Shown: positions 1-23,019 of the stretch, piece after piece | Position numbering within the stretch: the stretch's first letter is position 1 | Layout: each line of letters opens with the position of its first letter | Assembly: GCF_006345805.1 (NCBI RefSeq) | Contig: NW_021836685.1 | Coordinates: 1-23,019 of the forward strand | DNA length: 23,019 nt | Direction: 5' to 3' | From: Octopus sinensis | Taxonomy: Eukaryota | Position numbers and translations under genes: made by a program | The notes under the pieces: generated by a model | The model's input: the letters and a program-made list of their open reading frames with translations, nothing else | Told to the model about the DNA's origin: nothing | Database searches by the model: none

Positions 1-536
1 TATGTCGGTCATCGTATATGATGTGATGAATTAAGACAAAAGCAGTCCAGACGTCTTGCTAGGTGCAGTTTCTACAATCTAATTAAGTATTCGGAATAAT
101 GAAATTTTATCTAGAGAGTCGTTGGGTTTGTAATTTTGGCCGCCAGGTAGGAGGCGTCCATTAATTCAATATTTGACAAGCAATTAACGTCTATATAGCT
201 ACCTAGTTCGCTCTGCTTTGCTGCTTTGTGTTCGCTTAACTAGATTACCTCCCCTGAATAAATTACCTACCGTCTCTGATAAAAAGGCTTTTTCTCCAAA
301 GAATAGCGTTACAAGTTCGTGCCTACGTCATTCTTCACTTGAATGGAATTTCTTTAAATTGTTGGCAATTTTATATAATTGTTTTTTATTTTTATTTCTA
401 TATATTTATTCTTTCTTGTAGATTCCATTTCACTTCTTGTAGGCGTATTTCTAGATATGTCTTTGTTTTTTTTTTATGTTTTTTTGTTATGATTATTTGT
501 TTTATTTTTCCTGCCTTGCACATTTAAATATATAAT

Positions 537-883
537 AGGTGAAGACATGTCTGTATGATTAAGAAGCTCGCTTTGCAATCATGTGGTTTCGGGTTCAGTT
601 CCACTGCGTTGCACCTTGAAGAAATGTCTTCTGCTGTAGCTCCAAACCAACCAACCAATGCCTGATGAGCAAATTTGGTATAATGAAACTCTGTAGAAGT
701 CACACACACACATACATGCGCACGCGTGTATCTGTACTGACTACTGGAGACAGCAATAAGTCAAATTTAGTACAATAAAGAAATATGTAATGACCAGTGT
801 TTATGCCTTGTTGTACACACACACACACACACACACTCATGCACACACACACACACATACACACACGAACACATGCACACACA

Positions 884-922
<39 letters not shown>

Positions 923-1133
923 ATTTGTGCTTGTGTTCGTCTCCCGCCAACACTTGATGACCTGTTTTGATTTGGTTACGACTTTGTAACTTAGTGGTTC
1001 GGTCAAAGATATCGATAGAATAAGTATCATGCTTAAACATGTTAAAGTGTTGAGGGCGATTTGCTCGACTAGATCCTATAAAGTGGTGCTCAAGCATGGC
1101 CGTAGTCCAATGATTGAAACAAGTATAAGATAA
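537..1133 (+). mobile_element. SINE group A (tRNA-derived, octopod type), old diverged copy split by CA/GT microsatellites
   Basis: 537-700 aligns by eye to the head of the intact copy at 15298 (gggttcagttccactgcgttgcaccttg); 921-1133 aligns to its tail (gatttgctcgacta...gtggtgctcaagcatggccgtagtccaatgattgaaacaagt). Confidence 0.8.
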
Positions 1134-1396
1134 CCGATAACGATTTTAAATGAAATAGACTTCCTAAGAGAATTTGTATAGGGCTTACAGTTTAATGTGT
1201 TGCCACGCTTTCCCCTTTCATAAATACTTTTTTTTAATAGAAGTTCCCAATGACGTGTTTTCGGTTACTGGTTGGGGTTATTTCCCTTGACTTTTGTTGA
1301 TTACGCACGCAAAAACTACATAGTTCTTATAATTTGCTTCCGTCGAATAATCATCTGTGAATATATATATATATATTATATATATATATAATATAT

Positions 1397-1421
1397 AAGC
1401 TACTTACCACACAGCCACTCC

Positions 1422-1422
<1 letters not shown>
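1397..1422 (-). mobile_element. SINE group A 5' tip fragment stranded in (AT)n
   Basis: aagctacttaccacacagccactcct is the exact reverse complement of aggagtggctgtgtggtaagtagctt at 15305-15330. Confidence 0.85.
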
Positions 1423-1466
<44 letters not shown>

Positions 1467-1491
1467 CTTTATTTTAAGCAGCAGAAAATTC

Positions 1492-1545
1492 AACAAAATC
1501 TGTTACTCTGAGTTTCTCGTTGCCGTTCATCAGACAGTTTTTGTT
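1492..1545 (-). ncRNA. Minimal type I hammerhead ribozyme motif (Penelope-like element type)
   Basis: Minus strand reads AACAAAA-A-CUGU CUGAUGA A-CG-GCAA-CG-A GAAA CUC-A-GAG UA ACAG-A-UUUUGUU: core CUGAUGA (1533-1527) and GAAA (1516-1513), stem I 4+7 bp, stem II CG/CG with GCAA tetraloop, stem III CUC/GAG, GUA cleavage triplet (1506-1504). Confidence 0.7.
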
Positions 1546-2440
1546 AGAATGGAACTGATACATCAATTCAATCTATACTCTTACAAACGCTACACCTTTA
1601 AAAAGAAATGGACTTGTTTGATTGGCCCTTTAGAAAAAACGGTCAATCTTCGAGCGATAAACAAAAAGGTCAAAGATATATGTATATATATATAAAAAAC
1701 TTATAAAAATTATATATAAAAACTTATAAAAATTATAAAATCCGAGGAAAAACCATTGACGTTAATGAAGACAGTGCAAATTAATGCATAGAAATTAAAC
1801 CTGTTATAAATACTGCAATACATATTTATATTAAAATCTACATATATATATCAACATACACAAAAGGATGCGCGTAAACGCCATACATACATATACAGAC
1901 GTATGAATATGAATTTAAATATACACATAAAAGCATGTGTACATATATTCACGCAAACCGTCTCGCACGCAAGCTAAAATTCATCTATGTAGCAATTCTC
2001 ATATACTGGGCAAGGAGGGGGAACGAAAGAAAGGGAGAGAGAGAAAAAAGAAAAGAAGGAGGGGTGGGAAAAAAACGAAATAAGCAGTGTAACGATGTTA
2101 TTGGCATCTATAGAGGCCAGTATACATACACAAGTTTGAATGGATACATATACATACCGTCGTGTATATGTGTGCTTAAGCACAAACATACTTTCACTTA
2201 CACATACACAGATACGTATGCTTACAAATACATATGCTTTGCTATACACATACTTATATAAACATTCTAATTTTGACAACATTGCTTTTTTTAAAAAACA
2301 TTGCTTTTAAAAATGGGTGCATTAATAAAAATATATACGAAAGACATATAAAATAAAATATAACATCCTATTTTGGGTCATTTATAAATAATCAAGGTAA
2401 TATAAATAATCAAGGTAATCCTATGCAATACAATAACATG

Positions 2441-2488
<48 letters not shown>

Positions 2489-2510
2489 GTATATGTATGT
2501 ATATATTATT

Positions 2511-2752
2511 TTATTCTTTCATTTGTTTCAGTCGTTTGACTGCGGCCACGCTGGAGCACCGCCTTTAGTCGAACAAATCGACTCCAAGACTTAGATTTTG
2601 TAAGCCTAGTACTTATTCTATCGATTTCATTTGTGGAACCGCTAAGTTACGGGGACGCAAACAAACCAACATCGGTTGTCAAGCGATGGTGTGGGGACAA
2701 ACACCCAGCATGGGCATAGTCAAATGAGTGAAACAAGTAAAAGAATAAAAGA

Positions 2753-2785
<33 letters not shown>

Positions 2786-2942
2786 GCTTATTTTAGTTTC
2801 CGTCTACCAAGTCCACTAACAAGGCTTTGGTTGGCTTGAGGCTATAGTAGAAGACACTCACCCAAGTTGTTACGCAGTGGGACAGAACCGGAACCATGTG
2901 GTTAGTAAACAAGCTACTTACCACATAGCCACTCCTGCGCCT
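2511..2942 (-). mobile_element. SINE group A, near full-length
   Basis: Head (ccacatagccactcctgcgcct, ends 2942) and tail (tgtttcagtcgtttgactgcggccacgctggagcaccgcctttagtcga) are reverse complements of 15298-15758; central (AT)n at 2754-2780; ttattctttcatt at 2511 and 2950 may be a target-site duplication. Confidence 0.9.
2705..2755 (+). mobile_element. SINE group A 3' tail fragment, opposite orientation, nested in the previous copy
   Basis: ccagcatgggcatagtcaaatgagtgaaacaagtaaaagaataaaagaata matches the group A tail at 15717-15758. Confidence 0.85.
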
Positions 2943-3590
2943 ACGACTATTATTCTTTCATTATTTCCCTTTCACGCTTACTTTGTTCATTCCACTCTTC
3001 GTTCTTTCCTTCCCTGTCTTTCACATTTCCTGGCCTTCTCTTCATGCTCACTTTCCCTCCTCTTTTCACTTCACTGAATCCCGTTCATTTTTTCTCGCCC
3101 CTCCTTAGTTCTTCTATCCCTCTACCTCCACTTCTCTCTCTCTTCTCTCCCCACGTTACCGGTGTTCGGCCAAGCCTGACCTTTCTTTCTTGGTTCGACT
3201 ACTATCCGTGCAACATCTATATTCCTCCCTGTACCTGAGAAATCTTATGTCCCAGCCGTAAGGCTTTACTTCCACACACGCCAGCTTAATTTAATTCGTC
3301 CTTAGTCGAAAGACACCTGTTGTTATGTCCTGTTATTTGCATTGTATTTGTGTAACATTCTCCGTTTTTTTCCCGTCCTTGTTTACGTATACACTCGAAC
3401 CTTCTTCCAAGGAATCTAGTACTCTTGGCTTAGTTTTTCCTTGGGGTTGGCCAGATTAGAGCAATATCGAGTATAACCAGCCGAAATTGTAAAGATAATC
3501 TAGAACTCGACTGAGGATAGAAAACTCAGAATGACTCGTCCTTGTTTTCTTTGTACTGTATGTTTGGATGTTTTGTTGTCCATTTTTTGT
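2943..3590 (+). mobile_element. Probable Penelope-like element pseudo-LTR remnant
   Basis: Long pyrimidine-rich tract followed by CpG-containing segments with decayed CTGANGA/GAAA motifs (cgactgaggatagaaaactcagaa near 3508-3531); shares the cgactgaRga...tccttg motif with 20540-20570 on the minus strand. Family assignment is pattern recognition only. Confidence 0.4.
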
Positions 3591-3650
3591 ATAACAGTGT
3601 TTTTTTTTATTACAACTATCTTTCAAGTAAAAAGAGAAAAAATAATTGTA

Positions 3651-3872
3651 CGAGGAAGTGCTGAAAAGTTCCTAGCTTTGGGTAAAAGAAAATACAGGAG
3701 GATGAGATAGTTATGATTTTATTCTACATATTCCTCTCTCAAGTTCACACACTTATTGCAGCGGTCCTTCAGTTTTTTTTTCTAAGCCCTGTAAAAGAAC
3801 TCGGAAGGCTGGGCCTCCAGCTAGGCCTTCCGAGATTATTCTTAAAGCCAGGAACTTTCCAATACCCCGGCG
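3651..3872. mobile_element. Tc1/mariner-type MITE, 222 bp
   Basis: Imperfect TIRs cgaggaagtgctgaaaagttcctagcttt / aaagccaggaactttccaataccccggcg with TA on both sides (3649-3650, 3873-3874); no coding capacity. Confidence 0.75.
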
Positions 3873-4520
3873 TATGTATATGATACATTAAGTCAAAGCA
3901 TGCGATATATCGCATATTAAAGAGTTAGAAATCATATCAACCAACAGACTGGTGAAACACCATGCCACATATCAATAAGGTGATCTATACAACGCATTTG
4001 TGTGATACATTTTTGCATCAGATTTTCAATGTGATATAGTTTATCAGATGGTATAAAACTCTCTAAAATGTGTTAATATATGAAATATTGCGGTACTTAC
4101 AATATATTACAAATACATATAATATCACGGCGATACGATCATTTATCACATATATTCATGTATATAAACAACACGTCGAATATGAGAATACAATGAACAC
4201 ATCAGTGTTGTACAATTCAAGGTCTTATACAATAAATCACATATAAGGATTGTGTATGTTTTATCACTTGGGGTGATATGTTCACTATCATCCACATTAC
4301 AAGGTGATACGCCATACTTCATCTCGTTCATATAATATTTATATATACCATATGACTAGGAAAACAAAAGAAGTTTGCAGTTTTTGCTTTATGTATTGCC
4401 TCTATATTTCTGCATGTAAATGATATATTTAAGTCAACACATGCGATAAATAACGTTACATACACCAGGGTTATACTTACAATAGCAGACACGAATAACA
4501 TTCAATACATCAAAATGTCT

Positions 4521-4653
4521 GGAGGAGCGTGGTTTGGTGGTTAGGGGGTTGCAGCTTACGGTCATAGGGTCATGAGATCAAATACTTCAAGAATTAGCCA
4601 CAAAATCTCTCTCAAACTATACTTCGGTGCCTTAAAAAAAAAAGGGCATATTG
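4521..4653 (+). mobile_element. Decayed tRNA-derived SINE head plus repeat fragment
   Basis: gcgtggtttggtggttaggggg resembles the group C head (gcgtgtggcttagtggttagggg); the following aattagccacaaaatctctctcaaa resembles the fragments at 21968-22007 and 22528-22563. Confidence 0.45.
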
Positions 4654-5514
4654 ATTGAGTATTAATAAAAATACTTCAGTCCCTTATATGCAAAAATATG
4701 AGATGATCAATACGGAAATGTCATAGGTTATAGGTCATAGGTCTACTTGAATATGTCTAACTTGGGATTAAGTATGAAATGCAGCAGCAACAACAACAAC
4801 AACAAAAAAAAAAAAAAAAAAAAAAACCAACAGCCTATAATAATTCTCACATTGGCATAAAAATATTCTACAAATAAAAATATGGCCATTGAGCCAGTAG
4901 GGAGTTGTACAAGGTTACTTGATCTGTTAGAAACAACAGCCAAATGTCCATCAATTCACACCATATAGACTCTGTAAAAACTACATTGATATCGCTATTC
5001 TCAGAGGGACCCATAAAGGTCTTAGTCACTACCGCACCTCAAGACAACACCTTAGCAATATCCCAAAGATGGATCAAGTGAAATGTTGCGAAGTTCTTTA
5101 TTGAAAGGCTGAAAGGCTGAATCGAAACCTGACCGCAGACTCAGACTCGTTCCATTTTCTATCTCGGTTGTGTTATATTTTTTTCTAAAGTTTGTAGCAT
5201 TGTATGACCTATTAATGATAACATACCTTGCTGAATTTACCTGTAGTCTTGAGTGTCACTTGTAATCGCACATGAGTCAGAGTGAGGTGGTGGAAATGAA
5301 CCGACGAGATATCGCAGTTAAAGGATCATCTCATACTACAACATCATAAGACGGAGAGAGCACATTACGAGTAGTCTTATATACATTACGCCTGAATATA
5401 ACTGAATATAAAACTGGATGATCATAACAGTAACGCCTTTGGTCATAAGTCTGCAGGACCAGACCTGGCCTGGTATTAAACAACAACAATAACAAACACC
5501 ACCACCACCACCAC

Positions 5515-5705
5515 TTTTTTCAGTCACTGGACAGCGGCCATGCTGGGGCATCACCTTGAAGGGTTTAGTTGGACAATTCGACTTCAGTACGTATTTGAAA
5601 GTTTGTTACTTATTCTATAGTGAATTTTTGCCGAACCGCTAATGTTACGGTGTAAACAAACCAAGACCTCTTATCAAGCAGTGGTAAGGGCGAGGCACAA
5701 ACACA
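5515..5705 (-). mobile_element. SINE group A 3' half, diverged
   Basis: cagtcactggacagcggccatgctggggcatcacc...acttattctatag...gccgaaccgctaatgttacgg is the reverse complement of the group A tail. Confidence 0.75.
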
Positions 5706-5788
<83 letters not shown>

Positions 5789-6190
5789 ATTCATATATAC
5801 AGTATAACTCTGGACTTCAAGATTGCGAAGAGAACGTCTTAACTGTTCGCACATGCTGCATCCAAATACATACGTACATATGTATATACAAAGATACGTA
5901 CATACATACAAACACACATACATACATACATACATACATACATACATACATACATAACATACATACCTACATACATACATACATACATTCATACTTACAT
6001 ACGTACATACATACGTACATGCATACATATATACATACATGCATACATATATATACGCTATATTCATACATGCATACATTTGTATATACACACATACAGT
6101 GCATGCATACATACATGCATATATACATACATACATACATACATACATACATACATACATACATACATACATAATACATACTTATACACA
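5701..6190. repeat. (CA)n plus compound (CATA)n microsatellite
   Basis: Direct reading: (CA)n about 5701-5783, (CATA)n mosaic about 5866-6190. Confidence 0.95.
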
Positions 6191-6196
6191 TGCATA

Positions 6197-6521
6197 GGAG
6201 CACTCCGTCGGTTGCGACGACGTGGGTCCCAACTAATACGATCAACGGAACAGCTGGCTCGTGAAATTCACGTGTTGGTGGCTGAGCACTCCACAAACAC
6301 GTGTACCCTTAACGTAGTTCTCGGGGAGATTCAGCGTGACACAGTGTGCGACAAGGCCGGCCCTTTGAAATACAAGTACTACTCATTTTTGCCAGCTGAG
6401 TGGACTGGAGCAACGTAAAATAAAGTGTCTTGCTCAAGGACAGAACGCGCTGCCGGGAATTGAACTCCTAACCTTACGATCATAAGCCGAATGCCCCTAA
6501 CCACTAAGCCACACGCCTTCA
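6197..6521 (-). mobile_element. SINE group C (tRNA head, CORE-like middle, shared tail), full-length
   Basis: Minus strand: A box tggcttagtgg, B box gagttcaattccc, CORE-like tccttgagcaagacactttattttacgttgctccagtccactcagctg, tail tgtcacgctgaatctccccgagaactacgttaagggtacacgtg...ccgacggagtgc. Resembles the octopus OR-type SINEs (from memory). Confidence 0.9.
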
Positions 6522-6609
6522 TATGCATACATATAGTATATACACATGCATACATATAGTATATACTCTACCTACTTACATTCACTGCAGTACCGACCAC
6601 CGTCAACTA

Positions 6610-6797
6610 ATAACAATTTCTTACATAGGCAGAAACCTCAAATTTTGTGGGGGAAAGAAACGGTCAACACTACCGACTCTAGTACTTGGCTGCTGTTTTA
6701 TTTCATCGACCCTGGAAGGATGAAAGGTATAGCTGACTTTGGTAGGATTTGACCTTAGACCGTAAAGTGTCAGAATAAATACCATCAGGTATTTTAT
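6610..6797 (-). mobile_element. SINE group B, old diverged copy
   Basis: Reverse complement contains cctttcatccttccagggtcgatgaaataaaa and the tail aaaatttgagg, matching group B copies at 11743-11910 and 12007-12204. Confidence 0.75.
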
Positions 6798-7241
6798 TTG
6801 ATTAATTTCCGTTTATTGGTCATAAATGATCCTGGGGTTTGTACAATGAAGAAACACGAGAGCAGTAGGAATTTTGTTCGAGTAATAAGGCGAATTCCAC
6901 AAAAACACTGGATTACAATGTCTGCAAGATAAGGTCTCCATTAGGAGAAAGAAAAAAATCTTTAAAAAGGTAAAATAAAGCACCTAGGTTAATTTGGGTC
7001 ATCCTTTGCAAAAACCTCTGGATTACTCTAAAGCACCAAAAAAAAAAAGTGCTTTTTCATAGTTTCTTGTAGTTTGTTTAGGGCCACTTTATCATAGTAG
7101 TCCCAATTAACCTGGTCGACGTTATCGCTATCACCCATATTTCGTAAAAACTGGAGGGCAGAGCATCACACGCCACTCTCGCCTTCTTCAATTAGTTGAA
7201 GAGGTTAGTGGAGGAGGGAAGAAACACTGTCCTTAAATATT

Positions 7242-7247
7242 TTTATT
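7242..7247 (-). promoter_or_regulatory. Candidate polyadenylation signal AATAAA
   Basis: AATAAA on the minus strand about 300 nt after the candidate stop codons, followed about 20 nt later by GU/U-rich gtgtttctt; the hexamer is common in AT-rich DNA. Confidence 0.3.
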
Positions 7248-7350
7248 GCCAACCAACCGTCTTCGCTATGGGCACCCATTAGAGTAAACTAACCGTTCTT
7301 TCTTGCCAAAGACGGTGGGTAGATCTTCAAGATAATCTGGACTATTATTT

Positions 7351-7515
7351 GAATCAATCCTGATGACGATGACAGTTATTATTATTATTATTATTATTGT
7401 TGTTGTTGTTGTTGTTTTGTTGTTGTTGTTGTTTTGTTGTTGTTTGTTGTTACGATGTTGATGAGATGTTATTGTTGTTGCTGTTGTTTTGATGATGATG
7501 ATGATGATGATGATG
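7351..7515. repeat. Compound (ATT)n/(GTT)n/(GAT)n microsatellite
   Basis: Direct reading. Confidence 0.9.
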
Positions 7516-7549
7516 GCGGCATGTTCAGTAACCAGCATCGAGATTGTTA

Positions 7550-7612
7550 TCAAGCGAATTTGGAGTAAACGAAACGAGCGATTTGACTTGAATTGGATAG
7601 CGCCATGAAAGC
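7550..7612 (-). CDS. Candidate terminal coding exon of an unidentified gene (AFMALSNSSQIARFVYSKFA*; alternative frame xLSWRYPIQVKSLVSFTPNSLDNNLDAGY* ending at 7525)
   Basis: Good acceptor ctccgtatttcttgcag|G at 7613/7612; an island of complex sequence between two microsatellite mosaics; both frames stay open when joined to 13891-13926. No protein recognised. Confidence 0.4.
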   Translation of the reverse strand, partial: AFMALSNSSQIARFVYSKFA

Positions 7613-7659
7613 CTGCAAGAAATACGGAGAACCCCCCACCCCCCACCCCTCACCCCGCT

Positions 7660-7990
7660 CCACGACGACGACGACGACCACCACCACCACCACCACTGCC
7701 GCCACCGCCGCCATCACCACCATCACAAGTACAACTACCAAGAACAACGTCACCACCACCACCACCACCATCATCACAAGAACAACCACCAAGGACAACG
7801 TCACCACAACCACCACTACCACCATCGCCATCATAGTTACTACGACTACTACAACTACTGCTACTGCTGCTGATAATGATGATAAGGATAGTGAATGATG
7901 ATACTGGTGATGATGATGATGATGATGACAACGTCGACGACGATAACGCTGATAATGACGACGACGACGACGACGATGACGATATGATGC
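7660..7990. repeat. Compound (CAC)n/(GAC)n/(ACT)n/(GAT)n trinucleotide mosaic
   Basis: Direct reading; source of the four overlapping low-complexity ORFs at 7550-8030. Confidence 0.9.
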
Positions 7991-8485
7991 CACCAGTACT
8001 ATAAGCTAAGCAATAAATTATTAAAGGCAATTTCCTTTTATTTTACTCAAACCAATATCCATTGCTACGTTTCGACCCGACCCTTCTAGCTCCTCCTCAT
8101 CCTTCTCTCCTCTTCCCCCCCTCTCTCTCTCCTATTCTTCATAAGACAGAATATTTGGTCCGTCCAGCTTTACTTTTACGCTTTTAATCTTCCATCTTCC
8201 TCGTCCATGTCACTTTATGAGATCGTTTGTTGCTGTTATTATCTGCCTGTCGAGCAAATGTATTCATATTTTATACACATCCCTATCATTTGCTTTATTT
8301 ACAAGTTACTTCAACATTCAAACAACCCATTACAATACTGTCCTCCATGCACGCACTCTGAAAATGCTCGATTCATATGAGTTTTTACGGCTTCCATAGA
8401 TAGACACACATCTCGTTTTCATTTCGAAGTTTTAGTTGGTTCATTTATGCTCAGCCGTAATTTAATTTATCTCTCTCCATCTGTC

Positions 8486-8505
8486 CGTTTGTCTGTCTGT
8501 CTGTG

Positions 8506-8576
<71 letters not shown>

Positions 8577-8612
8577 GACTGTCTGTCTGTCTGTCTGTCT
8601 GTCTGTCGTCTG

Positions 8613-8674
<62 letters not shown>

Positions 8675-8712
8675 GTCTGTTTATATGTCTATCAGTTCCT
8701 CTGTCTGTCAAT
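8486..8712. repeat. Compound (ATCT)n/(GTCT)n tetranucleotide repeat
   Basis: Direct reading. Confidence 0.95.
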
Positions 8713-8824
8713 CTGTCTGCCTGTCTCTGTGTCTCTTTCTCTATATCTCTACACGCATACATACACACAACGCGCAAACGCAAACACACATACACGCTTT
8801 CAACCAAAAGCACAACACACATAC

Positions 8825-8965
8825 ACCAACCAAATGGCTCCGGGTTCAGTCCCACTGCTTGACACCTTGGTGACGTGTCTTTTTCTACTATTGTCTTGGG
8901 CCGACCAAAGAAAGCCTTGTGAGTGGATTTGGTACACGGAAACTGAAAGAAGCAAGCCGTATATA

Positions 8966-9060
<95 letters not shown>

Positions 9061-9596
9061 AATGAAAGAATGGAGTCGAACGAAGATGTTAACAAAATTC
9101 CTTTACTCTCAACATATGTCGTTTACTCCAGATTCGCTTGAGAACAATCTCGATGAACATGCCGCCATCATCATCATCATCATCATCATCAAAACAACAG
9201 CAACAACAATAACATCTCATCAACATCGTAACAACAAACAACAACAACAATAACAACAACAATAATAATAATAATAATAATAATAACTGTCATCGTCATC
9301 AGGATTGATTCAAATAATAGTCCAGATTATCTTGAAGAGCTACCCACCGTCTTACTCTCGACATATGTCAAGAGTAAAGGAATTTTGTTAACATCTTCGT
9401 TCGACTCCATTCTTTCATTTATTCATATACAACACACAAATTTCTGCACATGAACCCGGAGTTTCTACCCTTGGACATGTCGCTTCAACCGTGTTTCTGA
9501 CGTGAATTTGCTACCCTGGTTCGGTTTTCGGTTCAACGAATTTTCCATGCTGACGATAAACATAGGATAATTCATTCACCTATTTATATATATATA

Positions 9597-9660
<64 letters not shown>

Positions 9661-9691
9661 GTGTGTGTGTGTGTTTGTGTATGTGTGTGTA

Positions 9692-9722
<31 letters not shown>

Positions 9723-9956
9723 TTGTGCGTTCGTGTGTGCGTGCGTGTGTGTGTGTGTGTGTGTCTTTTTGTCTCCCCACCATCGATTAACAATTGGTGT
9801 TGGTGTGTTTACGTCTCCGTAACCTAGAAGTTACTTAGATCGCTAGAATAAGTACTAAGTTTGCAAAGAATAAGTCCTGGGGTCGATTTCTTTGACTAAA
9901 GGCAGTGCTCCAGCATGGTCGCAGTCACATGACTGAAACAAATAAAAGAACAGAAT
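8825..9956 (+). mobile_element. SINE group A, split by an insertion in its central (AT)n
   Basis: Head half 8825-8960 (ccgggttcagtcccactgc...gccttgtgagtggatttggtacacggaaactgaaagaagc); tail half about 9760-9956 (taagtcctggggtcgatttc...cagcatggtcgcagtcacatgactgaaacaaataaaagaa). Confidence 0.85.
9058..9580. mobile_element. Palindromic PLE-like remnant carrying a captured inverted copy of 7309-7572
   Basis: 9058-9120 and 9360-9422 are inverted repeats (61/63 match); 9103-9120 and 9352-9369 are direct repeats (17/18); 9119-9353 is the reverse complement of 7309-7572; unique sequence continues to 9580 and is bounded by (AT)n. The structure is directly visible; the PLE identity is inferred. Confidence 0.7.
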
Positions 9957-10025
9957 ATATATACGTATGTGTTTGTGTGTCTGTGTTTGTCCCTCACCAT
10001 CGTTTAACAACCTCTGCGCTGCCCA

Positions 10026-10213
10026 TAGGTATTCCGTTTGTCTTTATGTTCTGAGTTCAAATTCCGCCGAAGTAAACTTAGCCTTTCATCCTTTCGGGAT
10101 CGATTAAATAAGTACCAGTTACGCACTGGGATCGCTGTAATCGACTTAATCCGTTTGTCTGTCCTTGTTTGTACCCTCTATGTTTAGCCCCTTGTGGGCA
10201 ATAAAGAATTAAG
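10026..10213 (+). mobile_element. SINE group B (Meta/MESC-like central domain), 5'-truncated, tail type 1
   Basis: gttctgagttcaaattccgccga...gcctttcatcctttcgggatcgattaaataagtaccagttacgcactggg...aatccgtttgtctgtccttgtttg; preceded by a short group A tail fragment at about 9966-10015. Confidence 0.85.
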
Positions 10214-10220
10214 CATCACT

Positions 10221-10368
10221 AGCCCGTCGGATAAAATGCTTAGCGCCATTGATTTTGTCTTTCATCTCTTCGAGCTCGATAAAATATGTATCCTTTGAAT
10301 ATTGGTGTCGATGTAATTGACTAACGACCTACATCGAAATTGCTGGCCTTGTGTCAAAATTTGAAGTC
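10221..10368 (+). mobile_element. SINE group B, old internally deleted copy, tail type 3
   Basis: aaaatgcttagcg...tctttcatctcttcgagctcgataaaata...gaaattgctggccttgtgtcaaaatttgaa, with the same tail as 21696-21908. Confidence 0.7.
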
Positions 10369-11092
10369 ATTATATTACCATTATGTCCCGGTAGTATGGC
10401 TCGAGTTTCGAACGTTTGTTAAGCTCTCGTCAGTTTCGTTAATAATATGCCAACGTGTTTGTTGAAAAGTACGAAACCATAGAGAAAGAAAATAAATAAA
10501 GGAGAAAATGAAAACATTTGTATAACTTCATAACTGTTAAGAAGCTACAAACGTATCAGAACAGCATGATATTTCAACATATAAGTAAAGTTAAGACTAT
10601 TAACATATTTAAGCTGCTTCTAAATAGCTTTGAAATATGTAAATATGTTTTGGTACACGGATTCTGAAAAAAACAAAAAAAAAAAAAACGAAAAATAGAT
10701 AAAAGAAAAGAAGAGACGCAAAGACACTTTTATTCTGTGTTAGTGTAGTAATATGTATATATTATATTCTTAATTACGAATACGGAATGCGATCGTTTGA
10801 TGTTTTGACATAAATAGATAATCAACAATGAATGATTGATGACAAATGAATACGCGTTCAAATACTCACAGATGTACGCACATACATATCGACAAAAAAA
10901 CAAACTAACACACACATACGTATAAATACACACAAACTCACAACACACGTCTATAATGTAACGAAAGACACAAACTTACAGATGTGTTGATAGCTAAAGG
11001 AAAAGATAGGTAAATAGACAGAGAAAGGACAGTGAAATACAATGAGAGCAAAAGATGAAAAGTACTAAAGACAGGTGTTATATGAATACACT

Positions 11093-11094
11093 CC

Positions 11095-11168
<74 letters not shown>

Positions 11169-11194
11169 GTCTGTCTGTCTGTCTGTCTGTCTGC

Positions 11195-11233
<39 letters not shown>

Positions 11234-11234
11234 G

Positions 11235-11269
<35 letters not shown>

Positions 11270-11351
11270 CCACCACCACCACCACCACCACCACCACCAC
11301 CACCACCACCATCACCATCACCACCACCATCACCATCACCATCACCATCAC

Positions 11352-11383
<32 letters not shown>

Positions 11384-11483
11384 CCACCACCACCACCACC
11401 ACCACCACCACCACCACCACCACCACCACCACCACCACCACCATCACCACCACCATCACCATCACCATCACCATCACCATCAT

Positions 11484-11538
<55 letters not shown>
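11093..11538. repeat. (ATCT)n-(GTCT)n-(CAT/CAC)n-(CAG)n compound microsatellite
   Basis: Direct reading; source of the poly-H, poly-P, poly-G and poly-V ORFs. Confidence 0.95.
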
Positions 11539-11539
<1 letters not shown>

Positions 11540-11742
11540 CGCCGGGTGAAATGCTTAGCGGTATTTCGTCTGCTGTTACGTTCTGAGTTCAAGTTCCGCC
11601 GATGTCGACTTTGTCTTTCATCCTTTCGAAGTCGATAAATTAAATACCAGTTACGCACTGGGGTCGATGTAATCGACTTAATCCGTTTGTCTGTCCTTGT
11701 TTGTTCCCTCTGTGTTTAGCCCTTGTGAGTAGTAAAGAAATA
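11536..11742 (+). mobile_element. SINE group B, tail type 1
   Basis: agcacgccgggtgaaatgcttagcggtatttcgtc...gttctgagttcaagttccgccg...tctttcatcctttcgaagtcgataaat...aatccgtttgtctgtcc. Confidence 0.9.
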
Positions 11743-11910
11743 GGTATTTCGTTTGCCGTTAGGTTTTGAGTTCGAATTCCGCCGAGGTCGACTTTGCCTT
11801 TCATCCTTTGGAGATCGATAAAATTAGTACCAGTTACGTACTGGGGTCGATGTAATCGGCTTAATCCCTTCCCCCCAAATTTGAGGCCTTGTGCTTCCAG
11901 TAGAAAGGAT
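11743..11910 (+). mobile_element. SINE group B, tail type 2, fused head-to-tail to the previous copy
   Basis: ggtatttcgtttgccgtt...gccgaggtcgactttgcctttcatcc...aaatttgaggccttgtgcttccagtagaaaggat followed by (TTC)n to 11995. Confidence 0.9.
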
Positions 11911-12006
11911 TCTTCTTCTTCTTCTTCTTCTTCTTCTTCTTCTTCTTCTTCTTCTTCTTCTTCTTCTTCTTCTTCTTCTTCTTCTTCTTCTTCTTTTATG
12001 GTTCAA

Positions 12007-12202
12007 GGCAGAATCGTTAGCATGCCGGGCAATATGCTTCGCGGTATTTCGCCCGTTGCCACGTCCTGAGTTCAAATTCCGCCGAAGTTGACTTTGCCTT
12101 TCATCCTTTTGGGGTCAATAAATTAAGTACCAGTGAAACACTGGGGTCAATGTAATCGATTTATCCCCACAAATTTCAGGCCTTGTGCTTTTAGTAGAAA
12201 GG

Positions 12203-12204
<2 letters not shown>
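12007..12204 (+). mobile_element. SINE group B, tail type 2
   Basis: ggcagaatcgttagcatgccgggc...gagttcaaattccgccg...gcctttcatccttttggggtcaataaattaagtaccag...tagaaaggat followed by (ATT)n to 12275. Confidence 0.9.
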
Positions 12205-12276
<72 letters not shown>

Positions 12277-12370
12277 TTCCCAATTACAAGGTTCCGAGTT
12301 CAGTCCGACTGCGTGATACCTTGGACAAGTATCTTCTGTTATAGCCTTGGGCCAACCCAAACCTTGTGAA
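12277..12370 (+). mobile_element. SINE group A head fragment
   Basis: ggttccgagttcagtccgactgcgtgataccttggacaagtatcttctgttatagccttgggcc. Confidence 0.8.
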
Positions 12371-13326
12371 TCAAGTAAAGATAAAGCATAAAAGAAGTTA
12401 CATTTATGTATGTATATATATATTATATTAAGAAAATTATATATATATAATATATATATATACTTACTTACTTACTTTGATACTTTGATAGGTTTCGGCC
12501 ATTATTGGCCCAGGCCATGTCTAACTTAATAGCACCACCTGGTGATATATATATATATATATATATAAATTTCGAAAATTGTTTGTTATGGCCGTTCAGT
12601 TTCGTACCTATCAAGCGCTTAGCCGTATAGGCCACACATCAGATTCAAATGGCCATAAGTACATAACTTCTCGACGGCTGGAAGGAGGGAAATATCACGG
12701 GTTGTTAATTTGTAAACAAAACAAATTCCGGAACGAAATTTTACTGTCAACACCTTGGGCGAAGCGGAGTTATCTCCTTAGTTAGGTTCCAGTTATGCTG
12801 AAAATGCCTGATGATGGCTGCATCACTTTAGTTGGCAAAGAGGGAGTTCCATGCTTCTAACATGAATTTACTCTGATGAGGGCACTGGCTAAACATCTCT
12901 CCTACGAGATGGTTAAAGAATGTATTGTTGAACATACTTTATACTTTCTTAAACAGCATGCTAACAAAACTGGTTTGTAACGTGATGTCACTTTTACAGA
13001 ACTACCTTTAGTTACAATATGCACAAAAACATATTCAGTAAAGCTTTTTCAACGAAAACTTATTTTTATACAAAAACTTTTCAGCAATATGTGATATTCT
13101 ATTTGTTTCGTTTGCAAAACTCACCTTGTGAATACATACACTAATATTTTAATAGTTAGGGTGTTATATGAAAACATGTGTTATACCATAAATATAGATA
13201 TGAAATAGAAATATTTACCTCCCATATTAAAAAAATAACTTATTTTACTCAAATCTATCTATCAATCTATCTGTCTGCCTGTCTGTCTGAAGAAACACAT
13301 ACTCATAGGCCTATATACCTATAGGT

Positions 13327-13366
<40 letters not shown>

Positions 13367-13370
13367 GTTT

Positions 13371-13550
13371 TGTACTCTATTTTTTTGTTGTTTAAGAAAA
13401 ATGTCCATTTCCTTGGTTTTGTTTTTATGTTTACGTTTCTCATTGTGTGCGACGTTTTTTGGTGTCCTGTACCCATATATACATGTGTATATACATATAG
13501 ATGTAGGTACGTACATATATGTATCTATATATGCATATGTTTTATTTATT
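13371..13550 (+). repeat. Interspersed repeat, copy 1 of an inverted pair with 20344-20527
   Basis: tgtactctatttttt...aagaaaaatgtccatttccttggttttgt...tttctcattgtg...ggtgtcctgtacccatat...gcatatgttttatttatt matches the reverse complement of 20344-20527. Confidence 0.85.
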
Positions 13551-13617
13551 ATTTTGTTATTATATATATATATATATATATGCACAAATATATACATATA
13601 TATGAGTGTGTGTGTGC

Positions 13618-13653
<36 letters not shown>

Positions 13654-13890
13654 ATGCGTGTGTGTGTGTGTGTATGTGTGTGTGTGTATGTAAATCTTTA
13701 TATATATACATACGTGAGTGTGTATGCGTGTGTGTGCGCACGGAAAAAAGGAAAAGTGTGAACACGAAGCATAATGGGATATAGAGAGAGGACACAACAG
13801 CAAAACAACACATAATTTAACATCAACAATACCAGCGGAAACAATAAGGAAGACTCGTGTTCAGGTCAAGGAATAACCTCTGCTACTCAC

Positions 13891-13926
13891 CCTGACACTG
13901 ATCGTGTTATAATGCTCTGGTTTTGT
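13891..13926 (-). CDS. Candidate 36-nt internal exon (TKPEHYNTISVR, or xQNQSIITRSVSx in the other open frame)
   Basis: Acceptor aatggtttttcag| at 13927 and strong donor AGG|gtgagt at 13890; length divisible by 3; two of three frames open. Confidence 0.45.
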
Positions 13927-14089
13927 CTGAAAAACCATTAAATTTAAGACATGCCATTATAGATTTAACGGTATTGTTGGTGGTGGTTATTCAGTTGGTG
14001 TTCGTGGTGCTATTTATTGTGTGTGATGATAATTCTGGGTTGTGGAGGTAATAATAATAGGGATGCCACATGTGCTTGCTGTTGTAGTA

Positions 14090-14275
14090 GTATTGGTAGT
14101 GGTAGTGAGGTGGTGGTGGTGGTGGTGGTGGTGGTGGTGGTGGCGGCGGTAGTGGTAACGGTTGTGAAAATTACGGTCATAATAAGGGGGTTCGGTGCGC
14201 TATTAGTTATGAAAATGATGATGATGATGGTGATGATGATGATGTTGATGATGTTGTTGATGATGGTGAGAATGA

Positions 14276-14307
<32 letters not shown>

Positions 14308-14396
14308 ATGGTGATGGTGATGATGACGATGATGATGAAGAAGAAGATGATGATGATGATGAGGGTCGTGGTGATGATGGTGGTGATGGTGATGAC

Positions 14397-14434
<38 letters not shown>

Positions 14435-14603
14435 GGAGGATGATGATGGAGGTGGTGGTGGTGGTGATGATGATGGTGGTGATGATGGTGATAGTGATAG
14501 TAATGATAACGATGTGATGATATTGACGATAACGACGACGATGATACTGATGATGATGTTGACGACGATAATGATAATGGTGATGGTACTGATGACGATG
14601 ATA

Positions 14604-14669
<66 letters not shown>

Positions 14670-14940
14670 GTGGTGGTAGTAGTACTAATACTGATAGTGC
14701 GTATGATGGCAGGGTTAGTGGAAGTAATGGTGTAATTGAGTGTGTTGGAAAGGATGGTTGAAACGATGATGATGTCTATGATGATGATGATGATGACAAT
14801 GTTGATGATGATGATGATGGTGACGACGACGATGTTGATGATGATGATGATGATGACGATTATGATGATGATGGCGACGACGACGACGGCGACAATGATG
14901 ATGGATGGATGGATGGTTAATGGTAATGGTGGAGGGTGAC
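14090..14940. repeat. About 850-bp (GAT)n/(GGT)n/(GAC)n trinucleotide mosaic
   Basis: Direct reading; source of the poly-M, poly-V and poly-H ORFs at 14017-15059. Confidence 0.95.
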
Positions 14941-15297
14941 GATCGAGATCGAGGAGTTGATAACGATTGAGGTGGGCGGGGTAGGGTTGGGGGTGGAGTG
15001 GAGGTCGAGGATGCGATGCTGGTGAAGATTATAGATATCGTGCTGGCCTGTGATAGCAAGGGTGTGTTAATGATGATCAGACAGAACGTCAGCTCTGACG
15101 TAATCTCCAGTAAGATGACATCTCCGAAATTTTCGACAGCTCGATATGTCTGAGAGAAGTGTTAGCTTGGAGTCAGCTGGTGGTGGTGGTGGTGGTGAGC
15201 GTTGGTGGGAGGCGAGAGTAGGAGGCGAAAGGATTGCTAGGTGTCAGATATGACGCATTGAATGTGCAGAAAGTTGCTAGTTAAATAATAACACCAT

Positions 15298-15469
15298 AGA
15301 CGCAGGAGTGGCTGTGTGGTAAGTAGCTTGCTTACCAACCACATGGTTCTGGTTTCAGTCCCACTGCGTGGCACCTTGGGCAAGTATCTTCTACTATAGC
15401 CTCGAGCCGACTAAAGCCTTGTGAGTGGGTTTGGTAGACGGAAACTGAAAGAAGCTCGTCGTATATATG

Positions 15470-15532
<63 letters not shown>

Positions 15533-15758
15533 GTATGTGTGTGTGTGTATATGTTTGTGTGTCTGTTGTTTGTCACTCCAACATCGCTTGACGACCGATG
15601 CTGGTGTGTTTACGTCCCCGTAACTTACCGGTTTGGCAAAAGAGACCGATAGAATAAGTAGTAGGCTTACAAAGAATAAGGTCTGGGGTCGATTTGCTCG
15701 ACTAAAGGCGGTGCTCCAGCATGGCCGTAGTCAGATGACTGAGACAAGTAAAAGAGTA
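15298..15758 (+). mobile_element. SINE group A, full-length, best-preserved copy
   Basis: A box tggctgtgtgg, B-box-like ggtttcagtccc, gcaccttgggcaagtatcttctactatagcc, central (AT)n/(GTAT)n/(GT)n, tail ending gcggtgctccagcatggccgtagtcagatgactgagacaagtaaaagag. Confidence 0.92.
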
Positions 15759-16610
15759 ATAGGGTAAAAGAGACCATACATCGTAGAATCTTCCGCAGGC
15801 TTTGTGAACTAAATAATGCATTCGTACGTTTGTATGTCACTCAAAAATTTTCGCCATCGAAATTGTGACTACATGAATGGTCGGGAAACTTTTTAAACCA
15901 ATTACTCCAAAGTATATTTATTTACGCCGCCGTTACCCCCTTGATTTGAAAGGAAAACAATTATAGCCTCTTAAGATTCAAAAGGTTTATTGAATCTATA
16001 AATATGGAGAATACAATTATATATATAAAAAGTATAAAACAAATGCAATAAAATAAATTAATATTCTCATTATGAAACAAAAAGATTTTTCTAGAAACAT
16101 TCTTACTTCAAGTTTTGGAGAAATTATGTCATTTCATTTTTGCTACAATTACATCAAAATTGGGGCATTTTGATACCAGAGCAATTTGGATACAGTCTTT
16201 AGGACCCACTCGATTACTCTGCTCTGTTTTTATGTTCATTAGAGTGGAAAATCCCTGTTTGTAAAGGTAGGTTGTTGCAAAAGGCCGCAACTTTCTGACT
16301 GTCTCCCCAGGGCAGAAGAAAAATCTCTGTCGTAATAATAATAGGTTTTTTATAACTTTTTTTCAACAAATTATATTCATCTGGACGGTCGCATCGATGA
16401 TCTACGGACATTTATGTAAGTAAAATACGTAATATGTTGATAGTGAAACATGTATGCGAATAATCCGTATTTTTATTGCTTTTTCTTTTGTCTTGCCCGA
16501 TTACGTTTTGGTTGTTTTGCTAAATTTTCCTTGAGAACACTTCTTAGTGGTAAGACCATAGCGGATCTATTTCAAGCATAAGGGGGTGTCCACTTAGTGG
16601 TTTCCCTCTA

Positions 16611-16683
<73 letters not shown>

Positions 16684-16748
16684 ATATATATATAATATAT
16701 ATATATATATTATATAATATATATATATAATATATATATAATATATAT

Positions 16749-17124
16749 GGGATCAATGACCCAGTGGTAAGAGCAGGGTACTCGCAGTTTGAGGATCACG
16801 GTTTCGATTCCCAGATGGGCGTTGTGAGTGTTTATTGAGCAAAAACACCTAAAGCTCCACGGGGCTCTGACAGGGCGTGGTGGTGAACCCTGCTGTACTC
16901 TTTCACCACAACTTTCTCTCACTCTTTTGTCCTGTTTCTGTTGTACCTGTATTTGAAAGGGCCAGCCTTGTCACACTCTGTGTCACGCTGAATCTCTCCG
17001 AGAACTACGTTAAGGGTACACGTGTCTGTGGAGTGCTCAGCCACTTACACGTTAATTTCTCGAGCAGGTTGTTCCGTTGATCGAATCAACTGGAACACTC
17101 GTCGTCGTAACCGACGGAGTGCCA
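16749..17124 (+). mobile_element. SINE group C variant (tRNA head, different middle, same tail as 6197-6521), inserted in (AT)n
   Basis: ccagtggtaagagc (A-box region), ggtttcgattccc (B box); 16943-17123 matches the reverse complement of 6199-6379; flanked by (AT)n at 16621-16748 and 17131-17150. Confidence 0.88.
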
Positions 17125-17130
17125 TCATTC

Positions 17131-17172
<42 letters not shown>

Positions 17173-18175
17173 ATAAATGTCTATTAATGTTTGTACAGTT
17201 ATAATAAAATCGATTTTACGTTAATCTGATGGGTTCATTAAACTTTTGCAGAGTACGCACCCATACACACGCGTGCATACACACACACGCACACACACAA
17301 AGACACAAAGATACATATACACACATAGACACATACACACATACATGCATACATACAAACACACAATACACATATGAAAGCGGATATTTGTGTTAGATAT
17401 GAGATATATACGTATTCGCTTTTCCGTAGTTGACGTGAAGAACTAACATTTAGGTTCTTACAGAATTGACATCCAGGTTACGTTTTGTCGTTCATTGTCT
17501 GCCAAGTTCTAGGTGGTGTTATTAGATGATGACAAACATTGTTAATATAACAGCATGATTAGAAATGTATTGGTTTCAAGTTTCTAAAGAACTAGACTAC
17601 CAAAGAACTCATCAACTCTAAAACTGGTGACCACATTGGTACTGAATTATACTTTCTTTGTATTCCATTGAAATATTTTCTTTTTTTCATTTCATTGATT
17701 TCTTTTCGAAATATTTAATTAAAACTGATGATGGAGTAATTAAAGCGAATGTGAAGTGATGAAATCAACTAAATTTTATTCAGACAATAGTATCCTGCAA
17801 CAAAACTTTAAACAGAGAACAAAAAAAGAAAAACTATGTAGATGCCAGCGGCAATTATAGGCTTCAGTTATTTAATCTGTTCCCAATCTGCAAAGACTAT
17901 GTCTATCCAATTAACATCACATCTAGTGATTCCGTCTTGAAACCAGCATCTATTGTTTATACTCATCAATTGCTGTCGCAGTCTGCATTTAAATAATCTT
18001 CATCTCCAGACGGTTGAAATCAAGTCACCAGCTACACACTGTGTCAACATAGTAAACATCTACACAGTATATTATTTTAACTAGATGTGATCTAAAACAT
18101 CTGTCTAATAATATCTAATCCATGCATTTGTCTATCAAGTCAGCATATTCTTAACTACACAAAGTTCACTACAGC

Positions 18176-18246
18176 AACACACACACACACACACACTCAC
18201 ACACACACACACGCACACGCACACACACGCACACACACGCACAGAC

Positions 18247-18298
<52 letters not shown>
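18176..18298. repeat. (CA)n/(CACG)n microsatellite
   Basis: Direct reading. Confidence 0.95.
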
Positions 18299-18300
<2 letters not shown>

Positions 18301-18339
18301 AGTATGTTTTGGGTAAGACTTGAAATTGCATCCGGTAGT

Positions 18340-18455
18340 AGGGTTCTGTTTCGGGGGTTCCATAGTATTGAGGAGTGTGGAACCACTTTTTAGCCACTAT
18401 TCTTACCTGGTCTCTACTGACCCGAAGTAGAAGCACCTGTCAGGGTTCAGCTGTG
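18340..18455 (+). mobile_element. Probable decayed interspersed repeat fragment
   Basis: gagtgtggaaccactttttagccactattcttacctggtctctactgacccgaagtagaagcacctgtcaggg resembles a common octopod repeat recalled from memory; there is no second copy in the window. Confidence 0.3.
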
Positions 18456-18690
18456 GGTTAATCACCATGTCTTGGAACCGCCTCTGGAAGAACACCACTC
18501 ACAAGCAGTTCGAGCCAAATGAAGCCCATCAGCTATATAAAGCTTATCTAAGAGAAGATAACTCAATATTAATGCTGCGTCCTGATAACTACTGAGCTCG
18601 TGGTATATTGTTGCGCTGCTAGAGCAATAGAGGTTTGAAGGACAAGTGTGTGGGATTGACTTTGGACAAACCATGGCTATTATAATAATA

Positions 18691-19112
18691 GGATCTTTTC
18701 GGTTTGAACGGCAGTTTTTTCTAGCGGTGTCATATGAAATTGTCACCCATAATTATGACCCTAGTATCGATCTATTGCATTTCAATCTGTTTTAGGGTTA
18801 GGGTTAGGGGTGGGGGGATGGGTATCTTTTTTTTCTTCACAAATGTAAATAAACCCAATCTGTTTCTTAAACGAGGGACATATTCATACAGCACAGAATG
18901 TTTTTTTTTACCTCAATAGACGTCAGTGATTGGTTGAAATTGCAGAAATTGAAAAAAAAACAACAACAAATATCTTACAAACTATAGAATTTTCTCAATA
19001 AAGCCAAGAGAAAAAGATGTTTTATAAACACATTCTACCAGTATACGAAGTTGGAAATTTTTTAGTTACCTAGAAATTATGTTAAAAACTGCCGTTCAAA
19101 CCGAAAAGATCC
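18691..19112. mobile_element. MITE, 422 bp, perfect 29-bp TIRs, TA target duplication, internal TTAGGG repeats
   Basis: ggatcttttcggtttgaacggcagttttt (18691-18719) and aaaaactgccgttcaaaccgaaaagatcc (19084-19112); TA at 18689-18690 and 19113-19114. Confidence 0.92.
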
Positions 19113-19737
19113 TAATAATATTCAACCGGCAGATGGTTCAGTAAATCGTGACACCACCACCATTTCTTATTTTTTGAACTAACAGAAGTCTATAGCTATG
19201 TCCTGTTAAAAGCTCTATCGTCGGAACGACGAGAAAGTCCACCAGATTTTGTCATTCAGTCACCAACCTCTACATATTGGATATATCTAAGCGACACCTA
19301 AACACAATGTATTTAAACTGACGTGGCAAGGATACTTTATTGTCTTAATGTGCATGCTGTGTGTCTCCAGTTAACATGTGACATCTATCCATCCAGTCAA
19401 CGACTGTACAATGTACCAGCCAATACAGTCAACACACACAGAATGCATATCCTTCTAGTTATTATTTGCCCAATTCAGCGGCCAACGTTTAAACCCTATA
19501 TTTGTCTATCGAACCAACCATATTTACAGTATATTACAGTCTCAATGTATCGAATAAAAATATTCATATTGTGATTCTCAACTCAACAGTAAGTAAATGA
19601 ATGTTCCAAACACCAAAATATCCCCTTCTGTCAGAAGATATCCTTAATAGTTTCTGTTTCAATAATTCATTCGTGTTGCTATCCCAAAATAAAACACACA
19701 CACACACACACACAACACAAACATGCATATACATATG

Positions 19738-19739
<2 letters not shown>

Positions 19740-19807
<68 letters not shown>

Positions 19808-19877
19808 CATAAATACATATATATAATACTATATATATATATTATATATATTATATATATATATAATATATATATCT

Positions 19878-19932
<55 letters not shown>

Positions 19933-20026
19933 GGTCCCGGGTTGATTCGGGGTTAACCACAGTAAATAAAGTACTCAATACATAGCAGAAACAGTTCTAG
20001 TCCTGTAGAAGCTCCTTCTATTATTA

Positions 20027-20118
<92 letters not shown>

Positions 20119-20264
20119 AGTATGTATATATACATACAAGTTTCTGAATGAAAATCGCACTACCCTCAAGAAATCAGTCAAAAAATGATGTGTAAAATTA
20201 CGAAATCACGGTGGTGCTTCAGTATGAACCGTAACCACATAACTGAAACGTGTATATATATATA

Positions 20265-20337
<73 letters not shown>
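19740..20337. repeat. Three long (AT)n tracts with short unique or PLE-like pieces between them
   Basis: (AT)n at about 19740-19928, 20020-20112 and 20252-20337. Confidence 0.9.
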
Positions 20338-20342
<5 letters not shown>

Positions 20343-20343
20343 T

Positions 20344-20527
20344 AATAAATAAAACATATGCATATATATATACATATTGTACGTACCTACCCCTACCTCA
20401 CATGTGTATATACACGCATATGGGTACAGGACACCCAAAAAAAAACCGTCGAACACAATGAGAAACGAAACATAAACACAAAACCAAGGAACTGGACATT
20501 TTTTCTTAACACAAAAAATAGAGTACA
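20344..20527 (-). repeat. Interspersed repeat, copy 2 of an inverted pair with 13371-13550
   Basis: aataaataaaacatatgcat...gggtacaggacacc...cacaatgagaaacg...aaaaccaagga...ggacatttttt...atagagtaca. Confidence 0.85.
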
Positions 20528-20750
20528 GGACAAATAACACAAGGAAAATTCCCTTTCTTCAGTCGCCATGGTTTCATCTACCCTGCGTTTCGAAGGTGAA
20601 GGCGATACGCATCTTCGATAGAAACTTTCCTTCCTGCGAAAAGCAAATCAAATAAAATTTGCAGAGGGGTAAAAATGGTAACAAAAACAGGACAGTAACG
20701 ACAGTACAAAATATAAACAGTAAAAGACAGGACAAGGAGAATAACAAGAC
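20528..20750 (-). mobile_element. Probable PLE remnant with decayed hammerhead-like motifs
   Basis: Minus strand: cgaagatgcg...ccttcGAAACgcagggtagatg...cgaCTGAAGAaagggaattttcc; continues the repeat at 20344-20527. Confidence 0.35.
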
Positions 20751-21167
20751 ATATATATATATATATACATAGATATACATACTTATATTATGCATACTTG
20801 CACACATACATACACACACACATATATAAATGCATGTATGTATGTGTATTTATATACATAATTTTCGATTAGTTTTGTCTTATTGAGATTTCGTATTTCC
20901 TCCATTAATGCAACAAGGACATAATAACCTGTTTCTATTTCTGGATAAACATAGACGCCAACCCTCCCCCCCACCTGCTCTACACCAAAGCCTTCTTCCT
21001 TGGTAAAACGTGAAGGAAAGGAAACAAATCGACAAAGGAAATACTTTCGAAATATATCCATAAATGTCCGAGTTATGTTATCTAGTTATGGACTGAAGAA
21101 GTTCTAAAAATATTATCTCCAGAAAAGAAAAACCACACTCATAAATACGTAGGTGCGCGCGCACACA

Positions 21168-21224
<57 letters not shown>

Positions 21225-21695
21225 GTGTTGTGTGTGTGTGTGTATGTATATGTATATATGTATGTGTGTGTGTACACACATATACACCACACAATACACA
21301 CACGCACAAACACAAACACACACACACGCACACACAGACACACACACACATACAGGTACATATATTAATTAAACCTACACTCATGTCTATGTAAAGTGAA
21401 TGGTGTGTATGTGCTTAAGCATATGTTTGTGTGTGTGTGTGTATGTGTGTGTGTACGTGTCTGTATATGTGTGTACACACACACAGATATATAATATATA
21501 TATATATATATATACATGCACATACGTATATCTATATATGTATACTGTATATATGTATATATATGTATATATATATATATATATGTATATATAAAAAGTG
21601 TGTGTGTGTGTATGTATGTATGTATGTATGTATGTATGTATGTATGTGCGTATGTATGTATGTATAACAGTAATTAATATGACCAACTGTGATAA

Positions 21696-21908
21696 GGCAA
21701 CGAGCTGGTAGAATTGTTATTACGCCGAACAAAATGCTTAGCGGCATTTCGTGTGTCTTCACGTTCCGAGTTCAAATTCTCCCGAGATCGACTTTGCCTT
21801 TCATCCTTTCGGGGTCGGCAAAATAAGTACCAGTTGAACACTGGGATCGATGTAATCAACTCACCCCACTCTACCGAAATTGCTGGCCTTGTGCCAAACT
21901 GTAAAACC
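21696..21908 (+). mobile_element. SINE group B, full-length, tail type 3, with 20-bp target-site duplication
   Basis: ggcaacgagctggtagaattgtta...aaaatgcttagcggcatttcg...gagttcaaattc...gcctttcatcctttcggggtcggcaaaataagtaccag; flanked by aatatgaccaactgtgataa (21676-21695) and aatatgatcaactgtgataa (21909-21928). Confidence 0.93.
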
Positions 21909-22139
21909 AATATGATCAACTGTGATAACGAATGCAACAATTATATCACAACTTTACGTAATCGCCTGACTTGCTAAAATTAGCAGTTAAATCGCCTTCA
22001 AATCACGTTTATTGTATCTAGGTCTGTCATGAGCCCCAGTATTCATAAGGCCGGAGTTTAATCTGATTTTCACAGCATATACAGGACTGAGATCTCAACG
22101 CACCCTTCTGTTGCAGGGTTGACTTCCCCTGTTTTGCTG

Positions 22140-22285
22140 GAAGTGATTTACAGTTGAGTAGGTAGGAGCAAACGTGAAATGAAATATTTTGCTCAAGAAC
22201 ATAAAGCAATGCCCAGTGCAGAAACCGAAATCATGATCTTACGATTACGATAGCAACTCCCCTAACCCCTAGGCCATGTGCCTCC
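22140..22285 (-). mobile_element. SINE group C, old diverged head and CORE-like part
   Basis: Minus strand: ggaggcacatggcctaggggttagg...ttcttgagcaaaatatttcatttcacgtttgctcctacctactcaactg, collinear with 6380-6521. Confidence 0.7.
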
Positions 22286-22953
22286 TCCCTATTTCGAAGG
22301 AAAACACACACACACGCACACACATTCGCACGTTCACACACACACACACACACATCAGTTATAATATGGTCCTCGATGTACTAGAAAATATATGGGATGG
22401 CCACAAGTGGAATATTTTTCTTCATAGGCCTGTTTAAACAGGTTTGATGTGGAGCTAAATAACAAAAAGAACAACCACATACTCACCTCACCACAACTGC
22501 ATCTACGAAGGCATATAATTGGATGGAGAGTGAAAACGATTTAGCTGCTATTTCTAGCAAGTCTAGCGTCTGTGGACAGGTTCATTCTCTGCTCATATGC
22601 TATAGTTCTGCTCGATCAAGGTAATGCTGGGATTAAGCAATAGCAACACTGACAAGAACCCAACGAATGAGGCTTTACATGGTCTCATAACTGACAATGA
22701 ACGCTACTCTAATAGCTTCCCACTTCATATGAAGAAGGTGATGTTTGAGAATGTAGTCCCTAAATATATATCAGTCATAACTGGAGCGCCTGTGAATTCC
22801 AGGTCTGCTCAGTCAGGGATGACTTGTGACTAAGTGACAACAACAAAAGCAACAACAACAATAACAGCAACAACAAAACAGTAACAGCAACAGCAATAAC
22901 AACAATTATAACTGAAATATAGAGCCGCACCCCGAAAAATAATGACTAGCGCA

Positions 22954-23019
22954 AAGTGTCTTCTACTATAGCCTCGGGCCGAACGAAGCCTTGTGAGTGG
23001 ATTTGGAAGATGGAAACTG
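22954..23019 (+). mobile_element. SINE group A internal fragment, runs off the window end
   Basis: aagtgtcttctactatagcctcgggccgaacgaagccttgtgagtggatttggaagatggaaactg. Confidence 0.85.

What the first reader, a model, noticed from the sequence alone, without database searches (positions are those of the whole stretch)
7309..9353. Intronic sequence complementary to the gene's own candidate last exon/3' UTR: a possible ADAR editing-complementary sequence
Seen: 9119-9353 is the reverse complement of 7309-7572, about 1.5 kb away, with three clear substitutions outside the microsatellites, a 10-nt deletion and microsatellite length differences. If the minus-strand gene model is right, the pre-mRNA can fold a duplex of roughly 230 bp over the last codons, stop codon and proximal 3' UTR. 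Known: coleoid cephalopods recode heavily by A-to-I editing, which needs dsRNA often supplied by intronic complementary sequence. Inference: a retroelement-made insertion that created a locus-specific editing, splicing or 3' end-processing switch.
Basis: inference. Interest (0 to 1): 0.7.

Follow-up and report, generated by a model that had tools for sequence, protein, structure and literature searches.

The report
Young inverted duplication inside a palindrome
A 264-base stretch was copied backwards into the exact centre of a small DNA palindrome 1.5 kb away, so any RNA spanning both copies could fold into a ~230-bp double strand, but nothing here shows a gene, an exon or a specific editing role, and such inverted pairs are common.

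Summary
9119-9353 is the reverse complement of 7309-7572 (230 matches, 5 mismatches, two indels; blastn E 7e-76), and these are the only two copies in the window.

- Copy B sits exactly at the centre of a 2x~66-bp palindrome (9053-9121 / 9359-9432).
- B is bracketed by a 14-17-bp duplication of the palindrome centre, with 3-nt and 2-nt microhomologies at the junctions and no poly(A).

Copy A has no target duplication. So A is the resident source and B is a derived insertion. The most likely origin is a templated fill-in during repair of a break at a fragile palindrome, not retroposition.

If both copies are co-transcribed, in either sense, the minimum-energy fold contains a 227-233-bp duplex (dG -375 to -388 kcal/mol). 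A duplex that long and nearly perfect is a promiscuous hyper-editing substrate, not a site-selective ECS.

The 'last exon' rests on one acceptor-like motif plus 20 open codons. The window has about 36 such motifs per strand. No open frame in the window has a Pfam domain above threshold. No searched frame has a homologue, though three homology searches were in places short of full coverage or power.

Transcription, editing, copy number elsewhere and polymorphism could not be tested, because no DNA of this organism is in the searchable collections. The finding is ordinary and of low interest.

The parts
7309..7572 (.). Copy A, the resident (source) copy of the duplicated segment. It has unique ends (7309-7375, 7517-7572) around (TTA)n/(TTG)n/(GAT)n microsatellites.
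   Evidence: No flanking direct repeat under any boundary model.
7415..7433 (.). 19-nt microsatellite stretch present only in A. It would be a bulge in the RNA duplex.
7526..7535 (.). 10-nt stretch CAGTAACCAG present only in A, flanked by CA/CA. It would be a bulge in the RNA duplex.
9119..9353 (.). Copy B, the derived inverted copy of A (235 bp). Its first 3 nt, TCG, are shared with the palindrome, so the junction has microhomology.
9105..9121 (+). Left copy of the duplicated palindrome centre, ACTCTCAACATATG(TCG). This is a target-site-like duplication of 14-17 bp.
9354..9370 (+). Right copy of the duplicated palindrome centre, ACTCTCGACATATG(TCA). The two copies differ only at CpG positions (CG vs CA).
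9053..9121 (.). Left arm of the palindrome that B interrupts.
   Evidence: I4: 69 nt, 94%; core 9058-9121 has 62/64 matches, and both mismatches fall at one CpG
9359..9432 (.). Right arm of the palindrome.
   Evidence: Joining the flanks gives a spacer-less hairpin with a 58-63-bp stem, DNA dG -60.5 kcal/mol, z -19.8.
7550..7632 (-). This is chance-level evidence for an exon.
   Evidence: 36 comparable motifs on this strand; no homologue, no domain above threshold
7242..7247 (-). Nearest minus-strand AATAAA, 62 nt beyond the end of A. B is therefore not a copy of a polyadenylated 3' end.

Best explanation
A short, spacer-less palindrome of about 2x66 bp (centre ACTCTCGACATATGTCGAGAGT) stood at about 9053-9432. 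It broke at or near its centre. The break was repaired by copying 233-235 bp from a template 1.55 kb away on the same chromosome (7309-7572) in inverted orientation. Synthesis was primed at a TCG microhomology and rejoined at a TT microhomology, and the two broken ends overlapped by 14-17 bp, which is the 'target-site duplication'. This is a templated (filler) insertion of the MMBIR, synthesis-dependent end-joining or gap-repair kind.

The result is a young local inverted duplication. It has most likely no selected function. Its one predictable consequence is that any RNA spanning 7309-9353, in either sense, can fold into three helices of about 108, 94 and 37 bp separated by two bulges. In an animal with active ADARs such a duplex would be promiscuously hyper-edited, and possibly diced or retained in the nucleus. 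That is generic inverted-repeat behaviour, not a site-specific ECS.

Shown: the duplication, its polarity, the palindrome, the duplicated centre, the microhomologies and the folding potential. Inferred: the repair mechanism. Untested: transcription, editing and any effect on a gene.
For: - Inverted copies at 97.9% identity, only two in the window.
- B lies exactly between two copies of the palindrome centre, and the reconstructed empty site is a near-perfect hairpin.
- A has no flanking duplication, so it is the source.
- Junction microhomologies are TCG and TT. There is no poly(A), and the copy ends 62 nt before the nearest AATAAA.
- Source and target are 1.5 kb apart. That is expected for cis template switching and very unlikely for retroposition into a large genome (inference).
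- Palindromes and non-spaced inverted repeats are break-prone and are stabilised by central rearrangement (PMC3300023, which cites the centre-break mechanism; PMC4245961).
- Inverted templated insertions flanked by microhomology are the MMBIR signature and occur in the germline (PMC8421209).
- The A:B duplex dominates the MFE in both senses, with 227-233 bp and dG -375 to -388 kcal/mol.
- Hyper-editing is mostly at neighbouring inverted repeats, and octopus has an exceptionally high density of loci able to form long, near-perfect dsRNA (PMC5625713).
- All differences between the two duplicated centres, and between the palindrome arms, are CpG to CpA/TpG. This fits ordinary decay after the event.
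Against: - Described MMBIR templated insertions are usually shorter, with templates within about 100 bp (PMC8421209). Here 233 bp was copied from 1.55 kb away.
- A 14-17-bp duplication is also the hallmark of LINE-type target-primed insertion.
- Because the target is a palindrome, a direct duplication of its centre cannot be told apart from palindromic (P-type) additions at opened hairpin ends, so the exact break geometry is not determined.
- Whether A/B or the palindrome belong to dispersed families could not be checked. No DNA of this organism is in the searchable collections: a control repeat present 4 times in the window is also absent.
- The organism was never identified here. The ADAR argument assumes a cephalopod, or at least a metazoan.
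Confidence: 0.6

Rival explanations
1. A lies in the last exon and 3' UTR of a minus-strand gene and B lies in its last intron. The pre-mRNA duplex recruits ADAR and acts as a locus-specific switch for editing, splicing or 3'-end processing. It could, for example, edit the UGA at 7552-7550, or serve as an 'editing inducer element'.
For: The duplex potential is real. An acceptor-like motif and a 20-codon frame ending in TGA exist at 7612-7550, and an AATAAA lies downstream at 7247. Long intronic duplexes can boost editing at nearby sites (PMC3479170, title and abstract). If the organism is a coleoid, editing is pervasive and is enriched in 3' UTRs (PMC9068888).
Against: The acceptor plus short frame is at chance level: 36 such motifs on this strand, about 80% with at least 20 open codons. 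No homologue was found for this frame or for any other searched open frame in the window, and no Pfam domain reaches threshold; a 20-residue exact match is near the detection limit of that search. The surrounding 'coding' frames are microsatellite translations. A plus-strand reading is equally (un)convincing: ATG 7605, stop 7898, AATAAA 8012. The duplex is long and nearly perfect, which predicts promiscuous rather than selective editing. On a minus-strand RNA, B is transcribed between the palindrome arms. These can form a local ~68-bp stem (dG about -104 kcal/mol) before A exists, and that stem is topologically exclusive with A:B in a nested fold. The copy is young, so it is not a conserved ECS.
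Confidence: 0.07
2. B is a retrocopy. A fragment of a local transcript containing A was reverse-transcribed by a LINE enzyme (target-primed reverse transcription, TPRT), or was used as an RNA template for break repair, and was inserted with a 14-17-bp target-site duplication.
For: The length of the target-site duplication is typical of non-LTR retrotransposition (established knowledge). Class-2 templated-sequence insertions without poly(A) have been described (my own knowledge, not checked here).
Against: There is no poly(A) or microsatellite tail at either end. The copy does not reach a polyadenylation site. No A-rich nick-site motif lies at the junction. Insertion 1.5 kb from the source is not expected for retroposition. 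The junctions show microhomology to the target.
Confidence: 0.13
3. A and B, and/or the palindrome, are members of dispersed mobile families. The palindrome could be a foldback or MITE-type element, or a Pack-type TIR element that captured a host fragment. The inverted pair would then be a by-product of transposition, with B plus the arms forming one mobile unit.
For: The palindrome has 64-69-bp terminal inverted arms at 97% identity, abuts a (TA)n tract and lies between SINE-like pieces. The window is saturated with interspersed repeats. Palindromic MITEs are heavily edited elsewhere, for example Xenopus Harbinger (PMC5625713).
Against: Only one palindrome and two A-type copies are in 23 kb. 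A lacks both TIRs and a TSD. The duplicated palindrome centre on both sides of B shows that B entered an already complete palindrome. No known cut-and-paste superfamily makes 14-17-bp TSDs (established knowledge).
Confidence: 0.17
4. Assembly artefact. A chimeric or fold-back read created a false inverted copy.
For: Microsatellite-rich, palindromic DNA is hard to assemble (general knowledge).
Against: The two copies differ by 5 substitutions and 2 indels. B has clean junctions with a duplicated target and CpG-type decay. These are signs of a real, aged event, and artefactual fold-backs give perfect, read-scale palindromes.
Confidence: 0.03

Closest known systems
Neighbouring inverted repeats as ADAR hyper-editing substrates (inverted Alu pairs in primates; inverted repeats in octopus and other Metazoa; PMC5625713)
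   Same: Two oppositely oriented, nearly identical copies lie within a few kb and are predicted to form a duplex of more than 200 bp on one transcript. This is the structure associated with clustered, promiscuous A-to-I editing.
   Different: The copies here are not members of a dispersed repeat family, as far as the window shows, but a one-off local duplication. Transcription and editing are untested.
Site-selective editing complementary sequences (GluA2 Q/R and R/G intronic ECS; Drosophila ECSs; PMC5705066, PMC1920255)
   Same: A sequence complementary to a putative exon is placed in a putative intron.
   Different: Classical ECS duplexes are short, imperfect and conserved, and they flank a known recoding site. 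Here exon status is unsupported, the duplex is about 230 bp and nearly perfect, and the copy is only 2.1% diverged.
Microhomology-mediated templated insertions (MMBIR / synthesis-dependent MMEJ; PMC8421209, PMC2943611, PMC5728401)
   Same: An inverted copy of a nearby template, inserted at a break, with 2-3 nt of microhomology at both junctions.
   Different: The insert is much longer (233 bp) and the template is farther away (1.55 kb) than in the typical described events (10-100 bp, template within 100 bp).
Centre-break revision of palindromes / fragility of non-spaced inverted repeats (PMC3300023 and the Cunningham et al. 2003 paper it cites; PMC4245961)
   Same: The rearrangement sits exactly at the symmetry centre of a spacer-less palindrome and converts it into a spaced, more stable inverted repeat.
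   Different: Described revisions are mostly small central deletions or insertions in transgenes or model systems. Here the filler is a 233-bp templated copy in a natural genome.
LINE-mediated retrocopies / SINE-like insertions
   Same: Variable-length 14-17-bp target-site duplication around a short non-coding insert.
   Different: No 3' tail, no endonuclease-type target motif, and insertion next to the source.

Membership tests
Site-selective ADAR ECS | The complementary partner is a real exon carrying an edited site | tested here: inconclusive
   No support for an exon. The acceptor plus 20 codons is at chance level, no homologue was found and no domain reaches threshold. Absence of a transcript cannot be shown from DNA.
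Site-selective ADAR ECS | A short, imperfect duplex that confers site selectivity | tested here: not met
   Helices of about 108, 94 and 37 bp with 5 mismatches in total, dG -375 to -388 kcal/mol.
Site-selective ADAR ECS | Evolutionary conservation of the ECS and its target | not testable with these tools
   No related genomes are reachable. The 2.1% divergence, against 13-27% for the window's SINE copies, argues that the element is recent.
Site-selective ADAR ECS | A-to-G RNA/DNA differences at the paired region | not testable with these tools
   No RNA data available.
Inverted-repeat hyper-editing substrate | Two inverted, highly similar copies within a few kb | tested here: met
   97.9% identity with 1546 nt between the arms.
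Inverted-repeat hyper-editing substrate | A long, nearly perfect intramolecular duplex in the predicted fold | tested here: met
   227-232 A:B pairs in the MFE of 7250-9480 in both senses.
Inverted-repeat hyper-editing substrate | Both arms on one transcript, with clustered A-to-G mismatches | not testable with these tools
   No RNA data available.
LINE-mediated retrocopy | Target-site duplication of variable length (about 7-20 bp) | tested here: met
   14-17 bp, ACTCTC[A/G]ACATATG(TCG/TCA).
LINE-mediated retrocopy | 3' poly(A) or LINE-type 3' tail at one end | tested here: not met
   The ends read ...CCCACCGTCTT|ACTCTC and CATATG|TCGTTTACTCC. There is no A-run or tail.
Templated insertion by break repair (MMBIR / SD-MMEJ) | The insert is a copy of a nearby cis template, often inverted | tested here: met
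   The template is 1.55 kb away in inverted orientation.
Templated insertion by break repair (MMBIR / SD-MMEJ) | Microhomology at both junctions | tested here: met
   TCG at the left junction and TT at the right.
MITE / foldback element (for the palindrome) | Terminal inverted repeats | tested here: met
   Arms 9058-9121 and 9359-9422 match at 62/64 positions.
MITE / foldback element (for the palindrome) | Multiple dispersed copies with their own TSDs | not testable with these tools
   One copy in the window; no genome of this organism is reachable.

The most novel reading that the evidence does not exclude
The locus is transcribed through both arms in neural tissue. The recently created 230-bp duplex then acts as a lineage- or population-specific ADAR-recruiting element (an 'editing inducer'), or as a source of endo-siRNA or nuclear retention, and so changes editing, 3'-end choice or abundance of a host transcript. 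This would be a datable natural experiment in which a break-repair accident at a palindrome creates a new RNA-level regulatory structure.
Probability: 0.05. Interest if true: 0.55.

Novelty: new member of a known kind. Interest (0 to 1): 0.2.

Why it matters
As it stands, it matters little. Local inverted duplicates that can form long dsRNA are a known and abundant class, especially in octopus-like genomes (PMC5625713). No gene is demonstrably involved here.

Two modest points of value remain:
1. The locus is an unusually clean natural example of a long (233-bp) templated inverted insertion at the exact centre of a spacer-less palindrome. The source, target, overlap and microhomologies are all still legible. 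This bears on how palindromes are stabilised and how new inverted repeats, and hence new dsRNA sources, arise.
2. If the insert turns out to be polymorphic and the region transcribed, the filled and empty alleles would give a direct in-vivo test of what one new 230-bp duplex does to editing and RNA processing.

Tried and rejected
(1) Looking for the gene.
- I took six-frame open frames of at least 40 aa, filtered for low complexity, and scanned them against Pfam. There were no hits.
- The longer frames that the filter had dropped were scanned separately. Only sub-threshold, composition-driven hits appeared, for example Promethin at 26.8 bits against a cut-off of 27 for a poly-Val frame.
- Three searches of 5.8 billion proteins found nothing.
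- Three caveats apply. A 20-aa exact match is near the detection limit. Exons shorter than 40 aa were not tested. The frames dropped by the complexity filter were scanned against Pfam only.

(2) Fetching the same locus or other DNA of this organism.
- Exact-product look-ups for three window ORFs found nothing on record.
- Exact-pattern scans for a unique 24-mer from the left end of A (metagenome contigs) and for a 30-mer from a palindrome arm (viral contigs) gave 0 hits.
- A control pattern from a SINE-like repeat present 4 times in the window is also absent from the metagenome, viral and prokaryotic collections. These negatives therefore say nothing about copy number.

(3) Identifying the organism.
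- Rfam and tRNA scans were empty.
- Repeat-sequence strings were not found in the literature.
- The only protein-level anchor is a hAT/FAM200C-like remnant at 16132-16362 (-).
- My recollection that the interspersed repeats look like octopus SINEs is a lead from memory, not a test.

(4) Other readings considered and rejected.
- A as an insertion: rejected, because no TSD appears under full-length or truncated models.
- B as a retrocopy of a hyper-edited RNA: rejected, because only 1 of 5 differences is A-to-G in the minus sense.
- An 8-nt inverted repeat at A's left boundary (7256-7263 / 7309-7316) as the reason the copy ends there: too weak to argue.
Full report
OBSERVATION

The inverted repeat is real and far beyond chance. 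The repeat finder reports arms 7309-7416/9246-9353 (108 nt, 97%) and 7434-7527/9154-9247 (94 nt, 100%). blastn joins them into 7309-7572 against 9353-9119 with E 6.6e-76, and every other hit of either copy in the window is a microsatellite match.

A global alignment gives 230 matches and 5 mismatches. The mismatches are at 7323, 7399, 7411, 7549 and 7560. Two stretches are present only in copy A: 19 nt of (TTG)n at 7415-7433, and CAGTAACCAG at 7526-7535.

At 97.9% identity, the pair is by far the youngest duplicate in a window whose other interspersed repeats are 73-87% identical.

Copy B is not lying in anonymous DNA. It splits a palindrome. Arms 9053-9121 and 9359-9427 are 94% complementary over 69 nt. 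The core 9058-9121 matches the reverse complement of the right arm at 62 of 64 positions, and both mismatches fall on one CpG.

B is bracketed by a direct duplication of the palindrome's centre:
- ACTCTCAACATATG(TCG) at 9105-9121
- ACTCTCGACATATG(TCA) at 9354-9370

The differences between these two copies are again CG versus CA.

Joining the flanks gives ...CCTTTACTCTCAACATATGTCGAGAGTAAAGG.... As single-stranded DNA this folds into a spacer-less hairpin with a 58-63-bp stem, dG -60.5 kcal/mol and z -19.8. B is therefore an insertion into a pre-existing complete palindrome.

Copy A has no flanking duplication, whether it is treated as full-length or as the longer partner of a truncated copy. 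A is therefore the resident source.

The junctions carry microhomology:
- Left junction: TCG is shared between the palindrome (CATATGTCG) and the source (GTTTCG|TTTACTCC).
- Right junction: TT is shared.

Neither end has a poly(A) or other tail. On the minus strand the copied segment stops 62 nt short of the nearest AATAAA, at 7247-7242.

HOW THE DUPLICATE MOST LIKELY AROSE (INFERENCE)

Spacer-less palindromes are break-prone, and central rearrangement stabilises them (PMC3300023, which cites the centre-break mechanism; PMC4245961). Inverted copies of nearby templates, inserted with junctional microhomology, are the signature of MMBIR or synthesis-dependent end joining. They occur as germline events (PMC8421209; also PMC2943611, PMC5728401).

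My proposed sequence of events is as follows. A break occurred at the palindrome centre. One end primed on the A region through TCG and copied about 233 nt. The new end then rejoined at TT. The 14-17-bp duplication reflects a staggered break or overlapping resynthesis of the two ends. Because the target is a palindrome, a direct duplication of its centre has the same sequence as palindromic additions at opened hairpins, so the exact break geometry cannot be resolved.

The event is larger, and its template more distant, than typical described MMBIR insertions. That is the main reason my confidence is about 0.6 rather than higher.

A LINE-type retrocopy would explain the length of the duplication. 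It would not explain the missing tail, the microhomologies, or the landing site 1.5 kb from the source.

A mobile-family explanation cannot be excluded. No DNA of this organism is in any searchable collection: a control repeat present four times in the window is absent from the metagenome, viral and prokaryotic contigs. The zero hits for a 24-mer from A and for the palindrome arm are therefore uninformative.

IS THERE A GENE?

Several results argue that this is not evidence of an exon:
- By the same crude criterion, the window has 36 acceptor-like motifs on the minus strand and 37 on the plus strand (1.6 per kb). About 80% are followed by at least 20 open codons in some frame.
- The frame containing those 20 codons runs open straight through the supposed intron as a translation of (GTG)n/(GTC)n microsatellites.
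- No non-low-complexity open frame of 40 aa or more anywhere in the window hits Pfam.
- The longer frames that my complexity filter had dropped give only sub-threshold, composition-driven hits.
- Three searches of 5.8 billion proteins found nothing. They covered the frames around A and the 20-residue tail, repeat-derived frames, and 79 of the remaining frames of 41 aa or longer.
- Exact-product look-ups were also empty.

This shows how little the sequence alone constrains the strand.

Caveats: exons shorter than about 40 aa, lineage-specific genes and non-coding transcripts are invisible to these tests. The dropped frames were scanned against Pfam only. One search used a strict 1e-5 cut-off.

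WHAT THE PAIR WOULD DO IF TRANSCRIBED

The two arms alone cofold into 230-233 intermolecular pairs, with dG -375 kcal/mol in the minus sense and -388 in the plus sense. In the MFE of the whole 7250-9480 RNA, 227-232 A:B pairs form in either sense. The structure is three helices of about 108, 94 and 37 bp, with bulges of 19 and 10 nt on the A side.

The palindrome arms would form a competing local stem around B: about 59-68 bp, with arm-duplex dG -99 to -104 kcal/mol. In a nested fold this stem and the A:B duplex exclude each other. On a minus-strand RNA the local stem is transcribed first.

Long, nearly perfect duplexes are edited promiscuously, not site-selectively (established knowledge). 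Across Metazoa, hyper-editing clusters lie mostly in neighbouring inverted repeats. Octopus has an exceptionally high fraction of loci able to form such duplexes, 4.4e-3 (PMC5625713). In squid, most non-coding edits overlap repeats (PMC9068888). So the pair works like an inverted-repeat hyper-editing substrate, not like a classical ECS (PMC5705066, PMC1920255). A role as an ADAR-recruiting 'inducer' duplex (PMC3479170) is conceivable but unsupported.

The DNA differences between A and B carry no editing signature. Only one of the five is A-to-G in the minus sense.

ORGANISM

I could not identify the source. The Rfam and tRNA scans were empty. The one protein anchor is a hAT/FAM200C-like remnant at 16132-16362 (-), whose closest relatives are unnamed metagenome proteins. 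The microsatellite load and the interspersed repeats remind me of octopus SINEs, but that is memory, not a test.

VERDICT

- The structure is extended: a palindrome, a duplicated centre, junction microhomologies, and a source-to-copy polarity.
- The origin is most likely templated break repair.
- The gene, exon and ECS reading is unsupported, though it cannot be refuted without RNA data.
- The kind is known and common, so interest is low, about 0.2.

Noticed in passing
window 888-1133, 2499-2943, 8825-9031, 9734-9949, 15297-15759, 22954-23019: Copies of one SINE-like interspersed repeat, 73-88% identical, with an internal (TA)n/(TG)n tract. In the 8825-9949 region its two halves are separated by about 700 bp that contain the palindrome, copy B and a unique 150-bp piece (9428-9580). 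This may be nested insertions, or two adjacent partial copies.
   Followed up: partly
window 10025-10208, 11536-11867, 12007-12170, 21707-21898 (and about 6640-6750): A second interspersed repeat family, 76-87% identical, often followed by long trinucleotide runs. A third family lies at 6147-6382 / 16940-17174 in inverted orientation at 84% identity.
   Followed up: no
window 16132-16411 (-): A frameshifted remnant of a hAT-type (FAM200C-like) transposase C-terminus. It is 69-70% identical to unnamed metagenome proteins and 48% identical to a FAM200C-like protein of the mantis shrimp Oratosquilla oratoria. It has no Pfam hit on its own.
   Followed up: partly
window 7605-7898 (+), 8012-8025 (+): An ATG-initiated Thr-rich frame of 97 codons made of (ACC)n-type repeats, followed by AATAAA/ATTAAA 115-125 nt downstream. 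It was not included in the homology searches.
   Followed up: no
window 13900-15150 and 11150-11560: Kilobase-scale blocks of trinucleotide microsatellites. One is G-rich on the plus strand with GC skew up to 0.76. The other is (CAT/CAC/CCA)n. They give long spurious open frames in all reading frames (poly-His, -Pro, -Val, -Met).
   Followed up: no
window 7256-7263 and 7309-7316: An 8-nt inverted repeat (ACCGTCTT / AAGACGGT) sits exactly at the boundary where the copied segment ends. It could be a chance match, or a small hairpin that ended template copying.
   Followed up: no
window 8960-9052 and 9581-9645: Long (TA)n tracts flank the palindrome region. They are self-complementary, and complementary to each other at 88-97% (I6-I25). 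They would add AU-only duplex potential to any transcript.
   Followed up: no
window 7550-7993 (-): A poly-Val/His microsatellite frame scores 26.8 bits against Pfam Promethin (cut-off 27). I judge this a composition artefact of a hydrophobic low-complexity sequence.
   Followed up: partly

What the first reader, a model, noticed from the sequence alone, without database searches (positions are those of the whole stretch)
9058..9422. Palindromic PLE-like cassette that captured a nearby host exon/UTR segment at its symmetry axis
Seen: the arms 9058-9120 and 9360-9422 are 61/63 inverted. Removing the insert and one copy of the 18-bp direct repeat ttactctcRacatatgtc restores one near-perfect palindrome of about 116 bp centred on acatatgt. 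The 231-bp insert is an inverted copy of unique local DNA (7309-7572), with 2-nt junction microhomologies (tc, tt); the source also has tttactct about 25 nt beyond the right junction, matching the arm. The arms look like TIRs but there are no transposase-type ends; the duplication is inside, around the cargo. Known: PLEs form inverted pseudo-LTR structures and can mobilise host sequence. Inference: a hairpin-primed capture route (PLE reverse transcriptase template switch, or microhomology-templated repair of a cut cruciform) that packages host sequence between self-complementary arms.
Basis: partly seen in the sequence, partly recalled or inferred. Interest (0 to 1): 0.85.

Follow-up and report, generated by a model that had tools for sequence, protein, structure and literature searches.

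The report
Palindrome split by copied nearby DNA
A 116-bp DNA palindrome in a repeat-rich animal genome was split at its centre by an inverted copy of a 264-bp stretch lying 1.55 kb away; the junctions look like ordinary error-prone DNA repair or replication template switching, not a new mobile-element capture system.

Summary
The arms 9058-9115 and 9365-9422 are inverted copies. An 18-bp direct repeat (9103-9120 and 9352-9369) brackets a 231-bp insert (9121-9351). That insert is the reverse complement of 7309-7572, with 2-nt overlaps at both junctions. Removing the insert and one repeat copy restores a spacerless 116-bp palindrome.

The window holds no reverse transcriptase, GIY-YIG endonuclease, transposase or hammerhead ribozyme. 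The arm occurs nowhere else in the window. Nothing shows that the source is an exon or UTR.

The template is close by, inverted, and joined with microhomology at both ends. Copying also resumed 18 nt behind the point where it left. This is the published signature of microhomology-mediated templated insertion (FoSTeS/MMBIR, or "gap filling" as in single-copy Pack-TIRs), here at a break- or stall-prone palindrome centre.

New context: the palindrome, its cargo and 158 nt of unique DNA form a 520-bp block. This block interrupts the (TA)n microsatellite inside a SINE-like repeat. The palindrome itself could therefore derive from a mobile element.

I could not run genome-wide copy counts or search for an empty allele, because no eukaryotic genome collection was available. 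Best filed as a new member of a known kind, of low to moderate interest.

The parts
9058..9115 (+). Left arm of the palindrome (58 nt), ending at the symmetry centre ACAT|ATGT
9103..9120 (+). Direct repeat copy 1 (TTACTCTCAACATATGTC): the last 13 nt of the left arm plus 5 nt past the centre. Its last 2 nt (TC) overlap the copied segment
   Evidence: (D11)
9121..9351 (-). Cargo: a 231-bp reverse-complement copy of 7309-7572. It is shorter than the source because of a 19-nt microsatellite difference and a 10-nt indel
   Evidence: (I1, I2)
9352..9369 (+). Direct repeat copy 2 (TTACTCTCGACATATGTC). Its first 2 nt (TT) overlap the copied segment
   Evidence: (D11)
9365..9422 (+). Right arm of the palindrome (58 nt)
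7309..7572 (+). Source (template) segment, 1.55 kb upstream. It contains (TTA)n, (TTG)n and (TGA)n runs
7282..7289 (+). AGAGTAAA, an 8-mer shared with the palindrome core, 19 nt outside the source's left end. It was not used as a junction
7563..7569 (+). GAGTAAA, a 7-mer shared with the palindrome core, just inside the source's right end next to the CGA priming site
9423..9580 (+). 158 nt with no other copy in the window. Together with the palindrome it forms the 520-bp block 9061-9580 that interrupts a microsatellite
8960..9060 (.). (TA)n tract abutting the left arm: the left half of the interrupted internal microsatellite of the SINE-like repeat
9581..9764 (.). (TA)n(TATG)n(TG)n: the right half of the interrupted microsatellite
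8825..8958 (+). Part A of the composite SINE-like repeat. Part B is about 9765-9949. Uninterrupted relatives lie at 15334-15755 and at 2511-2958 on the minus strand

Best explanation
A spacerless (or nearly spacerless) 116-bp palindrome already existed at this site. Such sequences fold into hairpins or cruciforms, which stall replication forks and get cut.

At or just past the symmetry centre, a growing or broken 3' DNA end (...ACATATGTC[G]) left its template. It annealed by 2-3 nt (TC, or TCG) to the opposite strand of a segment 1.55 kb away, at 7570-7572. It then copied about 264 nt back to 7309.

It returned by a 2-nt overlap (TT) to the palindrome, 18 nt behind the point where it had left. 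This re-copied TTACTCTCGACATATGTC and left the cargo bracketed by an 18-bp direct repeat.

In four-point template-switch notation: L to point 1 = 9120; point 2 to point 3 = 7572 to 7309; point 4 = the position equivalent to 9103. Point 4 precedes point 1.

The process is DNA-templated and microhomology-mediated. It could be a replication-fork template switch (FoSTeS/MMBIR). It could equally be gap filling of a centre break, where off-centre opening of the two hairpin-capped ends would also give the 18-bp duplication.

The result has no evident function. It converts an unstable palindrome into an inverted repeat with a 249-bp spacer, which should be more stable.

Shown: the structure, the junctions, the direction (9121-9351 is the copy) and the absence of RT/EN coding remnants. 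Inferred: the initiating lesion, and which polymerase or pathway acted.
For: 1. Removing the insert and one repeat copy restores a 116-bp palindrome. So 9121-9351 is the insertion and 7309-7572 is the donor. No comparable repeat brackets 7309-7572.

2. The donor lies in cis, 1.55 kb away, in inverted orientation, with microhomology at both junctions. This is the published MMBIR templated-insertion signature: an insertion near to and inverted relative to its template, flanked by microhomologies (PMC8421209). It also matches single-copy Pack-TIR gap filling, which shows a cis bias mostly under 5 kb, a median 2-bp microhomology, and breakpoints skewed to the middle of inverted-repeat elements (PMC8277862).

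3. Microhomology of at least 2 nt at both junctions is expected in only about 2.4% of random blunt joins.

4. Events in which the return point precedes the departure point are a documented class of template switch (PMC7954356).

5. Unspaced inverted repeats are cut and stall forks, while spacers suppress this (PMC3300023).

6. A 7-mer from the palindrome core (GAGTAAA) lies at both ends of the donor. The empirical P is about 0.002 for random 264-nt segments of this window. This suggests that short homology helped template choice.

7. The copies have diverged: the insert differs from the source at five aligned substitution positions, and the arm and repeat differences sit at CpG-type positions. 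The structure therefore arose in vivo and is not brand new.

8. No RT, endonuclease, transposase or hammerhead ribozyme was found anywhere in the window.
Against: - No empty allele or orthologue could be examined, so the pre-existing palindrome is a reconstruction.
- The template distance (1.55 kb) and insert length (231 bp) exceed those of the short-range events catalogued in the cited surveys, which looked within about 100 bp.
- Two-nucleotide overlaps are weak evidence taken one at a time.
- The GAGTAAA test was post hoc.
- The structure alone cannot separate a fork template switch from break repair.
- It also cannot formally exclude copying of a local transcript by a reverse transcriptase.
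Confidence: 0.68

Rival explanations
1. One complex multi-switch event built both the palindrome and the insertion. The ancestor would have had a single arm with only a short central palindrome. A chain of template switches then went to the donor, back 18 nt upstream, folded back onto the opposite strand to copy the arm, and finally returned to the flank. This would create the second arm and the cargo together.
For: - Iterative template switches and fold-back copying do generate perfect inverted repeats (PMC7954356; PMC11293582, listed).
- Arm divergence (2 of 63, both in one CpG-type dinucleotide) is no greater than cargo-to-source divergence. The arms therefore need not be older than the insertion.
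Against: - It needs four switches rather than two.
- Both repeat copies contain the centre (13 + 5 nt), so a central palindrome must have pre-existed anyway.
- Removing the insert leaves a symmetrical 116-bp palindrome, which is explained most simply if it was there first.
Confidence: 0.1
2. Reverse-transcriptase route. During insertion of a PLE or other retroelement into the (TA)n tract, the RT switched from element RNA to a local transcript and back, or the cDNA self-primed as a hairpin. This would place host sequence between self-complementary element ends.
For: - The 520-bp block 9061-9580 interrupts a (TA)n microsatellite inside a SINE-like repeat.
- Naiad PLEs prefer (TA)n, form inverted-repeat insertions, lack hammerheads, and are recorded in Octopus species (PMC8557442).
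- PLEs can retrotranspose host genes in trans.
- RT template jumps also use microhomology (established knowledge).
Against: - No RT, GIY-YIG or hammerhead remnant was found in the whole window.
- The arm is single-copy in the window.
- The left copy (58 nt) lacks the outer 158 nt that a 5'-truncated inverted PLE copy should keep (compared).
- Cephalopod Naiads are described as ancient remnants, yet these arms are nearly identical.
- A donor only 1.55 kb away is expected for DNA-templated repair but is only incidental for an RNA-mediated route.
- The cargo has no poly(A) tail and offers no test of intron loss.
Confidence: 0.07
3. Ordinary mobile element: the arms are terminal inverted repeats of a MITE or DNA transposon, 9121-9351 is its normal interior, and 7309-7572 is another partial copy of that repeat.
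For: - Near-perfect inverted termini.
- A TA dinucleotide can be read on both sides of AATGAAAG...CTTTCATT.
- Palindromic MITEs are known, for example MADE1 (from my own knowledge, not tested here).
Against: - The 18-bp duplication lies inside the structure, around the cargo, not outside the arms.
- Removing the cargo restores a perfect palindrome.
- 7309-7572 has no arms, and its ends differ from the cargo's context.
- The pair is by far the most similar repeat pair in the window: about 98% over aligned columns (87% in BLAST with its gaps counted), against 69-87% for nearly all other repeat pairs.
- No other copy exists in 23 kb, although this is weak because the window is small.
Confidence: 0.05
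4. Target-primed retrocopy: a LINE-type endonuclease and RT inserted a cDNA of a local transcript, producing an 18-bp target-site duplication.
For: The 18-bp flanking duplication falls within the usual range for LINE target-site duplications (established knowledge).
Against: - There is no A-rich or microsatellite tail at either end of the cargo.
- The donor lies 1.55 kb away on the same molecule.
- Both junctions carry microhomology.
- The target is the exact centre of a palindrome.
Confidence: 0.05
5. Assembly or library artefact: a chimeric read or an amplification-induced template switch.
For: - Palindromes and microsatellite-rich regions are hard to assemble.
- In-vitro strand-displacement amplification produces inverted chimeras with microhomology (established knowledge).
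Against: - The two copies differ by substitutions and indels.
- The arm and repeat differences are confined to CpG-type positions.
- An artefact made from one molecule should be identical to its template.
Confidence: 0.03

Closest known systems
Microhomology-mediated templated insertion (FoSTeS / MMBIR; the four-point template-switch model)
   Same: The insertion is an inverted copy of a nearby template. Both junctions carry microhomology. It starts at a structure-forming sequence, and the return point lies behind the departure point, which gives a small flanking duplication (PMC8421209, PMC2621351, PMC7954356).
   Different: The catalogued short-range events use templates within about 100 bp and produce inserts of tens of bases. 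Here the template is 1.55 kb away and the insert is 231 bp. This is a fixed germline event in a non-model animal, and the pathway itself was not observed.
Single-copy Pack-TIRs formed by transposition-independent gap filling (Tan et al. 2021, PMC8277862)
   Same: Host sequence sits between two inverted-repeat arms. The parental copy is in cis, under 5 kb away. Microhomology is about 2 bp. The breakpoints lie in the middle of the inverted-repeat unit.
   Different: Pack-TIRs are defined by flanking sequence from a recognised TIR transposon. The arms here could not be assigned to any transposon family. The breakpoints also give an 18-bp duplication rather than the small deletion typical of that set.
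Palindrome instability and stabilising centre rearrangements (cruciform or hairpin cleavage; spacer effect)
   Same: The rearrangement lies exactly at the symmetry centre and turns a spacerless palindrome into a widely spaced inverted repeat. Spacers reduce cruciform cutting and fork stalling (PMC3300023).
   Different: The classic outcomes are small central deletions or translocations. Here the outcome is a templated 249-bp addition.
Penelope-like element insertions (pseudo-LTRs, inverted 5'-truncated copies, (TA)n targeting in Naiads)
   Same: An inverted-repeat structure sits inside a (TA)n microsatellite, and PLEs are known to carry host sequence (PMC8557442).
   Different: There is no RT/EN coding sequence or hammerhead ribozyme. 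The arms are 58 nt and unequal in extent (58 against 216 nt to the microsatellite). The inverted copy lacks the 3' end. The cargo lies at the symmetry axis with an internal duplication, and its donor is 1.55 kb away.

Membership tests
Penelope-like element (PLE) | ORF with a PLE-type reverse transcriptase | tested here: not met
   Pfam scan of 205 stop-free six-frame segments of at least 40 aa across the whole window found no RVT family. The only hits were six unrelated families at E = 0.005-0.008.
Penelope-like element (PLE) | GIY-YIG endonuclease domain | tested here: not met
   The same scans gave no GIY-YIG hit.
Penelope-like element (PLE) | Hammerhead ribozyme in the pseudo-LTR (canonical clades; absent in Naiads) | tested here: not met
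   The Rfam gathering search of the window returned 0 matches. The permissive search of 7000-10000 found no hammerhead at E <= 1.
Penelope-like element (PLE) | Repeats formed from the element's own body: a partial tandem (pLTR) and/or an inverted 5'-truncated copy that keeps its 3' end | tested here: not met
   The left copy is 58 nt and ends at the (TA)n tract. The right copy runs on for a further 158 nt (9423-9580) that the left copy lacks. No tandem partial copy is present.
Penelope-like element (PLE) | Arms match a PLE family consensus of the host genome; multi-copy | not testable with these tools
   No eukaryotic genome or repeat library was available. The arm is absent from the rest of the window and from the metagenome, prokaryote and viral collections.
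Penelope-like element (PLE) | Insertion bias for microsatellites ((TA)n for Naiads) | tested here: inconclusive
   The block 9061-9580 does sit inside a (TA)n tract. However, 21% of the window is tandem repeat, so adjacency alone is weak evidence.
MMBIR / FoSTeS templated insertion | Inserted sequence has a template nearby on the same molecule | tested here: met
   7309-7572 against 9119-9353, E = 2e-94. The template lies 1.55 kb away.
MMBIR / FoSTeS templated insertion | Insert is inverted relative to its template | tested here: met
   Inverted pairs I1 and I2; alignment.
MMBIR / FoSTeS templated insertion | Microhomology at both junctions | tested here: met
   TC (or TCG if the ancestor had CpG at that position) and TT. 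P is about 0.024 for at least 2 nt at both junctions by chance.
MMBIR / FoSTeS templated insertion | Arises during replication or break-induced synthesis (pathway dependence on Pol delta/Pol32, Pol theta and the like) | not testable with these tools
   This needs genetics or an experimental system.
Pack-TIR (single-copy, gap filling) | Flanks are the two halves of a recognised TIR transposon | not testable with these tools
   No repeat library was available. A TA flank is possible but trivial inside (TA)n. The ends of block 9061-9580 show no convincing TIR.
Pack-TIR (single-copy, gap filling) | Parental copy present, in cis, with microhomology and breakpoints internal to the unit | tested here: met
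   compared with the criteria in PMC8277862.
LINE-type retrocopy (target-primed reverse transcription) | Flanking target-site duplication | tested here: met
   An 18-bp direct repeat is present.
LINE-type retrocopy (target-primed reverse transcription) | 3' poly(A) or simple-repeat tail at one end of the insert | tested here: not met
   The insert ends read GTTTACTCC... and ...CCCACCGTC. The simple repeats are internal.
MITE | Terminal inverted repeats, an external target-site duplication, and many copies | tested here: inconclusive
   Inverted termini are present. The external duplication cannot be read inside (TA)n. Copy number cannot be tested beyond this window, where there is one copy.

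The most novel reading that the evidence does not exclude
The palindrome belongs to a genome-wide family of self-complementary cassettes, possibly fold-back ends of a PLE or other retroelement that targets (TA)n. These cassettes would repeatedly acquire nearby host sequence at their symmetry axis. That would make them a previously undescribed hairpin-centred sequence-capture route in cephalopod-like genomes, rather than a one-off repair scar.
Probability: 0.05. Interest if true: 0.7.

Novelty: new member of a known kind. Interest (0 to 1): 0.22.

Why it matters
This is a clean natural example, resolved to the base, of how a perfect palindrome is disarmed in a germline. A templated insertion at the exact centre leaves both junctions, the donor and the flanking duplication still legible.

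Such cases help calibrate how far (kilobase scale) and how long (hundreds of bases) microhomology-mediated template switches reach outside model organisms. They also show how inverted-repeat units come to carry host DNA, in the manner of Pack-TIRs.

It does not reveal a new mechanism or a new element.

Tried and rejected
- **Arm in public collections.** Exact 25-30-mers of the arm gave 0 hits in the metagenome (two scans), prokaryotic genome and viral collections. A 32-mer of the source gave 0 hits in the viral collection. These collections hold essentially no animal genomes, so the result says nothing about copy number in the host.
- **Alleles or orthologues through exact-protein look-ups.** Four window ORFs were tried, one spanning the left junction and three in or next to the source. 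None is on record.
- **Protein homology searches.** The source ORF, a hypothetical ORF across the empty palindrome, and the SINE-plus-arm ORF gave nothing beyond low-complexity matches.
- **Organism identification.** A full-text search of papers for the SINE-like sequence gave one irrelevant hit. From memory the two SINE-like families look like octopus repeats; this remains untested.
- **Terminal inverted repeats at the ends of block 9061-9580.** Only a weak, gapped TATAAAT...TGAA[A/T]GAAT similarity was found, which is not convincing.
- **GAGTAAA direct repeats at 7282-7290 and 7561-7569 as a target-site duplication.** I considered whether they mark a mobile unit. Rejected, because the copied segment (7309-7572) has different boundaries.
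- **A perfect ancestral palindrome with two later CpG-to-CpA changes.** This is attractive. However, an ancestor with a CA/CA mismatch plus one later A-to-G change explains the data about equally well, so I leave it open.
- **One remaining representative-protein search.** I ran no further search on the 36-40-aa stop-free stretches of 9365-9580. A null result would have been uninformative.

Full report
**1. What is there**

The window is eukaryotic, about 36% G+C on average. 21% of it is tandem repeat, and it carries several diverged SINE-like repeats. It has no tRNA gene, no Rfam family at gathering score and no credible protein-coding ORF.

At the reported place the description holds.
- 9058-9120 and 9360-9422 are inverted copies, 61/63. 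The pair extends to 9053-9121 / 9359-9427 at 94%.
- An 18-bp direct repeat, TTACTCTC[A/G]ACATATGTC, lies at 9103-9120 and 9352-9369.
- The 231 bp between the repeats (9121-9351) are the reverse complement of 7309-7572 (E = 2e-94).
- The two copies differ by three substitutions outside the microsatellite and two inside it. They also differ by a 19-nt microsatellite length difference and a 10-nt indel (AGTAACCAGC), whose extra bases are present only in the source and flanked by CA.
- The junctions share TC (9119-9120) and TT (9352-9353) with the donor.
- Joining 9120 to 9370 gives a spacerless palindrome with 58-nt arms. It is mismatched only at offsets 5-6 from the centre ACAT|ATGT.
- The region folds far better than shuffled sequence: z = -15.7, and 0 of 100 shuffles fold as well.

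**2. Direction and order of events**

Removing 9121-9351 plus one repeat copy restores a palindrome, and nothing comparable brackets 7309-7572. So 9121-9351 is the copy and 7309-7572 is the donor.

Both repeat copies contain the symmetry centre (13 nt to its left, 5 nt to its right). At least the central palindrome therefore existed before the insertion. The simplest reading is that the whole 116-bp palindrome did.

All arm and repeat differences fall in two CpG-type dinucleotides.
- Restoring CG at both positions gives a perfect palindrome. On that reading two CpG-to-CpA changes followed the event, and the first junction overlap would be TCG.
- An ancestor with a CA/CA mismatch plus one later A-to-G change fits about equally well. 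I leave this open.

Either way the copies have diverged in vivo. That argues against an assembly or amplification artefact.

**3.

A composite SINE-like repeat consists of part A, an internal (TA)n(TATG)n(TG)n microsatellite and part B. It occurs uninterrupted at 15334-15755 and, inverted, at 2511-2958.

A third copy spans 8825-9949. Its microsatellite is interrupted by a 520-bp block, 9061-9580. The block consists of the palindrome with its cargo plus 158 nt (9423-9580) that have no other copy in the window. Its two ends show no convincing terminal inverted repeat.

The palindrome is therefore not old host sequence. It arrived or formed inside a (TA)n tract after the SINE-like repeat was in place. 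The SINE-like copies are 69-87% alike, whereas the cargo-donor pair is about 98% alike outside its indels. The capture is thus the youngest event in the neighbourhood.

**4. Mechanism**

The donor is 1.55 kb away on the same molecule and is copied in inverted orientation. Both junctions have short microhomology. Copying resumed 18 nt behind the point of departure.

In the four-point template-switch model the order is 3-2-4-1, with point 4 preceding point 1. That class is documented and is interpreted as strand invasion or D-loop-like (PMC7954356).

The same features define transposition-independent gap filling in single-copy Pack-TIRs of animals. Those show a cis bias (mostly under 5 kb), a median 2-bp microhomology, and breakpoints skewed towards the middle of inverted-repeat elements, attributed to internal fragile sites (PMC8277862).

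Unspaced inverted repeats extrude cruciforms, are cut, and stall forks, and spacers suppress this (PMC3300023). This explains why the event sits at the centre and why the product persists.

Two sub-models fit equally well.
- (a) A nascent strand passes the centre, dissociates, copies the lagging-strand template behind the fork, and returns 18 nt upstream.
- (b) The cruciform or hairpin is cut, and the two hairpin-capped ends are opened 5-6 and 13 nt off the apex. In a palindrome this yields exactly the observed duplication. Each 3' end then primes on the donor by microhomology, and the two new strands anneal.

By chance, at least 2 nt of overlap at both junctions is expected in about 2.4% of blunt joins.

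A 7-mer of the palindrome core (GAGTAAA) occurs at both ends of the donor: 7283-7289 just outside one end, and 7563-7569 beside the CGA priming site at the other. Only 0.17% of random 264-nt segments of this window have such a match at both ends. The test was post hoc and the motif was not used as a junction. It does suggest that short homology helped bring donor and break together.

**5. The PLE/RT interpretation**

From PMC8557442, PLEs are defined by:
- an RT plus a GIY-YIG endonuclease ORF;
- pseudo-LTRs made of partial tandem copies;
- often an adjacent inverted 5'-truncated copy;
- a 30-40-bp tail;
- hammerhead ribozymes in canonical clades;
- a microsatellite insertion bias, (TA)n for Naiads. 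Naiads occur in Octopus species only as ancient remnants.

Here none of 205 stop-free six-frame segments across the entire window matches an RT, GIY-YIG or transposase family. There is no hammerhead. The inverted copy is 58 nt and lacks the outer 158 nt that a 5'-truncated copy would retain.

The only PLE-compatible feature is the location in (TA)n, which is weak in a window that is one-fifth tandem repeat. A retroelement origin of the block, for instance a 216-nt 5'-truncated insertion with a 58-nt fold-back, cannot be excluded without a host repeat library.

The capture of a donor 1.55 kb away is what DNA-templated repair predicts. An RNA-mediated route would produce it only incidentally.

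The claim that the donor is an exon or UTR has no support. It has no homologue and lies within triplet microsatellites.

**6. What could not be done**

No eukaryotic genome collection was available. The following all returned nothing:
- searches with the arm and donor in the metagenome, prokaryote and viral collections;
- exact-protein look-ups;
- protein homology searches.

They are the decisive next steps.

**7. Verdict**

The most likely explanation is a microhomology-mediated, DNA-templated insertion at the centre of a palindrome (confidence about 0.68). The finding is a new member of a known kind, of low to moderate interest (0.22).

The most novel reading still open is a family of palindromic cassettes that repeatedly capture local DNA. 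I give it about 5%.

Noticed in passing
window 8825-9949, compared with 15334-15755 and 2511-2958 (minus strand): A composite SINE-like repeat (part A, an internal (TA)n(TATG)n(TG)n microsatellite, part B) occurs three times. The copy at 8825-9949 has its microsatellite interrupted by the 520-bp block 9061-9580, which contains the palindrome. From memory both halves resemble octopus SINEs; this was not tested.
   Followed up: partly
window 18682-18719 and 19084-19121: A second inverted-repeat structure: 38-nt arms at 95% identity with a 364-nt interior. The interior contains a telomere-like run, TTAGGGTTAGGGTTAGGGG, near 18793-18812. There is no other copy in the window. It may be a MITE-like element.
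   Followed up: no
window 7282-7290 and 7561-7569: [A/G]GAGTAAAC occurs as an 8/9 direct repeat bracketing most of the donor segment. It shares GAGTAAA with the palindrome core. The empirical P is about 0.002 for such a match at both ends of a random segment.
   Followed up: partly
window 7527-7536 (source), compared with 9154-9155 (copy): A 10-nt indel (AGTAACCAGC), whose extra bases are present only in the source, is flanked by CA on both sides. It could be a slippage error made during the copying event or a later change.
   Followed up: no
window 10025-10320, 11536-11690, 11740-11895, 12007-12190, 21707-21898: A second SINE-like family (...GTTCTGAGTTCAA.TTCCGCCGA.GTCGACTTTGCCTTTCATCC...) has five copies at 75-87% identity. 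They include a tandem pair at 11560-11687 and 11743-11870.
   Followed up: no
window 7677-7990, 11238-11539, 14215-14886: Very long triplet-repeat arrays: CAC/CATCAC/CAG, ATG/GAT up to 670 bp, and ACC/GAT. They create long spurious ORFs rich in His, Asp, Ser and Met.
   Followed up: no
window 6128-6382 and 16940-17195: An inverted pair of 257 bp at 82% identity, 10.5 kb apart. It represents another dispersed repeat family.
   Followed up: no
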